From an uncultured Verrucomicrobiae bacterium (GTDB lineage Bacteria > Verrucomicrobiota > Verrucomicrobiia > Chthoniobacterales > Terrimicrobiaceae): a stretch of 64,000 nt of DNA. The DNA is taken from contig CAVPOC010000008.1 in NCBI GenBank assembly GCA_963706955.1, positions 544,001-608,000 on the forward strand, in the 5' to 3' direction. The position numbers and the translations under genes were made by a program. The notes beneath the pieces were generated by a model. That model made no database searches. It saw only the letters and a list, made by a program, of their open reading frames with translations, and was not told the DNA's origin. Positions 1 to 64,000 of this stretch are shown here, piece by piece (positions within the stretch are counted from its first letter, which is position 1; each line of letters begins with the position of its first letter).

Positions 1-27
1 GGCCTCAGCAGCGAGCCGATCACGGTC

Positions 28-92
28 AGTCCCCGCGAGCCATCACATGATAGACGGGCCTCAGGAAACTCGATGCGAATCTGCCGTGCCAT
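28..92 (-). pseudogene. RAYT / IS200-like Y1 tyrosine transposase N-terminal remnant
   Basis: Minus strand reads MARQIRIEFPEA-(frameshift)-VYHVMARGD then stop, matching the typical RAYT N-terminus MARPLRIEYPGAxYHVxxRG. Confidence 0.6.
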
Positions 93-212
93 CGCCGACG
101 ACTATCGACCGCTCGCTCGCAAAATGTCAAGAAACCATGACTGACCCTTTTTATGATATATCCACGAGCGATGCCGCCTTACATACTTTGCCGCTGACGG
201 CTAACGAACTCA

Positions 213-565
213 TTACCGCAGGATCCCTTCGAGTGGCTTTCCCTTTGCGAGCTCATCGATCAGCTTGTCCAAATAGCGTATTTTCTGCATCAGCGGATCT
301 TCGATTTCTTCCACGCGAACACCACACACTACGCCTTTGATAAGCGAACTATTCGGATGAATGGCTGGCGCTTGAGCAAAGAAGGTTTGAAGTCGTTTTC
401 CTTTTTGATTTGCTGCTGTAGTCCCGCTTGGTCATAGCCCGTCAACCAGCAGATGATTTGGTCAACTTCTTCTTTCGTACGATTCTTGCGTTCCGCTTTT
501 TGAACATACAGCGGATAAACCTTTGCAAATGTCATCGCGAAAATGTGATGCTTAGGCATCGTCAT
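213..565 (-). CDS. DUF2200 family protein (integron cassette gene; 1-nt frameshift near 388)
   Basis: [32 protein letters not shown] continues in another frame as [58 protein letters not shown] before ATG 565. Confidence 0.85.
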
Positions 566-606
566 TCCTCCTGTGTGTCGGGACCCGAGACGCATGCTCT
601 TCAGCA

Positions 607-736
607 CGCTAACAATCAAGCTCACCTATCCCGAGCAAGTGAACAACTCTAAAACCGGTGTCCATCAGGCAGACGGATGCTCGAGAGAAGGCGAACCGCT
701 CTGCTGGTAGGGATTCGGTGCAGCGCCTTGTTCGGC
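607..736 (-). mobile_element. Integron attC recombination site
   Basis: Minus strand GCCGAAC-AAGGC-GCTGCACC-GAATCCC ... GGGATA-GGTGAGC-TTGATT-GTTAGCG: R''/R' boxes and L''/L' arms with an extrahelical base, 130 bp, between two co-oriented small genes. Confidence 0.8.
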
Positions 737-1158
737 CTCTGTTGATCCGTCGGGCTTAAGAACTAACAGCGTTCCTTCGTCCGCAGAAAATCCGCTCGGG
801 TAACCGAGACTTGCATCTCTATCACAAATAACAAGATTGCCGTCCTTTATCGTATATATCCCAAAGATGTCTGGCTTGGTCGGATTGGATGGCAAATATC
901 CAACAATCAAATTGCGGCTCCCTACTCTGTCCACGACGTAAACGTGCCGACGACCTTCGCTCTTCCATCTCCAGCGTATCTCATCACTGCGGAATTCAAC
1001 GTAGTCCCCATGGTGGACTCTGGCCCATCGTTGGTCGTCTTTGAGACATATCGCCACTTGCCAAGGAGCTGATCCCTTATCTCGCCGGCGAATGCCCCCG
1101 AAGATGCCAAGATCAAGAGCAAAAGCGCTGCACGGAAATGATTCATCGCTTTCTTCAT
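665..1158 (-). CDS. Secreted hypothetical protein, TIGR03067-like (first cassette; frameshift near 1008)
   Basis: Signal peptide plus LLGKWRYVS in ORF 922..1158, continuing in ORF 665..1057 with GIYTIKDGNLVIC..YPSGF; C-terminus reads into the attC (AEQGAAPNP). Confidence 0.6.
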
Positions 1159-1382
1159 GGCCTAAAAAGTGATTGAACCTATCTGTTGAACTCCGGAAAC
1201 TGCGTGGTTAGCGAACGCTTTCATGGTTGTCGGATGGATTGCACTCAGCGCCGAGATGAAAGTTCGGGTTCAGAGTGCAAAGAGTTACTTCCGCATTAAA
1301 GGAGCTTGACGCCTGCAGGGCACTTTCTGATCGATCTGTCGGTAAACACGTGGAATTGCGAGATTAACCACAACAGATCAAA

Positions 1383-1763
1383 ATGCTTGTCGTGGCCAAA
1401 GATTTGCAGACTCAGCACGAAAAGGCGCTCGATTCCGCATCAATCAGCCGCGAACTGCGCCCGCACTTCCACGAGTGGCTGCGCTTCTACCTCGATTTTT
1501 CCTCCAACTACGGACATCCGCCCGGATCGCAGTCCAGTTTGCCGCTTTTCATGGCCAAGCTCGCCTTGAAGAGCCAGCCGGAAGCCAAGCGCAACGAAGC
1601 TTCAGTGGCGGTCACCCTTTACTTCAAGATGGCCGATATGGGGCAGGCTAATGCTCTATCCAGGCGGCAGGCCCCCCGGCTCCCCATGTTTAGCTGCTCT
1701 GCACTCCAGTCCAGCCCGACGTTGATGAGGACTGCGATGTCGTCATTGACGCCTTATTCGTAG
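1383..1763 (+). pseudogene. Truncated integron-integrase N-terminal extension (similarity lost after ~1650)
   Basis: HFHEWLRFYLDFSSNYGH...SLPLFMAKLALKSQPEAKRNEASVAVTLYF resembles the N-terminal extension of long integron integrases; divergent from the cassettes; no tyrosine-recombinase catalytic domain follows. Confidence 0.6.
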
Positions 1764-3109
1764 ATATGCCGGATCATCTTCTTCAGATCCGATGTGTATG
1801 TAGGATAGGCCCAAGTGACGCATTCGAGATCGTTGGCCGTCATGTCAAACTTAATGGCGAGGGCAAAGACGTTGATAACCTCAGATGCGTTGTGTCGCGC
1901 GAGGTGCGCTCCGAGAATTCCGTGGGTGCCGTTCTCAAACAGGATCTTGTAGCCGCCATGTTTTTCACCGATACGGATCGAGGATGCCCACTCTTCGGTC
2001 GTGCCCTCGTGCACATGGAATTCCAGTCCGCGCTCTTTTGCCCCTGACTCCGTCAACCCGACAGTCGCCAACTGCGGAATCGTAAAGACTGCACTCGCGA
2101 CTCCAGCGTAATCCATTTTCCTCACGTTCCCACTGGCGATGTTCGTCGCCGCCACCATGCCTTCAAGGTCAGCCACTGGTGCAAGTTGATAGGGCGTTGC
2201 GGCCACGTCGCCGGTGGCATATACTCGCGGATTGCTCACACTTTGGAGAAACTCATTTACGATCACGCCTTTCGGCCCTGACTCGACGCGGCCGAGGTCA
2301 CCCTCGAGGACGGAAAGATTCGGGACGCGACCGCTCGCTTCGATCACCAGATCCGCGCCGTACCGTTCTCCGCTTCTTCCGATCACGGAAAACCCCTGAC
2401 CATTACGCTCGACTGCCTGCGCGGGCTCATTCAGGACAATGTCGATTCCGGCATCCCGCGATGCTGCGATGATGATGTTTACCATGTCCGGATCGAAGGC
2501 TTTCAGGGGGCGCTCGGAGCGATGGAGAATCGTCACCTTCGCGCCGGCCCGCGCCGCGACGTGTGCGAATTCGAACGAAATATAGCCTCCACCAATAAAG
2601 AGAATTCGAGCCGGCAGTTCCCGCAGGTTGAGGAAGTCGTCGCTGGTCCCGACATGTTCCTCTCCGGGGATGCCGGCCTTGCGCGGTGTCGAACCGGTCG
2701 CGAGAACGATGTTGGACGCCCGAACAATCTCATCACCTACCTGAACCGCATCTGCAGCCATGAAGCGCGCATGGCCTCGAAGAACTTTGATTCCTGCCTC
2801 CTGGAAATTTTTCACGGTGTCCTCCGGAATGCCGTCCAGGAACTCGTTTTTGAGTCGTTGCAGCGCCGGCCAATCGCAGACCGGTGCGCTCGCAATTCCC
2901 CGTCCGACCAGATGGCTCGCCATCGCGATCGCCTCGGCGTTCGCGACGAGGTATTTCTTCGGCCGACAGCCCCGCAGTGCGCACGTTCCGCCAAACTCGC
3001 GTTCATCCACGATCGTCACCGTCCTTCCAGCCTCGCGCAGCCCATGCGCGCAATAATGGGCTGAAGTGCCCGACCCGATCACCAATACGTCCAAGGTTCC
3101 TTCGCTCAT
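1754..3109 (-). CDS. Class I pyridine nucleotide-disulfide oxidoreductase (glutathione reductase-like)
   Basis: GSG FAD motif, redox-active GGTCALRGCRPKK, GGGYI NAD(P) motif, ATGD, C-terminal dimerisation domain ending YPT. Confidence 0.9.
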   Translation of the reverse strand: MSEGTLDVLVIGSGTSAHYCAHGLREAGRTVTIVDEREFGGTCALRGCRPKKYLVANAEAIAMASHLVGRGIASAPVCDWPALQRLKNEFLDGIPEDTVKNFQEAGIKVLRGHARFMAADAVQVGDEIVRASNIVLATGSTPRKAGIPGEEHVGTSDDFLNLRELPARILFIGGGYISFEFAHVAARAGAKVTILHRSERPLKAFDPDMVNIIIAASRDAGIDIVLNEPAQAVERNGQGFSVIGRSGERYGADLVIEASGRVPNLSVLEGDLGRVESGPKGVIVNEFLQSVSNPRVYATGDVAATPYQLAPVADLEGMVAATNIASGNVRKMDYAGVASAVFTIPQLATVGLTESGAKERGLEFHVHEGTTEEWASSIRIGEKHGGYKILFENGTHGILGAHLARHNASEVINVFALAIKFDMTANDLECVTWAYPTYTSDLKKMIRHIYE

Positions 3110-3130
3110 CGCACAAAGTCTGACTCCCTC

Positions 3131-3266
3131 CTCGTGCAACTTAACAGTTGAAAAGTTAACAACTCATCGGATTCGCTTGTCGGTATTTGGTGGCTCTATC
3201 GGAACAGGACCGCCGCTTGTTGTCATGGCGGATGCAACGCATGATTTTCCTTGCGAGATCCGCCTT
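3131..3266 (-). mobile_element. IS630-family 3' remnant
   Basis: Minus strand KADLARKIMRCIRHDNK...FR*S...TDKRIR* followed by TCAACTGTTAAGTTGCACGAG, resembling IS630 transposase C-termini and terminal repeat. Confidence 0.5.
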
Positions 3267-3274
3267 GGGTTCGA

Positions 3275-3299
3275 GCGCCCGCCCAAGCGAGGCGGGCGC
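3275..3299. terminator. GC-rich hairpin, probable terminator downstream of tmRNA
   Basis: GCGCCCGCC-caagcga-GGCGGGCGC perfect 9-bp stem. Confidence 0.5.
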
Positions 3300-3404
3300 A
3301 GTATTCTTTTTCTTTCGCCCGCCGCGGTGCTAACGATGACTGCTACAAGGTGGCAAGCCTCACATAACTCACATAACTAAAGGAGGGGCCAATCCACCGA
3401 AAAG

Positions 3405-3758
3405 TGGAGGCGAGGGGAGTTGAACCCCTGTCCATAAAGCGGTCAGCAAGACCTTCTACATGCTTAGGCGATCTTTGGTGTCGGAGCGCTGCTGCGGACC
3501 GTCACGCCACAGGCTCCCAAGCGTCCACGAAATCGAATTCACCCCACACCGCGGTCACCCCGGCGGAAGGCCAGCCTGCTGCCATCGTATCCGTTCTTAG
3601 CAGGCGTCAGCCCGGACACGTCACGGCACGTTAGGCCGCGAGAGCTAGATCTTCGTGATCTGCGTTTATTTGTTTGATTCGATTTTTAGCGAGGCCAACG
3701 AATCATCCTCGGCATGCGAGCCTGGCATCGAACTTCATGTCGAAACCAATACGCCCCC
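3405..3758 (-). ncRNA. ssrA: tmRNA; tag peptide ADHEDLALAA (3631-3663)
   Basis: 5' GGGGGCGTATTGGTTTCGAC, 3' GGTTCAACTCCCCTCGCCTCCA, G3.U70 alanine identity pair, tag ORF ending LALAA-stop. Confidence 0.97.
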
Positions 3759-3914
3759 AAGTAGAGGACTTAAGATACTGGAAAAGGTGGAAAGATCAAG
3801 GCAGGGAGCGGCGGTCGTATCAGCGCGACGCGGGGTGAACACCGCCTCCAGGATGCTATCGGGCGTAGCTAAACGGCACCGGGAAATCGCCGCTACAGAA
3901 TTTCGTAAGACGCT

Positions 3915-4340
3915 CTATTGTAGAAACTTGATTACGTAAGGAAATTCGTAGGTCTCGCCGTTACTCTCCTTGACTGCGCCGATAATGGTCAAAATTAGCC
4001 AGGCAACTCCGACGATGGCGTAGATGGGCAGGAAAATAAATCCAATCACCAGCCACCAGAGGAGCCCGAAGAGAGTGATCGCCGCAAAACCGTAAAGCGA
4101 ATAGGAGAGCTGGAAGTTCAGGACGCGTTTTCCAACGGAGTCTAAGTAAGGGCTGTCCTGTTTTTTGATCAGCCAAATGATCAGCGGCCCAATGACGTTG
4201 AGCAGGTGAGGACCGGCGAAGCCGAGCAGAGCGCTCAAATGAAGGCCCAGTGCCCACTGTCGTTCCGTGGCGTCTACCCCCGAGGCCGGCGGCAATGTAG
4301 GAGGTGCGTCCTGGGGAGGTGGCGGTGGCGGAGTGTCCAT
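3915..4340 (-). CDS. DUF4870 domain membrane protein
   Basis: ERQWALGLHLS, GPLIIWLIKK, NFQLS, YEFPYVIKF; three TM segments. Confidence 0.85.
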   Translation of the reverse strand: MDTPPPPPPQDAPPTLPPASGVDATERQWALGLHLSALLGFAGPHLLNVIGPLIIWLIKKQDSPYLDSVGKRVLNFQLSYSLYGFAAITLFGLLWWLVIGFIFLPIYAIVGVAWLILTIIGAVKESNGETYEFPYVIKFLQ

Positions 4341-4426
4341 TGGGGGCACTATGCAGGATCTCTGCCTGACACTGAAGCCCATTCTGACTGTTGCGGCTGG
4401 GAAAATCGCTGCTAAGATGGAAGCTC

Positions 4427-5296
4427 ATGCGAAAAGTCGTGTGGGCCTGCGCCTTGGCCCTTTGGTCTAGCTTGCAGGCCTCGACGCTACCGGAGAGCAT
4501 CATCTTCGTAGGTCCGACGAGATATCAGGCGTTGGTGAGCCGCGGTCTCAATGAAAATTGGAGGGAGCTTCCGGTCGGGGAGCGCACGACCAAAGTCGGT
4601 CTCGCCTTATTGGGGACACCCTACAAGAACTACACGCTGGAGCTCGATGACCGCATCGAGGCCCCGAGCGTAAACATGGCTGGAATGGACTGCTGGACGT
4701 TCTTCGAGATTGCCCTCGGCACTGCCCGCGCATTGAAGACGACCGAAAGCCCGACAACGCAAGATCTCCTGCGCATGATCGAGCTCGATCGATACCGCGG
4801 GGGAACGTGCAACGGTATCTTCACCTCCCGGCTGCACTATCTCGAACAATGGCTTTACGATAACCAAAAGCGTGGTCTGGTCTCGAACGTGACGCCTTCG
4901 CTTCCTGGCGCCAGAAGGCTCAAGCGCGACCTGAAACAGATGTCTGCCTTCTGGTACAAAAGCAGGCAGCTGCGCGCAAATCCGTCGTTGGTTCCGGAAA
5001 TGTCCCGCATTGAAGACCAGCTTTCCAGACGCGGAATCTGGTATGTTCCCAAATCGAAGGTCGCGGCTGCCGAAAAATATCTGCGCAATGGCGATATCGT
5101 CTGCATCGTAAGTACCTGGCCGAGCGGATACACTTCGCACGTTGGCCTTGCTTACCGGGACACGAACGGCGTCCTAAGATTCATGCACGCTTCCAAGAAT
5201 GCCGGCAAAGTCATCATTGATTCACGGCTGAGCAGCTATCTTAACCGCTATCGCACAAACGCCGGCATCATGGTCGCAAGACCGAACGACGTGTAA
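4427..5296 (+). CDS. DUF1460 / N-acetylmuramoyl-L-alanine amidase-like protein
   Basis: Signal peptide, LLGTPY..TLE, MDCWTF, RLHY, SHVG, MHAS motifs. Confidence 0.85.
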   Translation: MRKVVWACALALWSSLQASTLPESIIFVGPTRYQALVSRGLNENWRELPVGERTTKVGLALLGTPYKNYTLELDDRIEAPSVNMAGMDCWTFFEIALGTARALKTTESPTTQDLLRMIELDRYRGGTCNGIFTSRLHYLEQWLYDNQKRGLVSNVTPSLPGARRLKRDLKQMSAFWYKSRQLRANPSLVPEMSRIEDQLSRRGIWYVPKSKVAAAEKYLRNGDIVCIVSTWPSGYTSHVGLAYRDTNGVLRFMHASKNAGKVIIDSRLSSYLNRYRTNAGIMVARPNDV

Positions 5297-5464
5297 TCCG
5301 AACAGCCTGGGCAAATCGCCCCTTTTTGCAGATCCTGACCGTAGTCACTGGCGGCGGCACCCTTTTTGTCCTCTCGGAGAGTAGCGAGCAACAGGTAAGC
5401 GCCTTCTGGGGCGTCAATTCTCGTTTGCGTTGACGCCACGGGCTCCGTATTCTGCGCGGTTCTC

Positions 5465-5812
5465 ATGAATCTCATCGACTTTCTCCTCCTCGCGCAAGCA
5501 GCCACCCCCGGCCCAGAGACGCCACAGCCGTCGTTCCTGGTGTCGATGATGCCGCTGATCTTTGTCTTTGTGATCTTTTATTTTCTGCTAATCCGCCCTC
5601 AGCAGAAACGTCAAAAAGACCACACCAAGCTGGTGGCATCAATTAAGACGGGAGACAAGATCGTCACGAGTTCCGGCATCCACGGCATCGTGGCCAACGT
5701 GAAGGAAAAGACCCTCCTCGTGAAGGTCGCCGATAATGTTAAAATAGAGTTTGACCGCTCTTCGGTCGCAGGGGTGGAGAAGAGCAGCGAAGTCGTAGAA
5801 GAGGTCAAGTAG
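5465..5812 (+). CDS. yajC: Preprotein translocase subunit YajC
   Basis: IFYFLLIRPQQKRQK, GDKIVTSSGIHG; upstream of secDF. Confidence 0.97.
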   Translation: MNLIDFLLLAQAATPGPETPQPSFLVSMMPLIFVFVIFYFLLIRPQQKRQKDHTKLVASIKTGDKIVTSSGIHGIVANVKEKTLLVKVADNVKIEFDRSSVAGVEKSSEVVEEVK

Positions 5813-5894
5813 AGCCCTCCAATCGCGTCCCAGATGCCCAAGCCAATTCACCTCCGAGCTTTGCCGTCTTTCTGAGGATCGCCTTTCCCTTGCC

Positions 5895-8216
5895 ATGTCC
5901 CCCGCGCTGACGTTCTTCGTTGGGCTTTTGCTCCTGATCCTGTTCGGGTGGTATTTCGCTTCCGACCTGCCGGTCCGCAAGCGTTGGCTTGGTTTAGTCC
6001 TCTCGGTTTTGCTGGTAGCCTTCTGCCTTGAAGCAGCACTGCCTCCGTCGAAAAAAATCAAGCTGGGACTCGATCTGCAAGGAGGCACATCATTTCTGAT
6101 CAGACTCACCCCGCAGGCCGATCAACCGATTACCTCCGATCTCCTAGATCAGGCGGTCGAGGTAATTAGAAAGCGTGTCGACGCCTATGGAGTGAGCGAA
6201 CCTTTGATCACGCCACAGGGGCGCGACCGAATCCTCGTGCAGATTCCCGGACTGGATACCGGCCAGATCGAGACAACCAAGGGCGAACTGCAGCGTGTGG
6301 CCAAGCTCGAGTTGGCCACGGTTGCCGGCGGGGGAGACCGGATCGCACGCATTGAAGCTGGCGAGGAAATTATGCCGCCAGGCTACGTGATAAAAACCTA
6401 CAAGGATCGCGTCGAAGGGAAGGACCAGGAGTTCAAGCTGCTCGTTAAGCGGCGTCCGGAGCTCTCCGGTGAACACGTCAAACGTGCCTACGCCTACTTT
6501 GACCAGCAGGGTTACGGTGTCTCGCTCTCTTTGGATTCCGAAGGAGCGAAAATCTTCGGCGACCTGACGCAATCGCTCGCTCCGACGCGCGGACAGATCG
6601 CCATTCTACTTGATGGCGATGTGCAAAGCGCGCCCCACGTCAATGAGCCAATTTACGGCGGCAGTGCCGTGATCACCGGTCGGTTTTCCGAAAAGGAAGC
6701 ACGAGACCTCGCGAGCGCCCTGGAAAACCCCCTTCGCGTGCCCGTAGAGGTTGAAGAAACCCGCAGCGTCTCTCCGACGTTGGGAACAGATTCGATTCGG
6801 AGCGGAATCCTCGCAGGTCTCACTGGTCTCGTGCTCGTCTTCGGCTTCGTGATTGTCTATTATCGCTTCGCCGGCGTCGTGGCATTCCTAGGCTTGCTGG
6901 TGAACATGGTGATCCTCTTCGGAGCGATGGCGATGTTCAATTTCGTGCTGACACTTCCCGGCATCGCCGGAATCATCCTCACGATGGGCATGGCGGTGGA
7001 CGCCAACGTTCTCATCTACGAGCGGCTCCGAGAAGAGACATCGGCCGGTAAGTCGCTCAAGGCTGCACTCGAAGCCGCCTACGACAAGGCTTTCAGCGCG
7101 ATCTTCGACGCCAACGTGACGACCCTCATTACGGCGGTGATTCTTTTCTGGCAGGCGACCGGCTCAGTGAAAGGTTTTGCGGTGACCCTGACACTCGGCA
7201 TCATCGCCTCGATGTTCTCCGCTTTGCTGGTGACCCGCACGGCGTTCCGCTGGCTCATCGAGCGATTCGGCTTGAAGAAGCTCTCCATGCTCGACCTCAT
7301 ACCGAAACGGAAGTTTGACTTCCTCGGAAAGCGCCGTCTCGCGGCTCTTCTTTCCCTGGCACTGATTGGTGGATCCATGGGCATCTTCGCGCTGCGGGGT
7401 GAGAAAAATTTCGGCATCGACTTTCGCGGTGGCGATCTGCTGGTGATCGATTCCAAACAGCCCGTGAACATCGCCGAGGCGCGCCAGGCTCTGGAGGGCA
7501 TCGGGCTGGGCGATGTGGTTATTCAATTCGAGCGTGAAGGCATGCAAGACCGACTTTCGATTCGAAGCCCGCAAGGCAGTTCTGCCACCATCCTTTCCAA
7601 GTTGCAGGAGACTTATCGCGATCGCGACGTGATAGCGGTGGCGCAGGAAAACGTCGGACCCCAAATCGGCTTGGAGTTCGCCAAGAGAGCCGCGCTGGCA
7701 CTTGGTTTGGGCATGATCGGCATTCTCATTTATGTGACGTTCAGGTTTGAATTTTCGTTCGCCATCGGCGCGGTCGCTGCCCTGCTTCACGACGTGATCA
7801 TCACGATGGGAGTTTTTTCCCTGATTGGCGGCGAGCTTTCGCTCGTCATGGTAGGAGCCATCCTCACGATCGCCGGTTACTCGATCAACGACACCATCGT
7901 CGTTTTTGACCGTATTCGTGAAGGCCTCAAGCACCGGGAACGCGGTTCGATCCAGTCGCTGATGAACACCTCCATCAATGAGACACTCGGGCGGACGATT
8001 CTCACGGGCGGAACAACTCTTCTCTCGGTGGGGGCGCTCTACTTCTTCGGAGGCGCCGTGCTCCGCGATTTCTCCTTCGCCATCCTCGTTGGCATTCTCG
8101 TAGGAACCTATTCCTCAATTTTCATCGCTGCGCCAATCGTGCTCTGGTGGTCTAGGCTGCGCGGGAAGAGCATCCGGCGCGAAGTCCTCGAGGCCGAGGC
8201 GGTGAACCGCGCCTAA
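5895..8216 (+). CDS. secDF: Fused protein translocase subunit SecDF
   Basis: LGLDLQGG, MAVDANVLIYER, GIDFRGG, GYSINDTIVVFDRIRE. Confidence 0.97.
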   Translation: MSPALTFFVGLLLLILFGWYFASDLPVRKRWLGLVLSVLLVAFCLEAALPPSKKIKLGLDLQGGTSFLIRLTPQADQPITSDLLDQAVEVIRKRVDAYGVSEPLITPQGRDRILVQIPGLDTGQIETTKGELQRVAKLELATVAGGGDRIARIEAGEEIMPPGYVIKTYKDRVEGKDQEFKLLVKRRPELSGEHVKRAYAYFDQQGYGVSLSLDSEGAKIFGDLTQSLAPTRGQIAILLDGDVQSAPHVNEPIYGGSAVITGRFSEKEARDLASALENPLRVPVEVEETRSVSPTLGTDSIRSGILAGLTGLVLVFGFVIVYYRFAGVVAFLGLLVNMVILFGAMAMFNFVLTLPGIAGIILTMGMAVDANVLIYERLREETSAGKSLKAALEAAYDKAFSAIFDANVTTLITAVILFWQATGSVKGFAVTLTLGIIASMFSALLVTRTAFRWLIERFGLKKLSMLDLIPKRKFDFLGKRRLAALLSLALIGGSMGIFALRGEKNFGIDFRGGDLLVIDSKQPVNIAEARQALEGIGLGDVVIQFEREGMQDRLSIRSPQGSSATILSKLQETYRDRDVIAVAQENVGPQIGLEFAKRAALALGLGMIGILIYVTFRFEFSFAIGAVAALLHDVIITMGVFSLIGGELSLVMVGAILTIAGYSINDTIVVFDRIREGLKHRERGSIQSLMNTSINETLGRTILTGGTTLLSVGALYFFGGAVLRDFSFAILVGILVGTYSSIFIAAPIVLWWSRLRGKSIRREVLEAEAVNRA

Positions 8217-8375
8217 CGCCAAATAGATCTTGTGGCGGCCGTGTCCCCACGGCCGAGGAAGCCCGGCGCTGCGGACAGCGCCGCTACAGAACGAAAAGCA
8301 AGCCACCGCATGCTCGAGGGCCGGCAGTCACGAACCGCCGTCATCGCGTTGAAAATCGTTTGCGCCGATTTTCTT

Positions 8376-8760
8376 TTAGAACTCCACCGTAGGCTTGCCA
8401 AGACGTTGAACGGCGCCCCTGGGAGGAATTAGACTTCGTCATAAGCGCCCACGAAGTAACGACTGTTCAGAACCATTGTTGAAATTAACTCGAGCCCGAT
8501 AGCGGCCTCTCTGGTAATAGATAGCCGTATCCATCACCCCATAAGCAGATCTTGAGCGCCTTCGTCGTCGATTAGCTTGCGTGTCACGACGGAAAGCGCT
8601 TGAGGCGTTTCCAAGAGCAGAGTTCTCGTCTTTGTCGCCGTGCGCGATTCTCGTGCCGCGTAGCCCGTTCCCTCCTGATCGGTGCGGTCGGTAACAACCT
8701 CCTCCAGCGTAGGAACGGGTTCCGCAACCAAGTCGTGTTTCTGCGACGCTTGGCTGCCTA
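8376..8760 (-). pseudogene. TonB-dependent siderophore receptor remnant (internally deleted)
   Basis: Plug start GYAARESRTATKT..LETPQALSVVTRKLIDD joined within ~100 nt to a C-terminal fragment YFVGAYDEV*FLPGAP..SLRW. Confidence 0.7.
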
Positions 8761-9050
8761 GTTCACTCTACGCTCTCAGGGCACAGGGAATAGTAGCGGG
8801 CACGCCAACAGGGTTATTGTCGAGAGCAGGTTTGATATCGAGCCGCAGCGCACCGTAACTTGGTGTAGAGCCCGGCGACCACGCACGGATCGAGCGAGTG
8901 CGACTAACGCGCGCTTGCCAAGAATTGCCGTTCTCTTGCAGTTCGCAAGTGAGCGCTAAAAAAGCGCAAGGTGGGGACAGCGTGTTACGCGCGGCGGTCC
9001 CTACATTCACACGGGGTGAAGAAATTAGTGGGCCTTTCGTTTCGAACGCG

Positions 9051-10169
9051 ATGAGACGATTCTTATTTCACCTGCACTCCTGGATGGGATTGGCTGCCGG
9101 AGCAGCTCTTCTCGTTATCGCTCTGACCGGTAGTGCGCTGGTATTTCGGCGAGAGATCGAAAGTGTGGTGATGCCACAGCGAGTGCTAGCGACGCACCCA
9201 GTTGAAGTTCGACTTGGCCTCGATGAGTTGGTGATTCGGCTACGAGAGCAGTTGATTGGCTACGAACCCGTCGGTTGGCTGCCCGCGCAATCCCGGAGCA
9301 GAAATGATCAAGTTTCTGTCGCCGGAGAGGACGGTCGCCCACCGGAGGTCATTTGGATCGATGCTGCAACCGGGAAAATTCATGGCCAACCCACTGATTC
9401 GAACAAGACAATTACGGGGTGGCTTCTCGAATTACATTATTCGCTTCTCGGCGGACACATCGGAACGTTTCTGGCCGGAATCCTTGCCACGCTGCTCTGC
9501 CTTTTGGGAATCTCGGGAGTATGGATTTACCGCGGTTTCTGGAAGAATCTTGTCCGCCTGCGATTCAATTGCAGCGCACGCATCTTCTTCTCCGACCTGC
9601 ACAAAACGGTGGGGATTTCCTCGGTCGCCTTCAACTTGATTCTTGGCTTCACAGGAGCCTACTGGAACCTCACGCACGTCATCGGCCATCTTGTCCATGG
9701 ACCGGATCCGGAACCGCCCAAAGTCACCGGCCCAAGATTCTCCGAGACACTTTCGCTGGACGGTTTGCTCAAGGAGGCGCGCTCCAGGATCCCCGATTTT
9801 GAGTGGACCTACCTTTCATTTCCGACAAAGCTCGATGAGCCTCTCGTTTTCTATGGAAAACTGGCGAATCAACATGCCCTTCGCGGGGAGTATGGCTCCA
9901 CCGTGACGTTTAATTCTCAGACCGGCGCTTTCGAAGACCTTCTGGATATTCGCACCAGCGGCCTCTGGAACCAGATTAGCGATGCATTCATGCCGCTTCA
10001 CTACGGAACGTTTGGCGCCTTGCCGGTGAAAATTCTTTGGTCTATTGGCGGGCTGGCTCCCGGCATCCTTGCCGTTACGGGATTTCTGCTTTGGTGGAAA
10101 AGAAAGCGGCCGGCGCTAAAACATCGTTTCCGCCTTGCAACAATCGCAAGTGAGCAAATCAATCGCTAG
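9051..10169 (+). CDS. PepSY-associated TM helix (iron-regulated membrane) protein
   Basis: LHSWMGL, ELHYSLL, DLHKTVG, PLHYGTFG, TGFLLWW motifs. Confidence 0.9.
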   Translation: MRRFLFHLHSWMGLAAGAALLVIALTGSALVFRREIESVVMPQRVLATHPVEVRLGLDELVIRLREQLIGYEPVGWLPAQSRSRNDQVSVAGEDGRPPEVIWIDAATGKIHGQPTDSNKTITGWLLELHYSLLGGHIGTFLAGILATLLCLLGISGVWIYRGFWKNLVRLRFNCSARIFFSDLHKTVGISSVAFNLILGFTGAYWNLTHVIGHLVHGPDPEPPKVTGPRFSETLSLDGLLKEARSRIPDFEWTYLSFPTKLDEPLVFYGKLANQHALRGEYGSTVTFNSQTGAFEDLLDIRTSGLWNQISDAFMPLHYGTFGALPVKILWSIGGLAPGILAVTGFLLWWKRKRPALKHRFRLATIASEQINR

Positions 10170-10309
10170 TTGGCCGACACGCTGACGCTGCTCGCAGCGC
10201 TTAAAATCGCCAACGAAGACTAGCTTAATACTAATACCGAGTATCCGGCGCGGTGAATCGCCCGTAGCACGAATCCAACTGTAGCGGCGCTACAGAGAAC
10301 CAAACAAAG

Positions 10310-10343
10310 ATGCCCAGCCCCATCTTTCGATAAGGCTGGGCAT
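10310..10343 (-). terminator. rRNA operon intrinsic terminator
   Basis: ATGCCCAGCC...GGCTGGGCAT hairpin followed by CTTTGTTT on the minus strand just after 5S. Confidence 0.8.
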
Positions 10344-10347
10344 TAAT

Positions 10348-10462
10348 TCTGGCAATGACCTACTCTCGCGCAAGCTAGACAAGCACTACCATCGGCGCTG
10401 TGGCGTTTCACTTCCGTGTTCGGGATGGGAACGGGTGGGACCACCACGCAAGAATCACCAGA
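10348..10462 (-). rRNA. rrf: 5S rRNA
   Basis: Conserved CCCATCCCGAACACGGAAGTGAA and GAGAGTAGGTC motifs. Confidence 0.95.
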
Positions 10463-10599
10463 CGATAGGAATCGTCATTCGACTCCTAGATGTCTGGCAT
10501 CTTACCTTCCTGCCAAAACTTGAAAGAACCTCTTGGTTCTCTGACAACCGCATACTAGGGCAAACCCGCAACGCCAACGATCTGAATCTGCATGAAGCT

Positions 10600-13590
<2,991 letters not shown>

Positions 13591-13810
13591 TATTTTGAAA
13601 TCTCTTATTTTTGTGCAATCACCGTGTCCGCCGATGGCGGAGCAATGATTGCGCAGACTCAGCAAATTGTTGAAGTTGCATTCTAAATTTGCCCTGTATG
13701 CGGATGTCAAAGAACTTGCCGCGGGACGAACCCGCAGCGGCTTGACGCCTGTCCGGTTCTCGAACCGGCGACAAAATTCAAAACGTTTTTCAAAGAAGTT
13801 TTCAGCACTG

Positions 13811-13884
13811 TGGGCCTGATAGGACTCGAACCTATGACCCTGCGCTTATCAAGCGCATGCTCTAACCAACTGAGCTACAGGCCC
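13811..13884 (-). tRNA. tRNA-Ile(GAT)
   Basis: Cloverleaf with anticodon loop TT-GAT-AA. Confidence 0.97.
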
Positions 13885-14001
13885 ATGGGGAAGTTGGTTG
13901 AGAGTTTCAAGTTTGATAGTTCGTTGAGAAGGAATTCTCTCCAAGCTCTCAAGCTTAGGAAACCTCTCAACTCGTTCGCCCTGTAAAACGGCGATTACGA
14001 T

Positions 14002-14074
14002 TGGAGGCAAGGGGACTCGAACCCCTGACATCCAGCTTGCAAAGCTGGCGCTCTACCAACTGAGCTATGCCCCC
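14002..14074 (-). tRNA. tRNA-Ala(TGC)
   Basis: Cloverleaf with anticodon TGC and G3.U70. Confidence 0.97.
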
Positions 14075-14302
14075 TCTAAAGTTGATGGTTGAGGGTTGAT
14101 GGTTGAGAGACTTTCACTCAACGCTCAACTTTCGACTCTCAACTCGAAGAGCAGTTGCCAGCAGGTTGTGTGATTCAGGCAAACACTGGATAGTGCGTTC
14201 TTTCTTGATCTCGACCTCTGGAGCTTTCGGTCCAGAGAATTTGTTTCCGCCGAGGCGGAATCAGACTTGCCGTACCGCGAGAGTCTCGCGGGTTAGGCAT
14301 TA

Positions 14303-15836
<1,534 letters not shown>

Positions 15837-16190
15837 AAAGTTTCTCCCCGCCTGCTATCGGCGGGAAAGTTCCGGCATTCATCTTTACTGATCCGCCGTG
15901 ATTGTGAGAAAACCGCGGATCAGGAATAGCCGTCAAATTTCGTTTCGAAATCGACGAAAGAACGCACTATCCAGCATTTGCTGAATGTGTTTGTGCTAAA
16001 AAACGTTCTGAATTTTGCCTTGCCGGCAAAACCAGAGTCAGGCTGTCAAAAAACGACGCTCAGCGAGCTACTCGCCGTGATCCGGCGACGACAATGCCGA
16101 TTTGGATCGGTAAGTCATCAACGCGAACCAGCGAGGTCAGCGCCCGCGAGAACTTTTGCCCACTCGACTTTTACATCGACTGGGATTGTC

Positions 16191-16218
16191 AGCATACCCC
16201 ATCAACGAACCTCGTCAA
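16191..16218 (-). promoter_or_regulatory. Probable sigma70 rRNA promoter
   Basis: TTGACG-N16-TATGCT with A/T-tract UP-like sequence upstream. Confidence 0.65.
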
Positions 16219-16329
16219 CGGAGTTTTTGGAAATTTTCCGTGAAAATTTTCGCCCCTTTTCCGGTAGGCTAGACCATATCGTCCGGAGGCGAGATTCTGC
16301 AAAGTCGTTGTCGCCTGGCGACTACATTT

Positions 16330-17759
16330 TCACTTCTCTTCGGCGAGCCATTCGGTGTGAAAGAACTGTCCGGCTGGCTTGTCGACGCGTTCGTAGGTAT
16401 GAGCGCCGAAGTAATCGCGTTGCGCCTGCAGGAGGTTGGCCGGCAGCCGTTCGGCGCGGTAACTATCGTAGTAACTGAGGGCGGCACTAAACGCCGGCAC
16501 GGCAACGCCAAATTCGACGGCAGTCTGGATGGCGTAACGCCAGTTCGCTTGGGATTTGCCGATGATTTCACAGAAGTAGGGGTCGAGAATAAGGTTCTTC
16601 AGGTCTGGGTTTCGGCGGTAGGCGGAGGTGATATGATTAAGGAAGTGGGCGCGGATAATGCAGCCACCCCGCCAAATGGCAGCGATGTCTCCAAAATTCA
16701 GATCCCAGTTATAGATCTTGCTCGCCGCGCCCAATTGGACAAAGCCCTGCGCGTAGCTGATGATCTTGCTGGCGTAGAGGGCGTCGCGAACCGCCTCGAT
16801 CAGTTTGGCACGATCGCCGGAGAAGGGCTTGGGCGACGGTCCTGGCAGCACTTTGCTTGCTTGAACGCGTTCCTCCTTGAGCGAGCTCAAGATCCTCGCC
16901 TCGACCGCGCTACCGATCACCGATAAGGGCACCGCCATTTCCACCGCATGGCCGACCGTCCATTTTCCGGTGCCTTTTTGCCCGGCCTTATCGAGGATGA
17001 CGTCCACGAGGGGATTTCCGGTTTCCGGGTCCTTCCTCTTGAAAATCTTCTCGGTAATCTCAATCAGGAAGGAGTTCAGCTGGCCCTTGTTCCAGTCGCC
17101 AAAGATCTGAGCAAACTCGTCCGAGCTCGGATTAATCGGCCGCCTTGAGAATGGCATAGGCCTCGCAGATCAGTTGCATATCACCGTACTCGATGCCGTT
17201 GTGGACCATTTTCACATAGTGACCGGCCCCGTCTGGTCCCATGTGTCGGCAGCATGGCTCTCCCTCCGCGATAGCGGCAATTTTCGTGTATATCGGAGCG
17301 ATCGCCTGCCAGCCTTCCTTGGAGCCCCCCGGCATGATGGAAGGACCCTTCAGAGCGCCCTCCTCGCCACCGCTTACCCCGACTCCGAAGAAGTGAATTT
17401 CTTTCTCTTTGAGCGTCTTTCTCACGCCTTTGCGTGTCGGTCCAAAGCGAATTGCCACCGTCGATAATGATGTCTCCGGGTTCCATCAGGGGCACCAATT
17501 GGTCAATGACAGCGTCAACAGGCGCACCAGCCTTCACCATGATTTGCGCCTTGCGCGGGCGGCCGAGGGATTGCACGAATTCCTCGAGCGTTTTCGTCGG
17601 AGCGATATTCTTCCCGCGGGCGCGCCCCGAAGCGAATTTTTCGGTCACCGCAGTTGTTCGGTTGAAAACGCTGACTCGAAACCCTCGACTTTCCATGTTG
17701 AGAACGAGGTTCTCGCCCATGACGGCGAGGCCGATTAATCCGATATCGCTTTGCTTCAT
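16330..17759 (-). CDS. gnd: 6-phosphogluconate dehydrogenase, decarboxylating (two frameshifts near 17420 and 17140, likely sequence errors)
   Basis: [51 protein letters not shown] across three ORFs. Confidence 0.93.
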
Positions 17760-17828
17760 GTATTGTGCAGGAATGTGGGCGATAAGAGTAGTCGTTCGAA
17801 CCGAGGCAACGCAATCGACAACTTGCAC

Positions 17829-18401
17829 ATGAATCTGCCGAATATCCTTACGTTGCTCCGGCTCGGCTTGACAGTGCTTCTGGTTGCCAGCCTTTCCGTC
17901 GAGTATCCGTGGCGTTTCGCAATTGCGCTCGTCCTCTTTTTGCTCGCTTCCCTGACGGACTATTTGGACGGGGTCCTCGCCCGCAAATGGAACTTGATTA
18001 CCGATTTTGGCAAGCTGATGGATCCGCTTGCAGACAAGATCCTGACTGCCTCCGCTTTCATCTGCCTGATTCCGTTTGGGGCTCTGCCCGCGTGGGCCGT
18101 CATCATTATCATCAGTCGCGAATTCCTGATCACCGGACTACGGCTCCTTGCCAGTTCAAAGGGCGTGATTCTTCCGGCGGAGAAGCTGGGCAAACACAAG
18201 ACGGCTTGGCAGATGATCACGATTGTCTTCTTTCTTGCCCTCCTCGCCGCGGACGATTTTGCTCCGGAGGGTTCTGATGTCGTTGATCTGCTCTGGGGTT
18301 ATGGGGGAGCCGCGCTGGTGACTATCACGGTCGTGCTGACTGTCTTCTCCGGCTCCGCCTATCTTTGGAAGAACCGCATGCTCCTTGCGCCCGACACATA
18401 G
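17829..18401 (+). CDS. pgsA: CDP-diacylglycerol--glycerol-3-phosphate 3-phosphatidyltransferase
   Basis: NLPNILT, TDYLDGVLAR, FGKLMDPLADK, GKHKT. Confidence 0.93.
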   Translation: MNLPNILTLLRLGLTVLLVASLSVEYPWRFAIALVLFLLASLTDYLDGVLARKWNLITDFGKLMDPLADKILTASAFICLIPFGALPAWAVIIIISREFLITGLRLLASSKGVILPAEKLGKHKTAWQMITIVFFLALLAADDFAPEGSDVVDLLWGYGGAALVTITVVLTVFSGSAYLWKNRMLLAPDT

Positions 18402-18944
18402 TTAAGCTCAGCGGCCGGCGACACGCTCCCGTTGAATCTAAATGAACTCAAAGCTGGCTTGAACTTGAGCAGCAAAGAATTCATCGTCGCCGAGATCATC
18501 ACGCGGTTGAAAATCAGCAAGGAAGTTGCCAAGCAAGGGCTATGTCAACTCGAAGAGCTCGGCTTTATCTTGCGGAGCCTCGCGAATGAAAGTGTAGCCA
18601 GACGGACATCCTCAGAATCGACTTCAGGTCCCTGATCGCCGGTTTCCTGCGGAAGCACCCCACCCCACGCCTTGCAACCGGCGCCGCGCATTTGAAGCAG
18701 CTGGAGAGAGTGCTTTCCAAGCCTGGACCGCGCTGCCCAAGCTGCACCTGAAGAAAGTTGCCGATTGGCATAAGCGTGATCGCGCCTTGCTCTCGCTGGG
18801 CTAAAACGGTTGCAAGCCGACCGATCCCCTCCGCTGCCTGCGGCTCGAATACCCTTGAAATTTGAAATGGTTTCCGCAAGCGGTGACCACCGGCGGCAGC
18901 TTGACTTTACTTCTACCCGCCTCCTTCCCCACACTTCGCTCGCT

Positions 18945-19778
18945 TTGACCGCTGAATACACGACACCTTGTCTGTCCGTTGTTATGCCCGTTTACAACGA
19001 GGAGGCGACGCTGGGCGCGATCGTGGAAGCGGTGCTCAAGCAACCGCTCGTGGCCGAGTTGATCTGCGTTGACGACTGCTCGGTTGATGGTGCGGTCGCC
19101 GTTCTTGAGCAGTATGCCGCTCTTGATGAACGCCTTCGCATTCTTCGCCATGCTGTCAATCGCGGAAAGGGGGCCGCCTTGCGCTCGGGCTTCGCCAAAG
19201 CCAACTCGCCTATAGTGATCGTGCAGGATGCAGATCTGGAGTATGATCCCGACGAATATCCGCGGCTGATTGCCCCGATTATGGAAGGCCGGGCCGACGT
19301 GGTCTTCGGGTCAAGATTTGTCGGCTCGGAGGAACATCGCGTGCTCTACTTCTGGCACTCGATCGGCAATAAACTACTGACCCTTGCCTCGAACATGTTC
19401 ACCAACCTCAATCTCACGGACATGGAAACGTGCTACAAGGTCTTTCGGCGCGAGATCCTTCAGGCGATCACCATTGAGGAAGATCGATTTGGCTTTGAGC
19501 CGGAAATCACGGCCAAAGTCGCACGCATGAATGCGCGCATCTACGAGGTCGCGATTTCTTATCACGGCCGAACCTATGCGGAAGGAAAGAAGATTCGATC
19601 GTGGGATGGATTCAGGGCGATGTGGTGTATCATCAAATACAACCTTTTCGACGTTCAAGGAGGTGACGCAGCGAAGACGCTCGCGTCCGTGCTTCGAGCT
19701 TTCATCGCTAGCCGTAAAGATAATCGAGGGGTTCGCGGAAGACGCGATGCTCGAGTTTTAGCAGACTGCTCCGGATAA
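18945..19778 (+). CDS. Glycosyltransferase family 2 (DPM1-like)
   Basis: VVMPVYNE, VDDCSVD, NRGKGAA, QDADLEYDP, DMETCYK; start uncertain. Confidence 0.9.
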   Translation: MTAEYTTPCLSVVMPVYNEEATLGAIVEAVLKQPLVAELICVDDCSVDGAVAVLEQYAALDERLRILRHAVNRGKGAALRSGFAKANSPIVIVQDADLEYDPDEYPRLIAPIMEGRADVVFGSRFVGSEEHRVLYFWHSIGNKLLTLASNMFTNLNLTDMETCYKVFRREILQAITIEEDRFGFEPEITAKVARMNARIYEVAISYHGRTYAEGKKIRSWDGFRAMWCIIKYNLFDVQGGDAAKTLASVLRAFIASRKDNRGVRGRRDARVLADCSG

Positions 19779-19788
19779 TCGCACCTTC

Positions 19789-20774
19789 ATGATTGCGCTA
19801 ATCACCGGGATCACCGGACAGGATGGTTCCTACCTGACGGAAGCACTGCTGGAGAGGGGCGATGTCGTCCATGGAACGGTCCGTCGAACCAGCACGCTCG
19901 AACGATCACGGTTGGCGCATCTCCACGCGGACCCCGCCATCTACAACAAGCAGTTATTTCTCCACTACGCGGAGTTGGAAGACATAACTACTCTCCGGCG
20001 GATCATTGACCGCGTAAAGCCGCAGCAATTCTACCATTTGGCGGGCCAAAGCCACGTGGGGCTGAGCTTCGAAATGCCCGAGACGACCTGCGAACTCACG
20101 GCGATCGGGACGCTTAAAGATACTGGAAGTTCTCCGAGACACCGCGTCCCCGCCAAAGTTTCTCCACGCCGGCTCAAGTGAAATTTTCGGCTCTCCGGAT
20201 GTATCTCCTCAAACCGAGAACACTCCGATGCGCCCGATAACCCCCTATGGATGCGCTAAGGCGTTTGCCATCGCAGATGGTCCGAATTTACCGCGACCAC
20301 CATGGGCTCTTCGCTTGCAATGCCATTTCGTATAATCACGAATCTCCTCGGCGAGGGGAGAACTTTGTCACGCGAAAGATCTGTCGCGTCGCCGCCGAGA
20401 TTAAGCTGCGCAAGCGAAACCATCTAAGTCTAGGGAATCTCGATGCGCGGCGAGACTGGAGCGATGCGCGCGACATCGTGAGAGGTTTCTTGATGATTCT
20501 CGATCACTCGACTGCAGATGATTTCATCCTTGCCAGCGGGATCACGCATTCGGTGCGAGAAATTGCGCAGACAGCCTTTGCGAGTCTCGGACTTGATTGG
20601 AAGCAATACGTGCGCTCCGAAGAGCACCTCTTGCGCCCAGCCGATCCGGTACACCTGTGTGGCGACGCCACCAAGGCTCGGACCGTTCTCGGGTGGCAGC
20701 CGCAATCGTCCGTGCACGAGTTGATCGCCGAGATGGCACATGCCGAGCTGGCCAGGCTCTCCTCGATGCCTTGA
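19789..20774 (+). CDS. gmd: GDP-mannose 4,6-dehydratase (frameshifts near 20117 and 20270)
   Basis: ALITGITGQDGSYL, QSHVGLSF, NHESPRRGENFVTRKI, LGNLDARRDW. Confidence 0.9.
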
Positions 20775-21093
20775 GGCTTATACCCGCGCGTTGCGAAGGC
20801 TTTGGCCGCCGTGGCACTTTTGCCTGTGCATCGACTTGAAGCGCCCTGGCTCTCCGCAATGCTTTTCTCACCGTGTTTGAGTGTTTCCTGGACCCTGCAA
20901 GGGCTGGTAGGATCTCGCCTGCCGGGCGTTTCTGCACAAGCGCCTTGCCCTTTTCCAACTGTTGCTACTCCCTTCCTGTTGAACTTGACGCACACTACTC
21001 CTAGCCAGGAAACTACGTGACCATCGCCCGCGACTCGGCATTGCGCCGGGCGGCGCTGAGTGTGGCGTTTAAGCCAATGCCAGTCCATGAGCC

Positions 21094-21777
21094 ATGAAAG
21101 CTCTCTTGAAATCATTTGTCTCGCGACTGCTCTCTCCCGGAGAACTTTCTGCTTTGCGCCATCTTCTCTCAGAATTTCGCATTTCACGCCACCATCGATG
21201 CGGTCTGCGTAAGATTAAACGCATGTCTTGGTCAGCCCCTGCCAGGCTGAACCTGGGATCTGGCGCACATTGCAAGGACGGATATTTGAATGTGGATGTC
21301 TTTCCGGGCGGTGATTTGACTCTCGATCTTCGCAGAAATCTTCCCTTCGAGTCGAACTGCTGTGAACAGATCTTCTCGGAGCATTGCATCGAGCACTTCG
21401 ACTACCCAGACGCCGTTTCTCACCTGCTTCAGGAATGCTTGCGTATTCTCAAGCCGAGTGGAGTTTTTCGTTTCAGCGTGCCTGATACAGAGTGGCCTCT
21501 GTTGAGCTATGCCGAGGGACCTGCCGCCGAATATTTTCAGGCGTGCAAAGTGAACCCGTCGTGGCATCCCAGCTACTGCGAGACTCGTCTTGAACACATC
21601 AATTATCACTTCCGTCAACGTGATGAACACCATTTCGCTTATGATGAGGAGACGGTAAGAAAACTTCTGGAAGGAGTCGGATTTCAAGACGTCAAACGTG
21701 TCTCGTTTGATCGGAGCATCGATTCGCAGCACCGGGAGATTGGAAGCCTTTTCATGTCCGCACGCAAACCCGCCTAA
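21094..21777 (+). CDS. Class I SAM-dependent methyltransferase
   Basis: LNLGSG, EHCIEH, ECLRILKPSG, SVPD. Confidence 0.85.
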   Translation: MKALLKSFVSRLLSPGELSALRHLLSEFRISRHHRCGLRKIKRMSWSAPARLNLGSGAHCKDGYLNVDVFPGGDLTLDLRRNLPFESNCCEQIFSEHCIEHFDYPDAVSHLLQECLRILKPSGVFRFSVPDTEWPLLSYAEGPAAEYFQACKVNPSWHPSYCETRLEHINYHFRQRDEHHFAYDEETVRKLLEGVGFQDVKRVSFDRSIDSQHREIGSLFMSARKPA

Positions 21778-21875
21778 GTGTATCTAGACCTGGTCGTCAC
21801 CCCTGCGGCAGTGACCCTGTTACCATGATTCCTCGGCGCTGGCTGGACCTATTTGAAAACCGTGTGACATAGATC

Positions 21876-22439
21876 ATGACACACGAGTTCTCTAAGGAAA
21901 GCATCGTTCCACTTTGTGTGGACCTTGATGGCACCTTGATCCACACCGATGTCCTCTGGGAAGGGATCAAGTTCCTCCTGAGGCGTAAGCCCCTTGCCCT
22001 GCTCTGGATGCTTCCTTCCTTGCGGGGCGGACGCGCTCCCTTCAAGAAGGCAGTTTCGGCCAAATCGACAGTGAGCGTCGATTCTCTTCCCTGGCGCGAA
22101 TCCCTGGTTAGCTGGCTGCGCAGTGAAGCGGCGAACGGTCGACCGATCTATTTGGTCACCGCAGCTGACTCCGCCTATGCGCAAGCTGTTTGCGAGCGCC
22201 TTGGATTTTTTGCCGGGGCGCTTTCGAGTGACGGCGCTCTCAACCTGAAGGCGAAGAAGAAAGCCCGCCGGTTGGTGGAAACATTCGGGCGAGCTGGTTT
22301 TGACTACATCGGCGATGCACGCGCAGATATTCCGGTGTGGCGCGCCGCCCGACGCGGAATCTGCGTAACGGCCAACGCGCGCTTTGTCCGCCGGGCCGGA
22401 CTTGCCGAAAAGGTTGAGGAGCAATTTACCGGAAAATAG
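21876..22439 (+). CDS. HAD-superfamily hydrolase (like the N-domain of HAD-UbiA fusions)
   Basis: VDLDGTL, LVTAA, NLK, YIGDARADIPVW. Confidence 0.8.
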   Translation: MTHEFSKESIVPLCVDLDGTLIHTDVLWEGIKFLLRRKPLALLWMLPSLRGGRAPFKKAVSAKSTVSVDSLPWRESLVSWLRSEAANGRPIYLVTAADSAYAQAVCERLGFFAGALSSDGALNLKAKKKARRLVETFGRAGFDYIGDARADIPVWRAARRGICVTANARFVRRAGLAEKVEEQFTGK

Positions 22440-22539
22440 CCGCGCTCGCTCTATCTCGTGGCCTAAGCATTAGCGCCTTGAATCTTCGAAATCTTGGCGA
22501 GGATTGACAGCGACTTCGGTGTCAGGTGACTTTGGCTCC

Positions 22540-23346
22540 ATGAGAACGGCGGCGATTTGGCTTCTGATGGTCGCCGGCACGTTGCTTGCGAGTGCGCAAG
22601 ATGAAGAATTCGGCGAGGCTGTAAAGCGAAGTCTCGACCGTTCGCGCATCCTTTACCCGGAATCAGCGCAACCCGACTCAGCACTTAGCAAAGCAATCCT
22701 CTCCCGCATCGAGTGGCTGCAACTTCACAATCGCGCCGCTTTCCTCGATTCAAACTGGCCGCTGCGAGTGACTGCGACAGAGGCCGCCGCTCTCGGGATC
22801 GCTCCGCAGAGGATTGGTTCTGCCCAGGCCCGAACAACACGAGGTCCTCGCTTTCTCGCGCTGGTGACGCGAAGCTTCAGCACCACCCAGGCATCCTTTC
22901 GGAAGGACCAGCAAATTCTCCTCGAGGCGATTCAGGATTACGGCAAGCGTGGGATCACGCTTGTCAACGGCGAGCCGGTCCTTCTTTGGCTTGATAACAT
23001 TAAAGTCCTCCGGGAATTAGCACCCGGCGAACTTGCCCCTGTTGTCGTCAAGGTGGAGTCCGCCCGCTACGGCATTCCTGGCGCGCAACTCTACAGCGTC
23101 ACCGGGATGGTTCAGTCGCTGATTGCCCCGGATCCAACGGGACGTTACGAAATCCTTGTTTCAGACGCATTACTCACGCCCGCGGCCGCCAAGAAGCTGA
23201 ACCGAAGCACCCAGGTGATGGCGGATCCCGTGACCGGACAAACCGCCGTGCACAAGCCGAATCGAGTCCTTACCGTAACTTACACGCTCAACGGGTTGAC
23301 CAAAACAAAACAGGCGATCGCCGGAGAACGCTTGGTCCTGGACTAA
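22540..23346 (+). CDS. Secreted hypothetical protein
   Basis: Long ORF with signal peptide; stop abuts the next ATG. Confidence 0.7.
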   Translation: MRTAAIWLLMVAGTLLASAQDEEFGEAVKRSLDRSRILYPESAQPDSALSKAILSRIEWLQLHNRAAFLDSNWPLRVTATEAAALGIAPQRIGSAQARTTRGPRFLALVTRSFSTTQASFRKDQQILLEAIQDYGKRGITLVNGEPVLLWLDNIKVLRELAPGELAPVVVKVESARYGIPGAQLYSVTGMVQSLIAPDPTGRYEILVSDALLTPAAAKKLNRSTQVMADPVTGQTAVHKPNRVLTVTYTLNGLTKTKQAIAGERLVLD

Positions 23347-23753
23347 GATGGACGAGGAGCTAGTTATAGAAGTTCATTAAAGTGCTCCGAGAATTAGTAC
23401 CGGGCGAACTTGCCCCTGTTGTTGTCAAGGTGGAGTCTGCCCGCTACGGCATTCCTGGCGCGCAACTCTACAGCGTCACCGGGATGGTTCAGTCGCTGAT
23501 TGCACCGGATCCAACGGGACGTTACGAAATCCTTGTTTCAGACGCATTACTCACGCCCGCGGCCGCCAAGAAGCTGAACCGAAGCACCCAGGTGATGGCG
23601 GATCCCGTGACCGGACAAACCGCCGTGCACAAGCCGAATCGAGTCCTTACCGTAACTTACACGCTCAACGGGTTGACCAAAACAAAACAGGCGATCGCCG
23701 GAGAACGCTTGGTCCTGGACTAAGATGGACGAGGATCCCGTCATCGAAGTTCA
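22998..23753 (+). repeat. 377-bp tandem duplication (3' part of the hypothetical gene plus start of the ABC ATPase)
   Basis: 22998-23374 repeated from 23375 with about 12 substitutions. Confidence 0.95.
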
Positions 23754-24537
23754 GGACCTGGTGCGCAAGTTTGGAAACCGGACCGTTCTCAACGGCGTTA
23801 GCTTTACGGTCAATAAAGGGGACACTTTGGTTATCATGGGAAGCTCCGGTTGCGGCAAGAGTACCGTGCTCCGCCATATCATTGGGGCTCTCAAGCCGAC
23901 CAGCGGCTCGATCAAAGTCTTCGGCAAGGAGATAACCAACATGTCAGACCGAGAATTCGACGAGCTCCGCCTGCGTTTCGGCATGAATTTTCAGTTTGGT
24001 GCATTGCTGCAATCGCTGACCGTGGGCGAAAACATATCGCTGCCGTTGATTGAAAATAGCCATGTCGATCCTGAGATCGTCGAACTGGTGGTCAAGATGA
24101 AGCTGGAATTGGTCGGACTTACCGGCTTCGAGAATCTCAAGCCAGCCGAGCTCAGCGGAGGGATGCGCAAGCGAGTAGGTCTGGCCCGCGCGGTCGCGCT
24201 CGATCCGGAGTTGCTTTTCAGTGACGAACCTACCTCGGGTCTCGATCCCATCATGACGGCGGTCATCGATCAACTCACGCTCGACCTCACCCGTAAGCTC
24301 GATATGACAGCTGTCGTCGTCACTCACGACATGACCAGCGCATTTCGCATCGGCACCAAGATGATCGTGTTGGGCGCTGGCAAGCGCATCGGAACCGTCA
24401 TCGCGAGCGGCACGCCCGACGAAATTTCAAAACATCCTGACCCGGAGGTTCAGCAGTTCATCAAAGGGGAAGCCGACGGTCCGGTGCCACTCAAACTCGC
24501 TCCTGAAGACTATATCGAACGGCTGCTCGGCCCGTAG
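23725..24537 (+). CDS. ABC transporter ATP-binding protein, MlaF/Mkl-like
   Basis: GSSGCGKS, LSGGMRKRVGLARA, DEPTSGLDP, VTHD, VQQFIKG. Confidence 0.9.
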   Translation: MDEDPVIEVQDLVRKFGNRTVLNGVSFTVNKGDTLVIMGSSGCGKSTVLRHIIGALKPTSGSIKVFGKEITNMSDREFDELRLRFGMNFQFGALLQSLTVGENISLPLIENSHVDPEIVELVVKMKLELVGLTGFENLKPAELSGGMRKRVGLARAVALDPELLFSDEPTSGLDPIMTAVIDQLTLDLTRKLDMTAVVVTHDMTSAFRIGTKMIVLGAGKRIGTVIASGTPDEISKHPDPEVQQFIKGEADGPVPLKLAPEDYIERLLGP

Positions 24538-24597
24538 GCGGCCACTTGGCCGGATCGACGCGCACCTGCCGAGCTTGTTGTCGGCCGACGATTGCGA

Positions 24598-26568
24598 ATG
24601 AACAATCCCGTCCTCTCCTTCCTCGCGCCAGGCATCGGCTTTTGGATGCGCAGCGATTCGGTTCTCCGCTGGAGGATTGTTTTCGGGGCTCTGGTCGGTG
24701 CGATTGTCATTGCTTTACTGGTGACAACCAAGCCGTGGGTGGCGGTCACCGAGATTCGCGGCAAGACGGATACCCTGGACTACGTCCGCATCTACGGATG
24801 GATTGCAGGCGCCATCAACGTCGTTCTTTTGACGTTCCTAATCATCCTTTGTCCTTGGTGGGCAAAATTACGAGACCTCACGCCCAATTCCGGCGCCTCG
24901 GTGGAAGGATCTGCCACGCCTCGATGGTTCTGGCCTTTGGTAATCGTTGCCATGGCAACAACCTTCTTCTACAGCCTGCCCCGAATGACGCATGGGTTTT
25001 GGGACGACGAGGAGCTGAACGTCCGCACCACTCTCTGGGGAAAGTTCAAATCAAACAAGAAGACCGGCGAGGTGGAATTCGTCCGGTTCGATTGGCTGGA
25101 GACCATCTACGGTTACAGCAAGGGGCCTAACACTCATACTCTCTTCAGCATCCTGTCGCGTGCATGCGAGGAGACTTGGAATCTTATCGCCAAGCCAAAA
25201 GGTTTTCCGGTGGTCGAGTGGCCGTTTCGTGTGCCGGCACTCGTTTTTGGCATTTTGGCAATCGCGGCCTTCGCCTGGTTGCTCAGAGACTTCGGAATGC
25301 CAGCCACCGGGGTGGTGGCGGCGTGGCTGCTTGCCGTTCACCCCTGGAGTATTCGTTATGCCAGCGAAGCGCGAGGATATAGCTTCGTCATCTTGATCGT
25401 TCCGGCTCTGTTTGTGTTTTGGCGAAGAGCGATGGTGATCGGGTCCTGGCGTTGGTGGAGCGCTTATGCTCTCGCTGAGTTTTTGCTTTTTTATTGTTAT
25501 CCGGGTTCCGCATTCATCTTGATCGTGCTCAACCTCCTGACGCTGGGACTTCTTGCGGCGGCCCCCGGCTGTGCGGAGCCGCGCTTTGCGCAAGCCGGTC
25601 GCTGGTTTTGCGTGAATGCCCTAGCAGCTATGCTCACGCTTCAGTTCATGCTGCCCCTCTATCCGCAAGCGAAGCTCTATTTCGATTTTGTCTCCTCGCA
25701 GGGATTCGTCTCCGGTGGGCAATGGGTTCGCAATACTGTTGCTTACATGGTCGGCGGAGGTCCCTGGACGAAAAGCGGCGAGCCATGGGCCGGCTACCCG
25801 GAGTGGCTGGCGCGCTACGTCGAGCACCCGGTTATTTTCGTGGCGGCGGCATCGTTGGCCCTCACACTCGTCGTGGTCGGTGCTTTTCGGCTGCTTTGGC
25901 GAAGCTGGCCCTCGGCAACGTTCGTCTTTGTCATGGCGATTTGCCCGCCGATTACTTTTACGGTCGCGTTCTTCAAGAAATTCCTGCTCTACGAAAACTA
26001 CGTCATCTACTCACTGCCGGGCGTGATCGTTTGTGCTGCTGCCGGACTTACGTTGGTGGCATCTTTGCTGGCCAAACTTTCCGGGAAGCAGACCGTCGGG
26101 TGGATTTTTACGGGATCCCTCCTCTTGGGCTACTTCGTTTTCACAAACTCATTTCGGCGATGGCTGGTCGAGAACCCGCTGCAGCAAATCCGAGAGTCTG
26201 TGATCTACTCACGCGGCACGCTCGATCCAGCGGCGGCCGAACAAAAGAATATCAGGACGGCCAGCTTCTGCATTCCGCCGTATCTTTACGATGCTCACAT
26301 GGAGCGACTCGATTCCGCCGGCGGCTTCATTGCCGCACTGCAACGTTCAGACGAGGACGGAATTCCCCTCTTCGTCAACATTGGCATGCCCTGGGCCGCA
26401 CGTGAATACAGCCCGCAGATGTGGACGCTATTCAACAACCAGGATCTCTTTGAGGAACCTGTCCATCTGCGCGGATTCGAACCAAGCCTCGACCGGCTCG
26501 TCGCCAAATATAAGGCCCACAGTGCGCAAACGTTTGATTTTAGCCGCTACAGCCTCGACCAGCGCTAG
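24598..26568 (+). CDS. Multi-TM GT-C-type glycosyltransferase (PMT/GT39-like)
   Basis: FWDDE, RVPALVFG, YASEARGY motifs; many TM helices. Confidence 0.7.
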   Translation: MNNPVLSFLAPGIGFWMRSDSVLRWRIVFGALVGAIVIALLVTTKPWVAVTEIRGKTDTLDYVRIYGWIAGAINVVLLTFLIILCPWWAKLRDLTPNSGASVEGSATPRWFWPLVIVAMATTFFYSLPRMTHGFWDDEELNVRTTLWGKFKSNKKTGEVEFVRFDWLETIYGYSKGPNTHTLFSILSRACEETWNLIAKPKGFPVVEWPFRVPALVFGILAIAAFAWLLRDFGMPATGVVAAWLLAVHPWSIRYASEARGYSFVILIVPALFVFWRRAMVIGSWRWWSAYALAEFLLFYCYPGSAFILIVLNLLTLGLLAAAPGCAEPRFAQAGRWFCVNALAAMLTLQFMLPLYPQAKLYFDFVSSQGFVSGGQWVRNTVAYMVGGGPWTKSGEPWAGYPEWLARYVEHPVIFVAAASLALTLVVVGAFRLLWRSWPSATFVFVMAICPPITFTVAFFKKFLLYENYVIYSLPGVIVCAAAGLTLVASLLAKLSGKQTVGWIFTGSLLLGYFVFTNSFRRWLVENPLQQIRESVIYSRGTLDPAAAEQKNIRTASFCIPPYLYDAHMERLDSAGGFIAALQRSDEDGIPLFVNIGMPWAAREYSPQMWTLFNNQDLFEEPVHLRGFEPSLDRLVAKYKAHSAQTFDFSRYSLDQR

Positions 26569-26620
26569 CTAGAGTGCTTGGTCCCGTGGACGACATTGCT
26601 CACCCGCGCGGACGGCAAGA

Positions 26621-27340
26621 TCAGTCGGCCGCACGGAAGAGTGATGCCAGCAAACGTGCGATGCGCAAAGCATTCGGAGAATCGGCGTGAACACAGACCG
26701 TCTGGGCATCGAGCACCAGTAGCGTTCCGTCGATGGTGGAGACCGCGCCGCTCGCTCGGAATGTTTCCATTTGCCCCCTGATCTTCAGCCAGTCGGTGAG
26801 AACCGCACCCGGCTGGCTGCGCGGGACCAACTCACCCTGCGGGGTGTAGGCGCGATCCGAAAACAGTTCACCCCAAGCCTGGACGCCACAACGCCTGGCC
26901 GCGCCTATAAGCTCACCACGAGGAGAAGCAATAAGTCGGGTGCCAGGGAAACGCTCTTTGACGAAGGCGGCATAAACACTTGCCAAATCCTTGTCTCGTT
27001 CAACGACATGATAGAGTGCGCCGTGGAGCTTGATATGTGCAATCGGAATCCCCTCCGCTCGAGCTAGCGAGACGAGTTTTCCGACTTGAGATGAGATGAG
27101 CGCCCGCAATCGCGCCCGCGAGACTGCTTCTTCTTTGCGCCCAAAATTTTCGCGATCGTCGAATCCGGGATGTGCGCCCGCATTCACCCCAAGGTGATGA
27201 CATAGCTTCAGGCAGGCTCGCATGGTTCGCTCACCGCCCGCATGCGCGCCGCAGGCGATGTTGGCAGAGCTAACCCATCGTAAAATCTGGCGAGTTCGGG
27301 CCGCAGGCTCGCCCTCCCCAAGATCGCAGTTGATGTCCAC
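26621..27340 (-). CDS. pxpA: 5-oxoprolinase subunit A (LamB/YcsF)
   Basis: DINCDLGE, ANIACGAHAG, GAHPG, HIKLHGALY, CVHAD. Confidence 0.93.
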   Translation of the reverse strand: MDINCDLGEGEPAARTRQILRWVSSANIACGAHAGGERTMRACLKLCHHLGVNAGAHPGFDDRENFGRKEEAVSRARLRALISSQVGKLVSLARAEGIPIAHIKLHGALYHVVERDKDLASVYAAFVKERFPGTRLIASPRGELIGAARRCGVQAWGELFSDRAYTPQGELVPRSQPGAVLTDWLKIRGQMETFRASGAVSTIDGTLLVLDAQTVCVHADSPNALRIARLLASLFRAAD

Positions 27341-28198
27341 TTACTCGGCCAGCGCAAAGCGAACACACGTTCCCGGAGCGCACTGGGTGAATCGAGATAC
27401 CCCCGAGGCATCCAGGATCGCCAGGCGCGGGTAACCACCTACTGTCGGTCCATCGCGGAGCAGCACGATTGGCTGGCCATTCGGGGGAATCTGGATTGCT
27501 CCAACAGCGACAGGCGCGCTGGGCATCCGTAGCCGCGACTCTAGGGCGATACCCTCGAGGCGATAGCCCGCCCGGTCACTCTGGGAGGATACCCGCCACG
27601 TTTGCCGTAAAAACTCACGCCGTGCTTCTTCGGTAAAGCCGTCCCACTCGGGACCGGGCCAAACCCGAAGGACGGGAGTTTGTGCGTATTCCTCCCGCAC
27701 CAACTCGGGCACAAAGCGCGAAGAGATCTCTTCGGATAGTAGCTTCTTCTCGCATGACAATCGAGCGCCGGGCTGGACGGCCTCGCCAAAGCCCGCGCGC
27801 AGATTCGCACTCGCGCTTCCAAACCATCTCGAAGCCGCAAAACCACCCCTGACGGCAAGATAACTCCATACCCCGGCACGGAGCGGCCCGAAAGAAATTT
27901 CACTGCCCGGTTCAACGTGAAAATTTCTCCAGGTGGGCCATTCGCACTCGACCTCCGCCCCAGCAATGGCCAACTCGGAAGAGCTCAGCACGAGGAATTT
28001 TGCCCCGGTGAACAGCAGCTCGACAACAGGCGCTCCCGCGCTGTTGCCCACCAACAAATTTGCCTGTCGCGCCGACTCGAGGTCCATCGCGCCGCCGGGC
28101 GGTATTCCGAAACGCTTCCAACCGCTTCTTCCAAGATCTTGAATCGTCATCCCCGCGCCGACTGCCAAAACCTCAAGAATAGGAGTTTCGGAGTCCAT
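27341..28198 (-). CDS. pxpC: 5-oxoprolinase subunit C
   Basis: TIQDLGR, GGAMD, SDRAGYRL, GAIQIPPNGQP, GGYP. Confidence 0.9.
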   Translation of the reverse strand: MDSETPILEVLAVGAGMTIQDLGRSGWKRFGIPPGGAMDLESARQANLLVGNSAGAPVVELLFTGAKFLVLSSSELAIAGAEVECEWPTWRNFHVEPGSEISFGPLRAGVWSYLAVRGGFAASRWFGSASANLRAGFGEAVQPGARLSCEKKLLSEEISSRFVPELVREEYAQTPVLRVWPGPEWDGFTEEARREFLRQTWRVSSQSDRAGYRLEGIALESRLRMPSAPVAVGAIQIPPNGQPIVLLRDGPTVGGYPRLAILDASGVSRFTQCAPGTCVRFALAE

Positions 28199-28212
28199 CA
28201 CGGGCACCTTTC

Positions 28213-28884
28213 TCAGTGACTCAACTCTTCCACCGGCAAAAACTTCACGGAATCGCCTTGTCGAAGGAGGAACGCGTCCGCACTTCCACCATCGCGCGCC
28301 TTCTCGGCCGAGAAAATTTCCGCGTTCGTTCGTCCGAGCAGCCACCACCCGCCGGGCGAGGCGATGCTGTAAATTCCTGTGTGCTCGCCCCCGATCGCCA
28401 CCGACCCGGCAGGCACCTGTGGCCGAGGATGGTCAAGTCTCGGTGCGTGTAAGCGGACGTCCAAGGGCCCTAGATAGGGAAACCCCGGTGAAAACCCGAT
28501 CAGGAAGACGCTATAGATGGGAGCGGTATGCAATTCTATGACATTCGAAACCGAAAGCGTATTGCGCCGCGCGAACTCCTCTAGATCAGGACCGTCATAG
28601 CAGACGGGAATCTCGAAAACCGGCGCTTCTTCCACGGGGTGTGCGCGTGCGGCTTTTAGCAATTGGTGAACTGTGTCGAATTGGTCCGAAGCATGTTCTG
28701 GATCGTCAAATTCCAAGAGCAGCGAGCAGTAGGCGGGCGTCACGTCCACGAGCCCCTCAAGACGATTCTCTTGAAAGGAACTGAGTAGGCCGCGGCATCG
28801 GGCCAGCGATTCAAGATCGACCTTCTGCGCAAACGCGACTAGCAAGGCGACCGGTCCAAATCTGGAGACCACGACATCGTCCAT
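28213..28884 (-). CDS. pxpB: 5-oxoprolinase subunit B
   Basis: IPVCYDGPDL, GFSPGFPYL, GSVAIGG, SPGGWWLLGRT. Confidence 0.9.
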   Translation of the reverse strand: MDDVVVSRFGPVALLVAFAQKVDLESLARCRGLLSSFQENRLEGLVDVTPAYCSLLLEFDDPEHASDQFDTVHQLLKAARAHPVEEAPVFEIPVCYDGPDLEEFARRNTLSVSNVIELHTAPIYSVFLIGFSPGFPYLGPLDVRLHAPRLDHPRPQVPAGSVAIGGEHTGIYSIASPGGWWLLGRTNAEIFSAEKARDGGSADAFLLRQGDSVKFLPVEELSH

Positions 28885-29088
28885 CAGGAGGTCCGCAACC
28901 CGTTCAGAGTGCAAAAAGATACAGCCCGCCGCAACGAATGTTGCGACGGGCTGTTGTTCCCCCCAGAACAATCTTTAATGTTCACAACGATATCGAGCCC
29001 TCTCGGTTCCGCAAGCACTTTTTCAAGTTATTTCGGCGTTGGCTGTTTAAAAGGCCGGGTCGAAGGGCGATAAACGTGCCGAGAGGTC

Positions 29089-29571
29089 TCAGCCTAATTC
29101 GGAGAACACGCGGTGCGCGAGCAGAGTTTCTTGCTCAAAGTGGAAGAAGCCACGAATTCTCGAACCGGCTAGCAGGTCCGGTAACCAACGGATATCGTCG
29201 GCCCACATTTGATCATACGGAATCGCGTGCAGGGGTGTCCACATGGGAATTGCTTCGGCCGTTTCGATCGGCTCGCCAATACAATCCAAAGACACGAAAA
29301 CGCTGCAATGGAGACTATATCCATCGACAAACTGGAAGTGAAGCTCCCCGCGCAATTCGGGGGAGACGGGGACGATACCGAGTTCCTCACGCGTCTCCCG
29401 AACGGCCGCCTCGAGAGAAGACTCCCCGGCTTCGATTCGCCCACCTGGACCATTGATTTTTCCTGCACCGAGACCGCGCTTTTTGCGCATGAGCAGAATT
29501 TCTCCATTGCGAACCACAAAAAGCAATGTTGCGAATTCCTTTGGCCTCCAGTTGGCCCAATCGACCTCCAT
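29089..29571 (-). CDS. NUDIX hydrolase, 8-oxo-dGTP diphosphatase (MTH1-like)
   Basis: KKRGLGAGK, Nudix box GGRIEAGESSLEAAVRETREELG, MWADD. Confidence 0.9.
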   Translation of the reverse strand: MEVDWANWRPKEFATLLFVVRNGEILLMRKKRGLGAGKINGPGGRIEAGESSLEAAVRETREELGIVPVSPELRGELHFQFVDGYSLHCSVFVSLDCIGEPIETAEAIPMWTPLHAIPYDQMWADDIRWLPDLLAGSRIRGFFHFEQETLLAHRVFSELG

Positions 29572-29737
29572 CGAGAGCAGAGTCTAGCCGCCAAGCGCAA
29601 AAAGACAAACCTGCGATGGTCGGATTCGAGCAGCAAGTCGAGGTTCCAGGCGCGGGTCGGAGGGGCTGCAAATGGCAAAGACCTGTGGGGAGGATGCTGC
29701 CGAATGGCTCTTCCGGCAGCTCCTCCCCGATGATAAT

Positions 29738-30181
<444 letters not shown>

Positions 30182-30246
30182 TCATGATTGTCTAAATTAA
30201 GACATCCTGCCCGCTACACATTGCTTTTCTCTTCGACTCTGCTCTC

Positions 30247-31656
30247 TTGTTGGAGGCTGTGGATGGGATCGTTTTGAGGCAACTGAGAGAAGCGAGAAAG
30301 TGGCTCACGCTCCAGCAGTTCCTCCAATATGCTGTATGGACTTTGCTGGTCGCGCTGGGAGTGCTCGTGATCAGCCGAATGGGTCCACCACAGCTGCAAG
30401 CTTCTCTTCCCTGGATCGCCACGATTCTTACCTCGATAGCAATTGCCTTTGCGGGGGCACTCTGGCGGTGGAAATCGGTGCGAGTGGTCGCCAGAGAACT
30501 GGACGCGCGAGCAGGCACCAAAGATCGCTTCCTCACCGCACTTGACCTGCCGACAATCGAAGAGAGCCTGCTCTCGGACGCAGCACGCCGGGAGACTTCC
30601 AGATTTGCAGCGAGATTGCGGGTCGGCGATTACTTGCGTCCAAGGCTGCCTTGGCGAAACGCCTTGTGGCTGCTGCTGCCACTGGCGGCACTCGGCCTCA
30701 TCGAGGGATTGAAGGAGTGGCGCGCTGGGCAACTTGCTCCAGAGCTTGCAAGTGCCCGCCAATTACTGGAGCAAGTCCGCGAAATCGCGGAGCGTCAGGC
30801 AGAAGTTGATCGGGAGTTTAACGACGTTGCCGAGAAGCTCAAGGAAACCGAGCAAGAGCTCGCGGCATCCTCCGAACCGCTCCGAGAAGCTCTCCGAACC
30901 CTCGCCGAACTTGAGGAGAGACTTTCGCGGCCCTCGGAATTGAGCGAAGCAGAGAGAAGCGCCGTTGCGGACGCCCTCGCCCAAAATCACGCAGAGCTCG
31001 CCTCCGATCTGCGAGCCGGCAGGAATGCCGAGGCAGCGCGAACAGTCGCACAGTTGGATCCGGCTGAACTGGCGAAGGCTCTGGAACAAGCCGCACGTCA
31101 TTTGGAGTCAAGACGCCTTCGCGAGCTCGCCAACGAGGAAGGTCAAATAGTTCAGGTTCAGCTCGGGATGATGCTCGGCGCCTCAGGCGAACTCGGCAAG
31201 GAAGATGGTCGCCGTCAGTTCGTCGCAACTTTGCGGGAAATGAAGACAGGGTTGACGAGCGCTGCTGCTCAGGACGGTCAAAAAGGTGCGGGTTTTAATC
31301 CCTCGCAGCATGGAGATAAATCCCCGCCATCCGGCGCGGAGCAATCGCAACCGGCGGGTGCGCCCGGCTCGGAAATGGACCTTGGCCGTGGCGCCGAGTT
31401 GGGGGAAGAAGCCGAGCCTATAGTTGCGCAAGAAGGGAGTGAAGATTTCCTTGAAGGCGAGATCGGCGAAGGCGCCTCGCTCGTCCAGCTCTTCCGCGCG
31501 GCCGGCGGCGATGATCCAGAGGCCCGACGTGCCTACCGCTCGGCTTATCAAGTCGCCGCTCCCGCGGCTCTTGACGCCGTAAATCAGGAGAACATCCCAG
31601 CCGGATCCCGTCTTCTCGTGCGACGCTATTTCGAATCCATTCGCCCAAAGGAATAA
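30247..31656 (+). CDS. Membrane-anchored coiled-coil hypothetical protein (MoxR-associated)
   Basis: Three TM helices, helical region, C-terminal IPAGSRLLVRRYF; adjacent to MoxR. Confidence 0.7.
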   Translation: MLEAVDGIVLRQLREARKWLTLQQFLQYAVWTLLVALGVLVISRMGPPQLQASLPWIATILTSIAIAFAGALWRWKSVRVVARELDARAGTKDRFLTALDLPTIEESLLSDAARRETSRFAARLRVGDYLRPRLPWRNALWLLLPLAALGLIEGLKEWRAGQLAPELASARQLLEQVREIAERQAEVDREFNDVAEKLKETEQELAASSEPLREALRTLAELEERLSRPSELSEAERSAVADALAQNHAELASDLRAGRNAEAARTVAQLDPAELAKALEQAARHLESRRLRELANEEGQIVQVQLGMMLGASGELGKEDGRRQFVATLREMKTGLTSAAAQDGQKGAGFNPSQHGDKSPPSGAEQSQPAGAPGSEMDLGRGAELGEEAEPIVAQEGSEDFLEGEIGEGASLVQLFRAAGGDDPEARRAYRSAYQVAAPAALDAVNQENIPAGSRLLVRRYFESIRPKE

Positions 31657-31658
31657 CC

Positions 31659-32678
31659 ATGCACGTTGCGCCAGCCAGTAGTCAGATTTCAGAATCCATC
31701 AGTGAGGAGTATGAGACGCGCGCGGGGGAGTTCCGCGAAGCTTTCGAGCGCTTGCGCACGGAGATGGGCAAGATTCTTGTTGGTCAGGTAGACGTCATTC
31801 ACAGCGTGCTGACGGCGTTTTTTGCCGAAGGCCATGCCCTGCTTGAGGGAGCGCCAGGCTTGGGAAAGACCGCAATCGTTCGAACCTTGGCAGCCGCCGC
31901 CGGACTGAGATTTTCCCGGATCCAGTTCACGCCCGACCTAATGCCCTCGGACATAATCGGAACGAATCTCATCGTCGAGGACCAGCACGGCACCAAGCGC
32001 TTCCAGTTCGAACCAGGCCCAATTTTCGCGAATATCATTCTTGCGGACGAAGTGAACCGCGCCACCCCAAAAACACAAAGCGCTCTCCTCGAAGCCATGC
32101 AGGAAAGGCACGTTACAATTGCGGGACAACAGCACCGCATGCCGAGGCCGTTCCTGGTGCTGGCGACTCAAAATCCCATCGAGATGGAGGGCACCTATCC
32201 ACTCCCTGAAGCTCAACTCGACCGGTTCTTGCTGAAGCTTAGCGTTCAGTATCCCGGCGCTGACGAACTCCATGAAATTCTGAATCGCACGACCCGCGAA
32301 CACTTCCCTACGATTTCCACCGTTCCACTCGAAAGTCTCGACAGTCTGCGCGAACTTGTTCGCGCCGTTCCGGTAGTTCGCGAAATTGAAGCGAGGGCGG
32401 TGCAACTGGTCCTCGCCACGCATCCCGAGCGCCCGGAAGCTGTGCCGCTGGCGAAAAAGTTCGTCCGCTATGGGGCGAGCCCGCGCGGTGCCCAAGCCCT
32501 CATACTGTGCGCAAAAGTTAGCGCACTACTCGATGGCCGCTTTCACGTCGCCAAAGAAGACATCGACGTGTGGGCATTGCCCGCCCTGAGGCACCGGCTC
32601 ATAATTAACTTTGAAGGCGAAGCGGAGGGAATCACTGCGGAGCGCGTCGTGGCCGAGGCACTTGCCTTGCCTAAGTAG
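31659..32678 (+). CDS. MoxR-family AAA+ ATPase
   Basis: GAPGLGKT, RIQFTPDLMPSD, DEVNRA, ATQNPIE, EAQLDRF. Confidence 0.95.
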   Translation: MHVAPASSQISESISEEYETRAGEFREAFERLRTEMGKILVGQVDVIHSVLTAFFAEGHALLEGAPGLGKTAIVRTLAAAAGLRFSRIQFTPDLMPSDIIGTNLIVEDQHGTKRFQFEPGPIFANIILADEVNRATPKTQSALLEAMQERHVTIAGQQHRMPRPFLVLATQNPIEMEGTYPLPEAQLDRFLLKLSVQYPGADELHEILNRTTREHFPTISTVPLESLDSLRELVRAVPVVREIEARAVQLVLATHPERPEAVPLAKKFVRYGASPRGAQALILCAKVSALLDGRFHVAKEDIDVWALPALRHRLIINFEGEAEGITAERVVAEALALPK

Positions 32679-32777
32679 GCATAGCTTTCACGATAGGCGC
32701 CTGAACGCCACCGGACCGCGAGAGAGGCCATTTGCGGTCGGCCGCAAATCCATCCGGCTTGAGTGCGCTTGGAAACG

Positions 32778-32807
32778 AAAACGCCGCCCGTTTGGGGCGG
32801 CGTTTTT
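32778..32807. terminator. Bidirectional intrinsic terminator
   Basis: AAAACGCCGCCC-loop-GGGCGGCGTTTTT between convergent genes. Confidence 0.8.
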
Positions 32808-32830
32808 GGCGCAGAGTGCTAACCCGAAAG

Positions 32831-33844
32831 TCAGTTCGTCGGCACCGTGGCGATCGTTTGAAGGATCCGGCTGGCGACCTTGTAGGGGTCAGCCGCAGAA
32901 TTCGGACGACGATCCTCGAGGTATCCCCGATATCCGCTGTTAACGAAGCTATGCGGAATACGGATTGATGCTCCGCGATTGCCGACGCCGTAGTTGAACT
33001 TGTCTATCGACTGAGTCTCGTGCAGTCCAGTCAGACGCAAGTGGTTGTCAGGACCATAGACGGCGATGTGCTCATTGCGATACTTCTCGAAGGTCTCCAT
33101 GAGTTTCTCAAAGTATTCCTTTCCGCCGACTTCGCGCAGATGCTTGGTGGAAAAGTTGCAGTGCATTCCCGAACCATTCCAATCGCCGCGAATGGGCTTG
33201 CAATGGAGTTCGAGGTCCACGCCGTAAGTCTCCCCAAGGCGTGCCATCAGATACCGGGCAACCCAGACGTCGTCCGCGGCTTTCCTGGATCCTTTGCCGA
33301 AAATCTGGAATTCCCACTGTCCCTTGGCTACCTCCGCATTAATTCCCTCATGTCCAACGCCGGCGTAGAGACACAGATCGAGATGCTTGTTGACAATGTC
33401 ACGGGCAAGCTCTCCCACGTAGGAATAACCTACCCCTGTGTAGTATTGGCCCTGCGGAGGAGGAAACCCGTCATTCGGGAATCCGAGCGGTCGGCCGTCC
33501 TTTAAGAGGAAATACTCTTGCTCGAAGCCGAACCAGGCGTCGGGATCATCAAAAATTGTCGCCCGTGAATTACTTGGGTGAGGACTGCCATCAGGCCAGA
33601 GCACCTCTGACATAACGATGGCGCCGTTCGGCCTGGTCGCGTCCGGATACACTCCCACCGGCTTGAGAACGCAATCGGAGGCACGTCCCTCCGCCTGCTT
33701 TGTTGAACTGCCATCAAATCCCCAGTTCGGCACCTGCTCCAAGGTGGGAAAACTCTCGAAGTCCTTTACCAGAGTCTTGCCTCGAATATTGGGAATCGGC
33801 TCATAGCCATCGAGCCAGATGTATTCCAATTTGTACTTCGCCAT
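32831..33844 (-). CDS. Glutamine synthetase, type II-like
   Basis: EYIWLDG, WGFDGSST, QWEFQ, DWNGSGMH, RLTGLHET, YLEDRRP; 337 aa. Confidence 0.93.
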   Translation of the reverse strand: MAKYKLEYIWLDGYEPIPNIRGKTLVKDFESFPTLEQVPNWGFDGSSTKQAEGRASDCVLKPVGVYPDATRPNGAIVMSEVLWPDGSPHPSNSRATIFDDPDAWFGFEQEYFLLKDGRPLGFPNDGFPPPQGQYYTGVGYSYVGELARDIVNKHLDLCLYAGVGHEGINAEVAKGQWEFQIFGKGSRKAADDVWVARYLMARLGETYGVDLELHCKPIRGDWNGSGMHCNFSTKHLREVGGKEYFEKLMETFEKYRNEHIAVYGPDNHLRLTGLHETQSIDKFNYGVGNRGASIRIPHSFVNSGYRGYLEDRRPNSAADPYKVASRILQTIATVPTN

Positions 33845-34128
33845 ATTGTCTTTGGTTGAATGTCTATTTTTGAGCGGATCCGCCTGCTGTCCACCGCATA
33901 CTGTTGATTTCTTCTGTCCTCGTGTCCCTTTCAGGCGTGTCGGAGACAAAAGCAGGAAGCATGCCACCTGCCAACAAAATGATGCTGAAGACCCTAGCCG
34001 ATTTACGCACCGTCAGAGACTAGCTATCCGACCCGGCGATGCAACTATTTCGCCATCGTGAAAGCGAGCTGGTTGATGCTTGCTTCGGAGCTTGCTCGGT
34101 CCTTCTGGTAGGCCATGTTGGCTCCAGC

Positions 34129-34599
34129 ATGAACGAGGTCAAGGATACGTTGAGGGCAAAGGTTCGCATCGGCTACGATGGGCGTGTTCATAAGACGTTT
34201 CGCGGACCGAAGGCCGATGAGCGCTTTGCCAATGAAGTCCGTGTGCTCCGGCATCTTGAAAGCCACGGATGCCCGTTCGTGCCAAGGCTTATTGAGATCC
34301 ATCCGGATGAACTCAAGATTGTCACAACCAACTGCGGGACACGTGTCGAGCATCTCGACGAGGACCGTGCCAAAGAGCTCTTTGCAGAGCTGGAACATTA
34401 TGGCGTCAGGCATGATGATGCCGAGGTAAGGAACGTAACTTACCGACAGTCCGACGGCCGCTTCTGCTTGATCGACTTCGAGTTTTCCACGATCCTTCCC
34501 GGCTTCGAAGAATCGAATGACGGACGGACAACGCATAATCCCGGCACAACTGCAGTGGTTCGGGTTGACGGACAAGGGCAAGATTCGACCGAACAATGA
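34129..34599 (+). CDS. Minimal protein-kinase-like protein
   Basis: VHK..NEVRVL, VPRL, HDDAEVRN catalytic-loop-like and LIDFE motifs. Confidence 0.7.
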   Translation: MNEVKDTLRAKVRIGYDGRVHKTFRGPKADERFANEVRVLRHLESHGCPFVPRLIEIHPDELKIVTTNCGTRVEHLDEDRAKELFAELEHYGVRHDDAEVRNVTYRQSDGRFCLIDFEFSTILPGFEESNDGRTTHNPGTTAVVRVDGQGQDSTEQ

Positions 34600-35356
34600 A
34601 GATTCCTTTCTTTGCCTTCAATTCGACGCTGTTGAGTTGCAATACCTGGGAAAGTACGGCCAAGCGCCCTCCCAAAACTGCGATTTCGTCTTTGCTGTAA
34701 GCGACGGGATGGGCGGCGCAATGGCTGGAGAGTTCGCCAGCCGAGTCACTGTTGATAAGGTCACGCGCCTCTTACCCCCGGCTTTCAAGCGATCCGCCGC
34801 TGGCCTACCGAATGATTTCGAGGACGTTCTCGACGAGTTGTTTGAAGAGATTCACCGCTCGCTGATGTTTCTCGGCTCCACAGACCCCGATTGCGCGGGA
34901 ATGGGAGCCACCCTGAGTATGTGCTGGTTCACACCGGGCTGGATGTATTTCGGACACATCGGAGACAGTCGGATCTACTATTTGCCAAAGGAGGAGGGAG
35001 GGATCAAACAAGTCAGCCACGATGACACCTATGCAGGCTGGCTCTTTCGCAACGCCAAGATCAGCGAATTCGAAGCACGCCAGCATCCTAGCCGTCACTC
35101 TCTGCAGCGAGCCCTCGGCGCCGACAATCAATTCGTCGATCCACAGGTGGGAGCCGTCGCTTGCGAACCCGGAGACCTTTTCCTTCTCTGCAGCGACGGC
35201 CTAGTCGACGGCCTCTTCGACTCTCAGATCCTCGACATCCTTTCGAGCTCCCAGCCGTTCGGAACGGGATCAAACCCGGCCGAACGCCTTGTCCGACAGG
35301 CTGTCTTGCAGGCTGGACGCGACAATACGACCGTCGTGGTCGTCGAGGTTCAATAA
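34517..35356 (+). CDS. PP2C-family Ser/Thr phosphatase
   Basis: RPNNED, VSDGMGG, HIGDSR, LCSDGL, GRDNTT. Confidence 0.93.
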   Translation: MTDGQRIIPAQLQWFGLTDKGKIRPNNEDSFLCLQFDAVELQYLGKYGQAPSQNCDFVFAVSDGMGGAMAGEFASRVTVDKVTRLLPPAFKRSAAGLPNDFEDVLDELFEEIHRSLMFLGSTDPDCAGMGATLSMCWFTPGWMYFGHIGDSRIYYLPKEEGGIKQVSHDDTYAGWLFRNAKISEFEARQHPSRHSLQRALGADNQFVDPQVGAVACEPGDLFLLCSDGLVDGLFDSQILDILSSSQPFGTGSNPAERLVRQAVLQAGRDNTTVVVVEVQ

Positions 35357-35366
35357 GAGAAATCCG

Positions 35367-36041
35367 CTAACGCGGCGGGAGCATCAGCACGTTGCGAGCG
35401 CTGCGGTTGCCCAGGGTGAAATCGCCTCCCAGGAACACACCGTCCGGCGCTATCTTAATCGTTCTCACAGCGCCAGAAAGGGTCTGCCCGGTTATTATCG
35501 GCTCATCCAACGCGCCGTCGGCATTCAGCCGGGCTATCCCGTGACGGGAGACGCCGAAGATCGCATTGAAATTCCCACCGACGAGAATTTTGCCGTCCGG
35601 TTGCACAGCGAGAGCGAAAACGCTTCCATTGATGCCTGGGCTGGCACCACCGCCAAACGCCGCGTCTACCTGGCCGTTTGCGTCATAGCGCACAAGATTC
35701 AAAATCTCCCTTTGGCCCGCCTGAGAGAAAGTTCCGCCGGCAAGAATCTGTCCGGTTGGCTGGATGGCCAACGCGTTCACCTGGCCGTTCACCCCTTCCT
35801 GCTCAGCAAACGAACGGTCCAGCGTTCCGTCTGGATTCAGTCGCGCGATGTTATTACGCACGATGCCATTAACCGCGGTAAAGCGGCCACCGATCACGAT
35901 CTTACCGTCCACCTGCACGACAGCGGCGAGGACTTCGCCATTGACACCTTCGCCAGAACCGAAGGCGGAGGAGAGGGCGACCTCGTTTTGGGCATGCACC
36001 GCCTCAATCACCATGGCCAGAACCACGAGGAATGTTCTCAC
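35367..36041 (-). CDS. Delta-60 / DUF5122 repeat secreted protein
   Basis: Repeated QPDGKILVGG.F and ARLNPDGTLD motifs; signal peptide. Confidence 0.85.
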   Translation of the reverse strand: MRTFLVVLAMVIEAVHAQNEVALSSAFGSGEGVNGEVLAAVVQVDGKIVIGGRFTAVNGIVRNNIARLNPDGTLDRSFAEQEGVNGQVNALAIQPTGQILAGGTFSQAGQREILNLVRYDANGQVDAAFGGGASPGINGSVFALAVQPDGKILVGGNFNAIFGVSRHGIARLNADGALDEPIITGQTLSGAVRTIKIAPDGVFLGGDFTLGNRSARNVLMLPPR

Positions 36042-36126
36042 AGCCCCAATCCATCCGCGAAATCTCCCAAAATCAAGCTCTGACCGCTTGATTCGGATTT
36101 CGGATTGCGCGAACCTCGCCTCCGAC

Positions 36127-36200
36127 GCACCCGTAGCTCAATTGGATAGAGCGACAGCCTCCGGAGCTGTAGGTTGTGGGTTCGAGCCCCGCCGGGTGCA
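36127..36200 (+). tRNA. tRNA-Arg(CCG)
   Basis: Cloverleaf with anticodon loop CT-CCG-GA. Confidence 0.96.
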
Positions 36201-36257
36201 CTTATTGAACCTTCCCATCCTCGAGGGGAACGGGCCGAACGACTGCGGAGAAATACG

Positions 36258-37525
36258 GGGTCTCCACCAAATTTTGGGGATGGGGTAGGTTTGATTGGTA
36301 TATTTAGCCGCATTGAGCAATAACGCGAAGGCGGTAGTTGGAGAAGTTTTTAAAGCCGTAAGCTCGGCGTTGAATGAGTTTCATTTTGCGATGGAAGCCT
36401 TCAGTAATGCCGTTGTTTTTGGTAAAGCGCCACATGGCCGCCAAGGGTTCTCTCCAGCGCGATAAGGTGTCAGCCAAAGTCAACATCGAGGAGAAGCAAC
36501 TGGCTTTGAGCTCAGCGATAAAATCCAGAAGTCTCTTAGCCAAAGGGCGGCAAGCACGCTTTGTTTGATGCTTAATATTCAAGAGGGCGCGCAGCCGATG
36601 CATGGCCTCATAGAGGGGTTGGAGAGCAGGGTATTTGGCAAAGAGGGCTTGGAGGCGCAGGCAATCAGTGGGCGCGAGGTTGTCCTCTCGTTTGCGCAGA
36701 GCCCCCAGGAAGCCGCGGTGGTTCTTGATTGTGGGGGCAATCTGGCGAGCTAACTCCAGGAAGTGCTGGGTGACAATGCGGATGACATGGAAGCGATCGG
36801 CAACGATCTTGGCTCTGGGAAAGTAAGAGGCAATCAGGCTGCGATAGGGACTGGAGAGATCGATGCAAACGACGCGCACCTTCTCTTTGCCTTGGAGGGC
36901 AGCCAGAAAGGAGCGCAGAGCGCTCGGAGTGCGTCCCGCAACGACGTCGAAGACGCGGTGGTTCTTCAGATCGCAGAAGGTGGTGGCAAAGCGCTGCCCT
37001 TTGTGCAGGGTGTGCTCGTCGATGCCGAGAACCTGAGGGCATTGCAGGCTCAAACGTTCTCTGGCCTGACGGGAAGTAAATTCCGCATAGATCCGCTCGA
37101 CGGTGGCGCTGCCCAGCTTCATGAGGCGCGCGAGAGCCGAGGCACAAATGCCTTCGTGATGCTGGCTATAGACCTTCTGTCGCCAGGGTTCGGTGCTGCG
37201 CTTCCAGGGCCGCAAACCGGGCGTCTCGGGCAGAAAGCTGCGACCGCATGCCCGGCACTCAAAGCGCCGGGTTTCGATATGAAGAAGGCTCGGCAACCCA
37301 AAGGAGTTTAGATGCCGAGCGCGCCGTCGATAACGCCCTTTAGCTACGATGCGGGGGCTGGCGCAGCACCGACAGCAATCGGGTTCCCTTTCCAGTTCCA
37401 AGTGCACGAGCACTTGCTTGTTGCTTTCGCTCCGCAAGACGCGGTAGCCTCTTAGTCCGATATCACACACAGGGGGCATGGTGGTCTTTCATTGACCCCA
37501 TGTCCCCACTTTTTGATGGAGAGCC
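36258..37525 (-). mobile_element. ISL3-family IS, complete (transposase 36304..37479)
   Basis: Zn-finger, GIDE, CIDLS, DRFHV, TEGFH..K...RRAYGF; terminal IRs GGCTCTCCATCAAAAA / GGGTCTCCACCAAATT. Confidence 0.93.
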
Positions 37526-38733
37526 CGATAACGCGAAGGCGGTAGTTGGAGAAGTTTTTAAAGCCGTAGGCGCGGCGTTGGATGAGTTTGAATTTGCGAT
37601 GGAAGCCCTCGGTGATGCCATTGTTTTTGGTGAAGCGCCACATGGCCGCGAGAGGTTCTCTCCAGGCCGACAAGGTTTGAGCGAGGGTAAGGAGCGAGGG
37701 GAAGGCACTGGCTTTGAGCTCATCGATAAAATCGAGGAGTTTCTTAGTGAGAGGACGGCAGGCGCGTTTTGTTTGATGTTTGAGGTTGAGGAGAGCGCGA
37801 AGTCGATGCATGGCGTCATAGAGGGGCGCGAGAGCAGGATATTTAGCAAAGAGCGCCCTGAGGCGCTGGCGGTCAATGGCCGAGAGGTTGTCCTGTCGTT
37901 TACGCAGGGCAGCCAGGGAGCCGCGATGGTTCGTGATAGGAGGGGCGATCTGACGGGCCAGCTCCAGGAAGTGTTGGATGACAATGCGGATGACATGGAA
38001 GCGATCGGCAACGATCTTGGCTCTGGGGAAATAGGAAGCAATCAGGCTGCGGTAGGGACTTGAGAGATCGATGCAAACCACGCGAACCTTGTCTCTGCCT
38101 TGGAGAGCGGCCAGAAAGGAGCGCAGATCCCTTGGACTGCGGCCGGCAACAATATCGAAGACCCGGTGGTTCTTAAGATCACAGAAGGTGGTGGCAAAAC
38201 GTTGCCCCTTGTGAAGGGTGTGCTCGTCGATACCGAGAACCCGAGGGCATTGAAGACTCAAACGTTCCCTGGCCTTGCGAGAAGTAAATTCCCCGTAGAT
38301 GCGCTCCACGGTGGCGCTCCCCAGCTTCATAAGACGCGCCAAAGCCGAGGCGCAAATGCCTTCATGGTGCTGGATGTAGACCTTCTGCCGCCAGGGTTCG
38401 GTGCTGCGCTTCCAGGGCCGCAATCCGGGCGTCTCGGGAAGGAAACTGCGACCACAAGCCCGACACTCAAAGCGCCGGGTCTCGATCTGAAGAAGGCTCG
38501 GTAAGCCAAAGGAATTTAGATGCCGAGCGCGCCGTCGGTAACGTCCCTTGGCGACAATGCGCGGGCTGGCACAGCACCGACAGCAATCCGGTTCCCTTTC
38601 CAGTTCCAAGTGCACAAGCACTTGCCGATTGCTTTCGCTCCGCAAGACGCGGTAGCCTCTTAGTCCGATATCACACACAGGGGGCATGGTGGTCTTTCAT
38701 TGACCCCATGTCCCCAATTTTTGATGGAGAGCC
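37526..38733 (-). mobile_element. ISL3-family IS, diverged second copy lacking its right end (transposase from 38687)
   Basis: Same motifs; left IR ends at 38733; ORF breaks at RLRVI and runs into the left IR of the first copy. Confidence 0.9.
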
Positions 38734-39086
38734 AGAATACGCAGCTGTTTCGTAGGGCTTCCTCCCGGTTGAAACCAGCAATCGTAACCAAGCCCTCGAT
38801 TGTCGCAGGCCTGCTGAAGATAGCCAAGGGCTACCGAGCTCAAGCGAAGCTCAATGCCTTTCCATCCAAGAGCTTATGAGATCTGGGTTCTAGTCGCCGG
38901 TGCTTCAACAATAAGCAAAGTGAAATCAGAGGGCAGACTCTCTCCTATTAGGTGTGGATCACCTTAGTTTTCCCGGACCAGTCTGACACTTCTTTGCAAG
39001 TTAAACTAGGATCCGAGATCAGATGAGAGTCGTAGTAATTGTTAAAACCAGCCTAATGATGTTGACCTCTGAGACGGATTTCATCT

Positions 39087-40592
39087 ATGAAGATCGCTGG
39101 TCCACGAGCTCAGGCGATGATCAAAGATGCCTTATCTCCGCGGGCAATCCTCGCAGTTCATCGCCAATTACAGAGGATATTCGTTCCGGCCATCCTATGC
39201 GCGAGCGTCTTAGTGTTTGTCTCCACCGGACTTAGCGAAGATCGGGGACGTTTGCCTCGGGCGGTGGTCGATCTCCCCACCGCGAAGCACAGTGCAAACT
39301 TAGCGACGACTTACCCCGAATTGCGCGCGGCAATCTCCTACAAGATAGTGCTCAGCCCTCATGTCGGTGCAGCAGAAATTGATCGTAACATCCAAATCGC
39401 ACAGCGCCGCGTCAAGCAAGCGTCCGATCCGCGCCCATTCCTGGAACGGCTGGGTTGGCTTTACGTCACCAAGGCGCGGACAAGTCACGATCAAGGCTTT
39501 TACAAGCTGGCTGAACAGTGCGCATTGGCATTGGAAACTGCCGACTCGAAGAGTCCGGCAGCGTTGCTCCTGCGCGGCCACGTTCTCATTAGCTTTCATC
39601 GCTTTGCGGAGGCCGAGGCTATTGCCAAAGAACTCGTCGCGCAACGCACGCTCCCCTTCGACTACGGACTGCTGGGCGATGCGCTGGTTGAACAGGGCCG
39701 CCTTGCCGAGGCCGTCGATGCCTACCAGCGCATGGTTGACCTTCGGCCTGACTTGCAATCCTACAGCCGGGTCGCTTATATGCGCTGGCTGAAAGGGGAT
39801 CTCGACGGCGCCATCGAGGTGGCCCGCCTGGCGGCTCGGGCTGCGAGCCCGCTCGACCCAGAGTCTGCATCGTGGTCTCTTACGCGCCTCGGGCACTATT
39901 ATTTGCAGGCCGGTTCGCTTGCCGATGCCAAGGCAGCTTGCGAGGCGGCTCTAACATATTCAGCTGAACTATCCTGCAGCCTTATTGCTGAAGAGCCGAT
40001 TTCTGCTCCTCGAGGACAACACTGCCGAGGCGACTATTGCCCTGCAAGGTGCCGTGGCCGTCAATCCGCTGCCCGAATTTCAGTGGGCCCTGGCTGACAA
40101 CCTCCACGCGGCAGGTCGCGTCGACGAAGCCGCCAAAGTCGAAGCGACTCTAATGCAGACCGGCATGCAGAGCGATCCGCGGACGTTTGCTCTGTTCCTG
40201 GCGACCCGGGGTGAGCAGACAGAATTAGCGGTTCAACTCGCGCAACGCGAATTGCAGGCCCGCGCAGACATTTTTACGCACGATGCGCTGGCGTGGGCGC
40301 TCGCTGCCGCGGGTCGACTCGACGAGGCATGGCCGCACATGGAGAAGGCGCTGGCCGAGGGCACCATCGATGCGCGGCTCTTCACCCACGCCGGAGTGCT
40401 TGCGGCCAAACTCGGACGCACGACCGAAGCCGAGTCGTGGCTGACCAAAGCCCGCAGCCTGCAGCACATGTTGCTCCCGTCGGAACATCAGCAACTCGCC
40501 GCGACATCGGCCTCCCTGGAGGCACCGGACGGCGCTCCATCTGCGGGTCCCGCAGCGACCGAAGCGATTTCCAGCGCGAGAAGAGCAATTAG
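39087..40592 (+). CDS. Tetratricopeptide-repeat protein (frameshifted)
   Basis: TPR-like helices in ORFs 39087..40097 and 39985..; ends approximate. Confidence 0.75.
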
Positions 40593-40635
40593 CGAAAGCT
40601 TCACTCGCAAACAAAAACAAGGAAGGGAAAGAAAA

Positions 40636-42185
40636 ATGAAAATCAATATCATCACACTCACAGCAGCCGTTTCGCTGGCGATGGCGTCGCCCCCGGCGGC
40701 GCATGCATCTAGCCACATGGATGCGCCACTGATCACCCGCGATCCATCGGCTAACACCACCGACGTATACGCTTTCGTTGACCAGGACGAGCAAGCAAAA
40801 CAGATTTGGTCGGCGGAGGAACCCAGCCGCCGAAATCCCTTGTCGTCGCCCTTGCCGTCTATCCCCACGAGGAACCGGGAGTCGGGCCGAATATTTACAA
40901 CTTCGACGACAATGTGCTTTACGAGATCCATGTGGCGACCGGCCGTGATGTCGCGGCGGGCAGAGCTACCATCAGCTATCAGTTCCGATTCACGACTACT
41001 TTCCTGAACCAGAACACCATTCTGGATTCCTACCTGGGCGTTTAGGTCTAGATCCGCTGATGCCATCCACGACGCCAATCAGAACCTGCGTCAGACATAC
41101 ACGGTCACCAAGGTCAATTGGCACTCGAAGACCGTCCTCGGCACGGGCATCGTTCCGCCGAACAACCAGGGTAGACGCAACGCCCTTCTACAACCAGGGC
41201 GATCGACGGCGACAATCCGGCCAAGGATGGCGTTTCGACGGATGATCGAACTCGACCAGTATACCCAAGAAGCCATCACCGATTCATGGACAAAGGAGAT
41301 GGCTATGTCGCCTTCGCCGGCCAGAGGGACGACGGCTTCTACGCCGATATCAACTCCATCTTTGATCTGCTGAGTCTCCGGAATCCGGGAAAAGATTCAC
41401 AAGGGGGTTTCAACCTCCACCTTATGGCGTTGAGAATCCCGATCGCGGAACTGGGCTGGCGGTGACCAGCAAATCGTCGGTGTTTATGCCACAACCAGCC
41501 GTCAAAAGGTTACCGTGTTGCGAGACAGGCCGCGGGGGCAATAAGACAGAAGAACAACTCCTCCTCTTCGTGGGTGCAGGTTGCGCGCCAGGGCAACCCG
41601 CTCTTCAACGAAGGCCTCGTCGCCATCGTGGACAAGGACCTTTACAGCCGCACCAGCCCGACGGTGGACAATCGAATTCTTTCAGCAAGTATGCGCTCAA
41701 CCCGGAACTGCGCGCTGATTAATGCCGCTCCGGTTGCTCCTTGGATCCCCGGCCGTAACAACCGGACGACCGATATCGCGGCCATCTATATCCCCGACCT
41801 GATCAAGGTGGATCTCTCGACGCCGGGCGTGCGTCTTCGCCGGCAGCGGCCCAGCGGCATCCGACGAATCCGGATGATCCCGGCTTCTCGCGCCTGAGCA
41901 TCTTCGGTGGCGATGTGCTTCCAGAGCGAGATTCCAGGTCATCCGTTCAACATCGGCGGATTCGTCCCCGGCGGCTGGCCCAATGGTCGCCGCTTCGGCG
42001 ACGACGTGGTGGACATCGCGGTAACTGCTCTCATTAGCGATCTGCGCGATCCTGACAATCTGATCATTCGCGTGGCGGACGGCAATGACGGCGTGAGCAG
42101 AAACGACATCGGTTTCAACAAGACGTTCCCCTACGAAGGCACGCCGCAGAACGGCCGCAACCACGCGCACCCTGCACCAGTCTAA
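40636..42185 (+). pseudogene. DUF4331 domain protein, multiply frameshifted
   Basis: ASSHMDAPLI..DP.ANTTDVYAF, FDDNVLYEIH, FAGQRDDGFY, QVARQGNPLFNE, GWPNGRRFGDDVVD, TFPY spread over several frames. Confidence 0.8.
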
Positions 42186-42297
42186 GTCCAAGTCAGAGCC
42201 CAACACCTTAGCTGCCCTGCACGCGGCCGGTCCAGGCCGGATCGTGAACTCCGCTCCGAACAGTAACGAGTCTGAGGTAGATCACTCGCATGAGTTG

Positions 42298-43430
42298 ATG
42301 GGTACGAAAAACCGTCTGTGTGGCTGGCTGGCAGCGCTTCTCATGGGCGTTGCCAGCCTCGCGCTCGCTCACGATCCCGGCCTGAGCACGGCTGCCGTGA
42401 AGATCTTTCCGGATCATATGGAGGCGCGAGGCGACCTTCGCGCGCGCCGACATCGAGGCACTTGTCGCCCTCGACGTGAATCACGACGGGAAGGTCAGCG
42501 CTCAGGAGTGGCAGCAAGCGCGGCCCATCCTCGAACCGCTCCTGCGGGATACGCTCGTCGTCCGGGGGAACGACGGCACCACCGGCATGACGGAAATCGG
42601 CTTTCAGCTTGATGAGAACGACAATTTTCATGTCGCTGGCATCCTGCGCGCAGAAGGCGCGAAGCTTACCCTGGAGTCGCCGTTACTCAAGCAGCTCCCT
42701 CGCGGGCATCGGCAATTCATTAGCGTGCTAATCAACCAAGGCACTCCAGTCGGCGAGGCGCTGCTCAGCGCAGAAAATCATGCACTGGAGGTCGACGCAG
42801 GAATTGGCTGAGGAGCCACGACACTTGCAAAGCGCAGCCACGTTCGGAGGGTTCTTCTTCATGGGCGTGGAACACATCCTGACCGGCTATGATCACTTGA
42901 TCTTTCTCTTCGGCCTGCTTATCGCGATGTCACAATTTCGCGCGACGCTTTGGGTGATCACGTGCTTCACGCTGGCACACTCGGTCACGCTGGCGCTGGC
43001 AGCGTTCGATCTGGTGCGGATCCCAGAGCACATCGTCGAACCATTAATCGCGGCCACCATCATCTACGTCGGCGTGGAAAATTTGCTGCGGCTGGACAAT
43101 GCGACAGGTCGCTGGAGGTTGGCGCTTATTTTCGGTCTGGTTCACGGTCTCGGCTTCGCCACAGATCTGAAAGAAAAAGTCGCCGGCATGAGTGGCGAAA
43201 AAATCGTCGTTCCATTGGTGTCGTTCAACCTTGGAGTCGAGGTCGGCCAATTGGCCGTCGCCGCGCTGGTCTTGCCATTGATCATGGTGGTTGCGGAGTC
43301 AGGCCGGTTTACGGCGGAGTCTGGTGCCATCCTGCTCCACCCTGGTAGTGCTGGCTGGCGCCTGGTGGCTCGTGCAGCGAACGCTACTGGGATAAGAGCG
43401 CTCAGCCCAAGCCTCAGAACCGGCAATTAG
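42298..43430 (+). CDS. HupE/UreJ family membrane protein (frameshifted)
   Basis: GVEHILTGYDHLIF, FTLAHSVT, FGLVHGLGFA, FNLGVEVGQ. Confidence 0.85.
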
Positions 43431-43519
43431 GCTGTGTCGCGCCTTAGATTGGCGAGCCAAAGTGCGGTCTAGCGATCCGCGTTCCGTCCGTCGCCATCCG
43501 TCGCCAGAATTTTTCGCCC

Positions 43520-44293
43520 CTATGAGGAATGGCTGACCGTCTCGCGCGCCGTGCGAATCTCGTGCAACACGAGGTTCATCAGTTCTTCAACAGAAGTATC
43601 ACGCGTCGGTCTGTCGAAGGTAATCTGGCCGTTTTGCAAGAGACTGACGCGATCGCAGACGTCGAAGACGTGCGCGTAGTTGTGCGCTACAAGAATGATC
43701 GATACTTCGCCCTTTTCTTTGAGGCGACGGATGAGGTCCAGGATCATGGCGCTCTCTTTCACACCCATTGCTGCCGTCGGCTCGTCCAAGAGCAACACCT
43801 TGGCATTGGCAAAAACCGAGCGCGCAACCGCTATGGCCTGCCGCTGACCGCCCGAGAGTTTGGAGATTTCCACGTCGACTCTGGGAATGTTGACACCCAT
43901 CCCATTCAGCTGCTCGATCGCGCGCTCGCGCATGGTCCGATCATCTAGAATACCAAGGAAGCGGCTATACATGATTTCCCGTTGTAGGAACATGTTGCGA
44001 TAAACATTCAATTCATTTATCAGCGCGAGATCCTGGTAAACGGGTTCGATTCCCAGCGACCGGGCGTGGCTGACAGACTTGAGCTCGATCTCCTCGCCCT
44101 GAAAATAGATCTTCCCGCTGCTCGGCCGATGAAAGCCGGTAAGAATCTTCAACAACGTGGATTTTCCGGCGCCGTTGTCGCCGAGAAGACCTAGGACTTC
44201 GCCTCTGGCAAGACGGATTGACGCATCCCTGAGAGCTGTCACCCGGCCAAAGGATTTGGAGATGTGCTCCGTCCGCAATACTTCCTCGTTCAT
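43520..44293 (-). CDS. Sugar ABC transporter ATP-binding protein
   Basis: GDNGAGKS, LSGGQRQ, LDEPTAA. Confidence 0.93.
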   Translation of the reverse strand: MNEEVLRTEHISKSFGRVTALRDASIRLARGEVLGLLGDNGAGKSTLLKILTGFHRPSSGKIYFQGEEIELKSVSHARSLGIEPVYQDLALINELNVYRNMFLQREIMYSRFLGILDDRTMRERAIEQLNGMGVNIPRVDVEISKLSGGQRQAIAVARSVFANAKVLLLDEPTAAMGVKESAMILDLIRRLKEKGEVSIILVAHNYAHVFDVCDRVSLLQNGQITFDRPTRDTSVEELMNLVLHEIRTARETVSHSS

Positions 44294-45321
44294 TATCCAC
44301 CTCCCGCCGCGCGCAGACGGCTCAAGTGCACATTGATGAGCATCGTGATGAGGATTGCGCCTCCCAAAATCATGTTGAAAGTGTACGCGCTGACCCCTGA
44401 GAGCGTAAAGCCGTCTTTCAATATCCCAAGCACTGCGGCGCCGAGAAATGCACCGATGATTGTGCCTGAGCCTCCAGTGAGCAGAGTTCCGCCGATAACA
44501 GCAGATGCGATCGCCATAAACATGATTTCTGTTCCACCCGCGAGCGGATCGATCGAGCCGATGCGAAAGGTGTCCAGGGTGCCTGCAAGGCCTCCCAAGA
44601 CACTACAAATGACGAAATTCCCCATCTTTATGCGACCGATTTTGATGCCCACCTCGGCGGCACCAATTAAGTTCCCGCCCGTGGCCACGGTGTGTAGCCC
44701 CCAACGTGTCTTGACGAGCACGAACTGGAGAATGAGCGTCACGCCGATCGCCCACAGGATCTGCGAGAGCGGGTTGCCACCGAAGATTTCCTGAAGCATT
44801 GGCCCCGCTTTCGGTCGCACGGGAAAACCGCCCGAGATGGTTAGCGTGAAGCCGTTTATAAAGAACAGCGTCCCGAGAGTGGTGATGAAAGAGGGTATTC
44901 GGAGTATCACGGTAAAAAATCCGTTGATGAGGCCCACAATAGCCGCAGCGACTAAACCGATTCCGACCGCGGGAACGAAGGGAACGCCCGCTTGCTGCGC
45001 GAAATGCATCACGAACGGCGACAGCGCGTAAACCTGACCCACCGACAAATCTACCTCACCGGCGATCAGAACCATGACCAGGCCCGCCGCGATGATCGCG
45101 GTCATGGCCGTGTATTCGGCCAGGTTTCCAATGTTGCTGGGCGTAAGGAACGCGGGAGCCGTGCTCTGAAAGTAGATGACCATCACGATACCGGCAATCG
45201 CGGTGCTCGCCTCTCGAGAGCGCAGGAGGAAAAGACCAGCCCGGCTCACCCAGCTTCGGGGCGCAGCACGCCGGACGGTATCCTTTCGTTGCGGAAGAAG
45301 ATCCGCTTTGTCTGCTGCCAT
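44293..45321 (-). CDS. Sugar ABC transporter permease (RbsC-like)
   Basis: GEVDLSVG, IPSFITTLG, AVIGGTLLTGG. Confidence 0.93.
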   Translation of the reverse strand: MAADKADLLPQRKDTVRRAAPRSWVSRAGLFLLRSREASTAIAGIVMVIYFQSTAPAFLTPSNIGNLAEYTAMTAIIAAGLVMVLIAGEVDLSVGQVYALSPFVMHFAQQAGVPFVPAVGIGLVAAAIVGLINGFFTVILRIPSFITTLGTLFFINGFTLTISGGFPVRPKAGPMLQEIFGGNPLSQILWAIGVTLILQFVLVKTRWGLHTVATGGNLIGAAEVGIKIGRIKMGNFVICSVLGGLAGTLDTFRIGSIDPLAGGTEIMFMAIASAVIGGTLLTGGSGTIIGAFLGAAVLGILKDGFTLSGVSAYTFNMILGGAILITMLINVHLSRLRAAGGG

Positions 45322-45336
45322 GACGTTGCGCGATCT

Positions 45337-46435
45337 TTATCCGATGGGGCCCGACCGCGTAACCACTTTTTGCTCGCTTGAGTTACCCTGATAGCGACTC
45401 TCAGTCTTTATGAAGGGCTCGACGTTTGCCTTCGTCAAGAAGCTCAGGCCGGTATTGATGTCGGAGGGACCCGTCAACCCGCCTGAGATCTTGTAGAGAA
45501 AGAGCACCATGACGGTGTAGAAACCTTGGAGATACGGCTGTTGGTCGATGGTAAAGTCGAGATCTCCCTTTTGCACGTAGTCGAGCGTACTTGGCAGAAG
45601 ATCAAAGCCACCGGCGTGAATACCCTTTGACTGTAGTTTATTTTCACTCATCGTCTTCCCGACCGCTGAGGTGCTGCCCGCGTCTACGGCAAACATGCCT
45701 TTTATGTCTGGGTGGCCCGCATAGTAAGCAGCAACCCGCGAGACCTCCTCATTTAGGGTGGGTCCGCTCGCTATCTCATTCAGCTTGATATTCTTGCCAG
45801 ACTCCTTGATCGCCTCGGCTGCGCCGTCCAGCCGCGGCTGGATGTTCAGTTGGCCAGGCGTAGCAATAAATCCAACCACTTCGCCCTCCGGAACTAACTC
45901 GACGATGCGCTCGCCTAACCCCTTGCCGGAGAGAAAGAGATCCTGGCCAATGTAGCACAATCGCTTGTTCTTTGCGTCGGCGTTGTACGACACCACGGGA
46001 ATGCCTGCCTTGAGTGCTTTTTCGGTAGGCTCGTTAAAAGCCGTGCAGATCAACCAGACAGACGGCTATGCCGTCGGCACCTGCCGAGATCGCCGTATTC
46101 ATGGCATTGACCATATCGGTAGCGATGGATTTCTCGGAACCGGTCCACTGATAGGTACAGCCCAGAAGTGCGCAGGCATCCTCGGCGCCGTACTTGGTGG
46201 GAACAAAGAACGGGTTCGTTGTGACGTGATTCACGAAAACGAATTTCCATTGTGGATGCTTCGGGAAAAGGCCGAAGCCTCCTTCCGCGGCCTCTGCACT
46301 TTCCGGTATTCCGAGACCGAACGAGGATAGCGAAGCCAGCGCGCCAAAGCCGGCCGCGCGTCGCAACGCTTCGCGCCGTGAAACGCCGCCCACGTCTTTT
46401 TGGCTGCTGTTGGGGGAACGGTTCGTCTTTTTCAT
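45337..46435 (-). CDS. Sugar ABC transporter substrate-binding protein with Tat signal (frameshift near 46050)
   Basis: SRREAL twin-Arg motif, NPFFVP, GIPVVSYNAD, TIDQQPYLQG. Confidence 0.88.
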
Positions 46436-46472
46436 GGGATCTTACTCTGGGGGATGGGTTGATTTGTGTAAT

Positions 46473-47619
46473 CTACTTGGTCGAGAAACGATAAACCGTC
46501 GTTTGTGTGTACTTCTCACCCGGCTGTAACTCGGTTGTGGGAAAGTCCGGCTGGTTTGGTGAATCTGGAAAGTGCTGCGTCTCTAAACAGAGGCCAGTCC
46601 GGTGTTGGTAAGCGGTGCCGCCCTTGCCTTTGTTTGTCCCGTCGAGAAAGTTGCCGACATAAACCTGCAAACCCGGCTCGGTGGTTAGGAGTTCCATGAA
46701 TCTTCCTGTGGTTGGCTCGTAGAGGGACGCCACCAATTCAAGGTCGTTTCCGGTTCGGTTCAGCACCCAGTTGTGATCGTAACCACTACCAAATTTCATC
46801 TGTTCATCGTCGCTTTCGACCCGGGCTCCAATGGCTGTGGGCTTGTTGAAATCGAACGGCGTGCCCGCAACCGGCCTGAGCTCCCCCGTCGGAATCAGAC
46901 CCTTGTCAACCGGAGTGAACTTATCAGACTTAATCATCAGCTCGTGCCCCAGGATATCGCTCGCTCCGGCATCTTTTAGGTTAAAATAGGAATGGTGCGT
47001 CAAATTGACGAAAGTGGGCTTATCGGTTTCAGCGGTGTACTGGATCTTCAACTCATTGTTGTCCGTAAGGGTGTAAATCACCTCGCAGCGAAGAGTGCCT
47101 GGATAGTTTTCCTCCCCATCTTTGCTCGTGTACGTCAGCTTGAGGGCCGGTCCTTCGGGAGTGTCCAACTTTTCAGCCTGCCAGACGACTTTATCGAATC
47201 CTTTGCGACCGCCATGCAGGGCGTTCTCAGCGTTGTTCTGCGCAAGTTGGTAGTCGACACCGCTGATCTTGAATCTGCCCTTTGCGATTCGATTGCCATA
47301 GCGGCCGATCAAGGCACCGAAATAGGCGAGTGTTGCCGATATAGTCGTTTAGCGTGTCATATCCAAGCACCACATCGCCAAGTTTGCCATTTTTATCAGG
47401 CACCGAAAGTGAAACGACGATTCCACCGTAGTTGGTGATTGTCGCTTCGAGGCCATTCTTGTTCTTTAGCGTGTAGAGCTCGACTTGAGCGCCATCGATC
47501 TTTCGGCGAAATGCTTCCGGATTAACTTGCCCGCTGGAGGTCCTGACGAAACCGCCGAAGAATATCGCCAAAGCCAGCGCGGGGCCAACAACAACCAACC
47601 CACGACGAGGAGTAAACAT
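46473..47619 (-). CDS. galM: Aldose 1-epimerase (frameshift near 47330)
   Basis: ITNYGG, GRYGNRI, LHGG, HSYFNL, GYDHN, CLETQHFPDSPN. Confidence 0.93.
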
Positions 47620-47952
47620 AAAGACACCTTTCGGTGAACAGGGGAATGCCAGAATATCCCGCTAAAATTCCTTGAATTCAACAGCGTTTTTCAAGGTAAC
47701 CTCCCTATCTCACCTGCAAGCCTTCTGCCCTCCGGGAAATCCGTAGGTCCACTTCGATTCTCACTAAAATACTTCCCGGCAAACCTTCATAGTTCGGACG
47801 CACATGAATTGCGGTTGCAGTTGGAGCGCCAGAGGCGAGTATCGTCGGAAAAGTTGCCCAAGTCCGGTGCGCAGCCGTCTGCCCACAATTGCGCGTTGGT
47901 TCTCGATGAGCCGATGCTTGAGAGCATGGCAACTACGGCGCATGGCCTGCCC

Positions 47953-48975
47953 TCACGGAAGCGTCCAGGGTTTGAAGTAGTCGAGAAGAATGAGCGACGA
48001 GCCACCAGAGGAGCGTCGAGACGACTCAAGGACGGCGGGAAAGTCTGTCATTGGTCCAAAGACAAACCCGCGCGAGAGAGGACGAAAGAAATCGTCCTGA
48101 TGACTGGGAAGAACATATCGAGGTCGCAACTGTTCCAAAATTTCGGCAAATCGCTTTCGGGAGTCTGGGAGCGCCACTCCGAGGATCGCCAGATCGATTC
48201 GCCCGAGCGATGGCGGTAAGGCGCCGTTGGGTCTGCCGCCGGCTGCGATGTAGATTCGCCGCCCACCGATCTCGATTAAGAAAGCGAGCGGCTCTCCGCA
48301 GACCCAATCTCCGGCTGCCCGCGGCGGCAGACGGCGAGGTGGTCCATCGAAGGGAACACGGCCAAAAAGGCGGTCATGCTTTGCTGGGAGGACGCTTACG
48401 GTGGCTCCACGGAGAGAGACCTTCTCTCCAGCAGTAACGACCATGCACTTTTCCGATGGAACGCCCGCCGACCGCGCCAGTTGAATGCTGGTGGAAGAAG
48501 CGATCAGCCTCGCACCTGTGAGAGCGACGACCTCAGGGACATCGAGCAGATGATCGAAATGGCCGTGGGTCACCATGACGGCGTCGATTCTGCGCACCGG
48601 CAAGTATCGCTCGATTAGCTGGCGACTCGAGGAGACCGGAAGATTCATCGCGGCGCGAAAAAGCCTAATGCGCGAAAAGTAGGGGTCGATCAGCAGCGCC
48701 GCGTCGCGCGATTGTAGCAGATAAGCATTGGTTCCCAAATAGGCGATGCGCACTCCTGTTTTCGGTGGCGCAAACGACACATCTTGATCCGCGACGATCA
48801 AGTCGCGATAGCGCTGCAAGCCGGCGTGAAGCTCCTCCCTTGTCATCCAGAGGCCTAGAACGACCAGAATCCCGATCAGCCTCACAGATCGGCGAATTGC
48901 CGATTTCGCTGCTCTGACAACACATTCGAGACTGGCGCCGTCCCTTCTCTCTAGCTGGTTCTTCGATTTGCTCAT
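47953..48975 (-). CDS. MBL-fold metallo-hydrolase
   Basis: LIDPYFSR, THGHFDH, PSHQDDF; start uncertain. Confidence 0.85.
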   Translation of the reverse strand: MSKSKNQLERRDGASLECVVRAAKSAIRRSVRLIGILVVLGLWMTREELHAGLQRYRDLIVADQDVSFAPPKTGVRIAYLGTNAYLLQSRDAALLIDPYFSRIRLFRAAMNLPVSSSRQLIERYLPVRRIDAVMVTHGHFDHLLDVPEVVALTGARLIASSTSIQLARSAGVPSEKCMVVTAGEKVSLRGATVSVLPAKHDRLFGRVPFDGPPRRLPPRAAGDWVCGEPLAFLIEIGGRRIYIAAGGRPNGALPPSLGRIDLAILGVALPDSRKRFAEILEQLRPRYVLPSHQDDFFRPLSRGFVFGPMTDFPAVLESSRRSSGGSSLILLDYFKPWTLP

Positions 48976-49700
48976 ACAAGCGCGCGAAAAGCTCCGTAGA
49001 AGCGGAAAGGGTCGGTGTAAAGATGTTCCAAGCTTCGGAAGCCCCCTTCGAAAGCTATCCGTTCGAAGGTCCTTAGATTCTCGGGAAAGTCATACTGTGA
49101 AACATGCTCCCAAATGATTTTCCTTTCCTCGGAAGTGAACGCTTGCCAGTCGTGTTCAAGGGAAGCCTTCCAGCGATCAAGAAATTCTTCGCGCGTCTCC
49201 TGGCCATCGAGCATCGGTTCGAAGAAAATCCATTCGCCGCCTGCGCTAAGTGCGCGGCAAATTTGCGGTGCGAAGGCAACTTTGGCTTTGCTATCCAAGT
49301 GATGAAACGAGAAGCCAACAAAAATGATGTCCCACCGGCGGGAGGCTGCGTTAACATACTCCTGAAAGTCCTGGTGTATTACCTGCGTCGCGCACCCGAG
49401 TGAATGAGCGTTATCGAAAGCGACGGAGAGGGCGGGCTCCGAGAGGTCGACCGCGATGTATTCGCTGACGTTCGTTCCACGAAGAGCGGCAACGGAACAA
49501 CCCGCGTCCCCACAGGCGAGATCGAGCAACGAAAACGGCGCGCTTCGCGCCTTGAGCAGGTCGTGTAAAATTCCAAAGAGCGCGCGATGCGACATATAGT
49601 CCGCCTCAACGACGCGGCGATACATCGCCTGCTGCGCCACAAAAATCGCGAGTCCGCCATCGCTTCGAGATTCGGGGGTCAGACCCATCCCGACAGTCAA
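48972..49700 (-). CDS. Class I SAM-dependent methyltransferase
   Basis: LLDLACGDA, VDLS, FSFHHL. Confidence 0.85.
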   Translation of the reverse strand: MTVGMGLTPESRSDGGLAIFVAQQAMYRRVVEADYMSHRALFGILHDLLKARSAPFSLLDLACGDAGCSVAALRGTNVSEYIAVDLSEPALSVAFDNAHSLGCATQVIHQDFQEYVNAASRRWDIIFVGFSFHHLDSKAKVAFAPQICRALSAGGEWIFFEPMLDGQETREEFLDRWKASLEHDWQAFTSEERKIIWEHVSQYDFPENLRTFERIAFEGGFRSLEHLYTDPFRFYGAFRALV

Positions 49701-49780
49701 GCAGACGCGAAGCGTCCGGTAAACTCTCCTCCTTCATTCGCTGCCGCCCGCACCTTCGGCCCACAAAGGAGCCGCGGCAA

Positions 49781-49862
49781 TGCCCGGAGAGGGACTCGAA
49801 CCCACAAGGATTGCTCCACCAGATCCTAAGTCTGGCGCGTCTGCCAATTCCGCCACCCGGGC
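49781..49862 (-). tRNA. tRNA-Leu(TAG)
   Basis: Cloverleaf with long variable arm, anticodon TAG. Confidence 0.96.
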
Positions 49863-49993
49863 CTACTAATCACCAATCGCGCGTCGATAGACGATACGCT
49901 TACAATATAACGCGAGACAATGCCACCCCTACTCGCGTCGTTGATGGCAACGATAACGATCTGACGAGCAGCGGCGCCCGCCGCTCGAAATTT

Positions 49994-50365
49994 CTATAAA
50001 ACGGCAGAATGCTTTAACGGGCGCTTCCTGTGGTATTTCCGACGCAGGTTGACTTCACAGATGATGAGCGGCTTTCGGTTTTTTTCGAGAATGTCCTGAA
50101 TGCCTTCTACGCAAGCCTCTACCACTTGCGACTGGCTGCGGTTCAGCTCGTCGGCCAACTCAGTCACCTTCTGCTTGCACTGCGACGTTACATTGACGAT
50201 GTGCGAACCGTTGCCTTCGTGCTCTGCAGGCGCGATAAACTCGCTGATCGCGTGACGAACGATATCCGACAGTCTCTCGCCCTTGCCGCGAGCAACCGCG
50301 ATCTCAAGCAATCGCTCGCGCTGCCCATCTTCTAGACGAACACGTAGCTGGTTGCTCTTAGGCAT
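49994..50365 (-). CDS. Putative tandem ribbon-helix-helix DNA-binding protein
   Basis: Two RHH-like patterns: LRVRL...LSDIVRHAISEFI and IVNV...RSQSQVVEACV. Confidence 0.6.
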   Translation of the reverse strand: MPKSNQLRVRLEDGQRERLLEIAVARGKGERLSDIVRHAISEFIAPAEHEGNGSHIVNVTSQCKQKVTELADELNRSQSQVVEACVEGIQDILEKNRKPLIICEVNLRRKYHRKRPLKHSAVL

Positions 50366-50422
50366 CTAAGTGTGATAAGGTAAAACTAAACAATTGCAAC
50401 ATTTTGTAAGCATCACCTCGGT

Positions 50423-51946
50423 TTAGGCAGCTGCTAAGGAAAAGCGAACCGCATGGTTGATGTCGTCGGTGAATTCAGCACTGCCCTCGTTGACATCCGG
50501 TTCGTAGAAGAGAACCGCATTCTCCGCGGTTCGTCCCTTCCCCAGGCGTAACCTTAGCGCTTTGACGTTCTTCGCCTGGGCTTGAACCGCACAGTCTCTA
50601 ATGGCCTGACCATCTGCATCGGAGATCTGAACACGAGGTAACGCAGCGGTTCCGGGGGAGATTTCGTTATCGACGAGAACCGGCACTGGCAGCGAGTCGA
50701 GAACTGCCTTCAGGTCCAAAGTACTCGGGGCGCCTTGACTTTCCTCATGCTTAGATCCGCGAGGCCCCCAGAAGACCGCGATTTTGCCATCGGCAAGCTT
50801 GGTCGCGAGGCAGGAAATCGTCGCCTGCGACTCGAAATCGATCCATGATTTCTCGACAAAGCTTCCTTTCAAAGCAAAGGCGATGACCTCCCGCGCGTAG
50901 CTATTGTGAATCGCCCTGAAATAATCTCCGTCTCGGGGTTCACTGCCTAAGAGCGCAGTCGCACCCGCTACGCTCAGAATTCGACCCTCTTGACTTATCG
51001 TGAGAATGCCGAATTTCAGCGCAGCAAAGGCTTCAAATAGATTCTTGGTTTGATGGTTTTGAGAGTCCCGTTCGAAGGCTGCCGCCACGTTTGTCGTCAG
51101 CAAATATCCGGCAACCTGGAGATCATCGAGCAGATCATCGGTGCAACGAGCGGCGTCGACTCCGAACGCCAGCCATCCGAGCAGCCGCGCCTCCTTCACC
51201 ATGGGGAGCAGCAGATTGCAATTGCGGTTGGCCAGATAGTTGAAAAGCGGAAGGGAGGCTCGATTTTCAAGTTCCTCCGTGGTGAGCGGATGGGCGCGCT
51301 TCTTGATCAAGCGGATAACCTCCTGAGAAGGTGCGCATTCTCGCCCACGAGATTTTCGCTCGGCGTAGGTTTCCGGCTCGACGTAGATGCGCCGGAAGGC
51401 ATTCTTCTCGACGTTCCGCAAAAATACTTCCACTCGGTCGGCCCGCAAGTCCCAACACAACTGCCGTGCCGCAGCGATGAGGACGGCCTGCGGCGTCTGG
51501 ACGTCGCCGGCCGCACGCGCGAGGGTGTGATCAAGAGGACTCGATATTCTGCGGGTTTGACGCCTCGGCTCGTGCCTTCGTGAAGGTGGAAAATTGTCTG
51601 TTGGGTGCGAGACGAGGTGCTGGCGGACGGCGTTGAGGACTTGATCCGGGGAGGAGGAAAGCCGGCCGGCATAACCGTTCAACTCGATCTTCGATTCTCC
51701 TAAGCCATCGACGACAAAGGTGGGAACGTCTTCGAGACGGACCTGAACTTGGTGCGCCTTCTCGAGCGTTTCATCGTCGATGACAACGCAAAGGGCTACG
51801 TCCGGCTGACGGAAGAGGGGGGCCCGCAATTCGTCGTATGAGCGAAGTTGGACCTCTGCAATTGATTCCAGGGCTTCTGCCACGTTAAGGGCGGAGCGGA
51901 GGCCATTGTGATCGTAAGCAACTATAATGGAGTGAGCGTGATTCAT
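50423..51946 (-). CDS. Hypothetical sensor-like protein (degenerate receiver-, GAF- and PAS-like segments)
   Basis: 507 aa; LLLPMVKEARLLGWLAFG is GAF-like, GILTISQEGRI..ATALLG is PAS-like; start overlaps the upstream stop. Confidence 0.55.
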   Translation of the reverse strand: MNHAHSIIVAYDHNGLRSALNVAEALESIAEVQLRSYDELRAPLFRQPDVALCVVIDDETLEKAHQVQVRLEDVPTFVVDGLGESKIELNGYAGRLSSSPDQVLNAVRQHLVSHPTDNFPPSRRHEPRRQTRRISSPLDHTLARAAGDVQTPQAVLIAAARQLCWDLRADRVEVFLRNVEKNAFRRIYVEPETYAERKSRGRECAPSQEVIRLIKKRAHPLTTEELENRASLPLFNYLANRNCNLLLPMVKEARLLGWLAFGVDAARCTDDLLDDLQVAGYLLTTNVAAAFERDSQNHQTKNLFEAFAALKFGILTISQEGRILSVAGATALLGSEPRDGDYFRAIHNSYAREVIAFALKGSFVEKSWIDFESQATISCLATKLADGKIAVFWGPRGSKHEESQGAPSTLDLKAVLDSLPVPVLVDNEISPGTAALPRVQISDADGQAIRDCAVQAQAKNVKALRLRLGKGRTAENAVLFYEPDVNEGSAEFTDDINHAVRFSLAAA

Positions 51947-53247
51947 ACTAAGACATTACTGAGGTTGGGATTGTATATCATTAACTTGAAGTTCCGGTTA
52001 TCCTTAGGGAAAGTCGCCAGCTTTGCCTGTGGCGCTCTCAAGAGCAAAGTGACATTGGCCCCCCCGATACCATGCGCATTCAGCAAAGCTGTTTCGGGAA
52101 ATGAATACCTGGCAGTTTCGCGAACGAAGTCGAGGGCTTCGGGGATGGGCACATCCAGATTAGCGGTGGGCGGCACAACTCCATCGCGAAAGGAAAAGAT
52201 CGCCGCAGCAACCTGCAATGGTCCGGCCGCAGCCAAAGGATTTCCAATGGCTCCTTTGATCGAATAAACGGGAACGTGGGCCGCCTGGCGACCGAGCGTT
52301 TCCACAAGGATTTGCGCCTCGATGCGGTCAATGACCGGATGCCCCGGACCCCACGCCGAGATCGAATCGATCGTGGCTGGGCTCCATCCAGCATTGTCTA
52401 AAGCTTTCTGGATTGAAGTGGACCATCCACTCCCGGGCACGTCCTTCTCCGTATCGAGGTGGGAACCATACCCGGCGATCTCCGCGAGAATGGAAGCCCC
52501 CCTCCTCAGGGCGGACTGCTTCTCCTCGATCAGGAAGAGACCGGCGCCTTCGGCGCATACCCCGCTGTCGGCAAAAACGTCGAATGGCCGACTGGCCTTC
52601 TCAGGGCAGGAATTCCGGATCGATGAGAATCCGCTTCTGACGAATTCGGCGAGTGGGGTCAAACCGATAGCGCAATCAGCTCCCCCGGCGATCGCCTGAT
52701 CGGTTGCACCTGTGGCGATATCGCGAGCAGCTAGCCCAATGGCTTCCAAACCGGCGGCGCAGGCCGTGGAAACGGTTAATACATCGCCCGAACTTTCCAG
52801 GTATCGCGCGATTGCCCCCGCAGCGGCATGAGGTGGACTTTGCGAAGCCGCGTACGGAGAGGCCGCCGATCCCCCTTTCTGGCTGCGTGCAATGCCTGAT
52901 TCGCTAATCATTGAGGTGCAACTCGTCGCCACCCCGAGTCTAATCGAAGGCCGCTGCCCCAACTGTTTAACCTCATCTTTGATCTGGCGCGCTGCCCACA
53001 GTAAGAGTTGTGTGTGCCGCGCGACACGCTTGGGCCTAAGTTCTGCCGGAAACAGAGAAAGGTCGAAGGGTGGCACCTCCCCCCCAAAGGAGCATCCCGA
53101 TTCCGAGGTATCCAGGCGTCTGATTTTGCCGATTACCGTCCGCCCTGTCCTAATGATCTCCCAAAACGATTCTGGCTCAAGGGCGCCTGGCGCTGCCAAT
53201 CCCATGGCGGTGATGACGGCAACACGTGGGCGAGTTATGCCATGCAT
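51943..53247 (-). CDS. Beta-ketoacyl synthase (FabF-like) with non-canonical active site
   Basis: VITAMG, STACAAG, SRPFD, EGAG, PPTAN, GIGGAN. Confidence 0.88.
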   Translation of the reverse strand: MHGITRPRVAVITAMGLAAPGALEPESFWEIIRTGRTVIGKIRRLDTSESGCSFGGEVPPFDLSLFPAELRPKRVARHTQLLLWAARQIKDEVKQLGQRPSIRLGVATSCTSMISESGIARSQKGGSAASPYAASQSPPHAAAGAIARYLESSGDVLTVSTACAAGLEAIGLAARDIATGATDQAIAGGADCAIGLTPLAEFVRSGFSSIRNSCPEKASRPFDVFADSGVCAEGAGLFLIEEKQSALRRGASILAEIAGYGSHLDTEKDVPGSGWSTSIQKALDNAGWSPATIDSISAWGPGHPVIDRIEAQILVETLGRQAAHVPVYSIKGAIGNPLAAAGPLQVAAAIFSFRDGVVPPTANLDVPIPEALDFVRETARYSFPETALLNAHGIGGANVTLLLRAPQAKLATFPKDNRNFKLMIYNPNLSNVLV

Positions 53248-54752
53248 AGTTCTGTCTCCAACAGTTTCTCCGTGCCGAGTCTCGGCTCGTTTTGCCAGAG
53301 CGGTTCATAGCGGGAAGGCGCCATGCACTCGCTCGGATCGAAGGTCCGCTGTATTCCAGAAAGAATCCGCGGCCACGGCCGCTCCATTCGCGGAATCTGA
53401 TCGCCCTGGGCCAGGCCAAGACGATACGGGATCAATCCACTCCGCAGGTAAGTCTCGAGCAAGTCGTCAGCCGCTTGCCGAGCGATCCTAGTTGCTCGGG
53501 CGCAACGACGGTCAAACCCGAGCGAGACGATGAAGGCAGCCTGGCGCGCAGTTACCGCGTTGATGGAAAGCGGAATTGTCTCATAGCCATATCGCCGGAG
53601 CGTTGTCATCGTTTGCCTTTCGATAGCGCTGACCATCTCCCCACAAAGCGGTAACATCGGCGTAACGTGGATGAGACCGGCGCCACTCGCCTCCAAAGAC
53701 ACCCCCGTCGGAGCGGCGCGTCCAAAGACACTGAAAGATACGCTCGCCAGCGTCAGATCTGAAGGGTGACCAAACACCAAATTACTTAGCTTCACCCTTT
53801 CTTGATTGCTTAGAACCTCGACCGACCCCAGCGACGCCAAAGAAGAGGTTAGGTATTCCGCCGAAGCGGCAAACACCGCTGTCGATCCACGTATCGGAAT
53901 AAGCGCCGTCCACGGCGCGGCGCTCGAGCGAAGCTCAGCTGCTTGAGTATCCGTCAGGTGCGGGCACAGCGTCGTAACAATCCGCTCTCGATTGAAAATA
54001 TGAGGCACGCCAGAACAGGCTCCCTCCGCCATCAAATCGGAAATGGTTGAAATTAGATCGGCGAGTTGATCGCCGCTGCTCAGCCGGCAGAGCACTCCTC
54101 CCATCATTGTCGGACGTCGGTGAAGCGCGATGGTCGCCGCAGTGACCACGCCGAAGTTGCTTTGACAGAAGAGCGCCGTCGGGTCCGGACCCAATCCACT
54201 AAGACCCGCTCTGGTGCGCGACAACATCCCGAATCGGGACGTGTGGGCGAGCTCGCCAGTCGGCAAGACAACCTCCAAGTCCAACAAATCAAGGTGGCGC
54301 TGGCCGGAGTAGCCAATCCCCCGCTCTAAGGCGTTACCCAGAACACTCGCCCCAAGCCCGGCCCCTGTGACATTGAAATAGTGACTGCCCCCTTCGTGCT
54401 CGAGGGCATCGTCTAGCTGGCCCTGTGTAACGCCGGGTTCAATCTCCGCACAATGCATCTTCAAATTGAAAGCCCGGATCCTTCGAAGCGCCGACAAGTT
54501 CAAAGTGTAGACATCGTCTGTCGTCGCGAGATCGGAACCGAAGCCCCAATTTCGACCGCATGAAAGTGGTTGCAATTTGACGGCGCCTCTGGCCCGTGAG
54601 GCCGCTGCGACAATACGCTGCACATCGGCCACACACTGCGGAGTCAGCACGCCGGCACTATGGCGGCGATGTCCACATAAAGACTCCGCCATCGCCCCCG
54701 GAGCTAACCAGCGACTCACTTCATCTGCAAAAACCTTCTTCGAACTACGCAT
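53235..54752 (-). CDS. FAD-binding oxidoreductase, VAO/PCMH (p-cresol methylhydroxylase flavoprotein-like)
   Basis: SCGRNWGFGS, IEPGVTQGQL, GNALERGIGY, GPDP..LFCQSNFGVVT, PYRL, FDP..MAPSRY. Confidence 0.85.
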   Translation of the reverse strand: MRSSKKVFADEVSRWLAPGAMAESLCGHRRHSAGVLTPQCVADVQRIVAAASRARGAVKLQPLSCGRNWGFGSDLATTDDVYTLNLSALRRIRAFNLKMHCAEIEPGVTQGQLDDALEHEGGSHYFNVTGAGLGASVLGNALERGIGYSGQRHLDLLDLEVVLPTGELAHTSRFGMLSRTRAGLSGLGPDPTALFCQSNFGVVTAATIALHRRPTMMGGVLCRLSSGDQLADLISTISDLMAEGACSGVPHIFNRERIVTTLCPHLTDTQAAELRSSAAPWTALIPIRGSTAVFAASAEYLTSSLASLGSVEVLSNQERVKLSNLVFGHPSDLTLASVSFSVFGRAAPTGVSLEASGAGLIHVTPMLPLCGEMVSAIERQTMTTLRRYGYETIPLSINAVTARQAAFIVSLGFDRRCARATRIARQAADDLLETYLRSGLIPYRLGLAQGDQIPRMERPWPRILSGIQRTFDPSECMAPSRYEPLWQNEPRLGTEKLLETELCMA

Positions 54753-55006
54753 ATCTCTTTAGGTAATCTCTTCACTCGTTTTCGCCCGCGTCGGGAAGGC
54801 AGCCTTCGACAGTTGCGAATCACACCGACAAGACCGTTCACCGCGGGGGGCTAAGACGAGTCAATCTGATTAGAATTTCGCCCTTCTAAGGCTCAGTTTG
54901 CAGGTGCGTCACCGCTAATTTTCTGTAGCGTGCCTTGTCGTTTTGTTTCCTTTGATGCACAAATAGGGCACATTTGTATCACAAACATGTTATCTGCAAT
55001 ACACCT

Positions 55007-55627
55007 ATGACAAGTGAGTTACACGGAGAGAGTCTCGGACGCTGGGCTCGGCGTTGTGGAATTACATATCGGACCGCGTGGCGTTGGTTTCGCGACGACA
55101 AATTGCCGGAAGACGTGATTGCCGAGCGGATGCCCACCGGAACGATCCTGATCCGTGACGGCCGAACTCTAAGGAGTGTGGAGCAAGATAAGACCGCGGT
55201 AATTTATGCACGGATTAATGCTCGCCAGGAACCCTCGGTGTTGGCGGAGCAGATCGCTATGTGTCAGGACTTCTGTGTGGCGCGAGGATGGACGATCACC
55301 CGGGTGATTCGGGAGATTGCCCCCGGAGTTGGACTTCAACGAACAAAGTTGACGCGGCTCATTGAGCAGCGGGCGCCAAGAGTCGTCGTGGCGAAACCAA
55401 GTGTCTTGAGCCGCTTTGACTATCGGCTCTGTGAGGCTCTCTGGCAGAACCTTGCCTCAGAGCTTGTGATTGTGAACCAAGCCGAGGAGATCGGTGGGGA
55501 GGGTGGCGCGCTCGAAGATTTGACCGACGCAATAAACATTATTTGTCATCGTCACTATGGACCGAAACGCGGCGGCGCGCTGGTCGAGCTGCTCAGCCGA
55601 GTCATTCACGGAACGCTCTCTGTTTAA
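55007..55627 (+). CDS. IS607-family TnpA-like protein (wHTH plus serine-recombinase domain), catalytic Ser absent
   Basis: WARRCGITYRTAWRWF...PTGTILI, YARIN, EIAPG, LSRF, HYG. Confidence 0.85.
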   Translation: MTSELHGESLGRWARRCGITYRTAWRWFRDDKLPEDVIAERMPTGTILIRDGRTLRSVEQDKTAVIYARINARQEPSVLAEQIAMCQDFCVARGWTITRVIREIAPGVGLQRTKLTRLIEQRAPRVVVAKPSVLSRFDYRLCEALWQNLASELVIVNQAEEIGGEGGALEDLTDAINIICHRHYGPKRGGALVELLSRVIHGTLSV

Positions 55628-55644
55628 TTCTTGCGTCGGCGGTC

Positions 55645-56808
55645 TCAAACAAGCCGCGCAAAAGCAGCAATCAACTCGTGGCGGGTCTTAAATCCCAACT
55701 TCTTATAAATGGAACTCAATTGGTTCCGCACGGTGATTTCGCTTTTCCCCAGTCTCTGGGCAATATCCCGATTGTGCAGACCTTGGGCGGCAAGCAGCGC
55801 GCAATCCCGTTCGCGTCGGGTCAACTGATTGAGCTTATCGGCAAGATTTGTCTCTTTCTTGGAAAGACGTTCTTCGTTGAGCGTCAGCAAAAAAGTTCCC
55901 TTCGATAACGATAGCGATCGTGAGGGCAAGAACTCGATGGAAGCGCTCAAGGCGGCATTCGTAGGATGTCGATAGCGAAACTGTATAGATCTGCGGCCGC
56001 CGGGAGTATGGCTCCATTTTTGCCGCATGATGTTCGGGCGCATTCGTTCGAGTTCGGCTAAGATGTCGCCGGGGACTTGAAGTCTTCGAGGAGCTTTGAA
56101 GATCGACGGGCTGCTCCCGTTCTTCCATTGAAAGCAAAGTTGGCTGGCAATGGCGTTGTTGTGCAAGACCTTTAGATTCCAATCGAGGATGATTGTCGCG
56201 GAAGGAAGCGAAGAGACAAAGTAGCGCAGAGACGATTGAAAGAGGCGGCTCTCTTGATGCCCGGCCATTCTGCGAATCACGCAAGCAAAGTGAGGCTGGA
56301 GGGCCTGCAGTTCCTGCATTTGCTCGTCCGTAAAGTTTCCCTGTTCTTTACTGCGCATCACTGTAAGTGTCGCCAGCCAAGTGGTGTCGCGCCAGGCGAC
56401 CACCGAAGCGCCAAACTCGCATTCACTCGGCAGGAGGAGCTTCTTATAGAAGATCGACCGGTGGAGCATGTTTTGCGGCGTGAAATCGGAGTGTCGCACC
56501 ACGGTGACTTGGGGGTTTACTGGACTTCGCCGCAACCAAATATCGTGCTTGTGGGTTTCGGCCATGTACTCGTCCACGAGCGGCTTCCACTTCAAAGGAA
56601 AAAAACGACACGGGAGTTCAAACTCCAACGGACGAAACAGCAAGATCAAAAAACGGTTAGGAATGCAGACGTCGACAAGCTCGAACGTTGCTTTGGCAAG
56701 CTTCGCACCATCATCGACTTCGTGGAGTCGAACTAAAAGCTCCTCCGCCGCACGATTGGTATGAAACGGAAGAAACGACACCTTTTGGTTCGTTTGCACC
56801 ATAGCCAT
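55645..56808 (-). CDS. LuxR-family HTH regulator with large N-terminal sensor region
   Basis: LTRRERDCALLAAQGLHNRDIAQRLGKSEITVRNQLSSIYKKLG; start uncertain. Confidence 0.9.
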   Translation of the reverse strand: MAMVQTNQKVSFLPFHTNRAAEELLVRLHEVDDGAKLAKATFELVDVCIPNRFLILLFRPLEFELPCRFFPLKWKPLVDEYMAETHKHDIWLRRSPVNPQVTVVRHSDFTPQNMLHRSIFYKKLLLPSECEFGASVVAWRDTTWLATLTVMRSKEQGNFTDEQMQELQALQPHFACVIRRMAGHQESRLFQSSLRYFVSSLPSATIILDWNLKVLHNNAIASQLCFQWKNGSSPSIFKAPRRLQVPGDILAELERMRPNIMRQKWSHTPGGRRSIQFRYRHPTNAALSASIEFLPSRSLSLSKGTFLLTLNEERLSKKETNLADKLNQLTRRERDCALLAAQGLHNRDIAQRLGKSEITVRNQLSSIYKKLGFKTRHELIAAFARLV

Positions 56809-57128
56809 CGTTCAATCTTCCTTTAGCATTCAACCTTAGCAGCGACAAGTGTTACATCTTGAGCCATGAGGGTGGCACCGAAGTGCCGGCGCCGCCAAGG
56901 GGTTGGCTTGCCGCCTTGCCAGCTGGAGAATTCGACGCCGCTCGACTAAGAGGAAAGCTCGAACCGGGGGAGACTCGGGCAAAGGAAGTGTGCAGCATTT
57001 GGTTCAAATGCACTATAGTCGGTGTCGCGGCGGTTGTTCTACTGTCATCGAAAAGGAACTCAACGATCGAATCGTGCCGCCTCGGAGACAAGAAAGATGT
57101 GGAAGCTTTTGGTTCATTTGCACCATAG
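56783..57128. promoter_or_regulatory. Three copies of a 22-bp imperfect palindrome WTTTGGTTCRWWTGCACYATAG
   Basis: 56783-56804, 56997-57018, 57107-57128. Confidence 0.75.
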
Positions 57129-57290
57129 CAGAATCGCCAGACTTCTCCATACTGGGACTTGAAATTCTTCTCGTCGTAGCCCGCGAAAGACCAGGAAGAG
57201 CGGGTGGAGAATTTAAGTAGCCCGATCGGAGTAGAGGCCGATGCGGATAGCGTTTCGGGATTGGGACCCAACAAGAAAGGACACGCCCCC

Positions 57291-57602
57291 ATGTGGAAAG
57301 TCGTAGTAACAGAGATTCAGGACGCAAGCGCCCTGGAGCCCTTCGATGTGCCGGCTGGGGCTTTTTTTGTCAGCAAGGAACGACTTGCGCGGACCGTGGA
57401 GAATCTCGATCTGCCGGGGTTGATCGACGCCCTCGAGGCCATGCAATACGCGAGGGAAGCCCGGCCCGTTTCGAGCGAAGGAACTCCGCCGAGACGGAAT
57501 TCGTTGCGGGCGAACGCGGGCTCTGAAATCCACCGCGTGAACCGACTGCGGTCGCAACCGATAGCAGTGGCAACTCAATTTGTTTCGAAAAACGGTCCAT
57601 GA
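57291..57602 (+). CDS. Hypothetical protein
   Basis: AAGAAAGG RBS-like sequence; ATGA overlap with the LytTR gene. Confidence 0.5.
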   Translation: MWKVVVTEIQDASALEPFDVPAGAFFVSKERLARTVENLDLPGLIDALEAMQYAREARPVSSEGTPPRRNSLRANAGSEIHRVNRLRSQPIAVATQFVSKNGP

Positions 57603-58093
57603 TATTCAACCATCTCCAGAAGCGGCTTCCCGGGCCGCCATCTACCATTCACCTCCAAGGGCTTACCAACGGCACCCATCGTCAACCTTCCTCGGCTTCG
57701 GATGACGAGCTGCAAAGCCTCGAGGGCGAAGAGATTGCTCAGCGCAACGGTGGGATCTTTCAAGATAACGACTTCGTTTTCGTCAGTGACAACGTGAACT
57801 GCTGGGTGGTGCGGGCTGCGGATATCTCGGTGCTCGAAGCGTGCGGAAACTACACGCGCGTCTACTTCAACGACTCCTCGGCCTTGATTCGCCGTCCCCT
57901 CCGGGAGTGTGAGTGTCGGTTGGATCCCTCCACGTTTTTTCGGACCCGGCGCGATTGTGTGGTCAATCTCAGCCGCGTGAAGCAAATGCGGATGCTCGAC
58001 GCCAAGCGCTTCCTTTTTGTTCTGCTGGACGGCAAGGAGGTGCCAATGTCGCGAAAGCAGAGCCTCATTTTCCGAAAGACAAAGGCCCTCTAA
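57599..58093 (+). CDS. Stand-alone LytTR DNA-binding domain protein
   Basis: LEACGNYTRV, LDPSTFFRTRRDCVVNL, VPMSR; no receiver domain. Confidence 0.85.
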   Translation: MIFNHLQKRLPGPPSTIHLQGLTNGTHRQPSSASDDELQSLEGEEIAQRNGGIFQDNDFVFVSDNVNCWVVRAADISVLEACGNYTRVYFNDSSALIRRPLRECECRLDPSTFFRTRRDCVVNLSRVKQMRMLDAKRFLFVLLDGKEVPMSRKQSLIFRKTKAL

Positions 58094-58216
58094 GCCAAAA
58101 GTCTTGCCCGAAACCGCCGATCGGCGCTTGGGTGCGGACACTCGCTGACCGCCATTTTGGAACAGGATTTTTGACGAGGTGCGTGGCCAGTGTCGCCCTT
58201 CAGGGAGTGGGCAGAA

Positions 58217-58816
58217 TCAACACCAGCCGCCCCACGCACGGAGCTGGTTAAGGGCTCGCCCGCGATGGCTGAGGCGGTTCTTGGTCGCGACGGGAAGCTC
58301 GCCGAACGTCTGTGAAAAACCATCTGGCATAAAGAGTGGATCATACCCGAATCCCTCCACGCCGCGCACGCATGAGGCGATTAGTCCCTCGACGATACCG
58401 CTGAACGCCGCCAGTTTACGGCCGGCGCGCGCAAGAACGATGACGCAGCGGAATCGTGCTCGTCGCTCCTGTTCAGGAACCTTCTTCAGGTTTTTCAGGA
58501 GCAAGGTGTTATTTTCAGAATCGCTGGCAGCGTCTCCAGCGTATCGGGCGGAGTAGATCCCGGGAGCGCCTCCCAAGGCGTCGACCTCCAGACCGGAATC
58601 GTCAGCGATGACCCATCCCTCGAAAAGCTGTGACGCAGCTACAGCTTTGAGCTCGGCATTTTCCTCGAAGCTGGTTCCAGTCTCCTCCACTTCATGCATG
58701 GTCGGCAGGATAGACAAGTCCGACACCTCGAACGGGTCTCCGAGGATGGTCCGAATCTCGCGGAGCTTGTGCGGGTTTCGCGTGGAGACAAGCAAGGGAA
58801 TTGGCGATGTGCACAT
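58217..58816 (-). CDS. rdgB: Non-canonical purine NTP pyrophosphatase
   Basis: TRNPHKLRE, EETG.SFEENA, ADDSGL, GFGYDP, SHRG. Confidence 0.95.
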   Translation of the reverse strand: MCTSPIPLLVSTRNPHKLREIRTILGDPFEVSDLSILPTMHEVEETGTSFEENAELKAVAASQLFEGWVIADDSGLEVDALGGAPGIYSARYAGDAASDSENNTLLLKNLKKVPEQERRARFRCVIVLARAGRKLAAFSGIVEGLIASCVRGVEGFGYDPLFMPDGFSQTFGELPVATKNRLSHRGRALNQLRAWGGWC

Positions 58817-58899
58817 CTTCCCTCTGTTGCGCTGGAAATGAGTCGCCGGCAAGAAATTGATTTCGCTTGGCCCGCATTGCTTCCAAAGTAGGCTTGAAC

Positions 58900-59439
58900 A
58901 TGGATCGGCTCTTCAAACGCGCACGACAACTGGCAAGACCGATGTTGGCGTGGTTGCGGGCTTGGCCTTGGTTCGTGGCCAGCATCGTTCTTGGATTTTG
59001 GATCGAGGAGAACTTTCCATTTTCGCATTGGCCGATGTATTCAAATTTCTCGAGAGAGTCGGGTTACGTGTATGTGATCAATGCCGCCGGGGAACCGATC
59101 GCCGCGGCGACACTGTTGGAAACTGCGCCGAGGCTCCGACGCCAGTTTGAGCGAGAGCGGCGGACGGAGCTCAATCGTGTGAAAACTGGCCAGGCGGTCA
59201 AAACGCCCGCCGAGATCGAGCGCGATGCCGCAATGCATCTCTTGAAACGGCTCGCACAGCGATTGTCTCCCGATGAGCGAAAGTCCGCAAACGGGCTGGG
59301 ACTGGTCAGCGCACGGCTGAGAATGGACGACAATCGCAAGATCACCGTAACGGAGCAGACCGTGGCGACAATTGAGTTTGAAGGCATACCTTACACCCCG
59401 ACCTCCGCCGGCGACGACCTCCTCAAGGAAGCCCTCTAA
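58900..59439 (+). CDS. Membrane-anchored hypothetical protein
   Basis: One TM helix then ENFPFSHWPMYS motif. Confidence 0.6.
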   Translation: MDRLFKRARQLARPMLAWLRAWPWFVASIVLGFWIEENFPFSHWPMYSNFSRESGYVYVINAAGEPIAAATLLETAPRLRRQFERERRTELNRVKTGQAVKTPAEIERDAAMHLLKRLAQRLSPDERKSANGLGLVSARLRMDDNRKITVTEQTVATIEFEGIPYTPTSAGDDLLKEAL

Positions 59440-59450
59440 CCAAGCAGGCT

Positions 59451-60377
59451 ATGGACAAACGTGCTCTCACCGACATCGTTCCTCGGATAGATTTCGCCTG
59501 GTGGGAAACGGCCATCATGCGGGCAGGATTTGCCATCCTCCTCCTGACTCGCTTTCCCTCTCTTGGTTCTCTTCCGGCCCCCGGGGCCGAGCTTCGTTTT
59601 CCAAACGGCTTGGCCAAGTGGATCGATTTGACCTGGGCTCTCGACCCCGGGCCATACTCGTTCATTGTGATCCTTCTGAATGCTGCCGCAGCCCTCTACA
59701 TCACCGGTCTCGCCTTTCCGCTCTCCTCCACGGTGTTGTTCCTCTGCTACTTGGTGACGGGAACATTGCAGAACTCGCTGGGCTCCATCAGCCACTACTA
59801 TCAAGTAATGACACTGATGCTGCTCGGACAGGCGATCGCCGCCTGGCTGTGGGCCGCGCTGGGGCCAGACCGGCTCGAGGCTTGGACACGTTCCCCGGCC
59901 TCCTTGCACTCTTTCACGACCCGGGTGACTCTCCAGGTTCTCGCAGGTAATTACGTTCTCTGCGCTCTTACCAAGCTCATCCAGAGCGACGGCGCCTGGA
60001 TTTGGAATAGCCAGTATATGCCCGTGCAATATGCGAAGATTCAGGCCCAGCACTACTATACGACCTTACAGAATCGAGACCTCGGGTTGGGAGGGACGCT
60101 CAATGACCTCTGCACCCAACATGCCTGGCTGTGCATGCTCGTTTACGCGCCCGGATTGATCGGGGAACTGCTCACCTTTCTGATGCTTTTCGGCCGAGTC
60201 TGGCTGCTGCTCGTCGGCCTTGCGGTCATTGCGATGCACGCACTCGTCGAAATCACCATGAACCTCGCTTTTCCTCAGCACCAGTGGATCTTCCTTATCT
60301 ACGCCGTCAATCTTCCGTTCTGGATCGTCAGAGGAATGCAGAGCCGTCCCGTCGGACTGCGCCGACATCCCGCCTAA
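59451..60377 (+). CDS. Multi-TM membrane protein, possibly HTTM-like
   Basis: SISH, Y...LTKL..G..W and MH...ITMNLAF motifs. Confidence 0.55.
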   Translation: MDKRALTDIVPRIDFAWWETAIMRAGFAILLLTRFPSLGSLPAPGAELRFPNGLAKWIDLTWALDPGPYSFIVILLNAAAALYITGLAFPLSSTVLFLCYLVTGTLQNSLGSISHYYQVMTLMLLGQAIAAWLWAALGPDRLEAWTRSPASLHSFTTRVTLQVLAGNYVLCALTKLIQSDGAWIWNSQYMPVQYAKIQAQHYYTTLQNRDLGLGGTLNDLCTQHAWLCMLVYAPGLIGELLTFLMLFGRVWLLLVGLAVIAMHALVEITMNLAFPQHQWIFLIYAVNLPFWIVRGMQSRPVGLRRHPA

Positions 60378-60443
60378 GATAAGAGTAAACCATACGGGAT
60401 CTTGACTGCCAGCCTAAGCCGTCATGTCCTGTATCGCCCGGCC

Positions 60444-63050
60444 ATGGCATCCCAACGCAAGCAATTTCCTTTTCTTGATTTCGAACCCAAATGGCAGTCG
60501 CGATGGCTGGTCGAAGGAGGGTTTCGCGCTCCCAATCCGGGAGACGCCGGTTTTGATGCAGCAAAGCCCAAGTACTACATCCTCGACATGTTTCCTTATC
60601 CGAGCGGCGAGGGACTGCATGTGGGCCACGTGGAGGGATACACCGCCACCGACATCCTCGCTCGCTTCAAGCGGATGCGCGGCTTCAACGTTCTCCATCC
60701 GATGGGGTGGGACGCCTTCGGACTCCCAGCAGAGCAATTTGCCATCAAGACCGGACAGCATCCTCAGATCACTACTGAGCGCAACATCGCCCGATTCCGA
60801 GCACAACTTCGATCGATCGGCTTCAGTTATGATTGGACACGCGAATTCAGCACGACCGACCCGGATTATCTTCGATGGACTCAATGGATTTTTCTCAAGC
60901 TCTATGGTTCATGGTTTAATCCCCAAACCCAAAAAGCAGAGTCGATAGGAACTTATCAAGGCGAAGACCCAGACAGCGTTCGGCTCGCCTACGTCGCCGA
61001 AATGCCGGTGAACTGGTGCACCGCGCTTGGCACAGTCCTGGCCAATGAGGAGGTCGTCGACGGCAAGAGCGAGATTGGGGGGCACCCAGTCGAGCGACGC
61101 CCGATGAGACAATGGATACTTCGCATCACCGCCTATGCAGAGCGGCTAATCAATGAGCTCGAAGGGCTGGACTGGCCACACGGCATCAAACTCCTGCAGC
61201 GGAATTGGATCGGTCGAAGCGAAGGCGCCGCCGTGAAGTTCAGTCTGGCCAACGGCGGCAGCGACTTGGAAGTATTCACGACGCGTCCAGACACGCTTTT
61301 CGGCGCCACCTATATGGTGCTCTCACCCGAGCACCCGTTAGTCGCTGAGATCACTGCCCCCGAGCAAAGGGCGGACGTGGATGCCTATCAACGCGAGGTC
61401 GGCTCGAAGTCCGACTTGGAGCGCACCGAACTGACCAAGGAAAAGACTGGTGTCTTTACCGGCGCATACGCGATCAATCCGGTAAACGGCGAAAAAATTC
61501 CGATTTGGATCGCGGACTACGTGCTCATGGGTTACGGGACCGGGGCGATCATGGCGGTCCCGGCGCACGACCAAAGGGATTTTGAATTTGCCAAGCAATT
61601 CGGATTGGAGATCCGGCGCGTCGTTCAGGAGGTTGGAGATGACCGGACAATGGACGGTTCTAACGTTCCCATGGCCGCGGCGTTTAGCGGAGAAGGCATT
61701 GCCGTCAACTCCGCGCTGCTGAGTGGACTACCCACACCTCAGGCGAAGGAAAAGATCGTGGCTTGGCTCCAACAGCAGGATTTGGGACGGAGAACTGTCA
61801 GCTATAAGCTTCGCGATTGGCTGTTTTCGCGACAGCGGTACTGGGGTGAGCCGTTTCCGATCGTTTGGGAAAAGGGCAGACATCGCGCTCTCGACGAGAG
61901 CGAACTTCCCCTCCTCCAACCAGCGATGGAAGATTTCAAGCCTACCGGCACGCCAGAGCCGCCGCTCAGCAAAGCCCGCGCTTGGGTAAACTATTCCGAC
62001 TCCATCAGGCGCGAAACGAATACCATGCCGCAATGGGCCGGCTCCTGCTGGTACTATTTGCGCTTCTGCGATCCGAAGAACTCAGCGCGCTTTGTCGGCA
62101 AACAAGCCGAAGCCTATTGGATGACTGGGAGGGTGGAAGGTGCTCCTCCAGAGCCGCAGCCGTGCGGCGGCGTCGACCTCTATGTCGGCGGAACTGAGCA
62201 TGCAGTGCTGCACCTGCTCTACGCGCGGTTTTGGCACAAGGTCCTCTTCGACTTAGACTATCTCTCAACTTCCGAGCCATTCCAGCGGCTCGTTAATCAA
62301 GGAATTATTCTGGGTCCTGACAATCAGAAGATGTCCAAGAGCAGGGGTAATGTGGTGAATCCTGAAAACGTGATCGCGGAGTATGGCGCGGATTCCTTGC
62401 GACTCTATGAAATGTTCATGGGTCCGCTCGAGCAAATGAAACCCTGGAGCATGAAGGGGGTTGAAGGCGTGTATCGCTTTCTCGGACGCGTGTGGCGGCT
62501 GGTCAGCGAGGAAACTCAGGAAGGCGACTGGACGCTTTCTCGTGAACTCGCCGAGGTCGAACTTAGTGACCGCCAACTCCGTCTGATTCACGCGACCATC
62601 AAGAAGGTCACTGAGGACATTGAAGGCTTAGCGTTCAATACGGCGATCTCCCAAATGATGATTTTGACTAATGAATTTGTTAACGCCAGACCTCGCCCCG
62701 TCGCCGGCTTGCGGATTCTGCTGACGCTCCTCTCACCGTTCGCCCCGCATTTGAGCGAAGAACTCTGGGAGCGCCTCGCAGAGAAGTTTTCCGGATTTGA
62801 TACCCACGCGTCTTTGCAGCCGTGGCCCGTTTACGATGAGAATCTCCTGACTGTCGATGAAGTCGAATATGCCGTGCAAATAAATGGCAAGGTGCGCGAT
62901 CGCATGCTCGCGAAGAAGGGCGCCTCGGACTCTGAATTGGAAAAAGCTGCGCTGACGACGCCGAAGGTCCGGGAAGCCGTCGCTGGCAAGCCGGTGCTCA
63001 AAACTATCATCGTGCGCGACAAGTTAGTAAATATTGTGCTGGGAAAATAG
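60444..63050 (+). CDS. leuS: Leucine--tRNA ligase
   Basis: [37 protein letters not shown]. Confidence 0.98.
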
Positions 63051-63078
63051 GAACGACCATTGTCGTTCGTGCCTCGCC

Positions 63079-64000
63079 ATGCCTGCAAATTCTAACGAGA
63101 TGATTTTTCTGGAAGAAGACGACTGGCACGAGCGCCGTGCCAAGCATAAAGCCAGGGTGCGCAGATGGATTGAGCCACGACTCGAGCGCGCGGCGCGGCA
63201 TGAATGTGATCCGGTGGAAGACTTCCTCTTCGAATATTATCCCTACCGTCCTGCCAAGCTTCTTCACTGGCATCCTGGGATCGGTGTCGAGCTGCAAGGC
63301 GAAACGGCCCGCGAGTATCTCTCTGGCAAGGACTACCATGAAACGCAGCAGGGCGTCACCGTTGGCGTGTCACAGCTCTCCGTGGCGCGGATCCAATCCA
63401 TCGGGTGGATCGGTCACCTGCTTCGGCGCACCGCCGATAGAATCGGCGCCTTCGGTTGCTTCGGTCTTCACGAATGGGCCATGGTCTACGAGGCAGAGTC
63501 GATTCGCCATCCGACCTGGCCCCTGCGTATAACGGCTGCGGAAATTGCCGTCGTTATTCAATCGCTGCGAATCCGCTGCACGCATTACGACGCTTTTCGT
63601 TTTTTCACATCGCCAGCGCGCCCGCTCAACAGATATCAGCTGACGCGCGACACGACATCTGCCTTCGAACAACCGGGCTGCCTGCACACAAACATGGACC
63701 TCTATAAGTGGGCTTTCAAACTTGCGCCCTTCACGTCATCCGACCTCGTGGCGGACTGCTTTGAACTCGCCTGGCGCATCCGAGTGCTCGATATGCGAGC
63801 GAGTCCCTACGATCTCACGGCAATCGGATATCCGCCAGTCTGCGTCGAAACGCCGGAAGGGCGTGCAGAATACGAGAGCCTCCAGCGAGACTTTGCCCGC
63901 AGGGCCGCGCCGCTTCGCCAGCGTTTGCAAGCGGTCTGCGCAACCATCGTCGAGAGCTGGACCATTCGTGAGGTCGATAGGGCCGTTTCCGACTTGCCTT
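63079..64000 (+). CDS. Conserved protein often labelled '3-methyladenine DNA glycosylase' (runs off the window)
   Basis: Open frame to the window end with DFLFEYY, FGCFGLHEWAMVY, EQPGCLH.NMDLYKW, DMRASPYDL. Confidence 0.75.
   Translation, partial: MPANSNEMIFLEEDDWHERRAKHKARVRRWIEPRLERAARHECDPVEDFLFEYYPYRPAKLLHWHPGIGVELQGETAREYLSGKDYHETQQGVTVGVSQLSVARIQSIGWIGHLLRRTADRIGAFGCFGLHEWAMVYEAESIRHPTWPLRITAAEIAVVIQSLRIRCTHYDAFRFFTSPARPLNRYQLTRDTTSAFEQPGCLHTNMDLYKWAFKLAPFTSSDLVADCFELAWRIRVLDMRASPYDLTAIGYPPVCVETPEGRAEYESLQRDFARRAAPLRQRLQAVCATIVESWTIREVDRAVSDLP

Follow-up and report, generated by a model that had tools for sequence, protein, structure and literature searches.

The window analyzed here, a stretch of 64,000 nucleotides, carries an eight-gene locus between a tRNA-Leu gene and rdgB whose apparent ancestor is a kinase-linked module found throughout a bacterial superphylum (PVC). 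Our tentative reading is that a module for signalling by a lipid-like small molecule has here been rewired to one-component regulation; both the chemistry and the signalling are inferred. The locus comprises the following features:

49781–49862, minus strand: tRNA-Leu(tag) (ARAGORN; Rfam tRNA, 51.4 bits), left boundary of the locus
49994–50365, minus strand: RHH-like protein, 123 aa, with two RHH-like halves; last gene of the minus-strand unit
50423–51946, minus strand: sensor-like protein, 507 aa, kinase-less, no Pfam hit
51943–53247, minus strand: FabF-type ketosynthase (KS), 434 aa, Pfam ketoacyl-synt N and C domains
53235–54752, minus strand: VAO/PCMH-type flavoprotein, 505 aa, Pfam FAD_binding_4 (64.7 bits); first gene of the minus-strand unit
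54753–54973: intergenic region from which the flavoprotein operon and the TnpA-like gene diverge, aligned for 12 loci
54974–55627, plus strand: IS607 TnpA-like protein, 217 aa, NCBIfam transpos_IS607 (92.7 bits)
55645–56808, minus strand: LuxR/GerE-type regulator, 387 aa, GerE at residues 328–380
56782–56805: 24-nt box 1, over luxR codons 2–9
56996–57019: 24-nt box 2, 75% identity to box 1
57106–57129: 24-nt box 3, 96% identity to box 1
57204–57602, plus strand: small ORF (conserved part 57291–57602), no Pfam hit
57599–58093, plus strand: stand-alone LytTR protein, 164 aa, Pfam LytTR (58.5 bits, residues 70–157)
58217–58852, minus strand: rdgB (Ham1 family), right boundary of the locus

All eight ORFs are full length, and the GC content of the locus is in line with that of its flanks. 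The flavoprotein and KS genes overlap by 13 nt, and overlaps of 4 nt were found between the KS and sensor genes and between the small ORF and the LytTR gene. ORF, Pfam, and NCBIfam calls recovered every gene named in an earlier sequence-only reading, intact and at the positions assigned there; for its remark that frameshifts are common elsewhere in the window, verification covered a single gene, galM (near 47324–47332). Between galM and the tRNA gene, the sequence varies within the genus. No ACP, acyltransferase, reductase, or exporter was identified among the genes of the locus by ORF and domain calls. Contigs from four soil metatranscriptome runs map to parts of the locus, some of them across the flavoprotein/KS, KS/sensor, and sensor/RHH junctions; as contigs from RNA libraries may stem from DNA, they are a weak indication that the locus is expressed in soil.

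Close orthologues of the KS and the flavoprotein were present in 15 and 16 of 18 same-genus genomes, respectively. We fetched 12 genus loci, all of which keep the order RHH, sensor, KS, flavoprotein, TnpA-like, LuxR, small ORF, LytTR, and rdgB. Values of dN/dS, computed against the closest relative (L017), range from 0.03 to 0.19 across the seven named genes (LuxR 0.03, KS 0.07, TnpA-like 0.07, sensor 0.10, RHH-like 0.11, flavoprotein 0.19) and reach 0.32 for the small ORF; the flanking rdgB and leuS, at 0.105 and 0.078, resemble the seven named genes. The locus is under purifying selection, and a dN/dS near 1, which would speak against the proposed circuit, was seen for none of these genes. 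Since synteny within the genus extends to the housekeeping flanks, it is, taken alone, weak evidence of a functional link. Co-occurrence in related genomes, set beforehand as a test, was found in all 12 genus loci and, for the core, in a second family. Within a 401-genome class sample, a KS at 50–52% and an orthologue of the TnpA-like protein (E 1e-54) were both found only in G617 and G712 (family f111), where flavoprotein-KS, TnpA-like, and LuxR genes are adjacent and the flanks differ from those of the window. The serine-less TnpA-like gene co-occurs exclusively with the window's KS type.

The parent module, seen in Verrucomicrobiota, Lentisphaerota, and Kiritimatiellota, has two gene sets that face each other: a KS with a 7TM histidine kinase (HisKA_7TM region, GAF, and PAS domains) and a GAF-PAS kinase on one side, and FadL/TodX with a REC-kinase and a VAO-type flavoprotein on the other. 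A search of the phylum for flavoprotein homologues gave 23 hits, of which 20 loci were fetched; FadL, REC-kinase, and flavoprotein lie in a row in 19 of these, the KS-7TM kinase pair is present in 15, and all five module genes occur in 14. A further 13 of 80 genome-contig loci contain module genes; the titles of all 13 name Verrucomicrobiota, Lentisphaerota, or Kiritimatiellota. All forms seen have the KS in one operon with the sensor-kinase lineage, and in L046 overlaps of 4 nt couple KS and 7TM kinase translationally. Additional genes differ between loci, including an O-methyltransferase at the module junction (L033 and L037; L039 is placed by cluster membership only), a B12-radical SAM enzyme at the same junction (L030), a fatty-acid desaturase whose gene overlaps the flavoprotein gene by 4 nt (L130), and PlsY with a FeeM-like acyltransferase behind the flavoprotein gene (five loci). 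Such variable tailoring genes follow the pattern of small biosynthetic clusters. Family f14 keeps KS and kinases with neither flavoprotein nor FadL, and the flavoprotein is therefore not obligatory to the KS. An intermediate form between module and window locus is found in G316, where flavoprotein, Trp-type KS, and two kinase-like genes lie in a row. The locus had been described as assembled from repurposed parts; its flavoprotein-KS-sensor core seems to have arisen by reduction of an older module rather than by new assembly. Neither a FadL-family gene nor a 7TM-kinase orthologue was found in the window's own genome (92.5% complete), which leaves no candidate route for signal uptake or export.

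The window KS has the two-domain thiolase fold of FabF/KAS II (Synechocystis 1e5m, E. coli 2gfw), with which it is collinear over residues 6–404, and retains the active Cys163 (TACAAG) and Lys331 of the SxK motif. However, alignment to 1e5m places Trp299 at 'AHGTS' and Asn336 at 'GHLLG', so that both canonical His sites are replaced, as had been claimed; in addition, the protein carries a conserved, shifted His303 and a conserved His392. With the canonical His pair absent, it is doubtful that the KS carries out decarboxylative condensation, unless His303 or His392 take over. The fabF-model score (245 bits) is half of the cutoff (493.75), and, different from FabF/KAS II, neither an ACP nor further fab genes are nearby. 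The KS motifs are conserved across the tiers compared, and an Asn in place of the second His is, judged from the alignments, normal for the family and no sign of decay. In the KS tree, the window KS nests within the module-KS clade, apart from the two FabFs of its own genome (SH-aLRT 96). Members of this clade mostly carry a Cys-His-Asn set, which is catalytic in KAS III and chalcone synthases.

The sensor-like protein comprises a REC-like domain (about 1–113), a GAF domain (about 150–305), a PAS-like domain (about 313–395), and a small C-terminal domain; the closest PDB fold to its AF2 model (pLDDT 65) is the dual-sensor histidine kinase 6oap. Neither HisKA nor HATPase was found by Pfam search, in the AF2 model, or by profile comparison, which bears out the claim that an output domain is missing. 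The protein aligns with the third-gene kinases of the module (hhalign 95.3%, E 2e-8, 356 columns), which extend into HisKA/HATPase beyond the aligned part. By this match, the window sensor is a kinase-less homologue of the module's GAF-PAS kinase.

The flavoprotein matches 9fge/9ffk and PCMH 1dii over its full length. It shares FAD_binding_4 and a collinear cap domain with the VAO/PCMH 4-phenol oxidoreductases (9fge/9ffk, 8s7x, eugenol oxidase 5fxd, PCMH 1dii) and retains their C-terminal Tyr-Arg pair, which is invariant (Tyr443-Arg444). PMC7617285, in the sections available, lists 9FGE/9FFK with its deposited crystal structures of VAD/nsVAO and describes nsVAO as binding FAD non-covalently; a covalent-linking His is likewise missing from the window protein. 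From length and identity, 9fge/9ffk are presumably nsVAO. Identity to these enzymes is, however, only about 25–30%, the GYG motif has Phe in place of Tyr in the window protein and Met or Leu in relatives, and the gene is coupled to a KS and sensors, not to catabolic genes. As one of the phenolate-binding tyrosines of VAO-type enzymes is replaced by Phe, Met, or Leu across the whole family, a phenolic substrate is uncertain. On its long branch in the tree, the window flavoprotein is only a candidate orthologue of the module flavoprotein, and some non-module homologues outscore it with the family HMM.

The TnpA-like protein (217 aa, or 206 aa from Met12, the start chosen by gene callers) consists of an HTH and a dead serine-recombinase domain. 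It shares this architecture with IS607-family TnpA and is collinear with the solved catalytic domains (ISC1926 6dgc, IS1535 6dgb; PMC6188088), while its transpos_IS607 score remains under the cutoff (110). In the alignment to 6dgc, YARIN replaces YARVS, and Asn82 occupies the site of the catalytic Ser, whose absence had been noted before. Asn is also found there in 89 of 114 database relatives and invariantly in G617 and G712, whereas the eight Ser-bearing relatives share at most 37% identity. The gene is single-copy and occupies the same site in all 12 genus loci, and no tnpB partner was seen in the window's ORF list. A single copy and synteny in two families show that the gene is not a mobile element. 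In the adjoining intergenic region, the TnpA-proximal ~110 nt are conserved in the genus, and only weak inverted repeats were found.

The LuxR-type regulator has two N-terminal GAF/PAS-like domains (AF2 model, pLDDT 77), whose fold matches include phytochrome sensor modules and the ligand-binding domains of CviR, RhlR, SdiA, and VqsR; the modelled N-terminus would thus fold like ligand-binding sensor domains. An orthologue is adjacent to the core in L130 and L131. The three operator-like boxes reported near its gene exist, but box 1, which holds the imperfect palindrome TGGTnCAnnTGnACCA, overlies the first luxR codons. Box 1 occurs in all 13 genus loci (window included), additional boxes in five (window, L017, L018, L023, and L028), and box 2 itself in the window and L017 only; no further copy with ≤5 mismatches was found in the 64-kb window. 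The boxes are predicted operators. The gene proposed to encode a tandem RHH protein is present in all 12 genus loci (split in L022), and its RHH assignment comes from weak matches (NCBIfam ORF56, 22.2 bits at a cutoff of 50; profile against PDB 2k9i, E 0.38). The small ORF has about 65 conserved residues, starting at Met30 (57291). In the LytTR protein, only a variable N-terminus precedes the domain, consistent with the reported lack of a receiver, and no LytTR gene was found beside the core in L130 and L131.

In the parent module, KS and oxidase would build a hydrophobic signal together with lineage-specific tailoring enzymes, and this signal would cross the outer membrane via FadL and be read by the 7TM kinase. 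The window lineage would have lost the phosphorelay, and one-component regulators would have taken its place: the LuxR-type protein and the HTH protein that derives from TnpA and is encoded opposite the operon, possibly joined by the RHH-like and LytTR proteins. Here, a small molecule of fatty-acyl-like nature would be produced or altered by the flavoprotein and the atypical KS and sensed by two proteins, the kinase-less REC-GAF-PAS protein translated together with them and the LuxR regulator with its GAF/PAS domains. The claimed signal production or sensing circuit is supported in part, and independently, by the position of the KS clade and a related flavoprotein among three sensor kinases and a FadL/TodX channel across PVC phyla. 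Literature searches retrieved no description of the locus or the module.

The suggested analogy to PpyS/PluR and DarB/PauR holds for the proposed logic, in which a LuxR-type regulator with a non-AHL sensor domain, GAF/PAS-like in the window, reads the product of a condensing enzyme. It does not hold for the synthase, as PpyS and DarB are FabH-type KAS III enzymes and the window KS is FabF-type; pyrone or resorcinol chemistry is not indicated either. As in CqsA/CqsS and LqsA/LqsS, the parent module has an enzyme gene directly before a multi-pass membrane histidine kinase and continues with further kinases or receivers. However, CqsA and LqsA are PLP-dependent acyl-CoA transferases and not ketosynthases, the module kinase combines a HisKA_7TM region with GAF and PAS domains, and the window's own locus has lost its kinases.

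We consider it rather unlikely that the locus is a locally regulated metabolic operon, in which flavoprotein and KS act on a hydrophobic compound, altering it or breaking it down (e.g., a membrane lipid, a fatty acid, or an alkylphenol-like compound), and the regulators respond to substrate without any cell-to-cell signal. Both fatty acids and aromatic hydrocarbons enter cells through FadL/TodX channels, and uptake and catabolic genes often have substrate-sensing kinases beside them. The kinase cores resemble AtoS (311 bits, sub-cutoff), and the nearby PlsY, desaturase, and acyltransferase genes would suit lipid metabolism. A condensing enzyme is nevertheless unusual among catabolic parts, the module lacks other genes of a pathway, such as those for dehydrogenases, thiolases, or CoA ligases, its tailoring genes differ between lineages, and the window's own genome lacks any FadL-family gene. 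Moreover, signal synthases are often translationally coupled to their receptors, as the KS is to the 7TM kinase in L046. In structure, the flavoprotein is closest to catabolic 4-phenol oxidoreductases, as described in the available sections of PMC7617285, which again favors metabolism.

Still less probable, in our view, is a KS that serves as a sensor subunit instead of a synthase, being bound or acylated by acyl-ACP or acyl-CoA and passing its state to the GAF-PAS protein (in the parent module, to the kinases), thus reporting the lipid-synthesis status of the cell. Such a role would agree with the stepwise loss of the His pair under strong constraint on Cys163, Lys331, and the fold (dN/dS 0.07), with the operon shared with the sensor-kinase lineage in all forms seen, and with family f14, where a Tyr-for-His KS resides in a full kinase module without flavoprotein. 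Most module ketosynthases, however, keep the Cys-His-Asn set known as catalytic from KAS III and chalcone synthases, and variable tailoring enzymes suggest a product. A precedent is CqsA, a synthase reported, in the available part of PMC13729885, to inhibit its own receptor kinase CqsS. Finally, the locus abuts a tRNA gene next to a variable stretch, contains a transposase-like gene, and encodes several proteins without canonical residues, as might be expected of unrelated, independently acquired or decaying neighbors. We regard this as highly improbable, since such acquisitions are contradicted by genus synteny, by eight full-length ORFs with dN/dS of 0.03–0.32, by GC content in line with that of the flanks, by the core recurring between other flanks in a second family, and by orthologues of the TnpA-like gene, which is single-copy, fixed in site, and serine-less in two families.

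The preferred reading, a rewired signalling module, reaches beyond the first observation through the co-occurrence in a second family (G617 and G712) and the PVC-wide KS-kinase module. Judged by guilt by association, the probable role of this locus of a soil bacterium is to produce or sense a small signal of lipid-like nature.

Eight intact ORFs lie between tRNA-Leu(tag) and rdgB in the ORF list of the window, and their gene names are supported by both Pfam and NCBIfam.

Features of the locus, with dN/dS of each gene against its closest relative
49781-49862: tRNA-Leu(tag), left flank of the locus
49994-50365, minus strand: RHH-like protein, 123 aa, last gene of the minus-strand unit; 0.11
50423-51946, minus strand: sensor, 507 aa, without Pfam match, 4-nt overlap with the ketosynthase gene; 0.10
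51943-53247, minus strand: FabF-type ketosynthase (KS), 13-nt overlap with the flavoprotein gene; 0.07
53235-54752, minus strand: VAO/PCMH-type flavoprotein, first gene of the minus-strand unit; 0.19
54974-55627, divergent from the minus-strand unit: IS607 TnpA-like protein; 0.07
55645-56808, convergent with the TnpA-like gene: GerE/LuxR-type regulator; 0.03
57204/57291-57602, divergent from luxR: small ORF; 0.32
57599-58093, divergent from luxR, after the small ORF: LytTR protein; 0.09
58217-58852: rdgB, right flank of the locus

The sequence-only reading had described all ORFs as intact and had proposed a search for their co-occurrence in related genomes; all eight are indeed intact in the window, and the same eight genes recur in the same order in 12 of the 12 same-genus loci fetched. 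Of 18 same-genus genomes, 15 carried a close KS orthologue, two others only fragments, and G007 (59% complete) none; flavoprotein orthologues were present in 16 of the 18. Within the genus, synteny takes in the housekeeping flanks as well, and the comparison was therefore widened beyond it. Values near 1 had been named as the sign of decay; dN/dS, calculated by the Nei-Gojobori method against the closest relative at a dS of about 1, was 0.03-0.32 over the eight genes, with 0.105 for rdgB and 0.078 for leuS in the flanks. In locus L028 (genome G010, 68% complete), nearly every locus gene as well as rdgB and leuS is broken into multiple frames, and this pattern suggests an assembly rich in errors, not decay. 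Metagenomes of soil and rhizosphere, from at least eight studies, contained near-identical DNA. Database relatives carry names that assign the organism to Terrimicrobiaceae, Verrucomicrobiota. Regarding the surroundings, galM (aldose 1-epimerase, 46473-47703) is disrupted by a frameshift near 47324-47332 when compared with the L021 orthologue, which is intact; the frameshift reflects either a pseudogene or an assembly indel. The stretch from galM to tRNA-Leu (47953-49700) contains a metallo-beta-lactamase-fold gene and a SAM methyltransferase gene, and is variable, since the two occur only in L017, L023, L028 and partly L018. Two ORFs without Pfam match (190 and 308 aa, the second of which reads hydrophobic) lie between rdgB and leuS (58867-60377); the pair was found in 11 of the 12 genus loci and is absent in L024.

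KS matches at E 1e-75 or better were found in 15 genomes of a 401-genome class sample, with 50-52% identity only in G617 and G712, both of family f111. Both f111 loci (L130 and L131) comprise a GAF-like protein, KS, and flavoprotein, followed by TnpA-like and LuxR genes, and their flanks differ; L130 additionally contains a fatty-acid desaturase gene with a 4-nt overlap with the flavoprotein gene, and a weak RHH-like ORF. The LytTR gene and the small ORF were not found at these two loci and may thus be genus-level neighbours instead of core members. Flavoprotein homologues of 28-34% identity occurred in 23 of the 400 other genomes of a phylum sample, and 20 of the 23 loci were fetched (G088, G135, and G168 were left out). 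Genes for FadL/TodX, a REC-HisKA-HATPase kinase, and the flavoprotein stand in a row in 19 of these 20 loci, and a divergent KS gene followed by a HisKA_7TM-GAF-PAS kinase gene in 15. All five genes of this module are present in 14 loci, a third kinase gene of the GAF-PAS type also in 14, and most of the incomplete loci are cut off by the end of the contig or of the locus. Of 80 loci recovered by a profile scan of GTDB species genomes, 13 contain module genes and bear titles of Verrucomicrobiota, Lentisphaerota (with Victivallales among them) or Kiritimatiellota (Pontiella among them); two are genus loci, and 65 from many phyla have a flavoprotein homologue but neither KS nor FadL-family neighbours in the stretch examined. 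Titles among the 80 loci included Pontiella and Lentimonas, and of these two only the Pontiella locus (L054) showed a portion of the module. In family f14, which belongs to the same order as the window, REC-kinase, KS, 7TM kinase, and third kinase occur without flavoprotein and FadL in 6 of 11 loci fetched and in L029; the f14 flanks (aldolase, LpxD, a single REC protein, and a ParA-like protein) gave no clue to an output. In genome G316, genes for the flavoprotein, a Trp-type KS, and two kinase-like proteins lie consecutively, and we regard this arrangement as an intermediate form. The window's own genome (92.5% complete) contains no FadL-family gene and no 7TM-kinase orthologue.

The slot between KS and FadL in the module is variously occupied. 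It holds a small-molecule O-methyltransferase (Methyltransf_2/Dimerisation, by Pfam) in L033:4447-5538 and L037:4380-5462, a protein grouped with O-methyltransferases by BLAST clustering only in L039:11913-13013, and a B12-binding radical SAM enzyme in L030:12612-14081. Behind the flavoprotein gene, the f52 loci L030, L040, L041, L047, and L048 encode a PlsY-like acyltransferase and a protein in which a FeeM-like N-acyl amino acid synthase is fused to a class-V aminotransferase domain.

According to the sequence-only reading, the KS, the sensor, the TnpA-like protein, and the LytTR protein each lack a usual working part. These absences are real, yet not all of them are decay. The KS possesses the N- and C-terminal ketoacyl-synt domains (PF00109, 111.6 bits; PF02801, 71.7 bits) and scored below curated cutoffs (TIGR03150, 245.3 versus 493.75 bits; PRK07314, 249.7 versus 387). 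Alignment to KAS II 1e5m verified that the catalytic His pair is missing: Cys163 and Lys331 are kept, whereas Trp299 and Asn336 occupy the two His positions, and of the Cys-His-His triad of FabF/KAS II the window KS retains Cys alone. Trp and Asn at these sites are conserved in the genus and in f111. Outside the genus, the second site is Asn in 22 of 24 relatives (exceptions being Cys in L034 and Ser in L043), and we regard Cys-His-Asn as the family norm because the first His is still present in most distant KS relatives. The KSs of L036, L037, and L039 have an additional His four residues after the first His site, and this later His (His303) is the only one kept there in the window branch (with Trp) and in f14 (with Tyr). 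His392, within an N-x-H-G motif, is found family-wide, and the GNP and NAHG motifs are common to window and module KSs. A quick 38-row tree places the window KS inside the module KS clade (35 rows, SH-aLRT 96) and the genome's own two FabFs apart from it, with a long branch (1.12) leading to the Trp-type group. Asn at the second His site, an N-x-H-G-x-G motif, and position in the tree serve here as the hallmarks of this PVC module clade, and the window KS shows all three. Judged from these alignments, the catalytic residues appear to have been swapped stepwise.

The sensor was modelled with REC-like, GAF, PAS-like, and small C-terminal domains (pLDDT 65), and among known folds a dual-sensor histidine kinase matches it best. 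Its output domain is missing as claimed, since the Pfam scan detected neither HisKA (DHp) nor HATPase_c. The homologues in the module carry both domains, including a conserved SHEIRNPL His. The sensor is collinear with the third-gene kinases (hhalign 95.3%, E 2e-8; residues 19-382 against 17-413), which run on into HisKA/HATPase. Its similarity to the same-position proteins of L130 and L131 was marginal and confined to the GAF region (BLASTP, E 0.09 and 5e-4). Complex prediction for KS (1-410) and sensor (1-400) with their own alignments gave 0.41, 0.00, and 0.01 in individual runs, versus a mark of 0.32, scores that speak neither for nor against an interaction. The LytTR protein consists of the LytTR domain alone (residues 70-157), with a variable N-terminus matching no domain, and Pfam and NCBIfam scans found no receiver domain ahead of it, in line with the earlier claim. 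For the RHH-like protein, only sub-threshold matches were obtained (NCBIfam ORF56, 22.2 bits versus 50; PDB 2k9i, E 0.38).

The LuxR-type protein has a GerE HTH (PF00196, 49.1 bits, residues 328-380) and was modelled as two GAF/PAS-like domains plus HTH (pLDDT 77). Its N-terminus did not match Pfam Autoind_bind at E up to 0.01 and is only loosely similar to the ligand-binding domains of CviR, RhlR, and SdiA (TM 0.44-0.49 per target). Profile comparison of this N-terminus gave hhalign 67% (107 columns) against the third-gene kinase and 0.1% against the window sensor, too little to support shared ancestry. The three operator-like boxes noticed earlier correspond to a 24-nt element that occurs three times between luxR and the small ORF, and no further copies occur in the 64-kb window at up to 5 mismatches. 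Box 1 coincides with codons 2-9 of luxR and was present at each of the 13 genus loci, and the additional boxes are restricted to the window, L017, L018, L023, and L028. The core, read off the sequence, is an imperfect 16-bp palindrome, and the boxes are predicted operators. The spacer containing them (56809-57381) is covered by contigs of three soil RNA libraries, whose strand is ambiguous and which may include DNA carry-over; these contigs would be compatible with a long leader, or with a transcript missing from the annotation. Parts of the locus that lack such contigs are uninformative. Over 49700-58300, the tRNA was the sole Rfam match (E up to 0.1), and a promoter/terminator scan found consensus sites at or below shuffled expectation. 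Inverted repeats in the spacer between the flavoprotein and TnpA-like genes are weak.

The flavoprotein contains the PCMH-type domain FAD_binding_4 (PF01565, 64.7 bits versus a cutoff of 26.4). Its Tyr443-Arg444 pair is invariant, and the first Tyr of the phenolate site aligns to Phe (Met or Leu in relatives). We take Tyr/Tyr/Arg to be the phenolate-binding set, with residue roles drawn in part from PMC7617285. The nearest solved relatives are 4-phenol oxidoreductases of the VAO/PCMH type. A covalent His- or Tyr-FAD link is absent, with Leu aligning to the linking His of 8s7s. The best matches, 9fge and 9ffk, belong to a set of VAD and nsVAO structures from PMC7617285 whose codes are listed together; we infer that both are nsVAO, described there as a VAO family member with non-covalent FAD. 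A quick flavoprotein tree of 70 rows, which omitted genus rows L050 and L051 (failed length filter), placed the window and G316 sequences on long branches and left orthology to the module flavoprotein unsettled.

The TnpA-like protein matched NF033518 with 92.7 bits (cutoff 110), and Asn82 aligns to the catalytic Ser nucleophile of the 6dgc domain, so that the claimed loss of Ser stands. Asn82 is invariant in all 13 genus sequences and also in the two f111 sequences (5-sequence alignment of genus and f111). Of 114 relatives from the database, 89 have Asn here, 8 have Ser (all at most 37% identical), and one each has Pro and Asp; 15 are fragments without the motif. An IS607 TnpA transposase would be expected to be mobile, with several copies at variable sites; the gene described here is present in one copy in its own genome (class search) and keeps its position in all 12 genus loci compared. 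A class sample of similar size (401 genomes, selected in the same way as the KS sample) yielded orthologues (E 1e-54) only in G617 and G712, within 3 kb of KS. Ordinary IS607-like genes occur in nine f22 genomes (1-7 copies, 23-36% identity); five of them (G471, G477, G489, G495, and G500) have 4-7 IS607-type TnpA matches each, with 23-31% identity to the window protein, as would be expected for active elements.

We favour, with slightly less than even confidence, a small-molecule circuit derived from the kinase-based module and rewired to one-component regulators, in which the TnpA-derived protein would be a recruited DNA-binding partner; the functional steps are proposed. A hydrophobic, acyl-derived, and perhaps hydroxylated product fits the varied junction enzymes and the 4-phenol-oxidoreductase-like flavoprotein. 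The genes could instead form a substrate-regulated metabolic operon, which we consider rather unlikely, and a non-catalytic KS with a sensor role is more doubtful still. Mere chance adjacency of the genes is highly improbable.

Extending the small-molecule circuit to the module, we tentatively put forward, as an unlikely possibility, a putative signalling system for the PVC superphylum. In it, a lipid-like autoinducer would be produced by a FabF-derived Cys-His-Asn KS together with a VAO-type flavoprotein and lineage-specific tailoring enzymes, and would pass through FadL and be read by the 7TM histidine kinase. The Terrimicrobiaceae locus would be its one-component descendant, in which the kinase would have become a stand-alone sensor, the catalytic His would have changed place in the active site of the KS, and an IS607 transposase, once domesticated, may have been recruited as a transcription factor. 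In full-text searches, which did not extend to subscription journals, neither the module or gene set, nor a FabF-type clade with Cys-His-Asn, nor IS607 TnpA relatives without the serine turned up; a circuit of the synthase-plus-receptor type is itself of a known kind.

Soil, water, and guts harbour large numbers of Verrucomicrobiota and other PVC bacteria, whose cell-to-cell or lipid signalling has, to our knowledge, yet to be elucidated. The conserved combination of a KS, three sensor kinases, and a channel for hydrophobic compounds is a concrete, testable candidate. A FabF-fold enzyme with catalytic histidines apparently replaced stepwise is a case for enzymology and evolution, and a serine-less IS607 transposase held under selection at a fixed site is a candidate domesticated regulator. 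The lineage of the window would illustrate the rewiring of a two-component circuit into one-component regulators.

Follow-up and report, generated by a model that had tools for sequence, protein, structure and literature searches.

The transposases (TnpAs) of IS607, IS1535 and ISC1926 are composed of a winged helix, a serine-recombinase core and a folded-back helix E (6DGB, 6DGC, 3LHK; PMC6188088, PMC4058570). TnpA is reported to bind helically phased direct repeats cooperatively, as dimers with occluded active sites, and its serine is described as required for transposition, serine mutants of IS607 being dead (PMC6188088). Likewise, a serine mutant serves as the inactive control in a study of IStrons (10.1101/2023.11.20.567912). 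In the closed, inactive dimer, an acidic pair is described as locking the active-site arginines (PMC4058570). Winged helices of BldC, RdfS and Xis are reported to form cooperative head-to-tail arrays on direct repeats and to regulate transcription or recombination (PMC11963761; 6AMK, 8DGL, 4J2N).

Reuse of proteins from such elements by the host is established for TnpB. TldRs and other exapted nuclease-dead TnpBs are dead proteins of IS200/605/607 type immobilised beside host genes (10.1101/2023.11.30.569447; PMC10691335), and the reuse of TldR as a transcription repressor is reported as demonstrated (10.1101/2023.11.30.569447). For IS607-derived genes of eukaryotes, strong purifying selection is reported and domestication has been proposed; these genes are mostly species-specific, and active-site loss, a conserved operon and a cis-site are absent from the accessible part of that account (PMC3673617). 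We found no account of a TnpA serine transposase fixed as a dead, chromosomal, operon-linked bacterial gene. Specifically, the literature searched contains no description of the clade reported below or of a dead bacterial TnpA regulator, while census tables of TnpB and IS607 could list such proteins; in a review of prokaryotic exaptation, IS607 and TnpA do not occur (PMC8987985).

Here we describe a candidate for such a gene. The window, the whole stretch of 64,000 nucleotides that was analysed, comes from an uncultured Verrucomicrobiae bacterium (GCA_963706955.1, contig CAVPOC010000008.1, positions 544,001-608,000, forward strand). An intact open reading frame at 55007..55627 (+) encodes a 206-residue protein that domain searches, alignments and fold matches assign to the IS607-type TnpAs. 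The protein contains a MerR/BldC-like winged helix (wHTH; residues ~8-52), a serine-recombinase core with Ser71 replaced by Asn (residues 63-160) and helix E (residues 161-200), which is the domain order of the IS607 TnpA family. It matches Pfam Resolvase (E=3.9e-7, above the cut-off) and NCBIfam transpos_IS607 (E=1.7e-26; 92.9 bits, under the cut-off of 110 for that model), and its sequence and fold both resemble the catalytic domains of IS607 TnpAs with known structures (6DGC, 6DGB and 3LHK). The predicted structure (mean pLDDT 84.4) retains an intact fold, with a best match to 6dgb at VIA Z 15.6 and rmsd 2.2 over 131 residues. A search of the ESM Atlas returned only ordinary IS607/resolvase clusters. 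Judged from its sequence, the gene at 55007-55627 is a descendant of IS607 tnpA. An initial annotation of the same DNA had recognised an IS607 transposase with a preserved wHTH and a dead active site, and the motifs it named (GITYRTAWRWF, PTGTILI, YARINA, EIAPG and SVLSRF) are all present.

The loss of the catalytic residues is a property of a whole clade. A protein search gave 131 relatives, and the residue counts below refer to the query and the best 120 of the 131, where the column was covered; 102 outgroup TnpAs were used for comparison. In an alignment to ISC1926 TnpA (6dgc), the first Ser of YARVSS, which is the position of the nucleophile, corresponds to Asn71. Among the query and the best 120 relatives, this position is Asn in 115/116, Pro in 1/116 and Ser in none of 116, whereas in the outgroup it is Ser in 94/102 and Asn in 2/102. 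Consistent with this, none of the closest homologues among the matches listed (43-95% identity) has Ser at the nucleophile position. In a FastTree phylogeny of 136 sequences rooted at the midpoint, the Asn proteins form one clade (support 0.954) that is nested within ordinary IS607 TnpAs; its sister consists of two more Asn proteins, P0129 and P0136 (support 0.985). All Ser codons of the control loci are TCN (56/56), and the clade uses both AAT and AAC for Asn, so the change from Ser to Asn took at least two base changes. The initial annotation had proposed two ways in which domestication would fail, namely closest homologues with Ser in multi-copy elements, or a change confined to this assembly without selection. 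What was found favours domestication on both counts, with no Ser among 116 listed proteins, a single copy in each genome counted, and an Asn that is clade-wide, monophyletic and under purifying selection.

The Asp-Arg pair of the DRLxR motif is also substituted, in 121/121 proteins among the matches listed (D132 to S/T/N/A; R133 to V/I), and the residues of the outgroup consensus replaced in the clade are S71, N109, D132 and R133. The description of the active site as dead thus holds for the serine, D132, R133 and N109, but the site is not wholly eroded, because R69, Q82, E103, R112, R136 and D171 are invariant and E170 is near-invariant (118/121) among the matches listed. By position, E170 and D171 would be the acidic pair of the closed dimer. 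One supposed defect did not survive comparison: EIAPG had been listed as a degraded EIGSG, but Ala occupies that position in 32/102 outgroup TnpAs. Some residues are new to the clade. Among the matches listed, N71 (115/116), R73 (114/117) and C86 (120/120) are near-invariant, and G109, D138, H183 and K187 are invariant (121/121 each). We dropped the idea of a novel Cys/His metal site, since C90 (49/102) and C180 (64/95) are common in active TnpAs. Database labels such as 'putative resolvase' and 'recombinase' are wrong for more than 100 protein clusters.

In contrast to the catalytic residues, the part that would contact DNA is kept. The recognition helix T23-A24-W25-R26 is invariant in 107/107 proteins among the matches listed, and the nearest active IS607 elements have the same recognition helix, although the control set of active elements was fetched with this helix as the pattern and is therefore selected for it. 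The active subfamily with this one common helix (L052-L115) is widespread, occurring in cyanobacteria, Chloroflexota, Chlamydiota and Bacillota. The wHTH has middling structural matches to BldC (Z 6.0, rmsd 2.4, 51 residues), RdfS (Z 5.8) and Xis (Z 5.7), with Cox within 5.7-5.8. Those proteins are small stand-alone domains as reported, whereas here the wHTH is fused to a dead recombinase core, a would-be dimerisation module. A homodimer model of the protein scored 0.65, compared with 0.00 for the best control; its runs share at least 87% of their contacts, with pLDDT of at least 77. The mark for dimers was reached by 20/30 solved pairs and 1/23 single chains. Because like dimers have already been solved, the model is taken as a likeness only.

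The gene is immobile. It is present as a single copy in its own genome, in each of 13 genomes of the genus with an intact match and in two distant metagenome-assembled genomes (MAGs). As the initial annotation had stated, there is no tnpB. Specifically, neither PF07282 nor a TnpB HMM built from the control loci finds a TnpB in the genome (92.5% complete), and the HMM matches 0/46 clade loci as compared with 52/63 control loci (28/39 among non-seed controls); a regex test for TnpB had proved insensitive, and the HMM was used instead. The short distance to the convergent LuxR gene was likewise borne out: only 17 bp separate the stop codons in the window, and in some loci the two genes overlap, so there is no room for an IS607 right end. 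Inspection of the upstream alignments by eye gave no conserved GG termini. The variable insertion sites and multiple copies of active IS607 were not found; instead, the same neighbours flank the gene in 15/15 genome regions.

The relatives are soil Verrucomicrobiota labelled Terrimicrobiaceae, and the group comprises bacteria from soil and peat. Among 18 other genomes of the genus, 16 have a match, comprising 13 intact genes, two with broken frames (G010 and G012) and one at a contig edge. In G010 and G012 the neighbouring genes are broken as well, which suggests assembly errors. The gene is found in 0/22 genomes beyond the genus. In an order-wide sample, it is present in 11/12 genomes of the same genus and in 0/59 other genomes of the family, and the adjacent FAD gene has a parallel pattern (12/12 in the genus, 0/59 in the rest of the family and 0/388 others). 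A further match at order level (G587) was rejected, as it has Ser and a long downstream ORF, and 2/400 genomes in a phylum sample have weak matches (25-35% identity) that lie outside the clade by context. We also considered and rejected viral origin or spread: of 11 viral loci, the 8 that are full-length have Ser and 7/8 have a TnpB match, and searches with P0129 and P0136 gave no viral locus.

The gene is under purifying selection. Using the 36 unsaturated of 91 pairs, with dS near-saturated across all domains, the median dN/dS is 0.097 (maximum 0.144), which is at the level of LuxR (0.102) and KAS (0.076) and lower than that of rdgB (0.158), and the gene stays intact down to 43% identity. 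By domain, dN is lowest in the wHTH (0.093), intermediate in the core (0.16) and highest in the linker (0.614). Pairwise distances of the dead TnpA track those of LuxR, FAD and KAS with Spearman coefficients of 0.83-0.86 over 210 non-independent pairs from 21 loci, and within the genus they track rdgB with a coefficient of 0.59. An immobile gene that is orthologous between species and under purifying selection despite catalytic loss is, with near certainty, a domesticated transposon gene.

The dead TnpA is part of a cassette with the order RHH-GAF-KAS-FAD oxidoreductase-(desaturase), divergent from tnpA, followed by LuxR, convergent with it. In agreement with the initial annotation, the operon divergent from tnpA begins with a flavoprotein gene followed by a KAS gene. 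Specifically, the first gene (53235..54752, -) encodes a VAO/p-cresol-methylhydroxylase-like (PCMH) FAD oxidoreductase with a FAD_binding_4 domain, and it is followed by genes for a FabF-like ketosynthase (KAS; 51943..53247, -), a GAF/PAS-like sensory protein of 507 aa without a named family (50423..51946, -) and a small ribbon-helix-helix-like (RHH) regulator that has weak matches only (49994..50365, -). The gene on the other side (55645..56808, -) encodes a LuxR-family regulator with a C-terminal GerE HTH. The FAD gene is divergent and the LuxR gene convergent in 15/15 genome regions, and 28/29 metagenome loci have at least one cassette neighbour, although several of these loci are duplicates and three have gene fragments only. 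The cassette ranges from the Terrimicrobiaceae genus out to a Methylacidiphilales MAG; it occurs in a MAG with a 57%-identical TnpA and in the Methylacidiphilales MAG (50% identical), the latter adding a fatty-acid desaturase. The whole cassette spans 49994-56808 in the window and is also seen in L048, L050 and L124-L144, with lineage-specific flanks.

The KAS keeps Cys163, and both catalytic His residues are replaced (Trp299 and Asn336) in 12/12 aligned proteins (window and 11 orthologues). In FabF chemistry, loss of both His residues points to acyl transfer without decarboxylation, and KAS is thus probably a non-decarboxylating acyltransferase or a pseudo-enzyme. No ACP gene was seen in the cassette, which possibly makes and senses a lipid signal. 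A putative lipid-modifying cassette with a His-less ketosynthase, hitherto undescribed, occurs in common uncultured soil Verrucomicrobiota. In one genome (G006, L032:3873-6689), the FAD oxidoreductase and KAS are read as one 938-aa ORF, either a fusion or an assembly error. In desaturase-type cassettes, LuxR is followed by a 330-360 aa protein (L050:8126-9211, L124:9105-10103, L126:9739-10752, L131:9089-10126 and L134:9085-10086) that has no Pfam match in the four scanned. RNA contigs from 4 of 16 runs, each examined in a small share, are short and of low depth, with level and strand unreadable: X5 covers 55071-55244, X7 has pieces within 55196-55621, and X1 and X2 have none. They are not counted as support for transcription.

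The DNA between the divergent genes retains features of an IS607 left end. In active elements, the 65 bp upstream of tnpA contain direct repeats at a 10-bp lag (z=9.2, 31 non-redundant ends), for which dyad EM gives the consensus TATRGWCAAA. Unseeded EM on the same 31 left ends had returned an AT-dinucleotide pattern, with which 1/18 clade regions reached p<0.05, and was replaced by the lag test and dyad EM. In the active subfamily, the 10-bp repeat overlaps the -35 region of tnpA, which suggests autorepression, and in L058 the last unit gives, by eye, a TTGACA-17-TATAAT promoter, which suggests that TnpA already occupies its own promoter. A matrix made from active relatives only was then applied to 14 divergent clade representatives out of 41 upstream regions. 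On the + strand, 6/14 regions reached p<0.05 (Fisher 6.6e-7, a value inflated by common ancestry), compared with 2/14 on the - strand (Fisher 0.34). The observed motif sum was reached by 6/2000 column-permuted matrices and 0/1000 random-window sets. The next-best positions in the 14 lineages lie at offsets -10 and -20 relative to the main unit, a phase score that was matched by 0/300 shuffles. In a mostly same-genus set, 2/18 regions reached p<0.05, and other rotations of the matrix gave 2, 4 and 10 of 18. Retention of a left-end-like motif across proteins of ~45-60% identity is itself evidence, on sequence grounds, despite the inflated p value.

In the window, the conserved cis-region (54908..55002, +) comprises a vestigial IS607 left end and a probable divergent promoter region. 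Its main left-end-like unit, a candidate binding site at 54954..54963 (+), is degenerate (score 4.4, p=0.37), whereas short left-end direct repeats as in active IS607 are found clade-wide and those of distant lineages are near-perfect to the active-element motif. A weak unit (score 1.1) lies ~20 bp upstream of the main unit at 54933..54942 (+), and in 16/17 loci inspected a conserved GTCA, at 54908..54911 (+) in the window, precedes the main unit by 45-46 bp. The repeats that the initial annotation had seen in the intergenic DNA are real, and include a 13-nt direct repeat at 54951 and 54973 (22-bp spacing), a 6-bp inverted repeat at 54959-54977 and a genus-conserved palindrome with 5-bp arms and a 3-bp centre at 54973..54985. 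Their reading as TTG-led 8-9-mers was not upheld, because the unit conserved among relatives is ATGGnCAAA-like with a period of 10 bp. The palindrome could be bound by a second regulator or could be a promoter element. A scan of 54700-55100 for sigma-70 consensus promoters gave none, and -35/-10 assignments made by eye were dropped as inconsistent among lineages. In L053, an 11-bp insertion duplicates one unit with helical phase kept; the cis-region is otherwise nearly indel-free. Six loci (L048, L050, L124, L129, L131 and L134) have, by eye, AATAC twice at ~11-bp spacing just upstream of the start; this repeat, near the likely transcription start, is a possible site for RHH or LuxR.

A core element of 33 nt in this region occurs once in the genome (45.8 bits, as compared with 10.7 for the runner-up), so any control would be local and may be confined to the tnpA gene itself. 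A search for a wider regulon with four matrices over the genome gave no clear second site. With a clade-wide matrix, two 20-nt matches in G000 (contig C3, - strand, near 222514 and 206016) outscore the site in the window.

Taken with the conserved recognition helix, the retained upstream motif points indirectly to a regulatory role. We propose that, on one occasion, in an ancestor shared by several Verrucomicrobiota lineages, an IS607 element lost tnpB, the right end and the catalytic Ser, while tnpA and the left-end repeats stayed behind as a fixed component of a cassette for regulation and lipid modification. The dead TnpA would form the closed TnpA dimer, shut by the kept contacts between the arginines and E170/D171. 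Its winged helices would bind phased direct repeats cooperatively, in the way that TnpA binds transposon ends and BldC binds promoters, and the resulting nucleoprotein patch would control the divergent promoters. In desaturase-type loci the two divergent starts are only ~140 bp apart, so that a bound array would affect both. In the simplest form, the protein would repress its own gene and determine how strongly the FAD oxidoreductase-KAS-GAF-RHH operon is expressed, probably together with LuxR; LuxR or RHH could account for part of the conserved cis-sequence. We assign a probability of roughly 0.68 to the reading that a domesticated, dead transposase binds what remains of its left end and controls the two divergent promoters locally.

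Compared with the active IS607 subfamily, the locus shares the recognition helix, the left-end-like 10-bp repeat upstream, the E-D pair and most arginines, and differs in having Asn for Ser, in the loss of the DR of DRLxR, of tnpB and apparently of the right end, and in its single copy, fixed synteny, housekeeping-level dN/dS and new invariant residues. Compared with TldR, which is TnpB-derived and RNA-guided as described, the protein is TnpA-derived and would read DNA repeats by a protein helix. The protein and the sites that it would have bound, the two sides of this transition, are apparently both preserved, and active relatives with the same helix serve as controls, which makes the conversion of a transposase and its end sequences into a regulator-operator pair a directly testable question.

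A more specific reading, compatible with the local regulator proposed above, is that the dead core now binds a ligand or a partner, which might be a lipid made by the operon, LuxR, the GAF protein or RHH. The protein would in that case regulate in response to a signal, and would not bind DNA constitutively. The near-invariant residues specific to the clade lie together around the former active site and the dimer interface of the model, and the core is itself under purifying selection. A serine transposase and its end sites would then have been turned into a signal-responsive transcription factor, with the dead pocket or dimer interface (N71, R73, D138 and H183) sensing a lipid product or a partner of the cassette with LuxR and the non-decarboxylating ketosynthase. 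We consider this tentative and rather unlikely, because the kept arginines are explained by the autoinhibitory contacts described for TnpA (PMC4058570) and the core has gained no Cys-based metal site.

The protein might instead be an architectural or mobility helper that links DNA segments or bends them, as is seen for TnpA in paired-end complexes and for the directionality factors RdfS and Xis, and that helps an integrase to move the cassette, with little effect on transcription. Such a role would fit the patchy distribution of the cassette (one genus of the family and distant MAGs), its lineage-dependent flanks, the tyrosine integrase genes near the cassette in L048 and L131, and the likeness of the wHTH to RdfS, Xis and Cox. 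It would also fit the tRNA-Leu(TAG) gene (window 49781-49862, -) that lies directly downstream of the RHH gene in 12/15 same-genus regions scanned. Beyond the 3' end of this tRNA gene, the genes differ between genomes, as at an integration hotspot. However, the cassette is on the 5' side of the tRNA, and in the genus it is fixed by lytTR-rdgB-leuS, with no integrase in the regions read. In addition, only one motif array was found per genome, and the dead TnpA has diverged in step with the cassette, as it has with rdgB inside the genus. We regard a helper role as improbable.

It is very improbable that the gene is a selfish or inert leftover that represses only its own promoter, or does nothing, and persists by linkage. 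The conserved sites do adjoin its own start, as in active elements. Decayed copies also exist: a C-terminal piece lies beside LuxR at L149:2221-2325 and L150:7001-7105, and L147:7001-7099 is an isolated gene fragment near mobile-element genes. But the remnants sit where the operon is missing, with a two-component cluster replacing it in L149 and L150, and the frame breaks in G010 and G012 extend to neighbouring genes. Moreover, a dN/dS of ~0.1 in a gene with near-saturated dS in all domains does not fit an inert leftover.

That the protein remains catalytically active as a recombinase, through a different nucleophile or some unusual chemistry, is scarcely credible. The fold and R69, Q82, E103, R112 and R136 are kept, but Ser, the DRLxR Asp-Arg and N109 are all replaced, and positions 72 (P/S/A) and 132 (S/T/N/A) vary too much for either to be a fixed replacement. 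The gene also occurs as one copy, the space beside it is too short for a right end, and serine mutants are reported as dead in IS607 and used as the inactive control for IStrons (PMC6188088; 10.1101/2023.11.20.567912).

In further IS607 TnpAs (P0129, P0136, P0137, P0188, P0123 and P0124), Asn or His likewise takes the place of the nucleophile. P0137 and P0188 fall outside the Asn clade, which suggests that the nucleophile has been lost repeatedly and independently.
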